Origin: Minisyncoccota bacterium
GTDB lineage: Bacteria > Patescibacteriota > Minisyncoccia > Phycocordibacterales > UBA9973
Assembly: GCA_041657885.1 (NCBI GenBank)
Contig: JBBABB010000002.1
Location: 121,095 to 185,094 of the forward strand
Direction: 5' to 3'
Length of the DNA stretch: 64,000 bases
In this document: one piece after another, positions 1 to 64,000 of the stretch
How the letters are laid out: each line of letters begins with the position of its first letter
Position numbering within the stretch: position 1 is the first letter of the stretch
Position numbers and translations under genes: made by a program
The notes under the pieces: model-generated
What the model was told of the DNA's origin: nothing
The model's database searches: none
Seen by the model: the letters and a program-made list of their open reading frames with translations, nothing else

Positions 1-1335
1 ATGAATAAGACAGGCACTTTTACTTTTAAAGCTACGAAAATTGGACAGGAGACAATGTTAGCTCAGATTATTAAACTAGTCCAAGAAGCACAAGGCAGTA
101 AAGCCCCAATACAGCGTTTAGCTGATTTAGTCTCTTCTTATTTTGTGCCCGTCGTCATAATGCTTGCCATTCTCACTTTTGCTATTTGGTATATTTTTGG
201 ACCAACCCCTACTCTTCTATTTGCAATACTAAATACTGTAGCAGTGCTTATTATCGCTTGCCCATGTGCTATGGGACTCGCTACTCCAACTGCAATTATG
301 GTAGGAACTGGTAAGGGCGCAGAACACGGTATTTTAATTAAAGATGCAGAAAGTTTAGAAATCGCACACAAAATCAATACAATTATTTTTGATAAAACTG
401 GTACTCTTACTAAGGGAAAGCCAGAAGTAACCGATATTATTCCTATTGATAAAAGTGTAAGTAGTGATGAATTATTAAAATTAGCAGGGTCAATAGAGCA
501 GGGCTCGGAGCATTCATTAGCTGAAGCTATTGTAAAAGAAGCGGAAAATAAGAAACTTGTTCTATCCAAAGTTGAAAAATTTCAAGCGATTCCTGGACAC
601 GGGGTAGAAGGAATTATTGGTGGAAAAAGAATTGTGTTTGGAAATAAGAGATTAATGGATAAAGAAAACATTAATATAAATAATGCCTTAAATGAAATAA
701 GTGAAATGGAAAATAATGGTAAAACAGTTATGATGATTGGTACTAATAATAAACTCGTGGGATTAATTGCTGTAGCTGACATTATTAAAGAAAGTGCTCA
801 AGAGGGATTGATTGCGCTACAGAAACTTGGTATTGAAGTTGTTATGATTACTGGAGATAATCAAAGAACAGCCAAGGCTATTGGACAAAAACTAGGCATC
901 ACTAGAATTCTTGCGGAGGTATTGCCAGATCAAAAAGAAATAGAAGTACGAAAGATTCAAGCAGAGGGTAAAGTGGTAGCCATGGTTGGAGATGGTATCA
1001 ATGATGCTCCAGCTCTTGCAGCTGCCGATGTTGGAATAGCTATGGGAACAGGAACAGATGTCGCAATTGAAGCGGCTGATATTACTCTCATCAATAAAGA
1101 TTTAAGATCCGTAGCTGCTGCAATAGTTTTATCAAAGAAAACAATGAGAACCATCCGTCTAAATCTTTTTTGGGCATTTGGCTATAATGTGATTCTAATT
1201 CCTGTGGCAATGGGAGCTCTTTACCCATTATTTCATATTTTATTAAGTCCAATATTTGCATCTGTCGCTATGGCCACAAGCTCTATATCTGTCGTCGGAA
1301 ATTCACTTTTGCTTAAGAAAAAAAAGATAGTTTAG
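1..1335 (+). CDS. copA: Heavy-metal (Cu+) translocating P-type ATPase, C-terminal part (5' truncated by window edge)
   Basis: Transmembrane CPC motif (IIACPCAMGLATP), phosphorylation motif DKTGTLT, hinge GDGINDAP, C-terminal TM helices; ORF runs from window position 1. Confidence 0.9.
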   Translation: MNKTGTFTFKATKIGQETMLAQIIKLVQEAQGSKAPIQRLADLVSSYFVPVVIMLAILTFAIWYIFGPTPTLLFAILNTVAVLIIACPCAMGLATPTAIMVGTGKGAEHGILIKDAESLEIAHKINTIIFDKTGTLTKGKPEVTDIIPIDKSVSSDELLKLAGSIEQGSEHSLAEAIVKEAENKKLVLSKVEKFQAIPGHGVEGIIGGKRIVFGNKRLMDKENININNALNEISEMENNGKTVMMIGTNNKLVGLIAVADIIKESAQEGLIALQKLGIEVVMITGDNQRTAKAIGQKLGITRILAEVLPDQKEIEVRKIQAEGKVVAMVGDGINDAPALAAADVGIAMGTGTDVAIEAADITLINKDLRSVAAAIVLSKKTMRTIRLNLFWAFGYNVILIPVAMGALYPLFHILLSPIFASVAMATSSISVVGNSLLLKKKKIV

Positions 1336-1366
1336 AAATAAGAATCGTGCTAATATAATAATACAT

Positions 1367-1813
1367 ATGAATTCCATATTAAAAAATAATAAAATCTGGA
1401 AAATAGTGTTGATATTAACCGCAATCTTTTTCTTATGGGTTAGTACTTTTGGATTACTCTACCATATAGATGAAATGAAATCTGAAATAGAAAAAAATGC
1501 TTGTTTATTTAGCTCCTCTTCAAATGGAGGGTGCGCCATGAATTTTTCAGAACATATTGCTTTTTGGCAAGAAATGACATTAAGCTTACCCCAAAATATA
1601 ATTGACGCAATCAGTGCTCTTTTATTAATGATTGCATTAGTTGCGGTAGCTATTTTCTATAAAGATTATATTTTTGAATTTTTTAAAAATATTACATTCC
1701 AATTCAGGCTTTATATAAAAGAACACCCGCAAATAAATCTTTTTAATTATTTAAAAGAAGTTTTTTCTAGCGGTATTCTTAATACAAAAATATACAAATT
1801 AGCAACAATATAG
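1367..1813 (+). CDS. Hypothetical membrane protein
   Basis: 148-aa ORF with hydrophobic N-terminal and central segments; no recognisable motif. Confidence 0.3.
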   Translation: MNSILKNNKIWKIVLILTAIFFLWVSTFGLLYHIDEMKSEIEKNACLFSSSSNGGCAMNFSEHIAFWQEMTLSLPQNIIDAISALLLMIALVAVAIFYKDYIFEFFKNITFQFRLYIKEHPQINLFNYLKEVFSSGILNTKIYKLATI

Positions 1814-1912
1814 TTTTGCGGATTTATCAATTTTAGTTTGGTCACTTTTGATAAATAAAAACCGCAAGGCTTTTTTGTTTGCGTATTTATTAAATAATTT
1901 ATATTAAATAAA

Positions 1913-2404
1913 ATGAAAAAAACTATTATTATTACTCTCCTCATTGTAGTTGGTCTCATTGGTCTTATATGGTTGGGAAGTAAAAATCAAAAAGCTCCAG
2001 TACAAAATACTGGAATTAAAAGTGTTTTAACTACATCCCTAGATGTATATGATTTTGGAAAAATTTCTATGAAAAATGGAAATGTAATTAAAGATTTCAC
2101 TATTACAAATCCTACAGATAAAGACATTCTTCTTTCTTCTGTTTCAACTTCTTGTATGTGTACTAATGCATTTATTGTCAATCCTAATGGCACTAAAAAG
2201 GGGCCTTTTGGAATGTCAGGCATGGGTTATATTCCTCCAGCCAATGAAACAATCAAGGCTGGTGGAAGTAGTACTATTCAAGTTGTCTATGATCCTAATG
2301 CTCATGGTCCTGCAGGTGTAGGATTTATAGATAGATTTATCACTCTAGTTGATGAAAGTGGAAATGAGCTTCAAATTGAAATAAAAGCAACAGTAACCCC
2401 TTAA
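1913..2404 (+). CDS. Secreted DUF1573-like protein
   Basis: N-terminal signal/TM; DFGKI...G..IKDFTITN...SCMCT pattern resembles the DUF1573 consensus (FDFG..G..F.F.N.G..PL.I..V..SCGCT). Confidence 0.45.
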   Translation: MKKTIIITLLIVVGLIGLIWLGSKNQKAPVQNTGIKSVLTTSLDVYDFGKISMKNGNVIKDFTITNPTDKDILLSSVSTSCMCTNAFIVNPNGTKKGPFGMSGMGYIPPANETIKAGGSSTIQVVYDPNAHGPAGVGFIDRFITLVDESGNELQIEIKATVTP

Positions 2405-2410
2405 AAAATT

Positions 2411-3190
2411 ATGAAAAAAACATTAATAACATTAACAATAATTATTCTAGTTATTTTAGGAATAATTTTCTTAAAAAATAGTTCTGGTACTTCGTCATTA
2501 ATTTGGAATTTAAGTAATAGTGGAGCTTGGCTTTTACCTCTTGTTTTAGTTTCTGCTCTACTTGATAGTGTTCATCCATGTTCATTCTCAATCCTTCTTA
2601 TCACAATCGCATTTCTATTTGGAATGCAATTGACTAGAAAGAAAATCCTGCAGATTGGTGGAATATATATCGCTGGAATATTTACAGCCTATTTTTTGAT
2701 TGGTCTTGGAATTCTAAAAGTTCTACATTTGTTCAATACACCACACTTTATGGGAAAGCTTGGCGCGACTCTGTTAATCGCTTTTGGATTAATAAATATT
2801 CTCAGTCAACTTTTCCCAAAGTTCCCTATAAAGCTTAAAATTCCTTCCATATCTCATACAACAATGGGTCGGCTTATGGAAAAAGCTTCATTTCCTGCGG
2901 CATTTGGACTTGGGTTACTAGTAGGTGTATGTCAATTCCCTTGTATGGGTGGACCATACTTAATGGTTATAGGACTATTGAAAGATCAAGTTACATATCT
3001 AGCTGGTTCTAGCTATCTATTACTTTATAATTTAATTTTAATTATTCCTCTTGTTGCTGTTCTTTGGGTATCGGCCGATAAGATGATTGTAAATAAGGTG
3101 CAAGAATGGAAGAAAACAAATTTAAGAGGTTTAAAGTTTTGGGCGGGTCTTGCAATGATTATTATCGGTATCTTAATTTTCTTTATCTAA
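2411..3190 (+). CDS. CcdA/DsbD-family thiol-disulfide transporter-like membrane protein
   Basis: Polytopic membrane protein with two TM-embedded Cys motifs (HPCSFSIL and FPCMGGPYL) arranged like the two redox Cys of CcdA/DsbD. Confidence 0.5.
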   Translation: MKKTLITLTIIILVILGIIFLKNSSGTSSLIWNLSNSGAWLLPLVLVSALLDSVHPCSFSILLITIAFLFGMQLTRKKILQIGGIYIAGIFTAYFLIGLGILKVLHLFNTPHFMGKLGATLLIAFGLINILSQLFPKFPIKLKIPSISHTTMGRLMEKASFPAAFGLGLLVGVCQFPCMGGPYLMVIGLLKDQVTYLAGSSYLLLYNLILIIPLVAVLWVSADKMIVNKVQEWKKTNLRGLKFWAGLAMIIIGILIFFI

Positions 3191-3280
3191 ATATATGAAC
3201 CCCGTTAGAAGTTCAATAAACATTAGCGGGGCAATAAAAAGTAATGATTACTATTATTAACATTAATCTAAAAAATAAAT

Positions 3281-3793
3281 ATGAAAACTTCTAACGGGGT
3301 GAAAACAAAAAAACCAACAATGGATGAATTCTTAAGTAAAATAGAAAATCTTAAAGAAAAAGCTGGGGTTGATCTTTCAACAACAGAAGACTTAAGTTTG
3401 GCAGTGATGAATTTAATTAGTTTAGAAGAACATTTCTTTTTTACTGGAGTTAAATTAAAAAAAGACGAATATTTTAACACCTCAAATGAGATTCGAGAAC
3501 TTCGAAAAGGATTATTAAAAGAATTAATGCCAAATCACGAAGGAGAAACGTGGTGCATATCAAAACATTTACTCTCTACTACAATGCGTCTTATTGAAGT
3601 CGGCAATAAGCTTTCATCAGATGGTAAAAAAGAAGAGGCAAAAAAAATGTTTGAGAAGGCTTACAAAGTTTACTCAATATTTTGGGCTCTAAAGTTAAAA
3701 TTATTAGATGGTCAATTAATAAAAGATACAGCAAAAGGCAGTTCTAACCTCGAAGATTTGGTTGGTAAACTTGCTAATTGCTGTAACGAATAA
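3281..3793 (+). CDS. Hypothetical protein
   Basis: 170-aa ORF, charged helical composition, no recognisable motif. Confidence 0.35.
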   Translation: MKTSNGVKTKKPTMDEFLSKIENLKEKAGVDLSTTEDLSLAVMNLISLEEHFFFTGVKLKKDEYFNTSNEIRELRKGLLKELMPNHEGETWCISKHLLSTTMRLIEVGNKLSSDGKKEEAKKMFEKAYKVYSIFWALKLKLLDGQLIKDTAKGSSNLEDLVGKLANCCNE

Positions 3794-3800
3794 ATAATGA

Positions 3801-3842
3801 CCACATGTCCGACATGGGGTTAGCCCCATGTCGGACATGTGG
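3801..3842. repeat. Perfect GC-rich palindrome (19-bp arms, 4-nt loop) between two genes
   Basis: ccacatgtccgacatgggg ttag ccccatgtcggacatgtgg read directly; immediately after the stop at 3791-3793; the ORF-track start at 3805 lies inside it. Confidence 0.8.
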
Positions 3843-3852
3843 ACGAATATAT

Positions 3853-4875
3853 ATGGAAAATAAAAATGAAGAACAAATAGTAATAATAGAAGAAATTTCT
3901 GAAGAAAAAATAACTTCTGAGCCAGTAATTAAAAAGAGTCAAATTATTCAATCAAGTATTTTAATAGTTGCCATTATTATTTCCAGTTTTTTAGGATATA
4001 CAGTTGGAGTAAAAACTGGAGCTCAACAATTAGTAAAAGGGTCCAATCAAGAAAACCTCCTCGTATCAAAGCTGGAAGAAAAAGTATTACCATCTAAGGG
4101 AGTAACACTACCAGTAACTTGGGGGAACCTCGGAGTGAAATTAGCGGAAGCAGGAGTAATAGATGCAGATAAATTCAAAACTATCTATGAACAGAGAGGT
4201 CAATATACAGAAGAGAATAGAAAGTTACTTGAAGGAATAGGTAATGGAAATATAAAAATAACAAATGAAAATTCTGGTTATTTACTTAATCTATTCTGGG
4301 CTTTAGGTTTAGCAAATAAAAATGAAATTTTAGAAAAAGGTGAAATGATGGATCCTAGATATGGTGGAGCAGGTAATTTTGCTTCTACTGGCGGTTGGAC
4401 TATTGCAAAAGGTAACGCAATGGATCACTACAGTAAACATATAATGTTTAATCTAACCCCTGAGCAACAGGCTCTAGTAGACAAAGTTTCTCGTGGTATC
4501 TATAGACCATGTTGTGGAAACTCGGTTCATTTTCCTGATTGTAATCACGGAATGGCAATGCTGGGACTTTTGGAGTTAATGGCTTCACAAGGTGCAAGTG
4601 AACAAGAGATGTGGAAGACAGCTTTGATTGTAAATTCTTACTGGTTTCCAGATACTTATCTAACAATAGCAACTTATATGAAAGGAAAGGGTATTGATTG
4701 GAAAGATGTTAATCCACAAGAAATATTAGGAGCAGAATATTCTAGTTCACAAGGTTATGCAAATATTTCCGCACAGGTTACAAAACCAGAACAGTCACAA
4801 CAACAAGGTGGTGGGTGTGATGTAGGAGGAGCTCCCGCACCACAACAGCAGAAACAGGTTGGATGTGGGGTATAA
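3853..4875 (+). CDS. Hypothetical membrane-anchored Cys/Gln-rich protein (start moved to ATG 3853; track ORF 3805 begins inside the palindrome)
   Basis: One N-terminal TM helix then soluble domain; CCGNSVHFPDCNHG motif; Gln/Gly-rich C-terminus ending in GCGV. Confidence 0.4.
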   Translation: MENKNEEQIVIIEEISEEKITSEPVIKKSQIIQSSILIVAIIISSFLGYTVGVKTGAQQLVKGSNQENLLVSKLEEKVLPSKGVTLPVTWGNLGVKLAEAGVIDADKFKTIYEQRGQYTEENRKLLEGIGNGNIKITNENSGYLLNLFWALGLANKNEILEKGEMMDPRYGGAGNFASTGGWTIAKGNAMDHYSKHIMFNLTPEQQALVDKVSRGIYRPCCGNSVHFPDCNHGMAMLGLLELMASQGASEQEMWKTALIVNSYWFPDTYLTIATYMKGKGIDWKDVNPQEILGAEYSSSQGYANISAQVTKPEQSQQQGGGCDVGGAPAPQQQKQVGCGV

Positions 4876-4917
4876 TTAGTATATAGGTCGATCTTAAAAA
4901 AATAATTTAATTAATTT

Positions 4918-5091
4918 ATGTTTAACCTATTCAAAGAAAAATGTCCCATTTGTAAAATGGAACTACAAAAAGGAAAAGTTTATCCCGAAGAATCTGGTAA
5001 AAAGTTTTGTTCAGAGAATTGTAAAACAGAATACACACAACAGTTAGCTGACGGAAAATCACAACATTCTGGTGGTGGATGTTGCCATTAA
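4918..5091 (+). CDS. Small TRASH/YHS-like metal-binding protein (57 aa, below the ORF-track threshold)
   Basis: MFNLFKEKCPICKMELQKGKVYPEESGKKFCSENCKTEYTQQLADGKSQHSGGGCCH: C-x2-C...C-x3-C arrangement like TRASH/YHS domains plus C-terminal GGGCCH; sits in a metal/redox gene neighbourhood. Confidence 0.45.
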   Translation: MFNLFKEKCPICKMELQKGKVYPEESGKKFCSENCKTEYTQQLADGKSQHSGGGCCH

Positions 5092-5132
5092 AAATAGTCG
5101 AAAATTATAAAATAATTAGTAAAAATTGAAAT

Positions 5133-5405
5133 ATGGAAAAACTATCTTTGAAATCTTACGGCTGGAAATGTGTTCTTGGGTCTGAAATAGTTTATGTTTT
5201 ATGTCTTATTGGTGGATTTATCCCATTACGTAGTATAAGAGGGACAGAATTACATCATGCTCTCTTTGAAACTCTTCCAGGTTTTACTTGGATAAGTTTT
5301 GAGAGCGTAATACTTGGTGCATTTTATATGTTTGTATTTGCCTGGATATTTGCTTGGTATATGGTCTGGATGCATAATTCAAGTTTAATAAATAAAAACA
5401 AATAA
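5133..5405 (+). CDS. Hypothetical small membrane protein
   Basis: 90-aa ORF with two hydrophobic helices. Confidence 0.25.
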   Translation: MEKLSLKSYGWKCVLGSEIVYVLCLIGGFIPLRSIRGTELHHALFETLPGFTWISFESVILGAFYMFVFAWIFAWYMVWMHNSSLINKNK

Positions 5406-5406
5406 T

Positions 5407-5688
5407 ATGCATAATCACGAGAACAAACAAGGCCGAGGAATAATGTGGATGATGATGATTTGTTGTGTTGTGCCAATTGTTTTGCTTCTTGTTTTTGGTG
5501 TAGGGAATAGTGCTAGTAATATAGGAGGAAATTCAAAATGGATCATCTGGATTGTAATTGCAATAATGATAGGATCTCATTTATTTATGATGAGAAAACC
5601 TCATAAAAATTCTAATAAAGAAACTGAAATATTAAAAGAAGGAGAAGAAGAAAAGGTTAAAAATAATTCAAGTAATAGTTGTCATTAA
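5407..5688 (+). CDS. Hypothetical small membrane protein (His-rich N-terminus, CC pair)
   Basis: MHNHENKQGRGIMWMMMICCVVP...; two TM segments. Confidence 0.25.
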   Translation: MHNHENKQGRGIMWMMMICCVVPIVLLLVFGVGNSASNIGGNSKWIIWIVIAIMIGSHLFMMRKPHKNSNKETEILKEGEEEKVKNNSSNSCH

Positions 5689-5694
5689 ATTGAT

Positions 5695-6135
5695 ATGTCC
5701 AATAGCATTATAAAATCAGTTCTGTATGGGATACTCGCAAGCGCTATTCTACTTGGAATTTATTTTGCGATACTAACGTTTGTATCAGGCTGGGGCTTTA
5801 CTCAAGAGCAATTTGCGGACTATTGGTATTTTATTATTAGTTTAACGATAGGTTTTGGAATTCAGATTTCACTATATCAATACATTAAAAGTTTAGTGCA
5901 TTGTGGACGAGGTATGGGGAAAGTGGTGGGTGTATCCGGCACCACTTCCACCGCAGCTATGATTTCCTGTTGCGCTCATTATTTAGTTAATTTAGTACCC
6001 ATTCTAGGAGTGACTGGGCTTGTTAGTTTTATCGCACAGTATCAAGTTAAATTATTTTGGATAGGTATTTTTTTTAACACTGTTGGTATTCTATATATGG
6101 CAAATAGAATTATTAAATTTAAAAAGCAACTATGA
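5695..6135 (+). CDS. Hypothetical polytopic membrane protein with Cys motifs
   Basis: HCGRG and SCCAHYLVNL motifs within TM regions; possible metal-handling membrane protein. Confidence 0.3.
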   Translation: MSNSIIKSVLYGILASAILLGIYFAILTFVSGWGFTQEQFADYWYFIISLTIGFGIQISLYQYIKSLVHCGRGMGKVVGVSGTTSTAAMISCCAHYLVNLVPILGVTGLVSFIAQYQVKLFWIGIFFNTVGILYMANRIIKFKKQL

Positions 6136-6596
6136 AAAACACAGTAGTAACAATTTTATCAATAGTCGCATTTGTAGGAGGGTTTCTTGCTCTTTTTCTT
6201 AGTGGTCCAGTAGAAAAAAAGACACCAGTTACCAATCAAGCAATTCAACAAACAAATATAAAGCAAAATTTGGAATCTAAAACCGACGAGCAATTAGCAG
6301 TGACTGTTACCGTAACTCCTGTTGATATTTCTCCCGTATTACCAGAATGGAAATTTAATATTGTGATGAACAATCATGAAATTGAGCTTAATCAAGATTT
6401 AGTTAAAAATACCATATTAGTAGATAACGAAGGTAAAGAATATAAACCATTACGATGGGAAGGTGCAGAACCAGATGGGCACCACAGAGAGGGGGTATTA
6501 ATATTTAAAGCAATAACACCTAATCCTAAATCAATTGAATTAAAAATTTCTGGGATTAAAGAAGTAGTAAGAAGTTTTATTTGGCAACTTAATTAA
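6132..6596 (+). CDS. Hypothetical secreted protein
   Basis: N-terminal signal anchor, then a soluble domain without a recognisable motif. Confidence 0.3.
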   Translation: MKNTVVTILSIVAFVGGFLALFLSGPVEKKTPVTNQAIQQTNIKQNLESKTDEQLAVTVTVTPVDISPVLPEWKFNIVMNNHEIELNQDLVKNTILVDNEGKEYKPLRWEGAEPDGHHREGVLIFKAITPNPKSIELKISGIKEVVRSFIWQLN

Positions 6597-6615
6597 CAAA
6601 ATAATATAAAATATT

Positions 6616-7248
6616 ATGACAACAACATCAGGTTATGGATTATGGGGGTTAGTATTATTAAATACGGCAATATTTCTTATTTTTGCCTTTAGTTTTACCC
6701 ACCCAAAGACAAAAAGAGATTGGAGATCTTTTGGAGCTTTTGGAGCTTTTATAGTGGCCCTTTTTACAGAAATGTATGGATTCCCTTTAACTATTTATTT
6801 TTTCTCTGGAACATTAACAAAGTATTTTCCTAATATCGACTGGCTTAGTCACAATAATGGACATCTATGGGAATCATTATTGGGATTAAAAGGAGATCCG
6901 CATTTTAATATAATACATACTTTAAGTAGTGTATTTATTATTGTTGGTTTTATAATTATAGCAAGTGCGTGGAGGGTATTATATAAATCACAACAGGAGC
7001 ATACTCTTGCAGTAGATGGTATGTATAAATATATTAGACATCCTCAATATATTGGTTTTGTGTTGGTTATGGTTGGATTTCTTTTACAATGGCCAACTAT
7101 ATTAACATTGGCAATGTTTCCTATTTTAGTTTTTATGTATACACGTCTTTCTTATAGAGAAGAGAAGGAAATGGAAAAAGAATTTGGAGAAGAATATAGA
7201 GTTTATAAGAACAAAGTTCCTGCGTTTATTCCTAGACTCAAGAGGTAA
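6616..7248 (+). CDS. Isoprenylcysteine carboxyl methyltransferase (ICMT/PEMT-like) family membrane protein
   Basis: C-terminal signature RHPQYIGFVLVMVGFLLQWP...EEKEMEKEFGEEYRVYKNKVP typical of the ICMT family. Confidence 0.7.
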   Translation: MTTTSGYGLWGLVLLNTAIFLIFAFSFTHPKTKRDWRSFGAFGAFIVALFTEMYGFPLTIYFFSGTLTKYFPNIDWLSHNNGHLWESLLGLKGDPHFNIIHTLSSVFIIVGFIIIASAWRVLYKSQQEHTLAVDGMYKYIRHPQYIGFVLVMVGFLLQWPTILTLAMFPILVFMYTRLSYREEKEMEKEFGEEYRVYKNKVPAFIPRLKR

Positions 7249-7273
7249 AATATGGTATAATTAACACGTAATT

Positions 7274-7672
7274 ATGAAAAATCTTTTATTAATATTTTTT
7301 ATTGGTTTTATTGGGTTTAGCCTTCTGGGGCTTGGTTTTTCTGATATGGGGCCAAATCATAAAGGGGGATGTATCGCCTCTACTTTAGATGGGACATCTT
7401 GTCCAACTAGTAGTACTGATTTCATAGAGCATCATATTTCAGCTTGGCAAGATTTTACAACTACATTACTCTCACCAATTTTTAATATGTTTTTGTTTTT
7501 TTCTTTCTTATTTATTATATTAATTTTCATATTTTTATATTTTAAAAATAAACTTTTACAAGATTCAAGATTTATACTCAAAAATTTAAAAAATTTAGCT
7601 TTTAATTATTTTTATAATAAAAGAAAAGTTATCTCTTGGCTTTCTCTCTTAGAACTGAGCCCAGCCATATAG
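7274..7672 (+). CDS. Hypothetical membrane protein
   Basis: 132-aa ORF with TM segments and a GCIASTLDGTSCPTS motif. Confidence 0.25.
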   Translation: MKNLLLIFFIGFIGFSLLGLGFSDMGPNHKGGCIASTLDGTSCPTSSTDFIEHHISAWQDFTTTLLSPIFNMFLFFSFLFIILIFIFLYFKNKLLQDSRFILKNLKNLAFNYFYNKRKVISWLSLLELSPAI

Positions 7673-7803
7673 TTAAGCATAAATGAAAGTAAATCTTTCT
7701 TTTGTGCTTCTTAATATCCTTAATACGGGTATTTTTGTTTGTTTACTAACTTAATCAAAGAGCCGCCTACACTTAACAGTTATGGCGAGCCGAAGAAAAT
7801 TAT

Positions 7804-8670
7804 ATGGAAACATTAGTAGGAATATCGTTAGTAGCCGCATTCGTAGCTGGAGTCGCAGCACTTTTTGCACCATGCTGTATCACAGTATTGCTTCCATCCT
7901 ATCTAGGAAATATTTTCAGAGAAAAATATAAAATTTTCTTCATGACTTTTATTTTTTTCCTAGGAATAGCAACTGTCTTTGTGCCAATTGGTTTAGGGTT
8001 TTCTGCTTTAGCTCAATTTTTTAGTAAATATCATAATGCAATATTTACTATCGGTGGAATTTTCTTAGTTGTGTTAGGAATAATAATGCTTTTAGGCAAG
8101 AAGTTTGCTCGACCAACTTCTATTCGAGATGGAATGAGACGACATGTTTCTTCTGTCTATGTTCTCGGTATTTTCTCAGCCATAGCCACAACTTGTTGTG
8201 CTCCAGTGTTAGCAGGAGTTCTAACCCTCTCATTAACAAGTGGCACAATTGTTTGGGGAGTACTATATACATTGGCATATGTTTTAGGAATGACTTTGCC
8301 ATTGTTCATCATTGCCGCATTTCTCGATAAAGTAGACTTGGCAGAAAAATTTACTAATGCCAAGAGAAATATATCTATGAGAATTGGTAGTTTCAGTTGG
8401 AAAATTTCTGTTTCCGAATTAATCTCCGGACTCATCTTTTTATTGATGGGTGGTTATATCACTTATTTAGCTTTCAGAAATAAATTATTTGTTCATTCAG
8501 ATTATCAACTAAATATGAATTTATATAATGCCAAATTCTTAAAATCTATAAATGGATTTATAACAGCAGTTCCTGAATACATATGGGCGCTTCTATTTAT
8601 CGGAATAGTTATACTCATATCGTATGTGTTCATTAATCAAAATAATAAAAAAAATAAAAAACATGAATAA
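7804..8670 (+). CDS. CcdA/DsbD-like membrane protein (second copy)
   Basis: APCCITVLLPSYLG resembles the CcdA SPCvLPLLPaYL motif; second Cys motif TTCCAPVLAGV further along. Confidence 0.45.
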   Translation: METLVGISLVAAFVAGVAALFAPCCITVLLPSYLGNIFREKYKIFFMTFIFFLGIATVFVPIGLGFSALAQFFSKYHNAIFTIGGIFLVVLGIIMLLGKKFARPTSIRDGMRRHVSSVYVLGIFSAIATTCCAPVLAGVLTLSLTSGTIVWGVLYTLAYVLGMTLPLFIIAAFLDKVDLAEKFTNAKRNISMRIGSFSWKISVSELISGLIFLLMGGYITYLAFRNKLFVHSDYQLNMNLYNAKFLKSINGFITAVPEYIWALLFIGIVILISYVFINQNNKKNKKHE

Positions 8671-9331
8671 TCAAAATCAAAAACCACTAATATTTTCAAT
8701 TATTATTCTTTCAATAGTAATACTATTTTTAGGATACTTTCTGATTAAAAATCCTTCACAAGGACCAAGTGACAGCTCCCAAACTGCTAGTGTTAATAAC
8801 AATACCACTTCTAATCCACATGATCACAGTGGAGCATCTACTCCAGTCAATAGCGAACAACTAAATTCCCTAATAGGAAAAACAATGCCCTCTATCTCAT
8901 TGACAGATAAAGATGGAAAGGTATATACGACTAATGATTTTAAGGGCAAAAATACTGTTCTTTTCTTTAATGAAGGTCTTATGTGTTATCCTGCTTGTTG
9001 GAATCAAATGGCAGCATTTGGTGATGACGCAAGATTTAGTAATGATACAACCCAAGCTATTTCTGTTGTTGTAGATTCTGCAGAAGATTGGCAAACAGCA
9101 ATTGATAAAATGCCAGAACTTGCAAAAACTCTAACTATGTTTGATGCAAATGCTAATACTTCTAGAGAACTCGGATTATTGACAACAGCTTCTTCAATGC
9201 ACAGAGGTTCATTGCCAGGACATACCTACATAGTAATAGATAAAGAAGGAATAGTCAGATATGTATTTGATGACCCAAATATGGCAATTGCAAATGATAT
9301 GTTGTTTGATATAATAGGAGAATTAAAGTAA
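8660..9331 (+). CDS. Thioredoxin-fold redoxin (TlpA/ResA/AhpC-TSA-like), membrane anchored
   Basis: N-terminal TM helix; GKNTVLFFNEGLMCYPAC motif typical of the redoxin family; start taken at the internal Met because the track ORF overlaps the upstream gene. Confidence 0.5.
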   Translation, partial: NMNNQNQKPLIFSIIILSIVILFLGYFLIKNPSQGPSDSSQTASVNNNTTSNPHDHSGASTPVNSEQLNSLIGKTMPSISLTDKDGKVYTTNDFKGKNTVLFFNEGLMCYPACWNQMAAFGDDARFSNDTTQAISVVVDSAEDWQTAIDKMPELAKTLTMFDANANTSRELGLLTTASSMHRGSLPGHTYIVIDKEGIVRYVFDDPNMAIANDMLFDIIGELK

Positions 9332-9376
9332 TAAATTATTGTAAAAGGTAATTTTTTGTGCTAGAGTGTATACCTG

Positions 9377-10390
9377 ATGTTAAAAAAATATACACTTCAT
9401 GTAACTGGTACTCATTGTCCTTCATGCAAAATTTTGCTTGAGGATATTTTGAGTGAACAGGACTTTGTCAAAAATGGAAAAGTTAATTTAAAGAGAGAAA
9501 TTGTTGAAATTGAAACAGACACAGAAAAAAGTGCCGAGGAAGTTGTAAATATTTTAAATGATAAAATAAAAACAAATGGCTATTTTCTTTCTGTGGATAA
9601 AATGATGAAAGAAAAGGAGAGTGATGATATTATTTGGAAAGCTATACCTATCGGTTTAGGTTTTCTTATACTATTTTTCCTCTTGCAAAAATCAGGTATT
9701 TTAAATCTAGGTATTGGTAGTCAAACTACTCCAGCAACAAGTTTCATAATTGGAATTATTGCTTCACTTTCTAGTTGTCTTGCCATTGTTGGAGGACTTG
9801 TACTTTCATTATCAGCAAAGGTAGTCCAAGATGACAATAAATCAACAAAAAAACCTTTTATCCTTTTCCACGCAGGGCGATTATTTGGATTTGCCATCTT
9901 AGGTGGAATTCTTGGCTTGATTGGGGAAGCAATTGGAATTAACTTTTTGTTCTCTGCAATTTTAGGACTTCTAGCTTCTACTGTGATGATATTGCTCGGA
10001 TTTAACTTATTAGGAATATTTAAGAAAAATAAAATAACTCTACCAAGTAATATTTTTTCTTTTTTTAGAAGAGTAGAACATGCAACTTGGGCTCCAATTT
10101 TAATTGGTTTGGGAACTTTCTTTTTACCTTGTGGTTTTACTCAATCAATGCAAATTTCAGCACTCTCTAGTGGGTCATTCGTGTCGGGATTTCTGATAAT
10201 GTTTTCATTTGCACTTGGAACTTTACCGGTGCTCGCATTACTTTCATTTGGCTCGTTTTCTTTTGCTCATTCCAAACATGCACCACTCTTTTTCAAATCT
10301 GCTGGAGTTGTCGTGGTTGGGCTTGGGATATTTGCACTTTTAGCAGGGCTAGCAGGAGTCGGAATTATTAATCCTTTATTCAATTTATAA
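9377..10390 (+). CDS. HMA (heavy-metal-associated) domain fused to a polytopic membrane domain
   Basis: N-terminal HVTGTHCPSCK matches the HMA GMxCxxC site; membrane domain carries SSCLAIVGG and FLPCGFTQS Cys motifs. Confidence 0.45.
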   Translation: MLKKYTLHVTGTHCPSCKILLEDILSEQDFVKNGKVNLKREIVEIETDTEKSAEEVVNILNDKIKTNGYFLSVDKMMKEKESDDIIWKAIPIGLGFLILFFLLQKSGILNLGIGSQTTPATSFIIGIIASLSSCLAIVGGLVLSLSAKVVQDDNKSTKKPFILFHAGRLFGFAILGGILGLIGEAIGINFLFSAILGLLASTVMILLGFNLLGIFKKNKITLPSNIFSFFRRVEHATWAPILIGLGTFFLPCGFTQSMQISALSSGSFVSGFLIMFSFALGTLPVLALLSFGSFSFAHSKHAPLFFKSAGVVVVGLGIFALLAGLAGVGIINPLFNL

Positions 10391-10397
10391 TAAATAT

Positions 10398-10799
10398 ATG
10401 AACAAAACCGCTTTAGTTATTATAATAGTTGGACTTGTCATCGGCATTGGCATTATTTTCATTGGAGGTTCAAGAGGAAATAATAATACGAATACAACAA
10501 AAAATACACAAGTTAAAAATACAGAAATAAAAGATGGCACTCAATATATCACTATTGATGCTAAGGGAGGATATTCACCAAAAATTTCCACAGCTAAAGC
10601 CGGGATTCCAACAAAACTTATCGTAAAAACAAATGGAACATATGATTGTTCCGCAGCGCTTCGAATAAGTTCTATCGGTTTCCAAAAAATTCTCAAGAAT
10701 ACTGGGGAAGAGGTAATTGACCTCGGAACGCCAAAAGCAGGCCCATTTCAAGGCGTCTGCGGAATGGGAATGTATAGTTTTAACGTGGAGTTTGAGTAA
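10398..10799 (+). CDS. Small secreted Cys/Met-motif protein (possible metal-binding)
   Basis: Signal anchor; YDCSAALRIS...GVCGMGMYSF motif. Confidence 0.3.
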   Translation: MNKTALVIIIVGLVIGIGIIFIGGSRGNNNTNTTKNTQVKNTEIKDGTQYITIDAKGGYSPKISTAKAGIPTKLIVKTNGTYDCSAALRISSIGFQKILKNTGEEVIDLGTPKAGPFQGVCGMGMYSFNVEFE

Positions 10800-10804
10800 A
10801 AAAG

Positions 10805-10825
10805 AAAAACCCGAAAGGGTTTTTC
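10805..10825. terminator. Bidirectional rho-independent terminator between convergent genes
   Basis: aaaaaccc gaaa gggttttt hairpin with flanking A/T runs, between the + gene ending at 10799 and the - gene ending at 10911. Confidence 0.6.
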
Positions 10826-10910
10826 TTTCTTTGGCGGGGGTCTTTGAGTTTCGGATCCATTTATAGCTATATCTAAATCCATCTATTTATAAAGCCCCCA
10901 ACCTTTCCTT

Positions 10911-11924
10911 TTATAATCTAATTTCTTCAAACGGATCTTTGATTGTTATTCTTCCGGTTTCAGCATCACCTAGTCCTGCATATAAAATTGCTGTTCCATC
11001 ACCATTGCGTATTAGACCACCAGGAAAAATAATGTCATCAAGCTCTGGTCTTTTTGCTTTACCATTTGGAAAATTCTTTCTTGTCGCAATAATTTCCATA
11101 GGTGAAGCACTTTTTGTTTTAGGATCATAAATAAATGCCATTGCATAATAGTGTTTACCTTTTTCATCTTGATAAGCGATATGTCCAATAACACCAATCC
11201 TTCCATCTGATAATAAATGTAATTCATTTGCTCCACCCCATTCTCCTTCAGGGAATTGATTCTCTATTATTTCTGCATTATTTAAAATATCTTTTTTCTT
11301 TAAATCATCAAGACTATCTATTTCCATATAACCAATTTTTCCTTTACCGCCTATTTCACCCTGAGGTCTTGTAAAAACCCCAATCTTTCCATTTGGAAGA
11401 GAAATAAGACGAATGTCTTTCATTGTGTCTGGTCCAACAGCAAATTGTTCAAGTGAAGCTGTATCTTTCCCGCGATAAAATATTGTTCTATAGCTTTTAT
11501 GATTTGGATTTTCTTCTGTTGAATCAGGGTATACTTCAACTCCACCTATGATTAATTCATCTCCGATGTGTGTAGCAAATCCATCTTCCATTTTGAATTT
11601 TGGTTGTTCATTTGCTAGACACCAACCCCCATCTTTCTTTTCAAAAAGCATAACTTGAGAATCATCTATCTCTTCCGTCTTTTCCACACGTCCCGTCACA
11701 AATACTTTATCTCCAATATAAAATGGGGCTGAAATATTATAGACATCATATCCGTCAACTCCTTCGAATTGAAGTTTTTCTCCTTGTGGAATTTCTTTTT
11801 TATCAAAATCATTTATAAGACCAATACAATGTGCAAATAGTGGTTCTTGAGATACTTCTCGAGATGTTATATGTTCATTTTCGGTTACAATATTTTTCAT
11901 TGCATCATTTAAATTTTCGTTCAT
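10911..11924 (-). CDS. Beta-propeller glycosidase-like hypothetical protein (DUF1861-like?)
   Basis: 337-aa soluble protein with repeated G-rich beta-strand blocks; family assignment from memory only. Confidence 0.3.
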   Translation of the reverse strand: MNENLNDAMKNIVTENEHITSREVSQEPLFAHCIGLINDFDKKEIPQGEKLQFEGVDGYDVYNISAPFYIGDKVFVTGRVEKTEEIDDSQVMLFEKKDGGWCLANEQPKFKMEDGFATHIGDELIIGGVEVYPDSTEENPNHKSYRTIFYRGKDTASLEQFAVGPDTMKDIRLISLPNGKIGVFTRPQGEIGGKGKIGYMEIDSLDDLKKKDILNNAEIIENQFPEGEWGGANELHLLSDGRIGVIGHIAYQDEKGKHYYAMAFIYDPKTKSASPMEIIATRKNFPNGKAKRPELDDIIFPGGLIRNGDGTAILYAGLGDAETGRITIKDPFEEIRL

Positions 11925-11984
11925 TTTTTAATGATATACTTATGTTAGCAAAAACCCTATATTCTATTCTGTGGAAATTACCCA

Positions 11985-12002
11985 TTTAGAGCTAGCTCTA
12001 AA
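11985..12002. terminator. Perfect 18-bp palindrome downstream of tRNA-Ser (likely terminator hairpin)
   Basis: tttagagctagctctaaa is its own reverse complement; an imperfect hairpin tagctaac...gttagct follows. Confidence 0.4.
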
Positions 12003-12038
12003 TCCCTAGCTAACGACACATGTCGTGTTAGCTGTCAA

Positions 12039-12128
12039 TGGCGGAAGCGGTGAGATTCGAACTCACGAGGAGCTTTCACCCCTAACAGTTTTCAAGACTG
12101 TCTCGTTAGACCACTCCGACACGCTTCC
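12039..12128 (-). tRNA. tRNA-Ser (anticodon UGA), CCA encoded
   Basis: Reverse complement reads GGAAGCGTGTCGGAGTGGTCTAACGAGACAGTCTTGAAAACTGTTAGGGGTGAAAGCTCCTCGTGAGTTCGAATCTCACCGCTTCCGCCA: 7-bp acceptor stem, anticodon loop CTTGAAA, long variable arm, GTTCGAATC T-loop. Confidence 0.85.
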
Positions 12129-12218
12129 GAGTTTTACATTACTTCATTTTCATCTTTTTTTCAAGCTTTATAATAAATAGAAAAACAGGTTCACATAACC
12201 TGTTTTTCTATAACCATT

Positions 12219-12446
12219 TTAAATTTTTGATTTAAATACACGAACTATATCCTTTGGTGTCTTCTTTGCTACGTAGAATATATATATAATATCTAAAATT
12301 GCAAAAGTATTTAATATTAAAAGTGCTATAAACCAACGCTTATTTCTTGTGCGCGATGCTGTCCAAAGAGCATAACCTTTCCAAGGGAGGACCCAAACTA
12401 TAGATATAATAAAAAGCCAGATATTGTTTTGTAAAAATGTTTCCAT
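12219..12446 (-). CDS. Hypothetical small membrane protein
   Basis: 75-aa ORF with two TM helices. Confidence 0.3.
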   Translation of the reverse strand: METFLQNNIWLFIISIVWVLPWKGYALWTASRTRNKRWFIALLILNTFAILDIIYIFYVAKKTPKDIVRVFKSKI

Positions 12447-12499
12447 ATGACCAGTATATCAATAATATCTTTTTGTGGCAATTATGATAATATTGAAGT

Positions 12500-12928
12500 A
12501 TGCGTTATTTGGGTATAGATTATGGGTCCAAAAGGGTAGGGTTATCACTTTCTGACGAAGAGGGACATATAGCTTTCCCATATAAAATAATCAAAAATGA
12601 CCTTGCGTTGGTGGATAAAATACATAATATATGTGGCGAGGAAGAAGTTTCGGCGATTGTCCTTGGTGAGTCACATGATTTGTCAGGGAAACCAAATAAA
12701 ATAATGGGAAGTATTGAAGAATTCAAAAGAAATTTAGAAACGGAACTTGACTTACCAATTTATTTTGAGAAAGAATTTATGACTTCAATCTTTGCTCGTG
12801 GGAATGATGGGAAAGTCGCCTTATCGACGACCCGCCGAAGAGGCGGAAAAATAGATAAAAAAATAGATGATTCCGCCGCGGCATTAATTCTCCAAAGATT
12901 TTTAGATAGAAAAAATAATAAAAAGTAA
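12500..12928 (+). CDS. ruvX: Holliday-junction resolvase-like protein YqgF/RuvX
   Basis: N-terminal MRYLGIDYGSKRVGLSLSD signature of the YqgF/RuvX family; C-terminal DSAAAALILQRFLD. Confidence 0.8.
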   Translation: MRYLGIDYGSKRVGLSLSDEEGHIAFPYKIIKNDLALVDKIHNICGEEEVSAIVLGESHDLSGKPNKIMGSIEEFKRNLETELDLPIYFEKEFMTSIFARGNDGKVALSTTRRRGGKIDKKIDDSAAALILQRFLDRKNNKK

Positions 12929-12952
12929 TTTATAATTAATAATAAAAAATAT

Positions 12953-14671
12953 ATGGAAACAAAAAACTGCCAGAATTGTAAAAAAGAGTTCACTATCGAG
13001 CCAGATGATTTTTTATTTTACGAAAAAATAAAAGTTCCTCCGCCAACTTTTTGTCCGGAGTGTCGATATATCCACCGACTTTTGGATAGGAACGAATACA
13101 ATTTGTATAAAAGAAAATGTAATGCAACGAGTAAAGATATTATTTCCATCTATCGGCCGGAGATGCCATTCCCGGTCTATGAACAAGAATATTGGAAGTC
13201 CGACGCCTGGGATCCGACGAAGTATGGACGTGATTTTGATTTTACCAGGCCATTTTTCGAACAATTTGAAGAACTTCGCCGTGTTGTGCCACATTTGGCA
13301 ATGGTTAATTCGAGTAGCACCAACAGTGAATATACAAACCAGTCTCAAGATAATAAGGACTGCTATATGCTTGTCACGAGTAATCAATGTGAAAAGTGTA
13401 TGTATGGGAGCTGGTGTCAACAAAGCTGTTATTTTTTGAGTGACTGCTATATGGTACAAAAAAGCGAATTTTGTTATGAATGTATTAATCTCACAAAATG
13501 TTCACGATGTGCTTGGGCATATGATTGCTCTGATTGTGTAAATGTGTACTTTTCAAGTGATTGCCGAGGGTGTATTGATTGTTTCGGTTGTGTTGGGCTT
13601 CGAAGTAAACAGTATCATTTTTTAAACGAAAACATTGGGAAAGCTGAGTATGAAAAGAAAGTTAAGGAAAATGCCTGGAGTAGAAATTTTATAAAGGATT
13701 CAAAGGAAAAATTTTTCAAACTTCGCGCTAGTATTCCCGTAAAGTTTTATCATGGTTCACAGGTTCAAAACTCGACAGGAGACTATATAGAGAATTCACA
13801 AAATATGAATTATTCATTTAATTGTCGAGATAATAAAGACACAGCTTACATGCAGGATGCTTGGGAAAAAACGGAAGATTGTATGGATTGCACGGAAATA
13901 ATTGTTGGACAATTATCATACGAAATTCAAGGCGTCGAGAGACCGAGCAGATCAATGGTGGCAAGAAGTTGTTTTAATACGATAACCGATTCATGTTATT
14001 GTGATATGTGTTTTGGGGTTCGGGAATGCTTTGGTTGTTTCGGTCTTAAACATAACGAATATTGCATTTTAAATAAACAATACACTAAAGAAGAATATTT
14101 TAAATTAAAAGGTGAAGTTATCGAGCATATGAGGAAAACAAAAGAGTGGGGCAAATATTTTCCGTCCAATGTTTCGCCATTTGCCTATAATGAATCTATG
14201 GCCCAGGATTACTTTCCGCTTACGCGTGATGAAGCCATAAAAAAAGGATATACATGGTATGACCGACCACCACGCGATTACGGGATAACTCTTTCGGCAA
14301 AAGATTTACCTGAAACGTTTAATGATATAAAAGAAAATATTGAAGAGGAAACAATACAATGTTTCTCGCAAAATTCTAACCAAAAAGAAAAATACACTTT
14401 GTGTACAACAGCATTCAAAATAACATCACTTGAATTAACTTTGTATAAAATGCTTAATTTGCCTATTCCGGAGAAATGTTTCCCTTGTCGAAGACAAGAC
14501 AGATTTGCTCTCCGCAACCCGCGCCGACTTTGGCACCGAACATGTATGTGTGACAAGAAAGGGCACTTTCATGGTGAAAATAAATGCCAAGTGGAATTTG
14601 AGACTTCATATGCACCCGAGAGACCGGAGATTATTTATTGCGAAAGTTGTTACCAGAAGGAAGTGTATTAA
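12953..14671 (+). CDS. Cysteine-rich paralog 1 of 5 (zinc-ribbon-like N- and C-termini, internally duplicated CxxC-repeat core)
   Basis: N-terminus CQNCKKEFTIEPDDFLFYEKIKVPPPTFCPECR, C-terminus CFPCRRQDRFALRNPRRLWHRTCM...ETSYAPERPEIIYCESCYQKEVY; two internal blocks each ending C.GC.GL..K.Y..LN..YTKEEY; homologous along the full length to the ORFs at 33493, 41537, 43883, 48078. Confidence 0.75.
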   Translation: METKNCQNCKKEFTIEPDDFLFYEKIKVPPPTFCPECRYIHRLLDRNEYNLYKRKCNATSKDIISIYRPEMPFPVYEQEYWKSDAWDPTKYGRDFDFTRPFFEQFEELRRVVPHLAMVNSSSTNSEYTNQSQDNKDCYMLVTSNQCEKCMYGSWCQQSCYFLSDCYMVQKSEFCYECINLTKCSRCAWAYDCSDCVNVYFSSDCRGCIDCFGCVGLRSKQYHFLNENIGKAEYEKKVKENAWSRNFIKDSKEKFFKLRASIPVKFYHGSQVQNSTGDYIENSQNMNYSFNCRDNKDTAYMQDAWEKTEDCMDCTEIIVGQLSYEIQGVERPSRSMVARSCFNTITDSCYCDMCFGVRECFGCFGLKHNEYCILNKQYTKEEYFKLKGEVIEHMRKTKEWGKYFPSNVSPFAYNESMAQDYFPLTRDEAIKKGYTWYDRPPRDYGITLSAKDLPETFNDIKENIEEETIQCFSQNSNQKEKYTLCTTAFKITSLELTLYKMLNLPIPEKCFPCRRQDRFALRNPRRLWHRTCMCDKKGHFHGENKCQVEFETSYAPERPEIIYCESCYQKEVY

Positions 14672-14677
14672 AATATT

Positions 14678-14854
14678 ATGACTAATTTTCAAACAATTAA
14701 AAAACGAGCTTTTAAAAATAAAGCAGTCAAAAAAGCATATGATGATTTAAATCTTCCAATGTTTTCAGAAATTACTAATATAAATACTTATTCTAAAAGC
14801 TTTTCTTTTTTAAAAAAAGAGCCAGATATTTATTCAACTTCAAAAATAAAATAA
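14678..14854 (+). CDS. Possible small Lys-rich ORF (58 aa) just downstream of paralog 1
   Basis: ATG 7 nt after the upstream stop; MTNFQTIKKRAFKNKAVKKAYDDL...; below the track threshold, no motif. Confidence 0.15.
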   Translation: MTNFQTIKKRAFKNKAVKKAYDDLNLPMFSEITNINTYSKSFSFLKKEPDIYSTSKIK

Positions 14855-14871
14855 TGTTGTATAATTAATTT

Positions 14872-15255
14872 ATGGAATACGTATCATTTGAAGAATTCAA
14901 AAAAATGGATATAAGGGTGGGAACGATTAGAGAGGTGGAAACCATTCCAGAAACTGACAAACTTTTACGTTGCCAGATTGATTTCGGACCCTCCTTCGCT
15001 TCTGGTGAAGCTACGGCGGGCGAAGGAAGTGAACCCAGATCAAATTTAGTGCAAATTATTTCTGGAATTCGTGAATCTTATCCAGATTATGAAAAATTAA
15101 TTGGCAAACAAGTTTTATATATTGTAAATCTAGAGCCGAGAATTATTAAAGGATTTGAATCAAATGGAATGCTCCTGGCGATTGATGACCCAGACGGTAA
15201 ATCAGTGTTTTTAATCCCAGAAGTTGAAGTTGTCCCGGGAAGTCGTATCCACTAG
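14872..15255 (+). CDS. csaA: tRNA-binding domain protein (CsaA/Trbp111-like, EMAP-type OB fold)
   Basis: FKKMDIRVGTIREVETIPETDKLLRCQIDFG...GKQVLYIVNLEPRIIKGFESNGMLLA matches the tRNA-binding domain found in CsaA and the MetRS C-terminus. Confidence 0.65.
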   Translation: MEYVSFEEFKKMDIRVGTIREVETIPETDKLLRCQIDFGPSFASGEATAGEGSEPRSNLVQIISGIRESYPDYEKLIGKQVLYIVNLEPRIIKGFESNGMLLAIDDPDGKSVFLIPEVEVVPGSRIH

Positions 15256-15265
15256 AAATTTAATA

Positions 15266-15307
15266 CCAAGGACGGTCCTTGGGGAAGCCCTCTTAAGGAC
15301 CGTCCTT
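15266..15307. repeat. Two palindromic copies of AAGGAC(C/G)GTCCTT (hairpin/terminator or operator-like)
   Basis: ccaaggacggtccttgg at 15266-15282 and aaggaccgtcctt at 15295-15307, followed by tttt; the same core aggaccgtcct recurs at 41478-41490. Confidence 0.5.
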
Positions 15308-15314
15308 TTAAAAT

Positions 15315-15911
15315 ATGTTAGACCCAATTTTAATTATTAAAGCAGTCGGAATCATAGGAGTAATCCTTATTGTTTTTGCTGAGACCGGATTATTCTTTGG
15401 TTTTTTCTTTCCAGGGGACTCTTTGCTTTTTACGGCTGGGATTTTTGCTTCACAGGGATATTTTAGTATTGAAATACTTTTGATTGGGTGTATAATTGCG
15501 GCTATTTTAGGAGATAGTTTTGGTTATTGGTCTGGTAAAAAATACGGGCGTAAATTATTTGATAGAGATTCCGGTTTTTTCTTTAAGAGAAAACGCTTAT
15601 ATGATGCCGAGGTTTTTTATGAAAAACATGGAAAATCGACTATTATAATTGCGCGTTTTGTTCCGGTCGTTCGCACCTTTGCTCCGATTGTTGCAGGGAT
15701 TGGAAATATGAGTTATTTATCATTTATTTCTTATAATATTTTTGGTGGGATTTTTTGGGTTTCGGGGATGCTTTTGTTGGGGTATTTCTTGGGCAGTATA
15801 ATCCCAAATCCTGATGTTTATATTATCCCAATTGCTTTTTTGATAATTGTTTTATCCTTCATTCCCATTATTTTCAAAATGATACATTTTAAGTTCAAAA
15901 GACAATCTTAA
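15315..15911 (+). CDS. DedA/SNARE-associated family membrane protein
   Basis: GLFFGFFFPGDSLLFTAG motif and overall topology typical of DedA/YqaA. Confidence 0.7.
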   Translation: MLDPILIIKAVGIIGVILIVFAETGLFFGFFFPGDSLLFTAGIFASQGYFSIEILLIGCIIAAILGDSFGYWSGKKYGRKLFDRDSGFFFKRKRLYDAEVFYEKHGKSTIIIARFVPVVRTFAPIVAGIGNMSYLSFISYNIFGGIFWVSGMLLLGYFLGSIIPNPDVYIIPIAFLIIVLSFIPIIFKMIHFKFKRQS

Positions 15912-15953
15912 GGTCTTTTATATAATCTTAGAGTATCGTATAATAGTATTGTA

Positions 15954-17597
15954 ATGAAAAGATTATATAATCACTATTTTCCAACACCGCCATACTTAGC
16001 TATGAACTCTTGCGCGATTGATATTTCTGACCAATCTATTAAGTATGGAGAACTTATAACCACCACCTCTGGTCTTCGTCTCGGTAAATATGGTAAAGAG
16101 AAAATTCCAGAAGGGGTAGTTGTTTCTGGTAAAATTGAGAAGGAGGAAGAGTTAATAAGTATATTAAAAAAAATAAAAGAAAAAGAGAATCTTCATTTTA
16201 TCAGAGTATCGCTCCCTGAAGAACAGATGTATCTATTTACATTATCTTTGCCCAAAACAGGTAATGATGATTTGCGGGAGATAATACTCCTTCAAATAGA
16301 AGAGCATATTCCTCTTAAAGCACCGGATTCATTATTTAATTATGATATTATATCGGAAGATAATCAAAATATTTTAGTTGAAGTTGTAGCAATGGCACGC
16401 GTTACTATTGAAAGTTATCTGTCTGTTTTCAATAGAGCAGGATTGGTTCCGATCTCTTTTGAACTTGAAGCGCAAGCTATAGCTCGAGCCGTTATTCCTA
16501 ATTGCGACACTAATCCTGTTATGATAGTTGATTTCGGTGATACTAAAACTGGCATTTCTATATCTAATAATGGGCGTGTCTTTCTAACGACCACTTTATC
16601 AATTGGTGGAATAGACCTGACAAATATGATTGCTAAAAATTTCTCTTTGTCATTTCTAGAAGCGGAGAAAATGAAACACGAATATGGTCTTGAGGAGGGG
16701 TCAAAAGCCAAAGATATTTTCCCCGCTATATTAAATGGAATTTCTGTCTTACGAGATGAAATGGACAAACAATATGTATATTGGGGGACACATAACAATA
16801 GTAATAATACAAAAAATAGTCAGATAAATCACATAATACTTTGTGGAGGAGATGCGAACTTGGCAGGTCTAGCCGATTACTTGGAGTTGAGTATGAAAAT
16901 AAAAGTAGAAAACGCAAATGTTTGGGTTAATATTTTAAATACAGAAAATTCAGTTCCGGAAATGTCTTTTGAAGAATCGCTTGGTTATGCAACTGTGTTA
17001 GGATTAGCACTTGGTGGATATATGTATAAATTGCAATCGGTAATAAATATTTTACCCCATAAAGAAAAAAGGTTCCTTCGTAGGGAGTATTGGATGAGAT
17101 TTTTTACAATAATGTTAAATTTCGTAGCATTAATGGGAGTACTCGCAACTTTTTTATTGTTTCCATCGTATTTTCTTTCACAATCAAAAGAAAATTTATT
17201 TGAAAGTAGACTTGAAATATTTAATAAAGAAAACCCTGACCTTACAAACAGTAATATAGACAAAATTATAAGTGATATTAATTCAAGATTAGAAATGTTG
17301 AATAAGGCGGAAACTCCCTATCAAGTTAGTGATAAGGTCTTAAACAATATTTTGTCTAGTCGTACCAGTGGTATAACTTTTTCTCAGATACTTTTTAATA
17401 AAACAACAACAATAAAAAAAGTAACGACAAACACTTCTATTTTAGAGGTTCATGGAGTTGCAAATAATCGAGATTCACTACGAAATTTTAAAACAGCCCT
17501 AGACAATAATCCAAATTTTTCTGAGGTTAATTTACCGATTTCAAATTTTCTTGAAAAATCAGACCTTAATTTTACAATTTCAATAACAATAAAGTAA
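15954..17597 (+). CDS. pilM: Type IV pilus assembly protein PilM fused to a PilN-like C-terminal region
   Basis: ~350-aa actin-like ATPase fold region, then one TM helix and a PilN-like periplasmic coiled region; followed by a pilO-like gene. Confidence 0.55.
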   Translation: MKRLYNHYFPTPPYLAMNSCAIDISDQSIKYGELITTTSGLRLGKYGKEKIPEGVVVSGKIEKEEELISILKKIKEKENLHFIRVSLPEEQMYLFTLSLPKTGNDDLREIILLQIEEHIPLKAPDSLFNYDIISEDNQNILVEVVAMARVTIESYLSVFNRAGLVPISFELEAQAIARAVIPNCDTNPVMIVDFGDTKTGISISNNGRVFLTTTLSIGGIDLTNMIAKNFSLSFLEAEKMKHEYGLEEGSKAKDIFPAILNGISVLRDEMDKQYVYWGTHNNSNNTKNSQINHIILCGGDANLAGLADYLELSMKIKVENANVWVNILNTENSVPEMSFEESLGYATVLGLALGGYMYKLQSVINILPHKEKRFLRREYWMRFFTIMLNFVALMGVLATFLLFPSYFLSQSKENLFESRLEIFNKENPDLTNSNIDKIISDINSRLEMLNKAETPYQVSDKVLNNILSSRTSGITFSQILFNKTTTIKKVTTNTSILEVHGVANNRDSLRNFKTALDNNPNFSEVNLPISNFLEKSDLNFTISITIK

Positions 17598-17602
17598 ATA
17601 AA

Positions 17603-18166
17603 ATGAAAAAAAATCAAACAACTCTAATATTAATATTTTCAATCATTGCTACTATTCTAGCAATCTGTCTTTTCTTTTTTTTGTTGAAAGTTATTAAAAA
17701 TAAAAATCAACAAGCCTCTGTCGTTTTTACAACACTAGAAAAAAAGATAAGAGAAAAAGAAAATACAATAATGTTTGCTGAAAAAGTCGCAGAAATTAAA
17801 TTGCTCCAAGATTCTGTAAATAGTTACTTCGTAGACCCTAATAGGATAGATATATTTGTTGGATATTTAGAAGAAATAGGCTCAAGTGTTGGTGGAGAGG
17901 TGATAGTTCAAAGTATTGAAGTACCACTAAAAACTAAAAGTATAATTTCATTTAAATTATCAATACTGGGAACATTCGAAGAAGTGATGAAAACGATTGC
18001 TCTTTTAGAAAATATCCCATATCAAATTGATATTACGCAGGTATATTTAAATAAAGATATAATACAAGGAACACAAGGAGATGTTAAAGATGTTAAAAAA
18101 GAGAAAGTTGTAGAAATACCAACATGGCAGGCAGATATTTCTTTTAATATTTTAAGTTCAGATTAA
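17603..18166 (+). CDS. PilO-like pilus assembly protein
   Basis: N-terminal TM anchor plus periplasmic domain; position directly after pilM/N. Confidence 0.4.
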   Translation: MKKNQTTLILIFSIIATILAICLFFFLLKVIKNKNQQASVVFTTLEKKIREKENTIMFAEKVAEIKLLQDSVNSYFVDPNRIDIFVGYLEEIGSSVGGEVIVQSIEVPLKTKSIISFKLSILGTFEEVMKTIALLENIPYQIDITQVYLNKDIIQGTQGDVKDVKKEKVVEIPTWQADISFNILSSD

Positions 18167-18170
18167 TTTT

Positions 18171-18491
18171 ATGAAAACATTTTTATTAAAAATTAAAAAT
18201 ATAACAAAAGGCCTCCTTTCTTTTAGAAAAATAAATCCACATAATCATTGGAAGAATTTACTACATGTTTTCTTTATATTGGTCATTATATTAATAATAT
18301 TTAGTTTTTATCTTTTATTTGAAATAAAAAATCAACAAATATTTCAGATTACAACTAAGCCAGTAGAAACAACAGGTTTAATGAATGAAAAATTATTAAA
18401 AAAAGTAACCGAATCGTTTGATAATAAATTAATAAAAGAAAAAGAAATAAGAGAAGGTTTAGTTTCTTATAAAGATCCAAGTATAAATTAA
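18171..18491 (+). CDS. Hypothetical membrane-anchored protein (possibly pilus-associated)
   Basis: 106 aa, single TM; gene order only. Confidence 0.25.
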   Translation: MKTFLLKIKNITKGLLSFRKINPHNHWKNLLHVFFILVIILIIFSFYLLFEIKNQQIFQITTKPVETTGLMNEKLLKKVTESFDNKLIKEKEIREGLVSYKDPSIN

Positions 18492-18532
18492 ATCTTGAAA
18501 TTTGATTAAAATGTGATAGTATATCATTACTT

Positions 18533-18605
18533 GCGCGATTAGCTCAGTTGGTAGAGCAATCCGTTTACACCGGAAAGGTCGTAGGTTCGAGTCCTACATC
18601 GCGCA
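18533..18605 (+). tRNA. tRNA-Val (anticodon UAC)
   Basis: GCGCGAT acceptor, GCTCAGTTGGTAGAGC D-arm, anticodon loop TTTACAC, T-arm GTAGGTTCGAGTCCTAC, acceptor ATCGCGC, discriminator A. Confidence 0.85.
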
Positions 18606-18704
18606 CAAAATCTGGGAGATTTTGTGCGAGCCGGAGCACGTCGGCGCGAGGCGGGGTCGCGCAAAAATTCAGCAGAATTTTATGTGTGACCACAAGTATT
18701 TCCT

Positions 18705-18776
18705 GCCCCTGTAGTTAAATGGATATAACTACGGACTTCTAAGCCGTTATTGCAGGTTCGATTCCTGCCGGGGGCA
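18705..18776 (+). tRNA. tRNA-Arg (anticodon UCU)
   Basis: GCCCCTG acceptor (one G-U pair), anticodon loop CTTCTAA, T-arm GCAGGTTCGATTCCTGC, acceptor CGGGGGC, discriminator A. Confidence 0.75.
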
Positions 18777-18781
18777 CAATT

Positions 18782-19624
18782 ATGAAAAAATTAAAAATTC
18801 TTTTTGAGGACAAAAATGTAATGGTTATAGATAAACCAGCGGGTATTGCAGTCCATGCCGATGCTCATACAAAAGAGAAAGATATAACCATGGCAGACCT
18901 TATTCTTGATTATGATAAAAAATTAGAAAAAGTGGGGGAGCCCATGGTTGTAGAATATATGGGCAAAGAAATAAAAATAAAACGTCCCGGTATTGTACAT
19001 CGATTAGACAGAGAAACTTCTGGTGTTTTACTTGTGGCCAAGAATCAAAAAACTTTTCTTTTCTTAAAAGAACAATTTCAAAATCACAAAATTAAAAAAG
19101 TTTACCAGATGTTTGTTTATGGTTTTGTTTCTGACCCGAAAGCTTCACTTGCGACGGGGAGAAGGGGAGTTATCAATGTCCCGATTGGACGCTCTCAGAA
19201 AGACATTCGCGCATATACGGCCGGGCGTGGAGCCAGGGAGCCATTGAAAGAAGCAGTAACGGAATATATTATTTTAAATAGATTTGAAACAGACCCTTCC
19301 CCAACCCCTTCCCTTGGCAGGGACGGGGCAAATTCAAACAAAGAAACTAAATTTTCTTATGTAGAAGCGTATCCTAAAACTGGTCGCACTCATCAAATAC
19401 GGGTTCATATGAGATACATCAATCATCCAGTAGTTTCTGACCCGCTTTATCGTGGGGCAAAAGAAAAAGCTCTAGGCATGAAGCGCCTTGCGCTTCATGC
19501 TTGTTCCATAACATTTTCTCTCCCTGCCTGCGCAGGCAGGCCAAGTGGTGAAGTTAAAACTATTGAATCACCTCTTCCAGCTGATTTCAAAAAAGTGATA
19601 AAAGAATATCTTCCATTAAAATAG
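18782..19624 (+). CDS. RluA-family pseudouridine synthase
   Basis: Catalytic motif HRLDRETSGVLLVAK, followed by HQIRVH; contains a Pro/Ser-rich insertion. Confidence 0.8.
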   Translation: MKKLKILFEDKNVMVIDKPAGIAVHADAHTKEKDITMADLILDYDKKLEKVGEPMVVEYMGKEIKIKRPGIVHRLDRETSGVLLVAKNQKTFLFLKEQFQNHKIKKVYQMFVYGFVSDPKASLATGRRGVINVPIGRSQKDIRAYTAGRGAREPLKEAVTEYIILNRFETDPSPTPSLGRDGANSNKETKFSYVEAYPKTGRTHQIRVHMRYINHPVVSDPLYRGAKEKALGMKRLALHACSITFSLPACAGRPSGEVKTIESPLPADFKKVIKEYLPLK

Positions 19625-19776
19625 CTTTTTTCGAAATGCACGGATATTTTTCTGTTGAAAAATTCCTCGTGCTCGGCTCGACAGCCTCCCAAGGCATTTC
19701 TCTAAAACTATTTTAATTACAGATATTAGGGGGATTGCTTAAAGAGAGCTTATGTGATAAAGTAAAACCCATGGAT

Positions 19777-19896
19777 CCCGTACGAAGTCTGCCAGTTTGT
19801 CTTTAAAAAGTACGGGAATTATTAATTTATAAGAGTTTATTTTTTATTAAAATTAATTAAAGTACGAAAATCTAAAGATTTTCTACTTCGTACGGG
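19777..19896 (+). promoter_or_regulatory. Candidate structured 5' leader of rplS: 12-nt inverted repeat whose 3' arm abuts the start codon
   Basis: cccgtacgaagt (19777-19788) and acttcgtacggg (19885-19896), followed by ATG at 19897; gtacg recurs 4 times in the leader. Confidence 0.35.
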
Positions 19897-20319
19897 ATGG
19901 AAATAACAGAAAAACAATTCACTCCAGTAAAACAAGAATCTCGGAAGAAGCTTGATTTTAAAGCAGGCGATACTGTTCGTGTTTGGAATAAGATTTTAGA
20001 AAAAGGTAAAACTCGTTTACAGGCTTTTGAAGGACTTGTTCTTTCTCGTAAACACGGAACTGAATCAGGAGCTACATTTACAATAAGAAAAGTTGCATCA
20101 GGTGTTGGGGTTGAGCGTATTTTCCCCTTATATTCTCCAAATGTTGATAAAATTGAAATAATTAGAAAATCAAAAACTCGCAGAAGTAAACTCTACTATA
20201 TAAGAACAAAAGCAGTGAAAGAAGTTAAAAAAAGATTAAAGAGTGTAACTCTTTCCGCTAAAAAAGAACCAAAAGAAGTTGAAACAGAAGAAATTAAAAC
20301 ACCTGCCAGCCCTCTTTAG
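19897..20319 (+). CDS. rplS: 50S ribosomal protein L19 with Lys-rich C-terminal extension
   Basis: [34 protein letters not shown]...[32 protein letters not shown] is the L19 signature. Confidence 0.85.
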
Positions 20320-20337
20320 GGAGCAGGCTGGGAAGAA

Positions 20338-20374
20338 TAAAAATCCATTTCACAAAAATGGATTTTTTTGATAG
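20338..20374 (+). terminator. Rho-independent terminator after rplS
   Basis: aaaatccatttcacaaaaatggattttttt: 9-bp stem plus T-run. Confidence 0.7.
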
Positions 20375-20385
20375 AGTTTAATTAT

Positions 20386-20468
20386 GCACGAGTGGAGAAA
20401 CGGTATACTCGCTGCCTTGAGGTGGCAGTGCTCGCAAGGGCGTGGAGGTTCAAATCCTCTCTCGTGCA
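20386..20468 (+). tRNA. tRNA-Leu (anticodon GAG)
   Basis: GCACGAG acceptor, anticodon arm CTGCC TTGAGGT GGCAG, long variable arm, T-arm GAGGTTCAAATCCTC, 3' CTCGTGC A. Confidence 0.8.
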
Positions 20469-20637
20469 CAAATGAAAAAACTCATGCTTTTGTATGGGTT
20501 TTTCATTTGTGCGCGGGAGCGAGACAACTGCTTGTCTCGTGTAGAGGATTTGAAAACCTTGAGCATACAATTTAAAATTTATTAATTTTAAATTGTGCGA
20601 AAGGTGTACAGAATCTGTAAGATTCAAAAAGCGTACT

Positions 20638-20690
20638 CGCGGTCCTCTCCCGCGCACAAAAAGCTATTCGTGGTCCTCTCCCGTGCACCA
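20638..20690 (+). repeat. Two tandem degenerate copies of the tRNA-Leu 3' end (att-like scars)
   Basis: tRNA 3' end tcctctctcgtgcaca versus tcctctcccgcgcaca (20643-20658) and tcctctcccgtgcacca (20674-20690): 14 of 16 matches each; each copy also forms a 5-bp hairpin around the loop tcctctc. Confidence 0.6.
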
Positions 20691-20833
20691 ATACGGAACT
20701 CATCGGTTTTTTGGAAGCCCAAATGCGGGACCTTACACTTGGTAAAAAGTAAAAAAGTTGAATAGCATTTTTGAATCAAAAATGCTATTCTTAAAGTGTC
20801 GATTTAATTGAATTATGTTAGTATTAAATTATT

Positions 20834-22201
20834 ATGAAATACAATAAAGGTTTTGCACCAATGGTTCTTCTTTTAATTGTCCTAGGAGTGGCGGTTGTCG
20901 GGGGTGTTATATATTATACAGGCAAAAGTCCAAAAATTTTACCTCAAACTGAAGAAAATAACTCACTTCAGGAAAATCAGAATGTTGTAAATAAGCCTGT
21001 GCAAGACAATCAGATAAAAAATACTACAGATAATATTTCATATATCAAAGTTGATAAAAATAATTCTGTTGTACTTGCTAACAATTCTTTTGCTTTTGAT
21101 GTTTTTTCTAAACTTATTAAAAAGGGAGAAAACACTTTCTTTTCACCTTTTAGTATTTCAAGTGCATTTGGAATGGTATACGAAGGAGCAAATGGTAAGA
21201 CAGCCGATGAGATACAATCAGTTTTTCATTTTCCAAAAGATATTAACATTCTTAGAACTTCATTTTCTTCAATAAATAATGAAATCAATAAACCAAACAG
21301 CGACTATCAACTTACTATTGCAAATGCTCTATGGGCGCAAAAAGATTACAAGTTTTTAGATGAATATTTTTCTAATGTAGATAAATATTACAGTGGGAAA
21401 GCAACAAATCTTGATTTTAAAAATGCTACAGAGGATGCGAGATTGACTATTAATAAATGGATCGAAGATAAAACAAACAGCAAAATAAAAGATATTCTTC
21501 CTCCAAAATCTTTGGATACTATGACCAAGCTTGTTTTAACCAATGCGATTTATTTTAATGGGAAATGGGACAAGACGTTTGATAAAAAAGAGACCAAAGC
21601 CGACACCACTTTCTTGTCTGACTCTGGAAATGATATAAAGGTTAATATGATGCAACAGTCTAATGACGATAAAACAATATTTAACTATACAGAAAATGAA
21701 AATTCACAGATGTTAGAAATGCCATACAAAGGAGATAAACTATCAATGATTATTGTTCTTCCAAAGGAAAATAACATAACTTCATTTGAAAAATTATTTA
21801 CTTTATCAAATTTTGACAATTGGAAAAAAAATCTAAAAAAACAGCGTGTGAATGTTTACATACCGCAATTTAAGTTTGGCATAAAATATCTAATGGCTGA
21901 TACTTTAAAATTAATGGGTATGCCCACTGCTTTTTCAGGAAATGCCGATTTCTCTAAAATGGATGGAACAAAGGACTTGTTTATTAGCAGTGTAATTCAT
22001 CAGGCTTTTGTTGATGTTAATGAAGATGGCACAGAGGCAGCAGCTGCGACGGTTATTTCTATGAATGCTGGATCATACTTTCATGAAGGACCTGTGATAC
22101 CGACATTTTATGCCAATCATCCATTTTTGTTTGTAATTCAAGATACGACAAATGGAAATATATTATTTATAGGCAAGATTGTAAATCCTAGTTTAAAATA
22201 A
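20834..22201 (+). CDS. Serpin (serine protease inhibitor) with N-terminal signal anchor
   Basis: Serpin hinge GTEAAAATV before the reactive-centre loop, NAIYFNGKWDKTF breach motif, C-terminal HPFLFVIQD. Confidence 0.85.
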   Translation: MKYNKGFAPMVLLLIVLGVAVVGGVIYYTGKSPKILPQTEENNSLQENQNVVNKPVQDNQIKNTTDNISYIKVDKNNSVVLANNSFAFDVFSKLIKKGENTFFSPFSISSAFGMVYEGANGKTADEIQSVFHFPKDINILRTSFSSINNEINKPNSDYQLTIANALWAQKDYKFLDEYFSNVDKYYSGKATNLDFKNATEDARLTINKWIEDKTNSKIKDILPPKSLDTMTKLVLTNAIYFNGKWDKTFDKKETKADTTFLSDSGNDIKVNMMQQSNDDKTIFNYTENENSQMLEMPYKGDKLSMIIVLPKENNITSFEKLFTLSNFDNWKKNLKKQRVNVYIPQFKFGIKYLMADTLKLMGMPTAFSGNADFSKMDGTKDLFISSVIHQAFVDVNEDGTEAAAATVISMNAGSYFHEGPVIPTFYANHPFLFVIQDTTNGNILFIGKIVNPSLK

Positions 22202-22203
22202 AT

Positions 22204-22467
22204 ATGCAATTTATTATTTACTTTATCGCCGGAGTAATCCAAGATTTTCTGCTTACACTCAACTGGCGTTTTATGGCAAAAGATAAGGCCATACTAGCTT
22301 CACTTTTCTCTTTTTTGACAACAATAATTTCTTTCGTGGTTTTGTATAATATTTTAACTAAACTTGACCAAGAACGTAGTATTATTGCAATTGTTGTCTA
22401 TTCTCTTGGTATTGCGGCAGGAACATTTTTAGGGATGAAAAACAAGTTTGGTATGAAAGACAAATAA
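22204..22467 (+). CDS. Hypothetical small membrane protein
   Basis: 87 aa, two TM helices, adjacent to the serpin. Confidence 0.3.
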   Translation: MQFIIYFIAGVIQDFLLTLNWRFMAKDKAILASLFSFLTTIISFVVLYNILTKLDQERSIIAIVVYSLGIAAGTFLGMKNKFGMKDK

Positions 22468-22527
22468 CCTTGCTCTTCATTTTCTATTTGTTCTCCCATA
22501 AATCGTATTTTGTAGTATAATAGTACT

Positions 22528-23100
22528 ATGCTTAATATTTTACTTTATGTATTACAAATTCTATTATTAATTGCTTTCTTTGTTACCGTAATTCTTTTTA
22601 TATTATGGTCAATAGGAAATTTTAAAAATAAAGTACCTTTTGTAACTACCTCCAATGCTATTTTGAAAGACATAGAAAAAGCACTCGAAGTTAAAGATGA
22701 TAGTGTTGTTTATGATTTAGGCTGTGGTGATGGGCGGGTCCTTTTATATCTCTCTCGTTTTAATAGAAATGCAAGATATATTGGAATTGAAAATAGCGCG
22801 TTTCCAATTATATTAGCTAGGTTTGAATCATTTTTAAATAAGAAAAAAACGGGTAACAAAGTGGAAATTATTAACAACAATTTCTTTAAACAAGACTTAT
22901 CAGATGCTACCCATATCTTTACATATTTATATCCAAATATAATGGATGAGTTACTTCCCAAATTTGAAAAAGAAGTTAAGCCAGGTACGCGTCTAGTGTC
23001 ATTGTCATTTAAGTTTGCACACAAAACACCAATTAATGAAATTGACCTAAAAAGGAGTAAATATAAACTTGGGCGCAAATTATATGTCTACCAATTTTAG
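22528..23100 (+). CDS. Class I SAM-dependent methyltransferase with N-terminal TM anchor
   Basis: Motif I VVYDLGCGDGRVLLYL; Rossmann-type spacing of later motifs. Confidence 0.5.
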   Translation: MLNILLYVLQILLLIAFFVTVILFILWSIGNFKNKVPFVTTSNAILKDIEKALEVKDDSVVYDLGCGDGRVLLYLSRFNRNARYIGIENSAFPIILARFESFLNKKKTGNKVEIINNNFFKQDLSDATHIFTYLYPNIMDELLPKFEKEVKPGTRLVSLSFKFAHKTPINEIDLKRSKYKLGRKLYVYQF

Positions 23101-23195
23101 TTTGAAGTGGACATGACTCGATTATTAAATCTCGCTGGACTGCATTTTTAACAAAATGGTTACATTTTAAAAAAATGGGAGTATAATGAAACTAT

Positions 23196-25526
23196 ATGAC
23201 AACCTCTGAATTAATTTCTTATATAAGAAAACAAATCAACAATAATATATCAAGGGATTTAATAATATCTAAACTTATTGAGGTGGGATGGCACAGGGAA
23301 GATATAAATGAAGGTTTTTTGAGTGTTGACCAATATCGTGAACCGCTAGAAGGAGATAATCTATTTGAGGCAAAAAAAGAACTACCCAAAATGGAAGTTT
23401 TTAATATAGAAATTCCCAAGGTAGAAACTCCTATAGCAGAAACACCAAAAATAGAAATCCCTAAAATAGATATTTTTAATATAGAAACCCCCGTAGTAGA
23501 AACCCCCGTAGTAGAAACACCCGTAGTAGAAACACCCGTAGTAGAAACCCCCGTAGTAGAAACCCCCGTAGTAGAAACCCCCGTAGTAGAAACCCCCGTA
23601 GTAGAAACCCCCGTAGTAGAAACCCCCGTAGTAGAAACCCCTAAAGTGTGGACTCCAATGAAGGTACCAATAATAGAAAAGTCGCAAGTAGAGGTTAGTG
23701 ATTTAGATTTGAAAACAGAAACAACCAAGATAGCAATTCAGAACCTAGAATTATCACCCCTACAGGGGATTTCTCATGCCTACGGCAGACCTCCCGAAGG
23801 GATCGGTCGTAGAGAGACAACCCAAAAAGAAGAAACCAAAAGCGAAGAACTCCTCCCGACTCTTATGCCTAAAGCGGTTGTTGATTCTTTTGGTTCTATT
23901 AATAGAGCCAACTTAATAAAAACAGAAGATGATACAATTGTCTCTAATGAAACTCCCAAAAGTTATTTAATTAATAATTTACCCAAAATAGCAATGCTCT
24001 CTTCTTATAAGAATGATTTATTATCTGCAACTAAAATAAAAGAAGAAATTGTTAAAAAGAAAGGTTTTAAAACAATTAAATGGGTTATTGTTGCACTTGT
24101 AGTTATTTTAATATCTCTAGCTGTGTGGGTATTTGCAAGTGGATATATAAATATTAAAAATCTGAATCTCCCTTTTATTAAGAAAGACCCAAGGGTCTTA
24201 TTGTTAAATAATTCAAAAGTTTTATCTTCTTTAAAATCATATAAAACAGAGACGAACATAGAAATTTTATCGCCTTCTTTTGCAAATATTGCCTCTGGGC
24301 TTATAAGTGGAGAAGCCATACCTTCACCGGATAAGGACTCTATTTCTATTAATGTTTTAGGATTAATTAATAAAAATGGACAAGGTGTATTCTCTGATAA
24401 TTTTGTGACAATTAAGGGTTCTTTATTGCCAGATTACATTACTACAGATATAAAAAATAATAGCTTAGATTTATTTATCTCTATTCCAGATCTTAGTCAG
24501 GTTATAAATGAGAATGCACCAGAACCAACCGTAGTTAAAATAAATGAGCAACAATTTGAGTTAGTTCCACCCTTATTCTCTCCAAATATTGAATTGCAAC
24601 TTAAAAAAATAAATATTTATAAAATCCTATCAAGCGGAATGCCATCTTATATTAACAATGACACACTAAGTGTTTATGATGAATTTATTAATAGTGTAGA
24701 TATAGTAGCAAAGGGACAAGAAAATATTAAGGGCATAGATACTTATCATTATTCAATAAATACTGATAGGCAATTAGCAAAAAATCTTTTAAATAAAATT
24801 TCTGATAATTTTATATTAAATCTTTCGGGTGATGATAAAGATAATTTGGCTCAAATTTTGGGCTCAATTACAATAGATTCATTGGAAATTTGGGTTGGGA
24901 AAGGAGATAATAATATTTATCAATATAATGTGGTTCTTGATGTGCCATTATCAAAAATTATAGGTTTTGAGGATAGAAGTATTGGAGATAATCAGTTAAG
25001 AATTACTTGGAAAACGACTTATTATGATTTTAATATATCAAATAATATATCCATACCAGATACATCTACTGCCATTACAGATTTTGTAAATGGTGTTAAG
25101 GAGACGAAAATAAAAAATGATGTTTCCTCTTTTAAACAACTTGCAACAAGTTTGTTCAATGCAGAAGGTGCTTATGGGAAAAAATCAAACTCAAGCGGTA
25201 GTTGTATGAACCCGAGTTCTGGTTCGTTATTTTCACCCACTGGTCATATTAAAGGTGTAACTACAACCACAGCAGTTAGCTCCATATCAGTATTATTAAA
25301 TAAAGTTTTAGGAATAACTGGTGGGGCTGGTTTCTGTTACTCCACACCAAAAGCTTGGTCATTTACAATTCCAATCTCTGATAATTATGCTCAAGCTTCT
25401 ATTCCAGTGGGAGGTTATACATCTTTCTTTTGTATTGACAGTACTGGTTCTACACAAGACCTTACAACTCCTCCAACTGGTGTCGTTTGTCTACCTAAGG
25501 TTAATCTTCCAAAGGAAGGTAATTAA
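23196..25526 (+). CDS. Large repeat-containing membrane/surface protein
   Basis: 776 aa; 10 tandem PVVET repeats, one TM helix around residue 300, large Ser/Thr/Asn-rich C-terminal domain. Confidence 0.45.
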   Translation: MTTSELISYIRKQINNNISRDLIISKLIEVGWHREDINEGFLSVDQYREPLEGDNLFEAKKELPKMEVFNIEIPKVETPIAETPKIEIPKIDIFNIETPVVETPVVETPVVETPVVETPVVETPVVETPVVETPVVETPVVETPVVETPKVWTPMKVPIIEKSQVEVSDLDLKTETTKIAIQNLELSPLQGISHAYGRPPEGIGRRETTQKEETKSEELLPTLMPKAVVDSFGSINRANLIKTEDDTIVSNETPKSYLINNLPKIAMLSSYKNDLLSATKIKEEIVKKKGFKTIKWVIVALVVILISLAVWVFASGYINIKNLNLPFIKKDPRVLLLNNSKVLSSLKSYKTETNIEILSPSFANIASGLISGEAIPSPDKDSISINVLGLINKNGQGVFSDNFVTIKGSLLPDYITTDIKNNSLDLFISIPDLSQVINENAPEPTVVKINEQQFELVPPLFSPNIELQLKKINIYKILSSGMPSYINNDTLSVYDEFINSVDIVAKGQENIKGIDTYHYSINTDRQLAKNLLNKISDNFILNLSGDDKDNLAQILGSITIDSLEIWVGKGDNNIYQYNVVLDVPLSKIIGFEDRSIGDNQLRITWKTTYYDFNISNNISIPDTSTAITDFVNGVKETKIKNDVSSFKQLATSLFNAEGAYGKKSNSSGSCMNPSSGSLFSPTGHIKGVTTTTAVSSISVLLNKVLGITGGAGFCYSTPKAWSFTIPISDNYAQASIPVGGYTSFFCIDSTGSTQDLTTPPTGVVCLPKVNLPKEGN
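23483..23642 (+). repeat. Tandem 15-bp repeat (about 10 copies) encoding (PVVET)n inside the CDS
   Basis: cccgtagtagaaacc / cccgtagtagaaaca units repeated head to tail, in frame. Confidence 0.85.
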
Positions 25527-25625
25527 CATTTTTATAAAATTTAATTTTATGGGAGACCCTAGATTTATGGGCGTTTTTTTGGTATAACTGTGTAATCACT
25601 CCAGTTTTAATATGGAGTAATTATG

Positions 25626-25700
25626 GTGCCTATAGTGTAATGGTTAGCACTAGGGTTTGTGGAACCTTCAGTTCGAGTTCAAATCTCGATAGGCACCCCA
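25626..25700 (+). tRNA. tRNA-His (anticodon GUG) with G-1 and encoded CCA
   Basis: Extra 5' G, acceptor GTGCCTA, anticodon loop TTGTGGA, T-arm CGAGTTCAAATCTCG, 3' TAGGCAC C CCA. Confidence 0.8.
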
Positions 25701-25727
25701 AAATAAAACCTGTGCTATAATCTATTT

Positions 25728-26234
25728 ATGCAACAAGGAACAAAAAACCCTAAAAGTTTGAAGTTAAACAAAAAAAAAGTAGTTATGGTCAGTGGTGGAT
25801 TTGACCCTATTCACATTGGGCATATTCGTTATATACAAGCAGCAAAGAAACTCGGCGATACATTAATTGTGGTTATTAATAATGATAATTGGCTTCGAAA
25901 AAAGAAAGGGAAGGAATTTATGCCCGCGGTTGAAAGGAAAGAAATTATTGAAGCCATATCGGGAGTTGATGAGGTTGTTATATCAAGTCACACTAAAAAT
26001 ACAAAAGATATGAGTGTTTGTAGAGAATTGATAAAAATAAAACCAAATGTTTTTGCAAACGGAGGCGATAGGAATAAAAAGAATGCGGGAGACCCAGAAT
26101 CTTCTTTGTGTAAAGATATAAATATGTGTAAAAGTTTGGGCATTGAAATGGTTTATAATGTTGGTAGAGGAGGTAAAGTAAGAAGTTCTTCCGAATTATT
26201 AAAAGAATATTCAAAACATATCAAATCAAAATAA
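25728..26234 (+). CDS. Cytidylyltransferase-like nucleotidyltransferase (TagD/RfaE-domain-II-like)
   Basis: VSGGFDPIHIGHIRYI matches the HxGH nucleotidyltransferase motif; about 165 aa. Confidence 0.55.
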   Translation: MQQGTKNPKSLKLNKKKVVMVSGGFDPIHIGHIRYIQAAKKLGDTLIVVINNDNWLRKKKGKEFMPAVERKEIIEAISGVDEVVISSHTKNTKDMSVCRELIKIKPNVFANGGDRNKKNAGDPESSLCKDINMCKSLGIEMVYNVGRGGKVRSSSELLKEYSKHIKSK

Positions 26235-26235
26235 T

Positions 26236-26886
26236 ATGAATATTTATAAAATTAATATTCCTAAATCTGTCATTACCCTTGCTATCCTTGCTATAGTGCT
26301 TAATCTTTTGCGCATTATTATTTGGGGAAAAATGTCTTTTGTTTATATTTTGTGGAATATATTTTTGGCTTTTATTCCTTTTATTATTAGTTCACTTCTT
26401 TTATCATTTTTAAATGAGGGGAAATTAAAAAAAATAATATTTATTTTTGGTATTATTCTATGGCTGATATTTATTCCCAATGCCCCTTATTTAATCACTG
26501 ATTTCATTCATCTTGGTACCACTCGCTCCATTCCTATAATTTATGACACATTACTACTTTTCAGTTCAGCATCAGTTGGTTTAATCCTTGGTTTTTTCTC
26601 ATTGTTTCATATTGAGCAAATTATTAAAATGCGATTATCAAAAAGAAAAACATCTATAATAATAGGAATAATTATACTCATAATTAGTTTTGGTATATAT
26701 TTAGGAAGGTTTTTGCGTTTCAATAGTTGGGATGTTTTTATAAATCACACTTCTTTAATTAAAAATGTTTGGAAAATATTTTCTCAATCAAAAACTCACA
26801 TAGAAGTATATCTTTACACCCTCCTTTTCTTTGTCTTTTTAGCCTTATCTTATAAGGCTTGGAAATATTCAAATACGAAACAATAA
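26236..26886 (+). CDS. Hypothetical polytopic membrane protein
   Basis: 216 aa with 5-6 TM helices, no motif. Confidence 0.3.
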   Translation: MNIYKINIPKSVITLAILAIVLNLLRIIIWGKMSFVYILWNIFLAFIPFIISSLLLSFLNEGKLKKIIFIFGIILWLIFIPNAPYLITDFIHLGTTRSIPIIYDTLLLFSSASVGLILGFFSLFHIEQIIKMRLSKRKTSIIIGIIILIISFGIYLGRFLRFNSWDVFINHTSLIKNVWKIFSQSKTHIEVYLYTLLFFVFLALSYKAWKYSNTKQ

Positions 26887-26905
26887 ACTTATATAACACA
26901 ATTTA

Positions 26906-27277
26906 TTGTGTTATACTCAAGGAATGAAGGACAATCTTGATATTTATGAAGAAAAAAGGCCATGGGGTCTTTTCCGCAGGTTCACAAATAATGAAATCTC
27001 AACTGTCAAAATTGTTACAGTTATGCCGAATGAAGAACTTAGTTTGCAAAGTCATAAGAATCGTTGCGAGTTTTGGCATGTTATTTCAGGTAATGGAACT
27101 GTTGAAATAGGGGAAGTTAAGAAAAATACAGTTGTAGGAGATGAACATGAGATAAAAGTGGGCGAAAAGCACCGTCTTTCCGCAGGCCCCGATGGGATTC
27201 AAGTGTTAGAGATTGCTATTGGAAATTTCGATGAGAGTGATATAGTTCATTATGAGGACAAGTATGGAAGAGTTTAA
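26906..27277 (+). CDS. Cupin-domain protein
   Basis: SLQSHKNRCEFWHVISGNG fits cupin motif 1, G(x)5HxH(x)3-4E(x)6G. Confidence 0.5.
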   Translation: MCYTQGMKDNLDIYEEKRPWGLFRRFTNNEISTVKIVTVMPNEELSLQSHKNRCEFWHVISGNGTVEIGEVKKNTVVGDEHEIKVGEKHRLSAGPDGIQVLEIAIGNFDESDIVHYEDKYGRV

Positions 27278-27282
27278 TATTT

Positions 27283-28518
27283 ATGGCAAAAAAAACTAAA
27301 ATTAAAACTAAAAAAGTTACAAAAAAAATCGCCTCATCGGCGACCCGCCGAAAAGGAGGGGTTTTTAAAGTGGCTAAAAAAACAAAAACCATCTCCGCCA
27401 AGGCTATGGCGAGCCGAAGAAAAATAATAAAAAAGAAGAAAATAACAAAAAAATTAGAAGAGCCAATAAAGCTTAAAAAATCATGGCAGAATCCGATTAT
27501 TAATCCAAGTTTTTATTCTTGGGAATCCCAAGCTGTTTTTAACCCAGCTGTTGTGTCTTCTGGTGGTAGGGTACATCTTTTTTATCGAGCTTTGGGAGAA
27601 GATGGAATCTCTCGCATAGGATATGCTTCAAGTAAAGATGGTATCAATTTTAACGAACGACTTCTTTATCCAGTCTATTTTGTACAAAATGTTGAAGAAA
27701 TGAAAAAACATTGGCCATATACTTCTCCCGCAAGACCTTCCTATGATAATGCACTTTATGTTTCAGGTGGGGGGTGGGGTGGTTGCGAAGACCCTCGGAC
27801 AGTATTGATAGATGGAACTATATATATGACCCTTAATATTTTTAATGGGTGGGATTCTATGCGAGTAGCAGTAGTTTCAATTAAAGAAGAGGACTTGTTA
27901 AATAAAAAATGGTTTTGGAATAATTTTTCTTATCTTTCCCACGAAGGTGATAGACAAAAGAATTGGGTTTTATTCCCTGAGAAAATTAATGGCAAATTCG
28001 CAATTTTTCACAACCTAGATAAAGGTGATTCAACAAGAGTTTCTATTGCTTTTGTAAACAACCTTGATACGTCGGAGACTCCATCTGGGCGTGATGCCCC
28101 CGACCCTCATACACTACCTGACCACATAGTAGCTTGGCACAAACGTACACGCAGTGCTGCTTCACCACCAATCAAAACTAAAGACGGCTGGCTCCTTCTA
28201 TATCATGCTATGGATAAAGATGGTTCAAACCGCTATAAATTAGGCGCACTTTTACTTGACCTAAAAAATCCTGAAAAAGTTCTTTATCGAGCGCAACATC
28301 CTATTCTTGAACCAGAGGAATGGTATGAAAACGATTGGAAACCAGGCATTATATATGCAAGTGGAGCTGTGGTAAAGGATGGAAAACTTTTAGTATATTA
28401 TGGCGGGGGAGATAAACATATCGGGGTAGCTTCAATTATGCTTTCTGATTTAATAAATAGTATAAAGAAAAATGGTAGAGTTAAACTAGAAAAAAATAAA
28501 GAACTAAGGTTTGAATAA
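27283..28518 (+). CDS. GH130-family glycoside phosphorylase-like protein with Lys-rich N-terminal tail
   Basis: NPAVVS...FYRALG...GYASSKDG and GWGGCEDPR blocks typical of GH130 (DUF377) beta-propellers; first ~60 aa are KKTK-rich; an alternative start at Met 27406 is possible. Confidence 0.6.
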   Translation: MAKKTKIKTKKVTKKIASSATRRKGGVFKVAKKTKTISAKAMASRRKIIKKKKITKKLEEPIKLKKSWQNPIINPSFYSWESQAVFNPAVVSSGGRVHLFYRALGEDGISRIGYASSKDGINFNERLLYPVYFVQNVEEMKKHWPYTSPARPSYDNALYVSGGGWGGCEDPRTVLIDGTIYMTLNIFNGWDSMRVAVVSIKEEDLLNKKWFWNNFSYLSHEGDRQKNWVLFPEKINGKFAIFHNLDKGDSTRVSIAFVNNLDTSETPSGRDAPDPHTLPDHIVAWHKRTRSAASPPIKTKDGWLLLYHAMDKDGSNRYKLGALLLDLKNPEKVLYRAQHPILEPEEWYENDWKPGIIYASGAVVKDGKLLVYYGGGDKHIGVASIMLSDLINSIKKNGRVKLEKNKELRFE

Positions 28519-28524
28519 AATTTT

Positions 28525-30465
28525 ATGTATGTAGTAAAAAGATCAGAACATAATCCAATTCTTGTTCCTAATAAAAATCATTACTGGGAAGAGTTTGCAA
28601 CTTTTAATATGTGTCCAATAAAGAAAGGGAAAATAATTTATGGACTTTACAGGGCTATATCAGCAATAGATAAAATAGCCACACAACAACAAACTTCAAT
28701 TATTGGTATTGGTAAGAGTAAAGATGGAATTCATTTTGAAGAGCGCATGCCATTCATTTTCCCGCAAGAGCCATGGGAAGTACACGGATGTGAAGACCCA
28801 CGCGTAACTTACTTTGAAGGGAAATATTATATTTTCTACACTGCTTTGTCCGATTACCCTTTTACTGCAGAAAATATCAAAGTTGGAGTTGCTATATCAA
28901 AAGATTTAAGAAAAATTGACAAGCGTCGTTTAGTAACTCCTTTTAATGCGAAAGCCATGACACTTTTTCCAGAGCGAATAAATGGAAAGATAACTGTTAT
29001 TTTTTCAGCTCATACTGATATTCCTCCAGCAAAAGTTTCAATCGCACAATTTGATAGAATAGAACAATTGTGGGATAAGTCATTTTGGGAAGAATGGATG
29101 AAAAATATAGATAAACACACCGTGGATTTCCGTCGAAATCCGTATGACCATTTAGAAATTGGTGCACCTCCTATTAAAACTAAATATGGGTGGATACTTA
29201 TCTATTCACATATTCAAAATTATTTTCAATCACCAGAAAATTTAGACCGCATTTTTGGTATTGAAGTACTTCTCCTTGATATTAATGACCCGACAAAAAT
29301 TTGTGGTAGAACCAGGGGTCCCATTTTAACCCCAGGAGAATCTTATGAATTATCAGGATATGTTTCTAATGTTATTTTCCCATCAGGTGCCTTAGTGGAA
29401 AAAGATAAGTTGAGTATTTATTATGGAGCAGCTGATACCACCACCTGTGTGGCTTATGTTAGCTTAAAAGATTTAATTGGAAGTATGTATATTGAAACCT
29501 CAGATGATTGGAGATTTAAACGCGGGTTAACAAATCCAATAATAACTCCTAAGATAGAAAATGGATGGGAAGCAAAAGCAACTTTTAATCCGGCGGCAAT
29601 ATATCTTGAAGGGAAAATCCACATTTTATATCGGGCTCTTTCAAATGAGAATACTTCCTTTATTGGTTATGCGACTAGCCAGGATGGTTTTAGTATTTTA
29701 GAGAGATTTCCAACCCCTGTTTATATACCTCGGGAAGATTTTGAAATGAAAAAAATTTCAAACGGGAACTCTGGTTGTGAAGACCCTCGCATAACGCAAA
29801 TTGGGAAGAATCTTTACCTTTGTTATACAGCTTATGATAGTATAGGACCCCCAAGGGTCGCTATATCTTCTATTTCAATAAAGGATTTTCTTGCTCGAGA
29901 ATGGAACTGGAGTAAACCAGCACTCATCACACCACCTGGATTTGATGATAAAGATACTTGTATTTTCCCCGAGAAATTAAAAGATGGATATTTTGTTCTA
30001 CATAGAGTCGGGAATGAAATGTGTGGTGATTATTTAAGAACACTTGATTTTAATAATAACACCATTAAAAAATGTATTCGTATCATAGGACCCCGCATGA
30101 ATTCCTGGGATGGACTGAAGGTTGGTATTTCTGCTCCACCAATTAAAACGAAATATGGATGGCTGCTTCTTTATCATGGAGTTTCAAAAAGCCATAACAC
30201 TTATAGAATAGGGATTGTCCTTCTTAATCTTAAGGATCCAGCTATTGTGATAGCTCGTTCATCTGATGCCATTTTTGAACCAGAAGAACCGTATGAGAAA
30301 GTTGGTATTGTTAATAATGTTGTTTTTCCTTGCGGAATGATTTTGAAAGGGGACTTACTATATATTTATTACGGTGGAGGAGATAAAGTGGTAGGGGTGG
30401 CGACAATGAAGCTCTCAATAGTCCTCGGAGCACTCGTCCGTGGTTCTAAATTTAATAAAATCTAA
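28525..30465 (+). CDS. Tandem double GH130-domain protein
   Basis: Two successive propeller units each carrying the CEDPR motif (HGCEDPRVTYF and SGCEDPRITQI) and YYGGGD/YYGAAD C-terminal blocks. Confidence 0.6.
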   Translation: MYVVKRSEHNPILVPNKNHYWEEFATFNMCPIKKGKIIYGLYRAISAIDKIATQQQTSIIGIGKSKDGIHFEERMPFIFPQEPWEVHGCEDPRVTYFEGKYYIFYTALSDYPFTAENIKVGVAISKDLRKIDKRRLVTPFNAKAMTLFPERINGKITVIFSAHTDIPPAKVSIAQFDRIEQLWDKSFWEEWMKNIDKHTVDFRRNPYDHLEIGAPPIKTKYGWILIYSHIQNYFQSPENLDRIFGIEVLLLDINDPTKICGRTRGPILTPGESYELSGYVSNVIFPSGALVEKDKLSIYYGAADTTTCVAYVSLKDLIGSMYIETSDDWRFKRGLTNPIITPKIENGWEAKATFNPAAIYLEGKIHILYRALSNENTSFIGYATSQDGFSILERFPTPVYIPREDFEMKKISNGNSGCEDPRITQIGKNLYLCYTAYDSIGPPRVAISSISIKDFLAREWNWSKPALITPPGFDDKDTCIFPEKLKDGYFVLHRVGNEMCGDYLRTLDFNNNTIKKCIRIIGPRMNSWDGLKVGISAPPIKTKYGWLLLYHGVSKSHNTYRIGIVLLNLKDPAIVIARSSDAIFEPEEPYEKVGIVNNVVFPCGMILKGDLLYIYYGGGDKVVGVATMKLSIVLGALVRGSKFNKI

Positions 30466-30466
30466 C

Positions 30467-30494
30467 CCTAGATAGGGCTTTAGGCCCTATCTAG
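30467..30494. terminator. Perfect 12-bp-stem hairpin after the GH130 gene (member of a recurring agataggg...ccctatct palindrome family)
   Basis: cctagatagggc ttta gccctatctagg; a second hairpin agggcctgaaaagccct plus T-run at 30529-30552. Confidence 0.5.
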
Positions 30495-30563
30495 GAGGAG
30501 GTGCAATTTAGGGATTAATTTGATAGTATAAGTGAAGGGCCTGAAAAGCCCTTTATTTCATTT

Positions 30564-32336
30564 ATGGAGAAAGATTATTCAAATTTACATAGAGGCCTTG
30601 TCATTAAATGTTATTGGCAAGTTATGAGAAAATTCAAGTTTTCGTTTTTTACTGTTATATTGGGGTCTATTATTTTTTCAGGTATTGGTATTTATATTCC
30701 ATTACAATTTCTAAAACTTTGGAATGTACTAAGTACAAATAATTTTAATCTTGTTACACAAGCTCGAGGCGTTGTAGTAATTATTTTTGTATTAGGATTA
30801 GCAGGTTGGGTTGTCAAAAGAATTACTGAATTTGTTTTTGCATACTTCCAAGCAAACGTTATGGCTGGTTTACGTGCCCAAGCATTTTCATATATGATGG
30901 GGCACTCTCATTCTTTCTTCGCCAATAATTTTGGTGGTTCGCTCACCCAAAGAATAAATAAATATGCTAGAGCTTTTGAGAGATTAACAGATAAATTAGT
31001 TGGTGATGGAATTCCTCTCGTTGTCAAATCTATCGGAATTATAATTGCTATTTATACTCTTATCCCTAAATATGCTCTCATTTTATCTATTTTTTGTGTT
31101 GTATTTTTATTGACTGCTTTAATATATACACGATTAAAACTTAAATTTGATGTAATCGCAGCTCGTGCTGATACAAAAACGTATGGAGTTCTAGCTGATT
31201 CAATTGGTAATCATTCTTCTATTCAACTTTTTGCTGGGCATAATTATGAAAATGAGAAAGCAGAAGAAGTGATAAAAGATCAGAAAACAAAGACAGTTTT
31301 TAATTGGTACTTATGGAATGGGTTAGGAGCAATCGAAGGGCTTTATTCTACAGTAATTTATTTTATTGTTTTTTGGGTAGCTATTGGTGATTGGAAGCTT
31401 GGACTTATTGGGTTACCAGTTATGGTTTTGATACAAGGATATTTAGCTGGTTTGATAGAAAGCCTTTGGAGTTTCGCTGGGTTAGTTCGTGCTTTTTATG
31501 ATGGCTTTGCTGATGCCCAAGAAATGGCGCTTATCCTTGATACTCCGTACGGAGTAAAAGATAAAGTTACAAAGATTTTAGAAAATACAAAAGGGGAAGT
31601 TGTTTTTGACAATGTCACTTACATTTATGAAAAAAATAAAACCAAAGTATTTGATGATTTTTCACTTACAATACCAAGAGGACAAAAGATTGCAGTTGTC
31701 GGTTCATCTGGAGCAGGGAAGTCAACATTTGTGAATTTACTGATGAGATTATTTAATTTAACTTCCGGTAGAATTTTAATTGATGGTATAGACATAAGTT
31801 CAGTTTCTCAAAATAACTTACGTGAGCAAATTGGTTTTGTTCCCCAAGACCCAGTTTTATTTCACAGGACATTGATGGAGAATATTCGTTATGGTAAACG
31901 TAGTGCAACTGACGAAGAAGTAAAAAATGCGGCAAATTTAGCTCATTGTGATGATTTTATTGGTAGATTACCTCTTGGGTATGATACATTTGTTGGCGAA
32001 CGTGGAATCAAACTCTCAGGAGGAGAACGTCAGCGTGTAGCAATTGCTCGTGCAATTCTCAAAGATGCAACAATATTAGTGCTTGATGAAGCAACATCAG
32101 CTCTTGATTCAGAATCAGAGATGCTTATTCAAGATGCGCTTCGTAATCTAATTAAAAACAAAACGACAATCGTGATTGCACATCGGCTTTCGACAGTTCG
32201 TGTGATGGATAGAATTATTGTTATTGAGAATGGGAAAATTATTGAGGATGATACACATGAACAATTAATAAATAAAGATGAAGGTGTCTACAAAAAACTC
32301 TGGGATTTACAAGCCGGAGGATTTACTATAAATTAA
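30564..32336 (+). CDS. ABC exporter, fused permease and ATPase (MsbA-like)
   Basis: Six N-terminal TM helices; Walker A GSSGAGKST, ABC signature LSGGERQRVAIARA, Walker B ILVLDEATSALD. Confidence 0.85.
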   Translation: MEKDYSNLHRGLVIKCYWQVMRKFKFSFFTVILGSIIFSGIGIYIPLQFLKLWNVLSTNNFNLVTQARGVVVIIFVLGLAGWVVKRITEFVFAYFQANVMAGLRAQAFSYMMGHSHSFFANNFGGSLTQRINKYARAFERLTDKLVGDGIPLVVKSIGIIIAIYTLIPKYALILSIFCVVFLLTALIYTRLKLKFDVIAARADTKTYGVLADSIGNHSSIQLFAGHNYENEKAEEVIKDQKTKTVFNWYLWNGLGAIEGLYSTVIYFIVFWVAIGDWKLGLIGLPVMVLIQGYLAGLIESLWSFAGLVRAFYDGFADAQEMALILDTPYGVKDKVTKILENTKGEVVFDNVTYIYEKNKTKVFDDFSLTIPRGQKIAVVGSSGAGKSTFVNLLMRLFNLTSGRILIDGIDISSVSQNNLREQIGFVPQDPVLFHRTLMENIRYGKRSATDEEVKNAANLAHCDDFIGRLPLGYDTFVGERGIKLSGGERQRVAIARAILKDATILVLDEATSALDSESEMLIQDALRNLIKNKTTIVIAHRLSTVRVMDRIIVIENGKIIEDDTHEQLINKDEGVYKKLWDLQAGGFTIN

Positions 32337-32393
32337 TTCCAGATAGAGGCTTGGACTTTATCTAGAGTTTAAATCTCTATTTGGGAGTGCAAT

Positions 32394-33320
32394 TTATAAA
32401 GTTATTTCTTTATTTTTATTTATAGATTTAAAAAAGAAATAACCAAATATAAGGAAAGTAATAAGTGGTGATATATAATATGGTATTTCTATTCCAAAAG
32501 AATCACAAAGCATTATTAGTCCAAGAACAAATATAGAATACATTGCTCCATTTTTTAGATAAATATATTTCTTTATTCTTTCTATATTACTTACTGTAAG
32601 TTTTCTGAGAACAAAGGCTCCAAGACCGTTGCCGAGGATAATAAGTGGGACAGATAAGGTGAAAGCAAAAGCTCCGAGTACTCCGTCTACGGAAAAAGTT
32701 GCGTCAATTATTTCAAGATAGAAAATTTTACTCAAATCATTCATTTTATTTTCACTTGAGAGTAATTTTTTTTCTCCTCTTTCCGCATTTTCTTTAAATC
32801 CATGAGTTATGAAAAATGCAGTTGATCCTACTACCGCTGAAAATGCGAGCATTGGGTTTATTTTTAATGAAAACCAAACAACCAAAGCGAGTATTATGGA
32901 GACAATTGCAAAAAACCAAACTCCGTGGTTGAAGAAGAATTTTTCATGGCGCAGGCCAAAGTTTTTTGTTTCAAGAAATAACCAGTGAAAGAATAAGAAT
33001 ATTAAAAATATTCCTCCTCCAAGAAGTAAAATAGGGGAAGCGCTTTCAATAGCAGTGTGAACACTTGGGTCGTTTGAAAATGTTGCTGTTAATGCTCCTA
33101 TGGGGCCAAGAGATGGCATTGCAACCCAAACTATAACCCATGGCAAAAGTCCACGTATCATGAAAACAGCAAAAAGAAACCCCCAAAAAAGAAACCACTT
33201 ACGAGCACGTCTGCTCATTGTTCCTAATACTTCGGCATTTATGACAGCGTTGTCTATACTTGAAATTATTTCAAAAAGACAAAGACCTAAAACTGTAATT
33301 ATTAGTGTTCCAATTTGCAT
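32394..33320 (-). CDS. TerC-family (DUF475-type) integral membrane protein
   Basis: Duplicated motifs ISSIDNAVINAEVL and IIDATFSVDGVLGAFAFT resemble the TerC SIDNA repeats. Confidence 0.6.
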   Translation of the reverse strand: MQIGTLIITVLGLCLFEIISSIDNAVINAEVLGTMSRRARKWFLFWGFLFAVFMIRGLLPWVIVWVAMPSLGPIGALTATFSNDPSVHTAIESASPILLLGGGIFLIFLFFHWLFLETKNFGLRHEKFFFNHGVWFFAIVSIILALVVWFSLKINPMLAFSAVVGSTAFFITHGFKENAERGEKKLLSSENKMNDLSKIFYLEIIDATFSVDGVLGAFAFTLSVPLIILGNGLGAFVLRKLTVSNIERIKKYIYLKNGAMYSIFVLGLIMLCDSFGIEIPYYISPLITFLIFGYFFFKSINKNKEITL

Positions 33321-33406
33321 ATTTTACTATTATACATATTTTAATGAATATATAGAAATTATATCTTTGTATAAGTCTTTTTTCATAGGTCAGACCTGCA
33401 CAAGAC

Positions 33407-33448
33407 CACCTTACATTTAAGAAACGGCCGTTTCTTAAATGTAAGGTG
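33407..33448. promoter_or_regulatory. Perfect 42-bp palindrome in the divergent promoter region between terC-like and paralog 2
   Basis: caccttacatttaagaaacg gc cgtttcttaaatgtaaggtg: 20-bp arms that are exact reverse complements. Confidence 0.8.
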
Positions 33449-33492
33449 CATCTAATTGGACAAAATTAATATTTGAGCTACAATTTAATCAT

Positions 33493-35211
33493 ATGAAAAG
33501 TGAAGCAAAAAATTGTCAGAATTGTAAAAAAGACTTTGTTATCGAGCCGGATGATTTTTCATTTTATGAAAAAATAAAAGTTCCACCGCCAACTTTTTGC
33601 CCGGAGTGTCGGGGGATGAGAAGAATGGTGTGGAGGAATGAGAGAATTTTTTATCATAGGACATGCAATCTTTGTGGGATAAAGGTAATTTCGGTATTCG
33701 GGAATAAAGATATTAAGGTGTATTGTCAGAAATGTTGGTGGGGAGATGGCTGGGATGGATTAGAGTACGAGCAAGATTATGATTTCTCAAAGAGTTTTTT
33801 TGAGCAATATAAAAATCTATTTAGAAACGTTCCACAGATTAATTTAAATGGTCACGCAACAAACAAAAATTCAGATTACGTTAATTATATAGTTCAAGCG
33901 AATAATTCTTATTATTGTTTTGGGGGAGGATACTTGGATAATATTATGTTTTCTACTGTTGGAGTTAGAATGAAAGATTCAGCAGAAATATATTTTTCAA
34001 TGGATTGTGAGTTTTGTTATGAAATACTAAATTGCCAAAAATGTTATAGAATTTATTATGGGAATAATTTGAGAGATTGTCTCGATAGTTATTTTTTACA
34101 AGATTGCGTGAATTGCAATGAATGTATATTGTCGTGTAACTTGCGCAACAAACAATATGTGTTTAGAAATGAACAATTGACGAGAGAAGAGTATTTGATG
34201 AAAAAAGAGGAATTTTTAATTCTGTTTAGAAAAGATGTTTCATTGTTAAAAAATGAATTTAAAAAAATAGTATTAGAAAAACCAAAAAAGTTTGCAAATA
34301 TATTGAAATCAGAATTTTCAACAGGAGATAATATAACCGAAAGTTCAAAAGTTTATGATTCTTTTAATGTTTCAAAAACTGAAAATTGTAAATACTCTCA
34401 AGATATAGTCGGCGTGGCCCATGATGTTTACGACAGTACTAGTATCGGCCTGGGATTAGAACGAGTGTATGAATCAATGTCAGTAAGCATGAATATAACA
34501 GATGTGAATTTTTCAGTAATAGTAAGAAGTGCATCATATAAATTAAATTATTCTTTTTCTATGCATGCATCTTCTAATTGTTTCGGTTGTGTAGGATTAA
34601 AAAGTAAATCTTATTGCATCCTCAACCGCCAATACACCAAAGAAGAATACGAAGAATTAGTTCCAAAGATCATCCAGCATATGAACGATATGCCCTACAT
34701 AGATAGCAAAGGAAGAATATACAAATATGGAGAGTTTTTTCCAAGTGAACTATCACCATTCTGTTACAACGAGACAATCGCCCAAGAGTATTTTCCTTTG
34801 ACTAAAGAACAAGCTCTACAACAAGGTTACAAATGGAAGGAGAAAGAAGAAAGAAACTACCAAATAGACATTAAAAATGAAGATATCCCTGATAATATTA
34901 AAGATATAACTGATGATATCATCGGTAAAGTCATAGAATGCTCTCACAAAGGCACCTGTAACCAACAATGTACCGAAGCCTTCAAGATAATCCCCGAAGA
35001 ACTCCAATTCTACCGTCGTATGAACCTTCCATTACCAAGACTTTGTCCCAACTGTCGGCACTATGAACGTCTAGCTCAACGTAATCCTATGAAATTATGG
35101 CATAGGAAGTGTATGCATGAGGGTTGTACCAATGAATTTGAGACGAATTATGCCCCAGAGAGACCCGAAATCATTTATTGTGAGAAATGTTATCAAAAAG
35201 AGGTGTATTAA
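33493..35211 (+). CDS. Cysteine-rich paralog 2 of 5
   Basis: Same architecture as 12953; N-terminus CQNCKKDFVIEPDDFSFYEKIKVPPPTFCPECR, C-terminus ...NYAPERPEIIYCEKCYQKEVY. Confidence 0.75.
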   Translation: MKSEAKNCQNCKKDFVIEPDDFSFYEKIKVPPPTFCPECRGMRRMVWRNERIFYHRTCNLCGIKVISVFGNKDIKVYCQKCWWGDGWDGLEYEQDYDFSKSFFEQYKNLFRNVPQINLNGHATNKNSDYVNYIVQANNSYYCFGGGYLDNIMFSTVGVRMKDSAEIYFSMDCEFCYEILNCQKCYRIYYGNNLRDCLDSYFLQDCVNCNECILSCNLRNKQYVFRNEQLTREEYLMKKEEFLILFRKDVSLLKNEFKKIVLEKPKKFANILKSEFSTGDNITESSKVYDSFNVSKTENCKYSQDIVGVAHDVYDSTSIGLGLERVYESMSVSMNITDVNFSVIVRSASYKLNYSFSMHASSNCFGCVGLKSKSYCILNRQYTKEEYEELVPKIIQHMNDMPYIDSKGRIYKYGEFFPSELSPFCYNETIAQEYFPLTKEQALQQGYKWKEKEERNYQIDIKNEDIPDNIKDITDDIIGKVIECSHKGTCNQQCTEAFKIIPEELQFYRRMNLPLPRLCPNCRHYERLAQRNPMKLWHRKCMHEGCTNEFETNYAPERPEIIYCEKCYQKEVY

Positions 35212-35410
35212 AATTCTCCTCTTGAGGTGAAGTTGGGTTGGGACCCAACTGTAAAACCTTTTGAGATATCTTTGTAATCAAAGTATCCAAAAGGTGTACT
35301 GCTCCTGTAAGGAGTACCCGCTAATGCGGGGGAGGTGGATGAATTTAATTCTGGATTAATTCATCCACCCCGTCTTTTGAGTACAAAATTCACCCCTCAA
35401 GAGGGGAATA
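35212..35410 (+). ncRNA. Conserved ~190-nt structured element, copy A (candidate ncRNA or 3'UTR element), directly after the paralog 2 stop
   Basis: About 93% identical to 45605-45792. Predicted closing helix cctcttgagg/cctcaagagg, hairpins agttggg..cccaact, ccttttg..caaaagg, cccgc taat gcggg, ggtggat..atccacc; the differences from copy B include compensatory pairs. Confidence 0.5.
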
Positions 35411-35499
35411 AATTTTGATCCAAAAATATGCTACCGCAGAACGATTATTTAGGGGACTTTTCAAAAAATATTGACTAATATCAAGCATCTTTTTATAAT

Positions 35500-35560
35500 A
35501 GCCATTTTTCTAGATATCCACTTGTTTTAAATTTTACAATAGGGGTATAATGTAATCCCA
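35500..35560 (+). promoter_or_regulatory. Putative sigma70-like promoter for the RNR gene
   Basis: The -10-like element ggggtataatgt about 45 nt upstream of ATG 35600, in an AT-rich intergenic region; positions approximate. Confidence 0.25.
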
Positions 35561-35599
35561 AAGTATTTTGTGTTAAATTATTAACTAATTTTTTAAAAT

Positions 35600-37975
35600 A
35601 TGCCTTCAAAAAAGAAAGTATCCAGCGTGAAAAAAAATGTGAAAAGGGTCGTCACAAAAAATTCTCCAGTTGCAGAAACAAAAAAATCAATTAAGAATAT
35701 TTTTATTAAAAGCGTTCAAAAAAGGGATGGTACAATCGTTCCTTTTGATATAGAAAAAGTAACGAATGCTATTAATAAAGCTATGCTTTCAAGTGGTGAA
35801 GGTTCTTCAAAAGAAGCGGAGCTTGTTGCCAATGGTGTTTTGATGGAATTAGTTAAAATTGCTAAAAAACACAAGAATTTTATTCCATCTGTTGAAGGAA
35901 TTCAGGATACAGTTGAACAAGAATTAATGTTGTCTGATTATGTGAAAACTTCTAAGCATTACATTCTTTATCGTGAAGAAAGAGCAAGACTAAGAGCTCA
36001 TAGCATAACTGTTCCAGTCCATTTGAAAAAGTTAGCAGATGAAAGCAAAAAATATTTTAGAACTTCCCTTGGTGAATTTGTTTATTACCGAAGTTATTCG
36101 AAGTGGATTAAAGAAGAGGGTAGACGTGAGACATGGATTGAGACAGTTAACCGTTATATGGATTTCATGAAAAAAAATCTTGGCAACAAATTAAAAGCAC
36201 ATGAGTATGATGAGGTTAGAGATTACATTTTGAAAAACAAAGCAATGCCTTCTATGAGATTGTTGCAATTTGCCGGTCGTGCTGCAGAAGCGACAAATGT
36301 TTGTGCATATAATTGCTCATTTATTGCACCTGAGAGTTTCCAAGACATTGCAGAGATAATGTACATATCAATGTGTGGCACTGGTGCTGGTTGGTCAGTG
36401 GAAAGTGAAAATGTTCAAAAGCTTCCACAAATAAAAGTTCAAACAGGCCAGAAACTCGCGACTCATATTATAGATGATAGTAAAGAGGGTTGGGCAGATG
36501 CATTTTCTCTTGGTATAAGCACTTGGGCAGATGGGAAAGATATTGATTTTGATTTTTCAAAACTTCGTCCAGCTGGAGCTCGTCTTATGACCATGGGGGG
36601 CAAAAGTTCAGGACCTGACCCATTACGTAAACTTCTCGGATTTACCCGCAAGAAAATATTTACGAAGCAAGGACGTCGTCTCTCAAATCTAGATGTTCAC
36701 GATATTATTTGTATGGTGGGGGATTGTGTTGTTTCTGGTGGAGTTAGAAGGAGTGCCATGATTTCACTTTCCGATTTAGATGATAATGATATAAGAGATT
36801 CTAAAAAAGGTCAATTTTACCTTACAGATCCTCATAGATCTCTGGCTAACAACTCAGCTGTCTATATGCGAAAACCTCCAGCAACGCAGTTTTTAGATGA
36901 ATGGATTTCATTAATGAAGTCAGGTTCTGGGGAAAGAGGAATATTTAATCGTGGATCACTTGCTAAAACTTTACCAAAACGCCGAATTGATTATTTAAAA
37001 GAAGAAGGATATTTTGATGCATCTGGAGAAAATATTATAGGAATTCTTGGAACAAATCCGTGTGGAGAAATAATTTTGCGCTCAAAACAATTTTGTAATT
37101 TATCAGAAGTTATTTGTAGAGAGGATGACACAAAAGAAAGTTTATTAGAAAAAGTCAGAATAGCAACAATTTTGGGGACTTATCAATCAACTTTAACCAA
37201 TTTCCCATATCTTTCAAAAGCATGGGCAAATAATTGTGCTGCCGAAAGATTGCTTGGGGTATCTCTCACTGGTCAATGGGATAATAAAATTGTTCGTAAT
37301 GCGGAAGTTTTGAAAATATTGAAGAATGAAGCGATAAGAGTAAATAAAGTTTATGCTAAGCGTTTTGAAATTAATACTTCTAATGCTATCACTTGTGTAA
37401 AGCCATCAGGAACAGTTTCTAAAACATTTGATACTGGTTCTGGAATGCACCCAAGACACGCTCCTTACTATATACAACGCATTCGTATTTCTTCAACCGA
37501 TTCATTATTTAAAATGTTGAAAGACCAAGGAGTACCTTATCATCCAGAAGTTGGTCAATCAATGGAAGATGCAAATACTTATGTTCTTGAATTTCCAATG
37601 AAGTCACCCGTCGGGTCAATTTTCAAAGACGACATTTCTTCTATTGAACAATTGGAACATTGGAAATTGGTAAAAGAAAATTATACCGAACATAATCCAT
37701 CTGTGACTATTTCTGTCGGAGATGATGAATGGCTTAAAGTTGCTCATTGGGTTTATGAGAATTGGGATATTGTTGGAGGGTTGTCATTCTTGCCAAGATC
37801 AAATCATGTTTACCAACTTGCACCTTATGAAGAAATAACTAGAGAACAATATGAAACTTTGATGAAGAAATTTCCAACGATTGATTATTCAAAAATTATT
37901 ACTTATGAAAAAGTAGATGAAACTGAAGTAAAAAGAGAACTCGCTTGTATTTCTGGAGTTTGTGATATAGTGTAA
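35600..37975 (+). CDS. Ribonucleotide reductase catalytic subunit with N-terminal ATP-cone; NPCGE active-site motif suggests class II (adenosylcobalamin-dependent, NrdJ-like)
   Basis: ATP-cone VQKRDGTIVPFDIEKVTNAI; active-site GTNPCGEIIL; C-terminal redox pair CISGVC; no small-subunit gene nearby. Confidence 0.7.
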   Translation: MPSKKKVSSVKKNVKRVVTKNSPVAETKKSIKNIFIKSVQKRDGTIVPFDIEKVTNAINKAMLSSGEGSSKEAELVANGVLMELVKIAKKHKNFIPSVEGIQDTVEQELMLSDYVKTSKHYILYREERARLRAHSITVPVHLKKLADESKKYFRTSLGEFVYYRSYSKWIKEEGRRETWIETVNRYMDFMKKNLGNKLKAHEYDEVRDYILKNKAMPSMRLLQFAGRAAEATNVCAYNCSFIAPESFQDIAEIMYISMCGTGAGWSVESENVQKLPQIKVQTGQKLATHIIDDSKEGWADAFSLGISTWADGKDIDFDFSKLRPAGARLMTMGGKSSGPDPLRKLLGFTRKKIFTKQGRRLSNLDVHDIICMVGDCVVSGGVRRSAMISLSDLDDNDIRDSKKGQFYLTDPHRSLANNSAVYMRKPPATQFLDEWISLMKSGSGERGIFNRGSLAKTLPKRRIDYLKEEGYFDASGENIIGILGTNPCGEIILRSKQFCNLSEVICREDDTKESLLEKVRIATILGTYQSTLTNFPYLSKAWANNCAAERLLGVSLTGQWDNKIVRNAEVLKILKNEAIRVNKVYAKRFEINTSNAITCVKPSGTVSKTFDTGSGMHPRHAPYYIQRIRISSTDSLFKMLKDQGVPYHPEVGQSMEDANTYVLEFPMKSPVGSIFKDDISSIEQLEHWKLVKENYTEHNPSVTISVGDDEWLKVAHWVYENWDIVGGLSFLPRSNHVYQLAPYEEITREQYETLMKKFPTIDYSKIITYEKVDETEVKRELACISGVCDIV

Positions 37976-38007
37976 AATAATTAAAAATTAAGAATTAAAA
38001 ATTAATA

Positions 38008-38532
38008 ATGAGAAACGGAATCAAATATGTTATTGCTTTTTTAGTTGTGTTAGTTATCAGACTGATGCCTTTTCGAGCACCAAATGTGGAGCCAATCATG
38101 GCAGTGATTATGCCATTCGGAAAAGTTTACGGAGGAATTATGGCTTTTATATTTGGGTTCCTTAGTATTGTTTTGTTTGACTCTGTAACGTCTGGCATAG
38201 GTATCTGGACCCTTGTCACCGCTCTTGCTTACGGTTTTGTGGGGTTAGGAGCTTATTTTTACTTCAAAAATCGCTCAGGATGGAAAAGTTATGCTTCTTA
38301 TGCAATTATAGCCACAATTCTATATGACGTATTGACTGGTCTTACTATTGGTCCATTGTTTTTCCACCAGTCATTCATGGTATCATTAGTAGGTCAGGTT
38401 CCGTTTACTGCTATGCACTTGCTTGGAAATGTTTCTTTTGCTATAGTTCTATCACCAGTAATTGAAAGATGGATAGTAAAAGAAAATATTTCAGAATCAA
38501 AAATAATGACAAGAGAGATAGTCAAGGTTTAG
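38008..38532 (+). CDS. Small polytopic membrane protein, possibly an ECF-transporter S-component-like vitamin transporter
   Basis: 174 aa, 5-6 TM helices, size and topology like ECF S components; no diagnostic motif. Confidence 0.3.
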   Translation: MRNGIKYVIAFLVVLVIRLMPFRAPNVEPIMAVIMPFGKVYGGIMAFIFGFLSIVLFDSVTSGIGIWTLVTALAYGFVGLGAYFYFKNRSGWKSYASYAIIATILYDVLTGLTIGPLFFHQSFMVSLVGQVPFTAMHLLGNVSFAIVLSPVIERWIVKENISESKIMTREIVKV

Positions 38533-38559
38533 TTTATTTAACAATCGAATACCTATTAT

Positions 38560-38722
38560 GTTTGGAAGTGAGGTTTAATTCCTCCACTGTGCCGCAACGG
38601 TAAAGTCCAACGCTAAGTGCGTTTAGGAACAAGTCCGATCTTAATATAATAGCGTTTGTCCCGAGCAGGAGAATACTTACTTTGTATTTTAAAAAACTTC
38701 TGCATGTGTAGGAGTTTTTTTT
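38560..38722 (+). promoter_or_regulatory. Candidate cobalamin riboswitch (aptamer plus terminator/SD-sequestering hairpin) upstream of the DUF4430 gene
   Basis: UGGAAGUGAGGUUUAAUUCC...CACUGUGCC GCAA CGG UAAAGUCC resembles cobalamin-riboswitch core elements (GGGAA..GGUG.AA.UCC...CACUG.CC..GG.GGGAAGUC in E. coli btuB); terminator cttctgc atgt gtaggag + T8 at 38697-38722 contains the AGGAG SD. Confidence 0.4.
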
Positions 38723-38733
38723 GATTTATATTT

Positions 38734-39171
38734 ATGAAAAATAATAAAAAAATTTCCATAGCATTTATAATATTTTCTATTTTATTTATAGGTTTTTTCT
38801 ATTATTTTAATTTTCAGATAGGGGTTAAACTCCTATCTGAGGTACAGAAAGGGCCTAAGGCCCTATCTGTGAAGAATGTAGAAGTTTCTTTAAATGTTTT
38901 AGATAAAAAATACGAAGTAGAAATAAGAGAGGACTCATCTGTTTTTGAAGTTATGCAGAAAATACAAGAAGAAAGTATGGGGAATAATTTATTTAGTTTT
39001 AAATACAGAGAACATCCGGGGTTAGGAATTTTTATAAATGAGATAAATGGTAAAAAAGGAGGAGAAGGTGGGTATTGGATTTATTATGTAAATGGGGAAG
39101 AAGCTAACATCGGAGTTTCTAATTATAAAATTAATAATGGAGATATAATCTCTTGGAAATATGAAAAATAA
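38734..39171 (+). CDS. DUF4430-like secreted protein (transcobalamin/intrinsic-factor beta-domain-like, putative B12 binding)
   Basis: N-terminal signal anchor; ~100-aa domain with the GGYWIYYVNGE...NNGDIISWKY C-terminal block characteristic of DUF4430. Confidence 0.45.
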   Translation: MKNNKKISIAFIIFSILFIGFFYYFNFQIGVKLLSEVQKGPKALSVKNVEVSLNVLDKKYEVEIREDSSVFEVMQKIQEESMGNNLFSFKYREHPGLGIFINEINGKKGGEGGYWIYYVNGEEANIGVSNYKINNGDIISWKYEK

Positions 39172-40984
39172 AATTATTTTTGCAATAATGTTTATTGCAT
39201 TCGCATTGTCTTTTGTTTTACCTGTTTTCGCTGATACAAAAATTAATTTACAAATAAAAACAAATACTCAAACAATTTATGATAGTGAAATAACTGTAAC
39301 CCCTTGCGATAGTGAAAGTGATGGAATATTAAAAGAGACTCCATATTGTGCACTTGCACAGTCTGGTACACCGAGTGATTGGACGGGCTTATGGGTGAAC
39401 TCTATAAATAATATAATCAATAATGATAATGGTAACGGCGCATATTGGATGTGGCTTGCAAATTTAAACATTGATACTAGCCCAACTTCTCCATATTCTC
39501 TCTCCTCTAAGCAATATATTTTACAAGGTAATGATAATATACTCTTTTACTATAATACAAACCCTCTTGATATATCTGTTGATAATGAAAATCCAAAAGT
39601 TGGGGAGAGTATAAAAATAACTGGGAAAGAATTAGGTCTGGATTCATCATGGAATCCTTTATGGAATAAAGCTATTGGTGGGAAAGTAGTAATTAATGGA
39701 GAAGAACACGAATTAAATGAAAATGGTGAATTTCTGTTTGAAATAATAAATGAAGATAGTCTTTTAATAAAAATAAAAAAAGAGAATTTTATTGATTCAA
39801 GAGAAGTAACAATAACACCGGAGAAAATTAGAAGGAGCAGTGGAAGCAGAGCAGGATCTTATATCAACACAAGTGTAATAGAAAAATCGTTTTCTGTAGC
39901 TAATGCGATTTTATTTTTATCTCAAAATCAACAAAATGATAGGTCATATGGTTTACCCATGTACACTGACTGGGTAGCGATAGCGGTATCAGCAGGAGAT
40001 AATTCTAATCTGAAATTAAGTATAACAAATTATTTAAAATCAAATTCTATAAATTCATCTATTCTTACAGATAATGAAAGGCGTGCTATGTCCTTAATGG
40101 CTCTTGGAATTAATCCATACATAGGAACTGATGTAAATTATATTAAGAAAATTACTGATAATTTTGATGGAATACAATTCGGAGATAATTCACTTATAAA
40201 TGATGACATCTTTGCTTTGATTGTTCTTAAAAATGCAGGCTATACTATAAATGATGAAATAATTATAAAAGATATAAATTATATAATTTCAAAACAATTT
40301 TTAGATGGTTCGTGGGGAAATGTTGATATGACTTCTGCTGGTATTCAAGCGTTAAGAAGTTTTGAAAATATTGTTTTAGTACCAGAATCTATTTCAAAAG
40401 CAGAAAATTATTTGATTTCAAGTCAAGAACCTGACGGGGGATTTGGTAATTCATTTTCAACTTCTTGGGCATTACAGTCATTACAAAATAATGACCAGAT
40501 TTTAAAAGCTCTGAAATATTTAACTTCAAAGCAAGAAGTAGATGGAGGAATGGAAAGCATTGATGTAGACATAAATACTCGTATTTGGGTGACTGCTTAT
40601 GTAATACCTGCCATGCTTCATAAACCTTGGAATGAAATTTTAAATAATTTTCCTAAAGAAATAGTATTAGATGATTCTGTTCCGACAAAAATAGAAGATA
40701 AAAAAATTATTGAGGTTCCCAAAATAAAAAATATAAGGAAGTCCAACTTCCTTAAAATCTCTGGAAGCCTGCCCGACGACGGCAAGGCGGGTTCGACTTC
40801 CAGAAATTCTGAATCTTTATCAAAAAATTTAGAAGAAAAGGACATTTCAGTTAATCCATTATCAGTAAGTGCTATTGGATCTAATCAAAATAATAATAGT
40901 GGCACATTTTTCCCTGTAATTTATAGAATTTTACAAAAAATAAGAATTCCATTTGTGTGGCTTTGGGTTCACCTTGGTTTTTGA
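39161..40984 (+). CDS. Secreted alpha/alpha-toroid (prenyltransferase/terpene-cyclase-like repeat) protein with C-terminal hydrophobic anchor
   Basis: Signal peptide; four repeats of the QxxDGGWG type (LSQNQQNDRSYGL, QFLDGSWGN, SQEPDGGFGN, SKQEVDGGME) typical of the alpha6/alpha6 barrel fold shared with the transcobalamin alpha-domain. Confidence 0.45.
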   Translation: MKNKIIFAIMFIAFALSFVLPVFADTKINLQIKTNTQTIYDSEITVTPCDSESDGILKETPYCALAQSGTPSDWTGLWVNSINNIINNDNGNGAYWMWLANLNIDTSPTSPYSLSSKQYILQGNDNILFYYNTNPLDISVDNENPKVGESIKITGKELGLDSSWNPLWNKAIGGKVVINGEEHELNENGEFLFEIINEDSLLIKIKKENFIDSREVTITPEKIRRSSGSRAGSYINTSVIEKSFSVANAILFLSQNQQNDRSYGLPMYTDWVAIAVSAGDNSNLKLSITNYLKSNSINSSILTDNERRAMSLMALGINPYIGTDVNYIKKITDNFDGIQFGDNSLINDDIFALIVLKNAGYTINDEIIIKDINYIISKQFLDGSWGNVDMTSAGIQALRSFENIVLVPESISKAENYLISSQEPDGGFGNSFSTSWALQSLQNNDQILKALKYLTSKQEVDGGMESIDVDINTRIWVTAYVIPAMLHKPWNEILNNFPKEIVLDDSVPTKIEDKKIIEVPKIKNIRKSNFLKISGSLPDDGKAGSTSRNSESLSKNLEEKDISVNPLSVSAIGSNQNNNSGTFFPVIYRILQKIRIPFVWLWVHLGF

Positions 40985-41027
40985 TATATGGATTACCATA
41001 TAACAACAGCACTCAGACACCAAACAA

Positions 41028-41453
41028 ATGAATACAATTCATTTGCTTGAGCCCCTCGTTTGTTGTTATAATACCGCCATGCAAACAAAATTCATTGTAT
41101 TTATAGTATTGGTAGTTTTTCTTGTTGGAGGTTTTGGTATTTATATGGGTTTAAAACCAGAAACACCTAGTAAATTAGATGGTTTTGCTCAATGTTTGAA
41201 ATCTTCTGGAGCAGAGTTTTATGGTGCATTTTGGTGTATTCATTGTCAAGAACAGAAAGCAGAATTTGGTACATCTTCAAAATATCTTCCCTACGTTGAA
41301 TGTGCTAATCCAGACAATACTCAAAAACAGATTTGTATTGATAAAAAAATTGAAGGTTATCCAACTTGGATTTTTGCTGATGGGACAAGACTTTCAGGAA
41401 AATTATCTTTTGAAACTTTAGCTGAAAAAACACAGTGCATTCTGCCTCAATAA
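41028..41453 (+). CDS. Membrane-anchored thioredoxin-like protein (CxxC); true start probably Met at 41078
   Basis: TM helix then FWCIHCQEQKAEFG CxxC active site. Confidence 0.5.
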   Translation: MNTIHLLEPLVCCYNTAMQTKFIVFIVLVVFLVGGFGIYMGLKPETPSKLDGFAQCLKSSGAEFYGAFWCIHCQEQKAEFGTSSKYLPYVECANPDNTQKQICIDKKIEGYPTWIFADGTRLSGKLSFETLAEKTQCILPQ

Positions 41454-41477
41454 ATTACTATTCGGGGATTATTATCC

Positions 41478-41490
41478 AGGACCGTCCTGT
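41478..41490. repeat. Third copy of the AGGACCGTCCT palindrome
   Basis: ccaggaccgtcctg after the thioredoxin gene stop; same core as 15266-15307. Confidence 0.4.
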
Positions 41491-41499
41491 GTAGTATGT

Positions 41500-41528
41500 T
41501 TGCTTGAGTGGTGATATTGTGGTATAAT
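41500..41528 (+). promoter_or_regulatory. Sigma70-type promoter for paralog 3 (near-leaderless transcript)
   Basis: ttgctt, 17 nt, tataat; the -10 ends 8 nt before ATG 41537. Confidence 0.4.
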
Positions 41529-41536
41529 ATAAATAT

Positions 41537-43252
41537 ATGAAGAATGAAATTAAAAGCTGTCAAAACTGCAAGCTTCAATTTACAATTGAGTCCGATGATT
41601 TTTCATTTTACGAAAAAATTAAAGTTCCTCCACCAACTTTTTGTTCTGAGTGCAGGATGAAAGCACGTTATGCTTTTCGTAGTCAGACATCTCTATATAG
41701 AAGAATTTGTGACCTTTGTAAAGTAAGTATTATATCTATGTATGATTCAGATAAACCATTTCCAGTATATTGTCGAGATTGCTTTTATGGAGATAAATGG
41801 GATGCCACTTCATATGAACAGGATTATGATTTTGATAAATCATTTTTTGAGCAATTTAAAGAGTTAATGAATAAAACTCCACGAATTGCACTCATAGGGA
41901 CTAATAAGATAAATAGTGATTATACGACGCATTGCAGTGATATTAAAAATTGTTATTTATGTTTTAGTATTGGTCATTCCGAAGATTGTTTTTATCTAGG
42001 TCCTCAGTGTGTTAATGATAAGAATTGTTCTTCTTGCTCGATAACAAGATTTTCTGAATGGTCTTATATGCTTGTTGATTGTGAACAATGTTATAAAGTG
42101 AGTTTTTCTCAAATTTCTGTTAACTGTATTGAATCAATGTTTTTGTATGATTGTAGAAATTGTCAAAATTGTTTGGGTTGTACTAACTTAAGAAATAAGA
42201 ATTATTTTATTCTTAATCAACAATACACTAAGGAAGAATATTTAGTTAAGAAAAAAGAGTTAGCCCTTAATACATTTGATGGTTTTGAAAAATTCAAAAA
42301 AGAGTTTGAAAATTTAAAGAAAATATCCCTTCATAAATATTCTAGTGTAACTAATTCAAAAGATTGTACTGGTGATAACATTATTAATTCTCGAAACTGC
42401 AAAAATTGTTTCGTTATTTATGATTCAGAGAATACAAAATACAGTTATATCTGCAATAAAGCAAAAGAATGTATGGATGTTACTCATGTTTATCCATCTT
42501 CCGAATTTTCTTATTATTCCATTGCTCCTATTTATTCAAGTAAAATATACTTTTCTTCATTTATACAGTCGAATAGTTATGATATGTGGTATTCTGATAA
42601 TTGTTATACTTCTCATGATTGTTTTGGTTCAATATCTTTAAAAAATAAAAGTTATTGTATTTTAAATAAGCAATATACAGAAGAAGAATATTTTAAATTA
42701 AAGGAAAAGATAATTTTTCAGATGAGTTCTGTGCCATATTTAGGTAAGAATAATAGAGTTTATAATTTTGGTGATTTTTTCCCGTTTGAAATAAGTCCTT
42801 TTGATTATAATGAAAGTGTTCTTCAGGAATATTTTCCATTAACGAAAGAAGAAATTTTAAAAAGTGGATATTCTTGGCATGATCCTATTAATAAATCTTA
42901 CGAAATATCTATAAAAGCAGAAGATTTATCTTTACGTATTCAAGAAATTGGAGATGATATAATAAAAGAAACAATAGAGTGCGAACATAAAGGAAATTGT
43001 GCACATAATTGTAGTACAGCTTTTCGTATTTTACCAGATGAAATGCAAATTTATAAAACACTTGAAGTTCCTATCCCCAAATTATGTCAAAATTGTCGTT
43101 ATGCGGAAAGAATTTCATTAAGAAATCCAATGAAACTCTGGCATCGGTCTTGTATGAAAGAAGGGTGTATTAATGAATTTGAGACCTCTTATGCGCCAGG
43201 AAGGCCTGAAATTGTTTATTGTGAGAATTGTTATAATAAAGAAATATATTGA
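41537..43252 (+). CDS. Cysteine-rich paralog 3 of 5
   Basis: N-terminus CQNCKLQFTIESDDFSFYEKIKVPPPTFCSECR, C-terminus ...SYAPGRPEIVYCENCYNKEIY; same internal blocks. Confidence 0.75.
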   Translation: MKNEIKSCQNCKLQFTIESDDFSFYEKIKVPPPTFCSECRMKARYAFRSQTSLYRRICDLCKVSIISMYDSDKPFPVYCRDCFYGDKWDATSYEQDYDFDKSFFEQFKELMNKTPRIALIGTNKINSDYTTHCSDIKNCYLCFSIGHSEDCFYLGPQCVNDKNCSSCSITRFSEWSYMLVDCEQCYKVSFSQISVNCIESMFLYDCRNCQNCLGCTNLRNKNYFILNQQYTKEEYLVKKKELALNTFDGFEKFKKEFENLKKISLHKYSSVTNSKDCTGDNIINSRNCKNCFVIYDSENTKYSYICNKAKECMDVTHVYPSSEFSYYSIAPIYSSKIYFSSFIQSNSYDMWYSDNCYTSHDCFGSISLKNKSYCILNKQYTEEEYFKLKEKIIFQMSSVPYLGKNNRVYNFGDFFPFEISPFDYNESVLQEYFPLTKEEILKSGYSWHDPINKSYEISIKAEDLSLRIQEIGDDIIKETIECEHKGNCAHNCSTAFRILPDEMQIYKTLEVPIPKLCQNCRYAERISLRNPMKLWHRSCMKEGCINEFETSYAPGRPEIVYCENCYNKEIY

Positions 43253-43415
43253 ATTAGTAATTACTAATTATAATTGTTCTTTAATAGGTTTAAATTATAA
43301 GTACTACCTAGTCGAGGTAGTATCAATTTATTAGTAAATTTTAGCTACCTACGCCACCTCCTCAGTACAAGACTACGGCGAGTCAAGGTGTGCTACGGCG
43401 AGCCGAAGAAATTAT

Positions 43416-43841
43416 ATGCTTTACGAAACAGTACAAAAAGAGGATAAAGAGATTGTTTTTGTTTATACAACATGTGGAAGTATAGAAGAAGCAAGGTCAA
43501 TAGGTCTTTCTGCCATAAAAGAAAGATTGGCCATTTCTGCGGATTATTGGCTTATCAATTCAATATATCCATGGAAAGGTGTTATCCAAGAGATAGGTCA
43601 GTGTATGCTTATGTTTGCAACGCAGAAAACCTTAAGTGACAAGTTAATCAAACATATAGAAGCAGAGCATTCATACAGTGTTCCAATTATTATAAGGAGT
43701 GAGACATCTTTGACAAATCAGGAGTATGCTTTTTGGGTAGATAATACACTAACAGGCAAAGAGGAATATATCACCGAAGCCGAAGAACAACTTAAAAAGA
43801 AAAATGAGGAAGTAGGGTATCATTATGATAGACTTAAGTAA
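43416..43841 (+). CDS. cutA: Divalent-cation tolerance protein CutA-like
   Basis: VFVYTTCGSIEEARSIGLSAIKERLAISADYW...PWKGVIQE...HSYSVPIII pattern of the CutA1 family. Confidence 0.65.
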   Translation: MLYETVQKEDKEIVFVYTTCGSIEEARSIGLSAIKERLAISADYWLINSIYPWKGVIQEIGQCMLMFATQKTLSDKLIKHIEAEHSYSVPIIIRSETSLTNQEYAFWVDNTLTGKEEYITEAEEQLKKKNEEVGYHYDRLK

Positions 43842-43882
43842 TAGTAAGAGAGAATTAAGAATTAAGAATTAAGAATTGAGAA
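43842..43882. repeat. AT-rich heptamer tandem repeat (gaattaa/gaattga, about 5 units) upstream of paralog 4
   Basis: agagaattaagaattaagaattaagaattgagaattgg; related aattaagaatta strings at 37990 and 63130. Confidence 0.6.
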
Positions 43883-45604
43883 TTGGAATACCAATCAACA
43901 ATAAAACAGTGTCAAAATTGCAAGAATGACTTCACCATTGAGTCCGATGATTTTTCATTTTATGAAAAAATAAAGGTTCCTGCCCCAACTTTTTGTCCGG
44001 AGTGCCGTATGATAAGAAGAATGACTTGGAGGAATGAAAGGTCTTTTTTTAAAAGGGATTGTGATTTTACTGGTAAACCGATAATCACAATGTTCCATCC
44101 TGAAGCTAATGTAAAAATATATGATCATGATGTTTGGTGGAGTGATAAATGGGAACCAACTGATTACGGCATGGATTATGATTTTTCTCGACCGTTCTTT
44201 AAGCAATATCAAGAACTTTTGTCTAAAGTTCCGCTTCAAAACTTAGGAAATAATCGTTGCATTAATTCCCCATATTGTAACCATTGTGCTGACTGTAAAA
44301 ATTGTTATTTAGTTTATGCTTCTTATCTGGCTGAAGATATTTTATATTCTCAAGGGGCTGGTTCTTTAAAAAGTTGTATTGACACTTATTCAATTATGAA
44401 ATCGGAGCAATGTTATGAAGACGTTCTTTGTGATTCTCTATATCAGGTCAATTTTTCTTTTGGCTCTGATCAATCAATTAATTCTTCTTTTTTGAAAGAA
44501 TGTATAAATTGTCAAGAATGTATCTGTTGTATAAATCTTCGTAATAAAAAATATTGTATTTTTAATAAGCAATATACCAAAGAAGAATATTTAAAAATTA
44601 AAGAAAGTTTAGATTTTGGAAGTTATAAAGTATTGTCTGAATTTAAAAAACAATATAAAGAATTCATTCTTAAATTTCCTTGCAAATATGCTGGAATATT
44701 AAAATCTCCTGATTCATCTGGGGATTGTATTTTAAATTCAAAAAATGTAAAACAGTCTTTTGATATTTACGGCGATATTGAAGATTCAAAATATGTAGCT
44801 CATGGTTTAGGGGCTAAAGACAGTTATGATGTTTATGGTTTTGGAGCTGGAGCTTTTCTTTTGTATGAGGGAGTAGATATTGGTATTAGGGGATCCAATA
44901 ATTATTTTTGCGTTCTTAATCATGGAAGCATTAATACTCAATATACTTATATGTGCTATAATGCCAAAAATCTTTTTGGTTGTATTGGTATAAGAAAAGG
45001 AGAATATTGTATTTTAAATAAAAAATATTCTAAAGAAAAATATGAAGAATTGGTTCCTAAAATAATAGAACATATGAACAATATGCCTTACATAGATAAT
45101 AAGGGTAGAATCTATAAATATGGAGAATTTTTTCCATCAGAATTAAGTCCATTTGCTTACAACGAAACCATAGCACAAGAATATTTTCCTAAAACAAAAA
45201 ACGAAATAGAAAACGATGGATATTTGTACAGAAAATCTCCCAAAAGGGAATATAAAACGACTATAAATTCTAAAGATTTACTAGATAATATAAATGAAGT
45301 AAATGATAATATCATAGATGAAATTATCGCTTGCCCAAATAATGGCAATGAATTAACCTTATGTACACAAGCATATCGCATAGTTAAAGATGAATTAACT
45401 TTTTTAAGAAGATATAATATCGCCTTACCGCGTTACTGTCCTAATTGCAGACACTATGAACGCCTATCTCAAAGAAATCCTATGAAATTATGGCACCGAA
45501 AATGCATGAAGGAAGGATGTAATAATGAATTTGAGACAAGTTATGCCCCAGAAAGGCCCGAGATTATTTATTGTGAGAAGTGCTATCAGAAGGAAGTGTA
45601 TTAA
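43883..45604 (+). CDS. Cysteine-rich paralog 4 of 5
   Basis: N-terminus CQNCKNDFTIESDDFSFYEKIKVPAPTFCPECR, C-terminus ...SYAPERPEIIYCEKCYQKEVY; a block near residues 388-440 is almost identical in protein to paralog 2. Confidence 0.75.
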   Translation: MEYQSTIKQCQNCKNDFTIESDDFSFYEKIKVPAPTFCPECRMIRRMTWRNERSFFKRDCDFTGKPIITMFHPEANVKIYDHDVWWSDKWEPTDYGMDYDFSRPFFKQYQELLSKVPLQNLGNNRCINSPYCNHCADCKNCYLVYASYLAEDILYSQGAGSLKSCIDTYSIMKSEQCYEDVLCDSLYQVNFSFGSDQSINSSFLKECINCQECICCINLRNKKYCIFNKQYTKEEYLKIKESLDFGSYKVLSEFKKQYKEFILKFPCKYAGILKSPDSSGDCILNSKNVKQSFDIYGDIEDSKYVAHGLGAKDSYDVYGFGAGAFLLYEGVDIGIRGSNNYFCVLNHGSINTQYTYMCYNAKNLFGCIGIRKGEYCILNKKYSKEKYEELVPKIIEHMNNMPYIDNKGRIYKYGEFFPSELSPFAYNETIAQEYFPKTKNEIENDGYLYRKSPKREYKTTINSKDLLDNINEVNDNIIDEIIACPNNGNELTLCTQAYRIVKDELTFLRRYNIALPRYCPNCRHYERLSQRNPMKLWHRKCMKEGCNNEFETSYAPERPEIIYCEKCYQKEVY

Positions 45605-45792
45605 AATTCTCCTCTTGAGGTGAAGTTGGGTTGGGACCCAACTGTAAAACCTTTTGAGATATCTTTGTAATCAAAGTATCCAAAAGGTGTACTGCTCCTG
45701 TAAGGAGTACCTGTTAATGCAGGGGAGGTGGATATATTTAACTTATCCACCCCGTCCTTTGGGTACAAAGTCCACCCCTCAAGAGGGGAATA
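45605..45792 (+). ncRNA. Conserved ~190-nt structured element, copy B, directly after the paralog 4 stop
   Basis: First 108 nt identical to copy A; remaining differences keep base-pairing (cccgc/gcggg to cctgt/gcagg; shortened ggtggat..atccacc hairpin). Confidence 0.5.
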
Positions 45793-45840
45793 AAACACAG
45801 ATTCTTATTCTTTTTTGTTTTTATTTGGTATAATATAACT

Positions 45841-47598
45841 ATGCATGTTGATGAAAAAACAATCATAGATCTTCTTGATAGTTCTGGGTTGGTTACTAAA
45901 ACAGATATTTCTGTTGCACTCAAAAAAGCTAAAGAGACCAACCAATCACTTGGTTCTATTTTGGTTTCAAGTGGTAAATTAATTGAAAAAGATTGGAATA
46001 AAATTCAAGCGATGTCACTCGGTATTCCGTTTGTCAGCTTAGAAGGGGAGAAAATTGACCCAAATGTTTTGACTTTAATTCCTGAGCCAATCGCTCGAAA
46101 TAGTAATATTATTGCTTATAAAAAAACCAATCTCGGCTTGGAAGTGGCAATGCTTGATGTAGAGAACCTTCCTGTTATTGATTTTATCAAAAAGAAAGTC
46201 GGGTTACGTATTCTTCCTCGAATAACAAGCTCTCAATCTATAAAAGAGGCACTTAATCAATATAAGAAAAGTTTACAAGCAGACTTTGAAGATATTATTA
46301 AAAAAGAAAGTAATTCTATAAAACCAATATCTAATGATGGCACTGTCGCTGAAGAAAAAACAGAAAAAGAATTAAAGGAATTAGCAGAGGATTTACCGAT
46401 TGTGAAGATTGTAGATACTCTTATTTCACACGCTATTTTTCAAGGAGCTTCAGATATACACATAGAGCCGTGTGAAGAGTCTCTCGTTATTCGCTATCGT
46501 ATAGATGGTATTTTACACGATGCGATGATTTTACCAAAAGATACAGCTTCTGGAATTGTTGCCCGTGTTAAAGTTTTGTCTAATTTAAAACTTGATGAAA
46601 AGCGTCTTCCTCAAGATGGACGTTTTAAAATTGTGAATGAACAAGGAGGTGTTTCTTTCCGTGTTTCTACATTGCCTACATATTATGGTGAGAAAACTGT
46701 TATTCGTATTTTGCGAGAAAATGCTAAGGGTTTTTCCTTAGAAGGACTTGGTTTTCATGGTGAAGCTCTTGAACGAATCCATGATGGGATGAAGAAACGC
46801 ACAGGGATGCTTCTAGCTACCGGTCCAACTGGTTCTGGTAAAACAACTACTCTCTACTCTATGCTTGATATTTTAAATACTACAGATGTAAACATTTCAA
46901 CAGTTGAAGACCCTATTGAATACCAAATGCCACGTATTAATCAAACTCAAACAAAATCTGAAATAGGTCTAACTTTTGCGAATGGTCTACGTACATTACT
47001 CCGACAAGACCCAGATATAATAATGGTCGGAGAAATTCGTGATAAAGAGACCGCATCACTTGCTATTAATGCGAGTTTGACGGGGCATCTTGTTTTATCT
47101 ACTATTCACACTAACTCTGCAGCAGGAGCAATACCGCGTATGATAGATATGGGAGTAGAACCATTTTTAATTGTTTCAACTGTTAAAACGGTTATAGCCC
47201 AAAGATTAGTTCGTAAATTGTCCGATGGAAAAGAAAAATATTTTTTAAGTGATATAGAAAAGAATGCCTTAAAAAAAATTGTGGATCTTGACCGTGTGCT
47301 TGGATTTTTGAAAGAAGAAAAAGTTGTTTCTCCTGATGCAACATGGGATATGATTCCATTTTATAAACCAAAACCAAGCGAAGAATCAAACGATGGTTAT
47401 AAGGGGCGTATTGGTATTCATGAAGTTTTAAAAGTTACCACTTCAATTAAAGAAATGATATTAAAGGGTTTATCTGTTGATGAGATAGAAAAGAGAGCCA
47501 TGGAAGAAGGAATGATGACAATGATTGAAGATGGCATATTCTTAGCGGTTCAAGGGGGAACATCAACAGAAGAAGTGCTTCGTGTTGTTTCAGAATAA
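45841..47598 (+). CDS. pilB: Type IV pilus assembly ATPase PilB (GspE family)
   Basis: N-terminal GSPII_E-N type domains, Walker A GPTGSGKTTT, Asp/His boxes, C-terminal tetracysteine-less variant. Confidence 0.85.
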   Translation: MHVDEKTIIDLLDSSGLVTKTDISVALKKAKETNQSLGSILVSSGKLIEKDWNKIQAMSLGIPFVSLEGEKIDPNVLTLIPEPIARNSNIIAYKKTNLGLEVAMLDVENLPVIDFIKKKVGLRILPRITSSQSIKEALNQYKKSLQADFEDIIKKESNSIKPISNDGTVAEEKTEKELKELAEDLPIVKIVDTLISHAIFQGASDIHIEPCEESLVIRYRIDGILHDAMILPKDTASGIVARVKVLSNLKLDEKRLPQDGRFKIVNEQGGVSFRVSTLPTYYGEKTVIRILRENAKGFSLEGLGFHGEALERIHDGMKKRTGMLLATGPTGSGKTTTLYSMLDILNTTDVNISTVEDPIEYQMPRINQTQTKSEIGLTFANGLRTLLRQDPDIIMVGEIRDKETASLAINASLTGHLVLSTIHTNSAAGAIPRMIDMGVEPFLIVSTVKTVIAQRLVRKLSDGKEKYFLSDIEKNALKKIVDLDRVLGFLKEEKVVSPDATWDMIPFYKPKPSEESNDGYKGRIGIHEVLKVTTSIKEMILKGLSVDEIEKRAMEEGMMTMIEDGIFLAVQGGTSTEEVLRVVSE

Positions 47599-47602
47599 AA
47601 AT

Positions 47603-48001
47603 ATGGAAAAAGATTTTAATAAATGGAATGATAAAAAGAAGGAAACTCATAAACTAGAAAATCAAAAGATTTTTTATGAACGTGAAGTTTGGTGGTGTAT
47701 TTTTGGTATAAATATTGGAACAGAAATAGATGGAAAACATGAACTCTTTTTAAGGCCAGCAGTTGTTGTAAGGAAATTCAATAAAGATATGGCTATTGTT
47801 GTTCCAACAACAGCACAAGTTAAATCCAATAAATATTATTTTTCAGTTTCTGGGGTTGATGAAAAAACTTATAATACCTGTCTTTCCCAAATTAAAAATA
47901 TAAGTTCTAAAAGATTATTTAGAAAAATTGGAACAATTAAAGGAGAAGATTATTTAGTTTTATTAGATAAATTATCAAAGATGATAAAAGGGACTCTCTA
48001 A
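47603..48001 (+). CDS. PemK/MazF-family endoribonuclease toxin-like protein (no cognate antitoxin seen)
   Basis: RPAVVV, VVPTTAQVK, KKIGTIKGEDYLVLLDKL align with MazF RPAVVLS / CVPCTTQSK / KKGTV..EL; start taken at ATG 47603, 5 nt after the pilB stop. Confidence 0.5.
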   Translation: MEKDFNKWNDKKKETHKLENQKIFYEREVWWCIFGINIGTEIDGKHELFLRPAVVVRKFNKDMAIVVPTTAQVKSNKYYFSVSGVDEKTYNTCLSQIKNISSKRLFRKIGTIKGEDYLVLLDKLSKMIKGTL

Positions 48002-48006
48002 ACAAC

Positions 48007-48030
48007 GAAATCCCCTTGCGGGGATTTCTC
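48007..48030 (+). terminator. Hairpin after the mazF-like gene
   Basis: gaaatcccc ttgc ggggatttc: 9-bp stem, no T-run. Confidence 0.4.
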
Positions 48031-48077
48031 AGAGGCCGAAGCCCATAATCACTATAAGTATATCAAACCTAGATATC

Positions 48078-49808
48078 ATGTCAAGCACAAAATCACAAAT
48101 CAAAATCTGTCAGAACTGTAAAAAAGACTTCATTATTGAGCCAGATGATTTTCTATTCTATGAAAAAATAAAAGTCCCTCCACCCACTTTTTGCCCGGAG
48201 TGTAGGATGATTAGAAGAATGACTTTTAGAAATGAAAGGACTCTTTATAGAAGAACTTGTGAAGCAAAGGAACATGGGGAACAAATACTTTCTGTATTTT
48301 CACCTGATAAAAAACAAAAAGTATTTTGTCATAGTGCTTGGTGGGGTGATAGCTGGGATGGAATTGAATATGCAAAAGATTATGATTTTTCAAAAACTTT
48401 TTTCTCTCAAATACAGGAATTATGGCAATCTGTCCCAGACATAGGACTTTTCAATATTAATCCAGTAAATAGTGAATATTGTAGTATAACAGAAGGTAAT
48501 AAAAATTGTTATTTAGTAATTGGTGGTGATTTTAATGAGGATACAAGGTATTCCTGTTTTATATTTCATAGCAAGGAATGTGCTGATTGCTATGGTATAT
48601 CAAAAAGCGAGTGGAATTATGAAGTTATAGATTCAATTCAAAATTATAACTTATCATACAGTCAATATTGTGAAGGTTGTTATGATAGTGTTTTTTTATT
48701 TAATTGTAAAAATTGTAGTAATTGTTTTGGTTGTACTAATTTAAATAATGGTTCTTATTCTTGGTTTAATGAACAATTAACAAAAGACGAATACAAAACA
48801 AGATTAGAAGAAATAAATTTAGGAAGTTATATCTCTATACTAAAACATAAAAAAGATTTTTATGAATTTTCGTTAAAATTTCCTAGAAAGTATTCTAGAA
48901 TACTAAGGTCTGTAAATTCTACAGGAGACAATATGGAACAAGCTAAAAATTGTAAAGAATGTTTTGGGATTTTTGATGGAGCGGAAGATTGTAGATATTT
49001 ATGGTTAATATACTCGAAAATAACGAATTCTTTTGATTCAGATCATTCAGGATTAAAATCAAATTTACTTTATGAATGTTCAACTGTCTATCCTGGCAAT
49101 ATTGTATTATTTTCACGTTTTATATTTAATGGACGCGAAGTAGAATATTCATATAATTGCCACAACTCGTCAAATATTTTTGGATGTATAGGTTTAAGAA
49201 ATAAACAATATTGTATTTTAAATAAGCAGTATTCTAAAGAAGAATATAAGGAATTAAGACTAAAAATTATAGAGCATATGAATAAAACCCCATATGTTAA
49301 TAGTGCAGGGAATATATATAAATATGGTGAATTTTTTCCAGAAGAAATTTCTCCTTTTGCTTATAATGAAACTGTAGCAAATGAATTGCTTCCATTAGGA
49401 GAAGAAAAAGTAAAAAAGAGTGGATATCTCTGGAAACAAAAGGAAGGGAAGAACTATGCAATTACAAAAAACTTTAACGATTTACCAGATAATATTAATC
49501 AAGTGGATATTTCTATAACAAAGGAAACGATACAATGTACTCACAATGGTAATTGTAATGATGGATGTTCTACAGCATTTAAAATAACAGAAGATGAATT
49601 AAATTTCTATAAAAAAATGAATATTCCATTACCAAGACTATGTTCAAATTGTAGACACTATGAAAGATTGCAAAGCAGGAATCCTATAAAGCTCTGGCAT
49701 CGAACTTGCATGAAAGAAGGGTGTAATAATGAATTTGAGACAAGCTACGCCCCAGAGAGACCGGAAATTGTGTATTGTGAGAAGTGTTATCAACAAGAGG
49801 TATATTAA
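48078..49808 (+). CDS. Cysteine-rich paralog 5 of 5
   Basis: N-terminus CQNCKKDFIIEPDDFLFYEKIKVPPPTFCPECR, C-terminus ...SYAPERPEIVYCEKCYQQEVY. Confidence 0.75.
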   Translation: MSSTKSQIKICQNCKKDFIIEPDDFLFYEKIKVPPPTFCPECRMIRRMTFRNERTLYRRTCEAKEHGEQILSVFSPDKKQKVFCHSAWWGDSWDGIEYAKDYDFSKTFFSQIQELWQSVPDIGLFNINPVNSEYCSITEGNKNCYLVIGGDFNEDTRYSCFIFHSKECADCYGISKSEWNYEVIDSIQNYNLSYSQYCEGCYDSVFLFNCKNCSNCFGCTNLNNGSYSWFNEQLTKDEYKTRLEEINLGSYISILKHKKDFYEFSLKFPRKYSRILRSVNSTGDNMEQAKNCKECFGIFDGAEDCRYLWLIYSKITNSFDSDHSGLKSNLLYECSTVYPGNIVLFSRFIFNGREVEYSYNCHNSSNIFGCIGLRNKQYCILNKQYSKEEYKELRLKIIEHMNKTPYVNSAGNIYKYGEFFPEEISPFAYNETVANELLPLGEEKVKKSGYLWKQKEGKNYAITKNFNDLPDNINQVDISITKETIQCTHNGNCNDGCSTAFKITEDELNFYKKMNIPLPRLCSNCRHYERLQSRNPIKLWHRTCMKEGCNNEFETSYAPERPEIVYCEKCYQQEVY

Positions 49809-49814
49809 AATAGG

Positions 49815-51026
49815 ATGAAGTTTAAATATAAAATACAAAATAAGAATTATGGGATATTTGAAGGGATTACTGAATCACCAGACAAATTTACTTTAGCGAG
49901 AGAGTTTCGAGAGAAAGGCAATACTCCTATTTTTATAGAAGAATTTAAAAAAAATACTAATATTTTTTCAATGAAAATAGATTTTTTAAGTAGAGTTTCT
50001 CTGGCAGAAAAAATTATGTTTACTAATAATTTAAGTGGGATGCTTACAGCAGGACTTTCTCTAAACAGAGCTTTATCTATATTAGAAAAACAATCAACAA
50101 ATTCTACTCTTGGTGATGTTTTACGTAGTTTAGAAGAAGATATAAGCAAAGGAAATACTCTTTCAGAAGGGATGAGAAAATTTCCCAAAATTTTCTCTGG
50201 AATTTTTATACCAATGGTTCACGCCGGAGAAGAATCAGGGAATCTACCGACGACGCTTACAGAAGTTGGATTGAGTCTTAAAAAATCTTATGATTTAAAC
50301 AAAAAAATAAAAGGGGCTATGACATATCCGACTATTATTATTTGCGCGATGGTCATAATTGCTATATTTATGATGATTTATGTTGTCCCGACTCTGACTA
50401 AAACATTTACAGACATGGGTTCTGAATTACCAGCATCTACCAAAATGATTATTTGGATTTCTGATTCTATTAGTCAGCATATATTTTTATTTTTATCCTT
50501 AATTGGTGCTTTTATTTTAAGTATTATTTTTCTTTTTAAAATTAAATTAGTTCGCAGATATTTTGATCGTTTTATTTTATATATTCCTGTTATTGGTAAA
50601 ATAGTTAAAGAAGTTAATACTGCTCGCACCGCAAGGACAATGTCCTCTTTATTATTATCTGGGGTAAGTATTTCCAATTCTTTATCCATAACAGAAGAAG
50701 TTCTTCAAAATATTCATTATAAGGAATTGATTCATAAATCAATTGCCTCTATAGAAAAAGGTACAGTTCTATCTGCTTCTTTTAAAGAAAATACTTTTCT
50801 CTATCCAGTAATGATGGGAGAAATGATTGAAGTTGGAGAAGAAACTGGTAATTTATCAAAAATGCTTTTAGATATTGCTAATTTTTATGAAACAGAAGTA
50901 GATAATAAAACAAAAGATTTATCAACAATTATTGAACCAGTTTTAATGCTTTTTATCGGAGCGGCTGTTGGAATTTTTGCTATTTCTATGATTAAACCAA
51001 TGTATTCGGTTATGAGTGATATTTAG
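49815..51026 (+). CDS. pilC: Type IV pilus assembly platform protein PilC (GspF family)
   Basis: Two T2SS-F-type domains with three TM helices; position after pilB. Confidence 0.8.
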   Translation: MKFKYKIQNKNYGIFEGITESPDKFTLAREFREKGNTPIFIEEFKKNTNIFSMKIDFLSRVSLAEKIMFTNNLSGMLTAGLSLNRALSILEKQSTNSTLGDVLRSLEEDISKGNTLSEGMRKFPKIFSGIFIPMVHAGEESGNLPTTLTEVGLSLKKSYDLNKKIKGAMTYPTIIICAMVIIAIFMMIYVVPTLTKTFTDMGSELPASTKMIIWISDSISQHIFLFLSLIGAFILSIIFLFKIKLVRRYFDRFILYIPVIGKIVKEVNTARTARTMSSLLLSGVSISNSLSITEEVLQNIHYKELIHKSIASIEKGTVLSASFKENTFLYPVMMGEMIEVGEETGNLSKMLLDIANFYETEVDNKTKDLSTIIEPVLMLFIGAAVGIFAISMIKPMYSVMSDI

Positions 51027-51040
51027 TAATAAATTAAATA

Positions 51041-51523
51041 ATGAATTATTTTAAAATAAAAAGAAATAAAGGTATAAGCATTATTGAAATACTCATTGTT
51101 ATTAGTATTATTGTTATAATAAGTGCTATTGCTATTCCAAACTTTTCTAAATTTCATAATCAACAAGCACTTCGTAATACAACCGAAGATGTAATTTCCT
51201 TATTGAACGAGGCAAGAAATAGTACTATTTCTTCCAAAAATTCTAATACTTATGGAGTTCACTTTCAATCAGATAAGGTTATTTTATTTGCAGGTTCGTC
51301 TTTTAATGACTCTCCATCAAACAAACAGATTAATCTTGATTCTTCCGTTATTATACCTGCGACTGGTGGAATTAATTTAAATGGTGGAGGAAGTGATATT
51401 ATCTTTGCTAGGATAACAGGGGATACCACAAATAATGGTACAATTGTTATACAACTTGTAAGTGATACCACTCAACAAAAAATTATTACTATTAGTAAAA
51501 TCGGAGTAATAGGTTCGAATTAA
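51041..51523 (+). CDS. Prepilin-type N-terminal cleavage/methylation domain protein (pilin/pseudopilin)
   Basis: KGISIIEILIVISIIVIISAIAIP prepilin motif and N-terminal hydrophobic helix. Confidence 0.6.
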   Translation: MNYFKIKRNKGISIIEILIVISIIVIISAIAIPNFSKFHNQQALRNTTEDVISLLNEARNSTISSKNSNTYGVHFQSDKVILFAGSSFNDSPSNKQINLDSSVIIPATGGINLNGGGSDIIFARITGDTTNNGTIVIQLVSDTTQQKIITISKIGVIGSN

Positions 51524-52060
51524 ATGAAAAATATTTTCAAAAAAAAGAAAAATTTGGTGTCGGGGTTTACCCCCACACCAAATTTCACAAAGAAAAGGAA
51601 TTTGGTGTGGGGGTTTACTATTATAGAAGTATTAGTAGCTTGTGTCATAATAACGACAACGACTATCGCTTTAATGTCAGCTACTTCAAAAGGGATAGAG
51701 CTTTCTAATAGAGCATTAAGACAAGTGCAAGCGAATATGCTTATGGAAGAAGGAGTTGAGGCGGTTAAATCAATAAGAGATACTAGTTGGGCGACAATTT
51801 CAGGAAAAAGTTTAAATACGAATTATTATTTATCTTTTTCAGGTGCTTGGATTCTTGGGACAACTCCAGTAGCACAAATAGATGAAATTTTTACTAGAAA
51901 AGTTATTTTCTCGGCGGTTAATCGTGATAGTAATGATGATATCGCTTCTTTCGGAATTGTTGATATAGGAATTAAAAGAGTAAATGTTATAGTTGAGTGG
52001 TCAACTCCTAGTGGAATAAATTCAAAAAGTATAACATTTTATTTAGCCAATATTTTTTAA
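51524..52060 (+). CDS. Prepilin-type protein with unusually long leader (second G-F-T site)
   Basis: Leader MKNIFKKKKNLVSGFTPTPNFTKKRNLVWGFTIIEVLV; class III signal peptide. Confidence 0.55.
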   Translation: MKNIFKKKKNLVSGFTPTPNFTKKRNLVWGFTIIEVLVACVIITTTTIALMSATSKGIELSNRALRQVQANMLMEEGVEAVKSIRDTSWATISGKSLNTNYYLSFSGAWILGTTPVAQIDEIFTRKVIFSAVNRDSNDDIASFGIVDIGIKRVNVIVEWSTPSGINSKSITFYLANIF

Positions 52061-52064
52061 TTAA

Positions 52065-52610
52065 ATGAAAACACAAAACAAAAAAGGTTTTACCCCCACA
52101 CCAAATTTCATAAAGAAAAGGAATTTGGTGTGGGGGTTTAGTATAATTGAGATTATGGTTTATTTAGCTATTTTTACCGCCCTTTCAATTTTGGTGATTA
52201 ATTCATTTATTGTTGTTTTATCTTCATTTAACACGACGAATATGAATCGTAAATTACTTGAGTCAGGTGTAGTATCTATGGAGCGTATTTCTCGAGAAAT
52301 TCGTCAGGCACAAAGTGTTGATGCTAGTAGCACTCAAACTATATTAGTTCTAAATAGTCATGATAATTTAGGGACTGTTATGGTTATTAAATTTATAAAA
52401 GAAGGCAGAGCTTTAAATCTTTACAAAAATGATATTTTGCAAGGTAATTTACTTGGAGAGAATTTATCTGTTACAAATATAATTTTTAATCGTATTACTA
52501 CAACCCAAAGTGAAGCGATAAAAATAGAAATGACTTTGCAATACTCTGGAGGAAATAAGACTAAATCGGAAAATTTTTACAATACGGTTATTTTAAGGGG
52601 TAGTTATTAA
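52065..52610 (+). CDS. Prepilin-type protein with the same long leader
   Basis: MKTQNKKGFTPTPNFIKKRNLVWGFSIIEIMV. Confidence 0.55.
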   Translation: MKTQNKKGFTPTPNFIKKRNLVWGFSIIEIMVYLAIFTALSILVINSFIVVLSSFNTTNMNRKLLESGVVSMERISREIRQAQSVDASSTQTILVLNSHDNLGTVMVIKFIKEGRALNLYKNDILQGNLLGENLSVTNIIFNRITTTQSEAIKIEMTLQYSGGNKTKSENFYNTVILRGSY

Positions 52611-52641
52611 TGGATTAGGTTCTAAAAAATAGAAATTAAAA

Positions 52642-53931
52642 ATGAAAAATAAAATTAAAATTCAAAGAAATAAAGGGGCTGCGATGATGATTGTCGTTTT
52701 ATTTTTCATGTTCATCAGCTTAACTATTTTAATTGGTATTGTAACCCCTGTTGTTCGTGAATTTAGAATTGCCGGTGATAATTTTAATTCCAAGCAAGCT
52801 TATTTTATTGCTGAATCGGGGGTAGAAGATGTGATGTATCGTTTAAAAAATAATATGGAAGTTGGTACTATCGGTGAAAGTAGGACTCTTTTTTTAGATG
52901 ATTCTTTTTTTCCTATTCCTACTGAATTTACTGACATTTTTGGGGGGCGAAAACAAATAGTAACCACAGGAGATATAAATTCAAATCAACGCAAAGTTAA
53001 TTTAATTCTTACCACTACCACTGGAGTTTCTTTTAATTATGGTGTACAGGTTGGAATAGGAGGTTTTAATTTTACTGGTAATGCTAAAGTAATTGGAAAT
53101 GTTTATTCAAATGGTAACATTACGGGTGAGAACAACGCAGCTATTACTGGCACAGCAATTTCAACAGGAACCATTAGCGGGATGACAATAGGAACAGGTA
53201 CAACTGGAAATGCAAAAGCTCATACGGTTAATAATTCTACAATTCGTGGCATAAACTATTGTCAAACTGGGACAGGAAATAATAAAGCTTGCGATACAAG
53301 CCAGCCGGATCCGATAGCGACAATAATGCCTATTTCAGACCAAAATATTTTGGATTGGAAAGAAGAGGCTTCGGTCGGCGATCCACATGTTGGTAATTAT
53401 TTACTAGATAGTAATAATACTGCTTCTCTTGGCCCAAAAGAAATAACTGGTAATTTTACAATAGATGGCAACGCAATTCTTACAATTACCGGAACTATTT
53501 GGGTTCATGGAAATATCACTATTAATAATAATGCTATAGTAAAATTATCTAACTCGTATGGAGTAAATAGCGGTGTTATTGTTGCTGATGGTAATGTAAA
53601 TTTTACTGGCAATAATAGATTTGAAGGTTCTGGACAAACTGGAAGTTATATACTTCTTGTTACCACAAGTACCTGTCCTGTTGGTCCATCTTGTGGTGGG
53701 GATAGTACTAATGCTATTACTATTGGCAATAACGCGAATGCAGTTATTCTTAATGCCCAACAAGGAACCATTTCATTTTTAAATAACGCCCAAGTGAATG
53801 AAGCAACAGCTAAAACTATCGTGGCTGAAAATAATACAATTATTACATATCTTGAAGGTCTTGCAGATGTTAATTTTTCTAGTGGGCCTTCAGGTTCATG
53901 GGGGATAGATAGCTGGCAAGAGTCAGAATAA
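52642..53931 (+). CDS. PilX-like large minor pilin / pilus tip protein with beta-helix-like repeats
   Basis: N-terminal TM helix of PilX type (KGAAMMIVVLFFMFISLTILIG), then TGN/GNA-rich repeats. Confidence 0.4.
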   Translation: MKNKIKIQRNKGAAMMIVVLFFMFISLTILIGIVTPVVREFRIAGDNFNSKQAYFIAESGVEDVMYRLKNNMEVGTIGESRTLFLDDSFFPIPTEFTDIFGGRKQIVTTGDINSNQRKVNLILTTTTGVSFNYGVQVGIGGFNFTGNAKVIGNVYSNGNITGENNAAITGTAISTGTISGMTIGTGTTGNAKAHTVNNSTIRGINYCQTGTGNNKACDTSQPDPIATIMPISDQNILDWKEEASVGDPHVGNYLLDSNNTASLGPKEITGNFTIDGNAILTITGTIWVHGNITINNNAIVKLSNSYGVNSGVIVADGNVNFTGNNRFEGSGQTGSYILLVTTSTCPVGPSCGGDSTNAITIGNNANAVILNAQQGTISFLNNAQVNEATAKTIVAENNTIITYLEGLADVNFSSGPSGSWGIDSWQESE

Positions 53932-53973
53932 TAATCCCTGTTAAAATAAGCTATTTTGTGGTATAATTGTCAA

Positions 53974-54726
53974 ATGAGGAAAATTGTTATAGCTAATTGG
54001 AAGATGAATCCGCAATCTCAAAAAGAGGCGGAAGTTTTATTTCGCGCTATAGTGAAAAGTAAAAATTCTAAAAAAATTGATGTAGTAATCTGTCCCCCAG
54101 TTTTATATATAGAAAAGCTTAATAAAATTTCTTCAAAAATGGTCTTGGGTGCCCAAAATATTTTCTATGAGAAAAAAGGTCCATTTACTGGGGAAATTTC
54201 GGCTGGAATGCTAAAAGATATAGGAGTTGAGTATATTATTATTGGACATTCAGAAAGACGCAGTCTTGGAGAAACAAATTTAGATGTAAATAAAAAAATT
54301 AAAACAGCGCTTTCTTGTGGCCTTAAGCCGGTAGTTTGTGTTGGAGAAATAGAAAGAGATGAAAATCACAAATATTTCAATATCATAAAAAATCAAATTG
54401 AGGAATGTTTAGGTGGATTGAGTAAAAGTATGCTCTCAAAAATAATTATTGCTTATGAGCCAGTGTGGGCTCTTTCGACAACTTTAGGCCACAAAGATGC
54501 TACTTCATTAGATTCTTGTGAGATGTCAATTTTTATTAAAAAAATCATTTCAGATAAATTTGGTTTGAAAATAATTATGCCAAGAATTATTTATGGTGGG
54601 TCAGTGGATGATAAAAATTGTGCCGATTTTCTAATAAATGGGGGAGTAAGTGGGGTATTAGTTGGGGGTGCAAGTTTGAACGCTGATAAATTTTTAAAAA
54701 TTATTAATATTGCAGGAATTAAATGA
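53974..54726 (+). CDS. tpiA: Triose-phosphate isomerase
   Basis: IANWKMN, IIGHSERR, AYEPVWA, GGSV motifs; start taken at MRKIVIANWKMN. Confidence 0.85.
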   Translation: MRKIVIANWKMNPQSQKEAEVLFRAIVKSKNSKKIDVVICPPVLYIEKLNKISSKMVLGAQNIFYEKKGPFTGEISAGMLKDIGVEYIIIGHSERRSLGETNLDVNKKIKTALSCGLKPVVCVGEIERDENHKYFNIIKNQIEECLGGLSKSMLSKIIIAYEPVWALSTTLGHKDATSLDSCEMSIFIKKIISDKFGLKIIMPRIIYGGSVDDKNCADFLINGGVSGVLVGGASLNADKFLKIINIAGIK

Positions 54727-55844
54727 AATCAATAAAAGATTTAAAAAATTTATTCGGGAAAAGAGTAATTTTAAGAGCAGATCTTAATGTACCAATAAAA
54801 GACGGCAAAGTTCTTGATAATTTTCGTATTAAGAAAGTAATTCCAACTATTTTATATTTACAAAAAAAAGGAGCAAAAGTTATTATAATTTCGCATATAG
54901 GAGATGATGGGAAGGAGAGTCTCTTGCCAGTAGCACAAGTTATCAAAAAATATATTAAAACAATTGAGTTTATAAAAACACCAATTTTTTCAGATGAAAC
55001 TGAAAAGAGAATAAATTCACTAAAGAAAAGAGAAATAATTCTTTTAGAAAATCTTCGCACTGAGACAGGTGAGAAAAAGAATTCTCCCTCTTTCGCCAGA
55101 GCATTGTCCCGATATGGGGAAATTTATGTAAATGATGCTTTTTCAGTTTCTCATAGGGAACATGCCTCAATTGTCGGTATTACCAAGTATCTTTCTGGGT
55201 ATGCGGGGTTGCAATTTTTAGACGAAGTAGAAAATTTATCTAAAGTTTTTAATCCAGCACATCCATTTTTATTTATTCTTGGTGGAGCAAAATTTGAAAC
55301 AAAAATTCCTTTAATTAAAAAATTCCTTCGCTCTGCTGATAACATATTTATTGGTGGTGCAATCGCCAATGATTTCTTCAGAGCGAAAGGTTATGAAGTA
55401 GGAGTATCACTAGTTGACGATGGGAACTTCCAAATACCAGTATTATTGAAAGCCAAAAATTTAATTATACCCATTGATGTCGTTGCTACTAAAAATTCTA
55501 AAAATCGTATTACTAAACCAAGTGAAGTAATATCTGATGAAAATATTGTGGATATTGGCCCACAAACCGTTTTAATTCTAAAAGATTTAATCAATAAAGC
55601 AGGATTTATTTTATGGAATGGACCACTTGGTAAATATGAAGATGGTTTTGGTGGTGCGACAGAAGAAGTTCTTAAAATTGTTTCAAAGTGTAAAGCACAG
55701 AGCGTAATTGGGGGAGGTGATATTGTCGCCTTAATTTCAAAATTAAAAATTGAAAGCAAATTAGGCTTTGTTTCAACAGGGGGTGGGGCTACTTTGGAAT
55801 TTTTAGCTAAGGGAACATTGCCAGGAATCAGAGCATTGAAATAA
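54723..55844 (+). CDS. pgk: Phosphoglycerate kinase
   Basis: RADLNVP, LLENLR..GE, NDAFSVSHREHAS, TGGGATLEFLAKG signatures. Confidence 0.9.
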   Translation: MKSIKDLKNLFGKRVILRADLNVPIKDGKVLDNFRIKKVIPTILYLQKKGAKVIIISHIGDDGKESLLPVAQVIKKYIKTIEFIKTPIFSDETEKRINSLKKREIILLENLRTETGEKKNSPSFARALSRYGEIYVNDAFSVSHREHASIVGITKYLSGYAGLQFLDEVENLSKVFNPAHPFLFILGGAKFETKIPLIKKFLRSADNIFIGGAIANDFFRAKGYEVGVSLVDDGNFQIPVLLKAKNLIIPIDVVATKNSKNRITKPSEVISDENIVDIGPQTVLILKDLINKAGFILWNGPLGKYEDGFGGATEEVLKIVSKCKAQSVIGGGDIVALISKLKIESKLGFVSTGGGATLEFLAKGTLPGIRALK

Positions 55845-56256
55845 TTTTATTTATTACGTTTTCTGCTTCTCCTTCTAGGTATTTTTTTCTTTTAGGATTT
55901 GGTAAATCATCAGTAGAGTATCTTGGTAACAAATGAATATGAAAATGTGGGATTTCTTCTCCGCTTACCCATTCTTGAACATAGTCGCATTTCATAGACT
56001 TTTTGAGTGCCAGCATCAATTTTTTTGTTAGTTTAAAAATACCAGCTATGATTTTATCATCTACTTCATACATCCAAACAATGTGTTTTTTAGGAATTAT
56101 TAAAATATGTCCATGAGAAACTGGTTGGATATCAAGGAAAGCTAAAAAGTTTTTGTCCTCAAAAATCTTATGACATGGGATTTTTCCTTTTGCTATTTTA
56201 CAAAAAATACAACTTTCTTTCGGTTCGTTCATATAATCATTATATGGTAAAATCAA
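55828..56256 (-). CDS. HIT-family (histidine triad) protein
   Basis: Histidine triad HFHIHLLPR; about 140 aa. Confidence 0.8.
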   Translation of the reverse strand: MILPYNDYMNEPKESCIFCKIAKGKIPCHKIFEDKNFLAFLDIQPVSHGHILIIPKKHIVWMYEVDDKIIAGIFKLTKKLMLALKKSMKCDYVQEWVSGEEIPHFHIHLLPRYSTDDLPNPKRKKYLEGEAENVINKIISML

Positions 56257-56260
56257 AAGT

Positions 56261-57985
56261 ATGCCAAATCATACTGAATTACTTGACATTCTTCTAACAA
56301 ATCGTGGAATATCAATAGAGGACAGAGAACGTTTTTTAAATCCATCTTTTGAAGAGCATCTTTATAATCCATATCTTATGAAGGATATGGAACGTGCAGT
56401 GGTAAGAATTTTTGAAGCGATAGAAGCAAAAGAAGAAATACTTATTTATAGTGATTATGATTGTGATGGAATTCCTTCATCTGTTATAATGCATGATTTT
56501 TTTCATAAAATTGGTTATCCTGTTTCTATTTACCCCTACACCAAAGAAAATAAAGTTTATGTAAACGCACAAGGCGCATTATTCTCTTATGGTGTGGGGG
56601 TTTATATTCCAGATCGTCATGATGAAGGCTATGGTCTACATCTAGATGCAATAGATCAATTTATTGATAGCGAGATAAAGCTTTTGATTACTTTTGATTT
56701 AGGTATCACTGCGGTTGAAGAAGTAGCGCGTGCACAAGCCGCAGGGATAGATGTCATTATTACGGACCACCATATTCCTCAAGAAGAAGTTCCGCGAGCC
56801 TATGCAATATTAAATCCAAAACAAACAGGGTGCCAATATCCTGATAAAATGCTCTGTGGAGCAGGAATTGCTTTTAAGTTGGTTCAAGCTCTAGTAAAAA
56901 AATACGGAGAATACTGGAAAATAAATAATGGTTGGGAGAAATGGTTACTTGATATGGCAGGAGTTGCAACACTTTCTGACCAGGTTCCACTTTTAGATGA
57001 GAACAGAGTACTCGCGTATTATGGATTGAAAGTTTTACGAAAAGGTCATCGCATGGGACTTGTTGAACTATTTAAAAAAGCATCTGTTGATATTACAAAA
57101 TTAAATGAAGAAGATATCACTTTTACATTAGCTCCTCGAATAAATGCAGCGAGTCGCATGGCCGATCCAATGAAAGCATTTGAACTTTTGGCTACTGTTG
57201 ATCCAGTGGATGCGCGTACACTAAGTGACCACCTTGTTAAAATAAATAATGAGAGAAAAATAATGGTTGCGCATATTATGAAAGATGTAAAAAATGTTTT
57301 ACGCAAAAGAGAAGAAAAACCACTAATTGTTATTGGTAATCCATCTTGGCGAATAGGTATTTTGGGTCTCATTGCTTCAAAAATTACAGAAGAATACAAA
57401 AAACCAGTATTTGTTTGGGGAGAAGATGGAAATGGAACTATTCGTGGGTCTTGTCGAGGTTGGGGAGATATAAATTTAGTAGAGCTTATGATGTCACTAC
57501 CAGAGAATAGTTTGCTTGATTTCGGTGGGCATAAAAATGCTGGGGGATTTTCTGTTTCTTATGAAGAAGTTCACTTCTTGGAAGAAAGATTACTAAAAGT
57601 TTTTGATGATAGTACTCAAGTGGGAGAAGATGCTAAAGATTATGTTATAGATGCCACTATTTTAATAGATGATGTTACAAATGAAAATTATAATGTTATA
57701 GAAAAACTTGCGCCATTTGGAATGGGGAATCCTAAGCCAACTTTTTTATTTAAAGGCATAAAAATATTTGCAATTAAAGAATTTGGAAAAGAGAAAAATC
57801 ATCTTGAATTAGTATTCAAAAATAGTCGCGGTTATCAAATAAAAGCAATTTCATTTTTCAAAACTCATAGTAGCTTTAAGCCCGCGCTTGTTGAAGGAAG
57901 TAGTATAAATTTGGTAGCAACCTTTGAGAAAAATAATTTTGGTGGTCGAAGCGAGCTAAGATTAAGAATTGTTGATGTTATCTAA
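56261..57985 (+). CDS. recJ: Single-stranded-DNA-specific exonuclease RecJ
   Basis: DHH family motifs DYDCDG and ITDHH, DHHA1 GGHKNAGG, C-terminal OB-like region. Confidence 0.85.
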   Translation: MPNHTELLDILLTNRGISIEDRERFLNPSFEEHLYNPYLMKDMERAVVRIFEAIEAKEEILIYSDYDCDGIPSSVIMHDFFHKIGYPVSIYPYTKENKVYVNAQGALFSYGVGVYIPDRHDEGYGLHLDAIDQFIDSEIKLLITFDLGITAVEEVARAQAAGIDVIITDHHIPQEEVPRAYAILNPKQTGCQYPDKMLCGAGIAFKLVQALVKKYGEYWKINNGWEKWLLDMAGVATLSDQVPLLDENRVLAYYGLKVLRKGHRMGLVELFKKASVDITKLNEEDITFTLAPRINAASRMADPMKAFELLATVDPVDARTLSDHLVKINNERKIMVAHIMKDVKNVLRKREEKPLIVIGNPSWRIGILGLIASKITEEYKKPVFVWGEDGNGTIRGSCRGWGDINLVELMMSLPENSLLDFGGHKNAGGFSVSYEEVHFLEERLLKVFDDSTQVGEDAKDYVIDATILIDDVTNENYNVIEKLAPFGMGNPKPTFLFKGIKIFAIKEFGKEKNHLELVFKNSRGYQIKAISFFKTHSSFKPALVEGSSINLVATFEKNNFGGRSELRLRIVDVI

Positions 57986-58010
57986 AAATATCCTTATAAA
58001 ATAAGGTTCA

Positions 58011-58019
58011 CCCCCCCCC
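58011..58019. repeat. Homopolymeric C9 tract upstream of the large secreted protein gene
   Basis: ttca ccccccccc acaaaatt, about 100 nt upstream of ATG 58119, in an otherwise AT-rich region; preceded by hairpin ccttataaaataagg. Confidence 0.8.
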
Positions 58020-58118
58020 ACAAAATTGCTATTCTTAATCTAAAAATGATATAATAAAGCCAAAATCAACGGATTATTGTTTTGGATTATTTTATTAATT
58101 AATAACAAATAAAAAATT

Positions 58119-61100
58119 ATGAAAGAAAAAATGTTTTTAAACAAACAAGTAAATGAGGGAGGAGAAGAGATTGCAAAGGAGGATAAGAATATTTTTAAAA
58201 AATTTCAAGAAAAAATCTCTAATGCTTATGAAAAATTCAAGGGCTTATCCTCACAGTTTATAAAAGCTACACTTATGGCTTCAATGATAACTCCGCCGAG
58301 TGCTTTTTCTGAAACGCAAGGTAAAGAAGTTAATAAAGAAAAACCAGAAATTGAATTTTCAATTCAAGGAGAATTATCTGGAGAAGTAGAATCAATTGAT
58401 GATAAAGATAAGAAAAAAACTTCCCTATCTGTTGAAAGGAATCAATTAGGGAATCTTGAGAAAACAGAACAGGATAAGATTGATGAAGTGATTGATAAAA
58501 AACACGAAGAAAAAGTTAAAAACAATAAAAGAGAATTTGCGAAAACACAAGAAGAGGTTGCTTCAGTTCTTAGACATGCGTTTGTTGAATACCGTGGGGT
58601 TTTCAAGACTGCAGAATCTTTCAGGGCTGCGATTAGCCATCAATATAATAATATTTTAAATGAAAAACAGATATTAGATTTATACTCAATTATTGAAACT
58701 GGATATAGTACGAATGAAAATAAAGGTAAAGATGTTGAAACTATACAAATTATTTATAATGATTTGGCTCGTTCCGGCAACCCTGATAGTAAAGGTTTTA
58801 CTGAAACCTTGGAATCAAATAGTAGTAAACCAAAAGGTATAGATAATATGTTGGGGAGAGCAACTAGAGAGGTTACAAATAATTTAAAAATATTACTCAC
58901 TCCAGTTTTTAATAAAATCCAATCAAAAGAGGTTTCTCCTATAAAGCAAGACGATGGAAGGCCTATGCCACAAAAAATGGAAGTCCCTACTGATACTCGG
59001 GAGAGATTGGGTGATATAACATTTGGTCTCGAGAAAAAAATAAATTTTACAAATGAGCAAGTAGAACAAATTGAAAAATTTATTCCAACCCTAGAGAAGC
59101 TTGATGTTAGTAGTCTTGAAAGACTAAATGATTATTTAAAACAATTCAAATCTTCTGACTTTGATAAAATAAAAATTGTTGGATTAGGACATGAAGCAGG
59201 AAAAGAATATGATTTCCATGAAATAGAGCATTTAAAACCCGGTATATACACTATTGAAGGGGGTAATTTTTATGTAACATTTGATTATGTAGAAAATGCA
59301 AAAGATGGGACAAAAGTTATAGAAAAATTCAATATGGATAATGGTAATGGATTGGGTGTTTCATTTGATAAAATAGTAAGAAATGGTACAAATGAAGGCG
59401 ATTATTCTCTTGGGGTAGATAATGTAATAATCAAATTAGACGGAATAGAAATCGAAATTGAAAAGATATCTAAATATGAAACGGAAGATGAGATAGCAGG
59501 TCAAGTAAATAATGTTACTTTTAAGATAGGTGGTTGGACTACAAAGATTAGTAATTTAGGTATGAAGTTTGACAAGTCAGGGGGTTTTGATTTGTCTAAG
59601 GTAGCTACTGATATTTGGAAAGGTAGAGATGGAGCAAGAGTTGGAGATTTACTTGAGCGTTTTGATATTGATGGTGGTATTCTAGATTTAAAAAATGAAG
59701 ATGGTTCAGTTGTTATTAATTATGATGGACAGAATCTTATATTTAATAATGCAAAAGTATTTAAAGATGAAAATGGTAATTTTAATCTCCAGAATATTAA
59801 GAGTGGGGATGGGATTGTTTACAATGGTGGATTTACTTCTTATGCAGAAGTAAATGGCCAAGGTATGACCATTGGTGCACTTGTTGATAAAGTGATTTAC
59901 GGAGGAGGGGAAGTAATGTTAAATTCTCCAGATGTTAAATTGGGTTTTTCAGCTTTGGGTGGAGCCTTTTCAATGGAATCTGGGGTTGGTTCTAATTTTG
60001 ATGAAGCTAAACTAGATCAATGTGGTAAAAAGGTAGATAGTACTTTTCAAGTTATTGGAGATAAAATAAAAAATTTCTCAGAAGTAGCAAAAAATTCAAA
60101 TGGAGGAGATTTAATTGGAAAAGGTATAGCCTTAAAGACCGATATAATTAATGATTTAGTAGAATTAGCCGACTATATTGGAAAAGAGGGAGATGTTAAA
60201 TTGGAAGACTATAAAATAATTCTTGATTTTATTAAACTATCTGAAAATTTGGTAGTCACGGGAGAAGAAGGTCCAGGAAATGATTTCTATAAATTAGAAA
60301 TATTATTTAAGGCATTAGGTAATGATTTTGGTAGAGTCGTCATAGATAAAGAATTTATTGATGGAGTAAAAGCTGGAGGATTAGATTATGCAGTTAAAAA
60401 ACTAGGCTGGGGGGAAGATGTAAAAGATGTTGGAAATAAATTTAGTGAGAAAGCCATAGATATGATTGGAGCAGATTTCTTAAATGAAAAAGCATCAGAC
60501 ATTTTTGAAGTAATTAATACTGTAAATAATGGGGGAGTAGGAGGATTATCTATTGATTCAGAAGGAAGATTCAAAGCATATTACAGTCTTGTTCAGAATC
60601 TTGAAAAATTAACAAATCATAAAATTCATGTTATTGGAACTGTTTATGCCGCACCAGGAGATTTCAATAATCACGGGCAAGTTGGATTTGTGCCTTTAGT
60701 TGATAAACCAGGAAAAGAGCAAGTAGGAATTGGTTACAATCTTGATCAAAAATTTGGAGGAGGAATACTTTTTACAAAGATTCTTGTCAAAAATGAAGAA
60801 AAGGGAAATACCCTAACTGCAATAGTTGGTGGAGGGGCTGATTTTACAACAGGAGCATTTGATATTTCTATAAGTGATGGACAAGGGAATATTTTTAAAG
60901 GTCTTTCTTTAGAAAATGCTATGAAGATGCTTGATGGTAAGGGGACAGCTGATTTTGCTCAAGAACAACTTGAACTTGCTAATAAACTTGAGAAGGGTGT
61001 GGTCATTCCACATGTTTCTCTTGGTGCTAATTTTCGTAAGGATTTTGGGGCTCAAGGTATAAAATTAGAAGCAAGTGCTTTAGTCTCTTGGATTCCTACT

Positions 61101-61304
61101 ACAAATGATATTCATCCAAACTTAGAAATTTTAGCTGAGAAAGCATTAAGTACTAAAATTACTCCAATGAGTATTGGGATCAAATTAGCCCTTAATGGAA
61201 AGCCGGGAGCTACTGTTTTAGAAAAAATGAATGAGTCTACCGCTCGGGTTTATCTTAGAGCTTCACTAAACGGGTATAATCCTAGATATAAAAAGCACCA
61301 TTAG
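58119..61304 (+). CDS. Large (1061 aa) secreted/surface protein, hypothetical
   Basis: Signal peptide (LMASMITPPSAFS), Lys/Glu-rich N-terminal region, Gly-rich beta-rich C-terminal half. Confidence 0.4.
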   Translation: MKEKMFLNKQVNEGGEEIAKEDKNIFKKFQEKISNAYEKFKGLSSQFIKATLMASMITPPSAFSETQGKEVNKEKPEIEFSIQGELSGEVESIDDKDKKKTSLSVERNQLGNLEKTEQDKIDEVIDKKHEEKVKNNKREFAKTQEEVASVLRHAFVEYRGVFKTAESFRAAISHQYNNILNEKQILDLYSIIETGYSTNENKGKDVETIQIIYNDLARSGNPDSKGFTETLESNSSKPKGIDNMLGRATREVTNNLKILLTPVFNKIQSKEVSPIKQDDGRPMPQKMEVPTDTRERLGDITFGLEKKINFTNEQVEQIEKFIPTLEKLDVSSLERLNDYLKQFKSSDFDKIKIVGLGHEAGKEYDFHEIEHLKPGIYTIEGGNFYVTFDYVENAKDGTKVIEKFNMDNGNGLGVSFDKIVRNGTNEGDYSLGVDNVIIKLDGIEIEIEKISKYETEDEIAGQVNNVTFKIGGWTTKISNLGMKFDKSGGFDLSKVATDIWKGRDGARVGDLLERFDIDGGILDLKNEDGSVVINYDGQNLIFNNAKVFKDENGNFNLQNIKSGDGIVYNGGFTSYAEVNGQGMTIGALVDKVIYGGGEVMLNSPDVKLGFSALGGAFSMESGVGSNFDEAKLDQCGKKVDSTFQVIGDKIKNFSEVAKNSNGGDLIGKGIALKTDIINDLVELADYIGKEGDVKLEDYKIILDFIKLSENLVVTGEEGPGNDFYKLEILFKALGNDFGRVVIDKEFIDGVKAGGLDYAVKKLGWGEDVKDVGNKFSEKAIDMIGADFLNEKASDIFEVINTVNNGGVGGLSIDSEGRFKAYYSLVQNLEKLTNHKIHVIGTVYAAPGDFNNHGQVGFVPLVDKPGKEQVGIGYNLDQKFGGGILFTKILVKNEEKGNTLTAIVGGGADFTTGAFDISISDGQGNIFKGLSLENAMKMLDGKGTADFAQEQLELANKLEKGVVIPHVSLGANFRKDFGAQGIKLEASALVSWIPTTNDIHPNLEILAEKALSTKITPMSIGIKLALNGKPGATVLEKMNESTARVYLRASLNGYNPRYKKHH

Positions 61305-61322
61305 AATTTTTAAAAAATTAAA

Positions 61323-61826
61323 TTGTTGGTCAAAGAAATAAAAATATACACAGATGGTTCATCACTCGGTAACCCAGGTAAGGGTGGTTGGGGAGTAGTG
61401 ATAATTAAGAATGAAGAATTAGGAATTAGAAATGAAAATTCTAATAATATTGTAGAGCTTGGGGGATATGATAAAAATACTACGAACAATCGTATGGAGC
61501 TTCAAGCTGTAATAGAAGCATTAAAATATCTCTCAGCTAGGCAAGGCCTAGCTGAAAATAAAAAGAAAGATAAAGTGAAAATTTTTGCGGATTCAAATTA
61601 TGTTCTTTTGGGTGTCACTTCATGGATTTTTAATTGGGAGAAAAATGGTTGGAGAACGGCCAATAAAAAACCCGTATTGAATCAAAATTTATGGAAAGAA
61701 TTGATTGAGTTAATAAGAAATTATGGTAATAAAATAAATTGGCAAAAAGTAAAAGGGCACTCGGGGCATGTTCACAATAATCGCGCAGATGAAATAGCTA
61801 CAAGTAAAGCATTGCTTCAAAAATAA
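61323..61826 (+). CDS. rnhA: Ribonuclease HI (TTG start)
   Basis: IYTDGSSLGNPGKGGWG, MELQAVIEAL, ADSNYV, GHSGHVHNNRADEIA catalytic signature. Confidence 0.8.
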   Translation: MLVKEIKIYTDGSSLGNPGKGGWGVVIIKNEELGIRNENSNNIVELGGYDKNTTNNRMELQAVIEALKYLSARQGLAENKKKDKVKIFADSNYVLLGVTSWIFNWEKNGWRTANKKPVLNQNLWKELIELIRNYGNKINWQKVKGHSGHVHNNRADEIATSKALLQK

Positions 61827-61834
61827 AAAAATAC

Positions 61835-63133
61835 ATGTCGAAAAAGGAAATTATTATTATAATAATTTTAATATGTGTCGCGTTAGTGCGATTTTTCTTT
61901 TTTATACCCAAAGTTCCAACATATGATAATGCTATTGGGAAAGAAGTAGAACTTGTTGGATTAGTAAATGATGATCCTGATGTGCGTTTGAAGAATCAAC
62001 ATTTAAATATAAAGTTAATAGATAAAGATGTAACTATTCTAACCATTATTAGTAGGGGAAAAGAAGTTTCTTATGGAGATAAAGTGAAAATAAGTGGAGT
62101 ACTTCTAGAGCCGGAGAATTTCACAACAAATTCTGGTAAAGAATTTAATTATAAAAGATATCTAGCAAATCAAGATATTTATTTTATGATTAAAAATGCA
62201 GATATAGAAATTATCTCACATGGGAATGGAAATAAAATAAAATCACAGCTTTACAAATTGCGGGGTTTTTTTATGAGAAATATCAACAAAGTTATTCCTA
62301 TGCCAGAAAGTGACCTAGCCAATGGTTTAGTCCTTGGTGCTCGTGGTGGTTTTGACCAAGAAACAAATAATGAATTTATATCAACTGGTACTATACACAT
62401 TATAGCTTTATCAGGTTACAACGTTTCCATTGTCGCGGAAAATGTAATGAAATTTTTCAGTTTAATTTTCTCACAAGTTGTCTCAATTATTTTTGGTATT
62501 GTTATTATTCTTTTATTTATAATAATGACTGGAGCAAGTGCTACGGCTATTCGAGCAGGAATTATGGCGACTATTATGCTTCTTGGTCGTATGACTGGTC
62601 GGAATTATCTGGCTGGTCGAGCGCTTGTCATTGCAGGACTTCTTATGATTGCTTATGACCCGAGGGTTCTAGTTGATATGTCTTTCCAATTGTCTTTCAT
62701 TGCTACAGGTGGAGTTCTTTTCATTACACCTAAAGTCATGAATTGGTTTAGATTTTTGCCAATGCGTTTTGGTTTTAGGGAAATGGTTGCAAGTACTATG
62801 GCTGCGACAATCTCTGTCTTGCCGATACTTCTTTATCTTACAGGAATTTTATCTTTGGTTTCTATCCCAGCAAATATTTTAATATTATTATTCATTCCAA
62901 CAACAATGTTTTTTGTTTTTATCACTGGAATTTTTGGTTTTATTTCACCTTTGTTATCAATACCTTTTGGTTTTATTTCTTATATTATCCTTCTATATAT
63001 TCTCTCAACTATCCACTTCCTAGGCACATTGTCATTTGCCAGTGTCACCATCCAATCTTTCCCACTTCCTCTAACAATTTTAATTTATGCATTTTTACTT
63101 TGGTGGGTATTTGGTAAGAAAATTAAGAATTAA
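61835..63133 (+). CDS. comEC: ComEC/Rec2 N-terminal part (DUF4131 + competence domain) - DNA uptake channel
   Basis: N-terminal TM/OB region then polytopic competence domain (GTIHIIALSGYNVSIV, RAGIMATIMLLGR). Confidence 0.65.
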   Translation: MSKKEIIIIIILICVALVRFFFFIPKVPTYDNAIGKEVELVGLVNDDPDVRLKNQHLNIKLIDKDVTILTIISRGKEVSYGDKVKISGVLLEPENFTTNSGKEFNYKRYLANQDIYFMIKNADIEIISHGNGNKIKSQLYKLRGFFMRNINKVIPMPESDLANGLVLGARGGFDQETNNEFISTGTIHIIALSGYNVSIVAENVMKFFSLIFSQVVSIIFGIVIILLFIIMTGASATAIRAGIMATIMLLGRMTGRNYLAGRALVIAGLLMIAYDPRVLVDMSFQLSFIATGGVLFITPKVMNWFRFLPMRFGFREMVASTMAATISVLPILLYLTGILSLVSIPANILILLFIPTTMFFVFITGIFGFISPLLSIPFGFISYIILLYILSTIHFLGTLSFASVTIQSFPLPLTILIYAFLLWWVFGKKIKN

Positions 63134-63149
63134 TAATTAAGAATTAAAA

Positions 63150-64000
63150 ATGAAATATATAAAAAAATACCTTCCATATATTTTAATCCTCTCAATTTTT
63201 GTAATTGGTTTTTTGGTTTTATATTTAACATATACAAACTCCCATAGCCAATATTTAAAAGTTGTATTTCTGGATGTTGGTCAAGGGGATGCTATTTATA
63301 TAGAAGCACCAAATGGCAGACAAATGCTTATAGATGGCGGTCCTGATGCGAAGCTCCTCTCAAGCTTGGCTCAAGTGATGCCTTTTGCTGACCGCTCAAT
63401 AGATATGATTGTGGCAACTCATGCCGATGCGGATCATATTGGCGGTTTTCCGCTATTGCTGAATAATTATAAAGTTACAAGTATTATTGAGAACGGGGCA
63501 ACTTCGGATTCCGAAGTATTTTCCAGTTTAGAAGAAAAAATTTCAAAAAATAAAATAAATAAAATTATTGCAAAGCGTGGAATGCATATAATAATAGATG
63601 AAAAGAAAAATATTTATTTAGATATTTTATTCCCTGACCGTGATGTATCAAATCTGGATAGTAATGATGGTTCAATAGTCGCAAAGCTTATATATGGAGA
63701 TAATTCTTTTATGTTTACTGGGGATGCAACTCTCTATACAGAAAATTTAATAGAATGGAATGAAAAAGAAAGCACTTTACATTCTGATGTTTTAAAATTG
63801 GCGCATCACGGCGCACGTTCGTCGTCAAGTATTTTGTGGCTTGAGAAAGTTAATCCAAGTATTGCAATTGTCTCTACTGGTAAGAATAATAATTATGGTC
63901 ACCCGCATAAAGAATTACTAGATAGGCTTTCCTCTCTTCATATTCCATTTTTAAGTACAGCTGATATTGGCAATATAATTTTCAAAAGTGATGGAGTGAA
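63150..64000 (+). CDS. comEC: ComEC C-terminal metallo-beta-lactamase domain as a separate ORF (3' truncated by window edge)
   Basis: VVFLDVGQGDAIYIE...MIVATHADADHIGG MBL signature; separated from the upstream ORF by taa taa and 16 nt. Confidence 0.6.
   Translation, partial: MKYIKKYLPYILILSIFVIGFLVLYLTYTNSHSQYLKVVFLDVGQGDAIYIEAPNGRQMLIDGGPDAKLLSSLAQVMPFADRSIDMIVATHADADHIGGFPLLLNNYKVTSIIENGATSDSEVFSSLEEKISKNKINKIIAKRGMHIIIDEKKNIYLDILFPDRDVSNLDSNDGSIVAKLIYGDNSFMFTGDATLYTENLIEWNEKESTLHSDVLKLAHHGARSSSSILWLEKVNPSIAIVSTGKNNNYGHPHKELLDRLSSLHIPFLSTADIGNIIFKSDGV

Follow-up and report, generated by a model that had tools for sequence, protein, structure and literature searches.

In the corrinoid riboswitch of Priestia megaterium metE, mutagenesis has shown that a kissing interaction between loops L5 and L13 stabilises P13, the 3′ side of which otherwise pairs with the 5′ arm of a terminator (PMC10327014). 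The published consensus of L5 is UCCCG, and the env8 riboswitch, like the element described here, has a bulge in L13 (PMC10327014). On cobalamin riboswitches in Patescibacteria or the candidate phyla radiation (CPR), nothing relevant was found in the literature that could be searched here.

The DNA analysed is a stretch of 64 kb, referred to below as the window. Between positions 38536 and 38722 of its plus strand lies a leader that, as judged from its sequence, is a cobalamin-class riboswitch followed by an intrinsic terminator. We put at about 0.86 the probability that it is a coenzyme-B12-type riboswitch, most likely acting as a transcriptional OFF switch on a gene pair that encodes a DUF4430 protein and a 607-aa protein. 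Ligand binding, AdoCbl as the most likely ligand and the OFF direction of regulation are what we infer; AdoCbl is the natural guess because RF01482 is the best-matching model and an AdoCbl-dependent reductase appears to be encoded next door. The element is a new, currently unannotated member of a well-known class and nothing new in mechanism.

The class assignment comes from covariance models. Rfam model RF01482 (AdoCbl, clan CL00101) matches the leader over its full length (model positions 1-149) with 47.6 bits and an E-value of 5.9e-8 locally, or 1.3e-5 for the entire 64-kb window, and chance similarity is therefore unlikely. It is the sole non-tRNA Rfam match with E < 0.1 in the whole window; the other local matches, to snoZ105 on the minus strand and to the PyrR binding site, were set aside as low-scoring chance matches in the A/U-rich terminator region. 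The RF01482 match surfaces in E-value mode only. A gathering-mode scan of the whole window yields four tRNAs only, the RF01482 match being 2.4 bits short of the gathering score of 50, and the window copy lies below the cut-offs of RF00174 and RF01689 as well. The gathering score serves as an operational cut-off for annotation and does not describe a biological property. Moreover, a family-specific model (R1) has a single match in the window (38547-38675, 117 bits) and matches in 71 of 80 genome loci, and the folding of the whole leader beats that of all 200 dinucleotide shuffles (z = -3.6). The parts of the element and the genes that follow it are listed in Table 1.

Table 1. Predicted parts of the riboswitch and the genes downstream of it (coordinates in the window)
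Feature	Position	Strand	Basis or remark
AdoCbl-type riboswitch aptamer with P13	38536-38678	+	Rfam RF01482; R1 family model
P1, 5′ strand (CUAUUAUGU)	38553-38561	+	pairs with 38644-38652; Rfam alignment
P3/P4 hairpin, GUGAGG-UUUAAUU-CCUCC	38568-38585	+	covariation
P5 (UG/CA) around loop L5 UGCCG (38590-38594)	38588-38596	+	close-set alignment
P6 (CGG 38598-38600 / CCG 38635-38637) with extension hairpin	38598-38637	+	alignment
B12 box (AAGUCCGAUCUU)	38631-38642	+	aligned to RF01482 consensus AAGUCAGGUCUU
P1, 3′ strand (AUAUAAUAG)	38644-38652	+	Rfam alignment, relatives
Switching block UCCCGAGCAGGAG: P13, L13 and antiterminator strand	38659-38671	+	conserved block CCCGAGCAGGA
Small A/U hairpin, AAUAC-UUACUUU-GUAUU	38672-38688	+	predicted in both folds
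Intrinsic terminator: A-tract, CUUCUGC (38697-38703), loop AUGU, GUAGGAG (38708-38714), U8 (38715-38722)	38691-38722	+	terminator scan
First regulated gene (putative), 145-aa DUF4430 protein	38734-39171	+	PF14478, 58.2 bits against a cut-off of 23.8
Second regulated gene (putative), 607-aa surface protein	39161-40984	+	overlaps the DUF4430 gene by 11 nt

The same leader occurs widely. Loci encoding relatives of the DUF4430 protein were fetched from Paceibacterota/Patescibacteria, and in 145 of these 160 loci the leader was found immediately upstream of the DUF4430 gene (nhmmer, plus strand, E-values of 1e-38 to 5e-4). When 27 loci were scanned with Rfam, 26 had a cobalamin-clan match at the leader position, and 17 passed a curated cobalamin gathering score, with RF01482 reaching up to 68.6 bits and other loci matching RF01689 or RF00174. 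Ten of the 27 leaders, along with the window copy, fall under every curated cut-off, and the divergent leader of the Wildermuthbacteria locus L034 scores 55.9 bits. In some relatives, an extra 70-160 nt separate the terminator from the start codon; these extra stretches gave no Rfam match. As the RF01482 match is significant and the leader is conserved in orthologous loci, neither a missing covariance match nor a missing conservation of the leader counts against the riboswitch.

Covariation was assessed in 58 aligned aptamers onto which the Rfam structure had been mapped. Standard pairs are formed in 98.0% of the cells, compared with 40-55% when the 3′ partners are slid by one to three columns. 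Of the 30 pairs, ten change on both sides, to which P1 contributes five, P3/P4 two and the P6 extension all of its three, and the observed covariation score was reached by none of 500 shuffles. Within this set, P5, P6 and part of the core are invariant; P6 and that part of the core are therefore uninformative for covariation.

In P1, 95% of the cells pair, and the changes on both sides affect five of its nine pairs. The junction UUGGAA (38562-38567), just 5′ of P3/P4, is aligned to the model consensus and invariant in relatives. P3/P4 pairs in 100% of the cells, its two double changes being G-C to A-U in 18 sequences. The P3/P4 loop of some relatives holds an inserted hairpin. Although P5 and L5 are invariant in the close set, a second subfamily has a compensatory swap in P5 from U-A to A-U (ACAGUGCCGCUACGG). 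P6 itself is likewise invariant in relatives; in its extension, where UCC (38606-38608) pairs with GGA (38626-38628) and an inner hairpin spans 38610-38622, all three pairs change on both sides (C-G to U-A, 14-20 sequences).

The B12 box and the conserved core nucleotides of the class (GGAA junction, GCCACUG and AAGUCNG) are present, GCCACUG as a variant. It reads GCAACGG here (38594-38600), with the junction A kept and both flanking helices paired. The B12 box has AAGUCCG at 38631-38637, and all 58 of 58 aligned relatives keep AGUCCG unchanged. Because L5 reads UGCCG, not UCCCG, and GCAACGG replaces GCCACUG, the affinity or selectivity for the ligand could differ from that of characterised members.

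An earlier note on this DNA had proposed a candidate cobalamin riboswitch of uncertain class. The candidate is upheld by the significant covariance-model match, the conserved, covarying leader and the B12-related gene context. Of the checks that it had named, the Rfam search returned RF01482 at the significant E-value given above, though under the gathering score, and the search upstream of DUF4430 homologues found the leader in the great majority of loci. The class is largely settled, with RF01482 (AdoCbl) as the best model and a copy that is 2.4 bits under the gathering score. The strings quoted from the aptamer are all present (UGGAAGUGAGGUUUAAUUCC at 38563-38582 and CACUGUGCCGCAACGGUAAAGUCC at 38585-38608). 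The likeness drawn to the btuB core goes beyond chance (RF01482, E = 1.3e-5), but the register assigned to UAAAGUCC (38601-38608) is wrong: this stretch had been aligned with GGGAAGUC of btuB and in fact covers the internal loop of P6 and the beginning of its extension, with a sequence that differs among relatives (UAAUGCCC, UAAUACUC). Two further details have to be corrected. The start of the element had been placed at 38560, which is inside the 5′ strand of P1 (38553-38561) and downstream of the beginning of the Rfam match at 38536, and no clear B12 box had been recognised, whereas the box AAGUCCGAUCUU aligns to RF01482 at 38631-38642.

Downstream of the aptamer, a consensus scan found a single terminator-like site in 37800-39300, at 38691-38722 (13 pairs including the A/U extension). 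Its hairpin has a predicted energy of -13.1 kcal/mol (z = -5.4), a value that no shuffle out of 200 attained. The hairpin and T-run are present in all 131 distinct relative leaders, and the arms vary and covary (CUUCUGC/GCAGGAG, AUUCUGC/GCAGGAU, CUCUUGC/GCAAGGG, GCCCCUCC/GGAGGGGC). The block CCCGAGCAGGA was also found in 131 distinct leaders, where it is located after P1, and a hairpin of variable sequence lies between this block and the terminator in relatives too. In the window, the conserved block CCCGAGCAGGAG (38660-38671) is predicted to take part in one of two structures. In the first, UCC (38659-38661) pairs with GGA (38668-38670) to form P13, and L13 (CGAGCA, 38662-38667) kisses L5; in the second, the antiterminator strand GCAGGAG (38665-38671) pairs with CUUCUGC (38697-38703). 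P13 has only three pairs, the U-A pair of which is lost in 4 of the 58 sequences, and the P13 hairpin alone (UCC-CGAGCA-GGA) is weak, at -2.3 kcal/mol.

The antiterminator is indicated by both complementarity and covariation. In relatives, the 5′ arm of the terminator is complementary to the conserved GAGCAGGAN, with a median duplex energy of -11.6 kcal/mol, and for 85% of the leaders the pairing is as good as or better than in at least 95% of shuffles. Covariation is also seen between the base that follows GCAGGA and its partner (U:A in 35, G:C in 21 and G:U in 2, of 84). For a platform RNA truncated before the 3′ arm of the terminator (38655-38706), the predicted minimum free energy structure is the antiterminator (-10.4 kcal/mol), and the complete platform folds into the terminator instead. 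Predicted folds and covariation thus agree on a terminator and a mutually exclusive antiterminator that would be coupled to the aptamer.

The coupling may be provided by a kissing loop, since L5 UGCCG (38590-38594) is complementary to L13 CG[A]GCA (38662-38667) over five pairs with one bulge. Both loops are unvarying across the main family, with the exception of loci L034 and L058. In L034, L5 CCCCG faces L13 CG[C]GGG, that is, with two compensatory changes, and the same design is kept in other letters: P13 is CUUU/AAAG, and the terminator arm CUCUCCC is complementary to GGGAAAG. With loops this constant in the main family, covariation in favour of the kissing loop comes only from one outlier, L034, and from the comparison with the Rfam consensus.

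The earlier note had already described most elements of this platform. Its hairpin cttctgc/atgt/gtaggag is present at 38697-38714, followed by eight T residues (38715-38722), and the terminator function it had assigned to them agrees with the scan, the predicted fold and the presence of hairpin and T-run in 131 of 131 relatives. The upstream gcaggag is present at 38665-38671, and its suggested role as an alternative pairing partner gains from the complementarity statistics and covariation in relatives. The note had also suggested that the hairpin sequesters a Shine-Dalgarno (SD) sequence, and this part is not supported. AGGAG (38710-38714) ends 19 nt before the ATG at 38734, and no in-frame start closer to it was found.

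That the switch is mainly translational, with the hairpin at 38697-38714 sequestering AGGAG as the SD sequence of the DUF4430 gene, would explain why this motif sits in the 3′ arm, and some relatives, a minority, have the ATG right behind the T-run, with GGA(G) 8-12 nt before the start; in those relatives a dual transcriptional and translational effect is possible. As the main mode of action, however, it is improbable. Besides the 19-nt spacing in the window, the gap between the last G of the 3′ arm and the ATG spans 4 to 163 nt among 125 relatives, with no preferred value and only 22% of them at 4-12 nt, so that an SD-sequestering platform with a conserved SD distance (about 5-10 nt) is not what these leaders present. 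SD sequences are hardly used by this genome: an SD-like 4-mer occurs within 25 nt of the start in only 8 of 55 putative window genes, at spacings scattered from 5 to 19. Moreover, U8 directly after a G/C stem with an A-tract as 5′ extension is typical of an intrinsic terminator, and the 3′ arm has to copy the antiterminator strand GCAGGAG, which accounts for its purine richness and its likeness to AGGAG.

In the transcriptional OFF switch that we favour, a bound corrinoid would promote the kissing of L5 with L13 and so stabilise the weak P13, which would tie up GCAGGAG. With this strand unavailable, the terminator hairpin and its T-run (38697-38722) would form, and transcription would halt 12 nt before the ATG. 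When no ligand is bound, GCAGGAG would pair with CUUCUGC (38697-38703) as an antiterminator, and RNA polymerase would read into both genes. The opposite direction of regulation would arise if the ligand-stabilised P13 itself blocked terminator formation, and activating (ON) corrinoid riboswitches of this kind exist, as in cobT of Alkalihalobacillus halodurans (PMC10327014). That design needs bases shared between P13 and the terminator, whereas here P13 (38659-38670) lies outside the terminator (38691-38722) and its 3′ side competes with the antiterminator, which is a repressing topology. The genes also look like those of B12-capture proteins, and such genes would be expected to be repressed by B12. 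We therefore regard an ON switch as very unlikely.

The genes on the upstream side belong to the B12-related context and bear on where the transcript begins. A ribonucleotide reductase with an ATP-cone is encoded 760 nt upstream and matches TIGR02505 with 284 bits, below that model's own cut-off of 340; by its predicted protein, it is an AdoCbl-dependent, RTPR-type enzyme. A 174-aa S-component-like membrane protein is also encoded upstream. In relatives, 57 of 121 loci have the S-component gene just upstream, and 47 of 98 have the reductase there. A search for a promoter in the gap from the upstream stop codon (38532) to P1 (38553) found none, nor is one conserved before P1 in the leaders: a sigma-70 match of at least 9/12 that ends before P1 occurs in only 12 of 70, and promoter-like sites in this region are no commoner than in shuffles. 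The strongest plus-strand promoter-like site, with 11 of 12 matches, lies at 35471-35499, upstream of the reductase. From this site and the missing conserved promoter before P1, it follows that the riboswitch may sit inside a longer transcript that starts upstream. Such a transcript would hold, in order, the reductase, the S-component, the riboswitch, the DUF4430 gene and the 607-aa gene. In B12-replete cells, the mRNA of the B12-dependent reductase would end at the riboswitch, and when B12 is scarce, read-through would add the capture system.

The same arrangement could be read in another way. Downstream of the promoter-like site at 35471-35499, no terminator-like site precedes that of the riboswitch, so the hairpin would end the upstream transcript too, and the score of the leader is under the Rfam gathering threshold; hence, the leader might be a degenerate or non-sensing relic in which the hairpin and U8 serve as a constitutive terminator of the reductase/S-component operon, its likeness to cobalamin riboswitches being a remnant or a coincidence. 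We consider this even less likely than an ON switch. None of the positions invariant among the 58 aligned sequences is changed in the window copy, to which the family model gives 117 bits. In addition, P1, P3/P4, P5, the P6 extension and the antiterminator all show compensatory changes in the family, and these argue for selection on structure.

The regulated genes fit a sensing riboswitch of the cobalamin class: the leader lies 5′ of B12-related genes, in an arrangement kept in about 145 of 160 loci. The start codon of the DUF4430 gene is 12 nt downstream of the element. A MAG labelled 'Candidatus Paceibacterota bacterium' encodes a protein identical to its product, of which relatives are numerous in Paceibacteria, Nomurabacteria and other Patescibacteria. 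In animal transcobalamins, DUF4430 forms the C-terminal domain (PMC4350170). Searches of PDB sequences with the DUF4430 profile, the 607-aa protein and the S-component-like protein gave no significant match, and the single DUF4430 sequence reached transcobalamin-1 at only E = 0.1; because these searches gave nothing useful, folds were compared. The AlphaFold model of the DUF4430 protein (pLDDT 83) consists of an N-terminal membrane anchor helix and a fold like the transcobalamin beta domain. Its best PDB fold match is 5no0, the cobalamin-binding beta domain of human transcobalamin (TM-score 0.80, target-normalised; rmsd 1.9 A; E = 1.6e-7), and haptocorrin and intrinsic factor are matched as well. 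Bacteroides BtuH was considered as a possible DUF4430 protein, a comparison that was dropped; the BtuH paper mentions neither DUF4430 nor intrinsic factor.

Of the 125 loci whose sequence reaches far enough, 113 have the 607-aa gene as the one that directly follows the DUF4430 gene. Its product has weak matches to PF13243 and PF01122 and is modelled with a signal peptide, beta domains, an alpha/alpha toroid, a disordered linker and a C-terminal transmembrane helix. In many homologues, PF13243, PF01122 (Cobalamin_bind) and PF14478 are fused in one chain. The fold matches of the toroid include transcobalamin, yet terpene cyclases and complement TED domains match equally well or better; a specific homology to the transcobalamin alpha domain was rejected for this reason, and a relationship to that domain is only plausible. 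Taken together, the models suggest that the gene pair plausibly encodes a surface-anchored, transcobalamin-like B12-capture system.

These results have consequences for annotation and for the biology of the group. In CPR/Patescibacteria genomes, a real cobalamin riboswitch clade straddles the Rfam gathering score, and routine pipelines miss such riboswitches because 10 of the 27 leaders and the window copy are under every curated cut-off; adding sequences of the clade to the Rfam seed alignment would mend this gap. The switch also marks the pair of DUF4430 and alpha-toroid proteins as probably B12-regulated, which is the best functional clue to these widespread, uncharacterised CPR surface proteins, and it points to B12 scavenging for an AdoCbl-dependent ribonucleotide reductase as a regulated need of ultra-small, probably symbiotic bacteria. 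A bolder and rather doubtful proposal is that the Paceibacterota leaders form a distinct AdoCbl riboswitch sub-lineage, defined by L5 UGCCG with L13 CGAGCA and a GCAACGG or GCUACGG core, that works as a conditional terminator inside a longer transcript. If this were true, the gene pair would be a bacterial counterpart of animal B12 carriers, and the two-protein capture system would apparently be the sole B12-uptake apparatus of these reduced genomes.

Compared with known systems, the window element shares with the RF01482 AdoCbl model P1, the GGAA junction, P3/P4, P5/L5, P6 with an internal loop and a single extension hairpin, the B12 box AAGUC(A/C)G and a 3′ P13 hairpin with the loop CGAG(G)CA. 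It differs from the model in L5 (UGCCG against u-CcC-g), with a matching change in L13 (CGAGCA against CGAGGcA), in GCAACGG in place of GCCACUG, for which P6 is compensated (CGG/CCG), and in P13, which has 3 bp here and two stacked 6-bp segments in the model. From the published L5 consensus UCCCG, the window L5 departs at position 2. With P. megaterium metE, the element has in common the regulatory topology and a P13 that alone is weaker than the antiterminator. In contrast to the window, where L13 needs a bulged A, the metE riboswitch pairs L5 UCCCG through five contiguous kissing pairs, and it controls a B12-independent methionine synthase in a Firmicute, whereas the genes controlled here would be B12-capture genes of a CPR bacterium; its mechanism is experimentally proven, whereas that of the window element we infer. 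[quoted passage not shown] Both env8 and btuB, however, sequester the ribosome-binding site, while the output of the window element is a conserved intrinsic terminator. By its predicted structure, the element belongs with the repressing transcriptional corrinoid riboswitches, from which its departures are modest.

The ribonucleotide reductase encoded in this neighbourhood carries an N-terminal ATP-cone, and its best match, TIGR02505, is the model of AdoCbl-dependent triphosphate reductases (RTPR), which it matches with 284 bits, below the cut-off of 340. The reductase is probably the B12-requiring enzyme that creates the need for B12 uptake. In related Patescibacteria, a reductase gene lies upstream of DUF4430, the first gene after the cobalamin riboswitch, in 47 of 98 loci. 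The 390-nt region 5' of the reductase gene has no Rfam match and holds no copy of the riboswitch. Its promoter-like site at 35471-99 (TTGACT, 17 nt, TATAAT) is the best in the neighbourhood, and a short G/C palindrome lies at 35393-35406.

The gene between the reductase and the riboswitch encodes a multi-pass membrane protein of 174 aa, which might be a solitary B12 transporter. The match of this candidate to the ECF S-component family PF07155 is sub-threshold (25.9 bits; cut-off 26.7), and searches of NCBIfam and of PDB sequences returned no match. Among 121 related loci, 57 have its gene directly 5' of DUF4430.

Features of the B12 locus and its surroundings
Feature	Position	Strand	Remarks
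tRNA-Leu	20386-20469	+	anticodon GAG, long variable arm; Rfam E-value mode, ARAGORN
Cys-rich paralogue 1	33493-35211	+	about 572 aa
Intergenic region	35212-35599		5' of reductase gene
Ribonucleotide reductase	35600-37975	+	
174-aa membrane protein	38008-38532	+	
607-aa protein	39161-40984	+	predicted surface protein
Cys-rich paralogue 2	41537-43252	+	about 572 aa
Cys-rich paralogue 3	43883-45604	+	about 572 aa

In some related loci (L015, L018, L049, L054, L056, L069, L073, L126, L127, and L130), an additional 70-160 nt separate the riboswitch terminator from the DUF4430 start. These stretches include repeatedly seen sequences such as GTCCCGTACTAAATTTTTGATTACG...TTAGTACTGGGATG and GGAATGAATCCCGTTAGAAGTAGGAAATC; Rfam scans of eight of the loci (L015, L018, L049, L054, L056, L069, L073, and L127) gave no match there. 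Some members (L027, L083, L110, L120, L127, L130, and L137) carry a G/C-rich hairpin insert of 20-35 nt in the loop of the P3/P4 aptamer hairpin, at the equivalent of 38574-38580. Of the members with this insert, L120 and L137 reach only 39-41 bits, and L127 does not match the cobalamin clan at all at E <= 0.05.

The B12 locus is flanked by the genes of three Cys-rich paralogues, all with numerous CxxC motifs and none with a Pfam family; the first and second are 46% identical. The window has a GC content of 32.6% and carries 52 of its 55 putative genes on the + strand, and SD-like 4-mers no farther than 25 nt from the start codon are seen at only 8 of the 55. The tRNA-Leu is missing from the gathering-mode Rfam output, probably lost at the speed filter; in E-value mode, it reaches 50.4 bits against a gathering score of 29, and ARAGORN agrees.

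The gene following DUF4430 encodes the 607-aa protein, in which a predicted signal peptide and beta domains are joined by an alpha/alpha toroid spanning residues 245-495 or so, a disordered linker of 80 residues, and a C-terminal TM helix. In other Patescibacteria, its homologues combine SQHop_cyclase_C, Cobalamin_bind, and DUF4430 domains in a single chain, and the domain order of these fused proteins is of the transcobalamin type.
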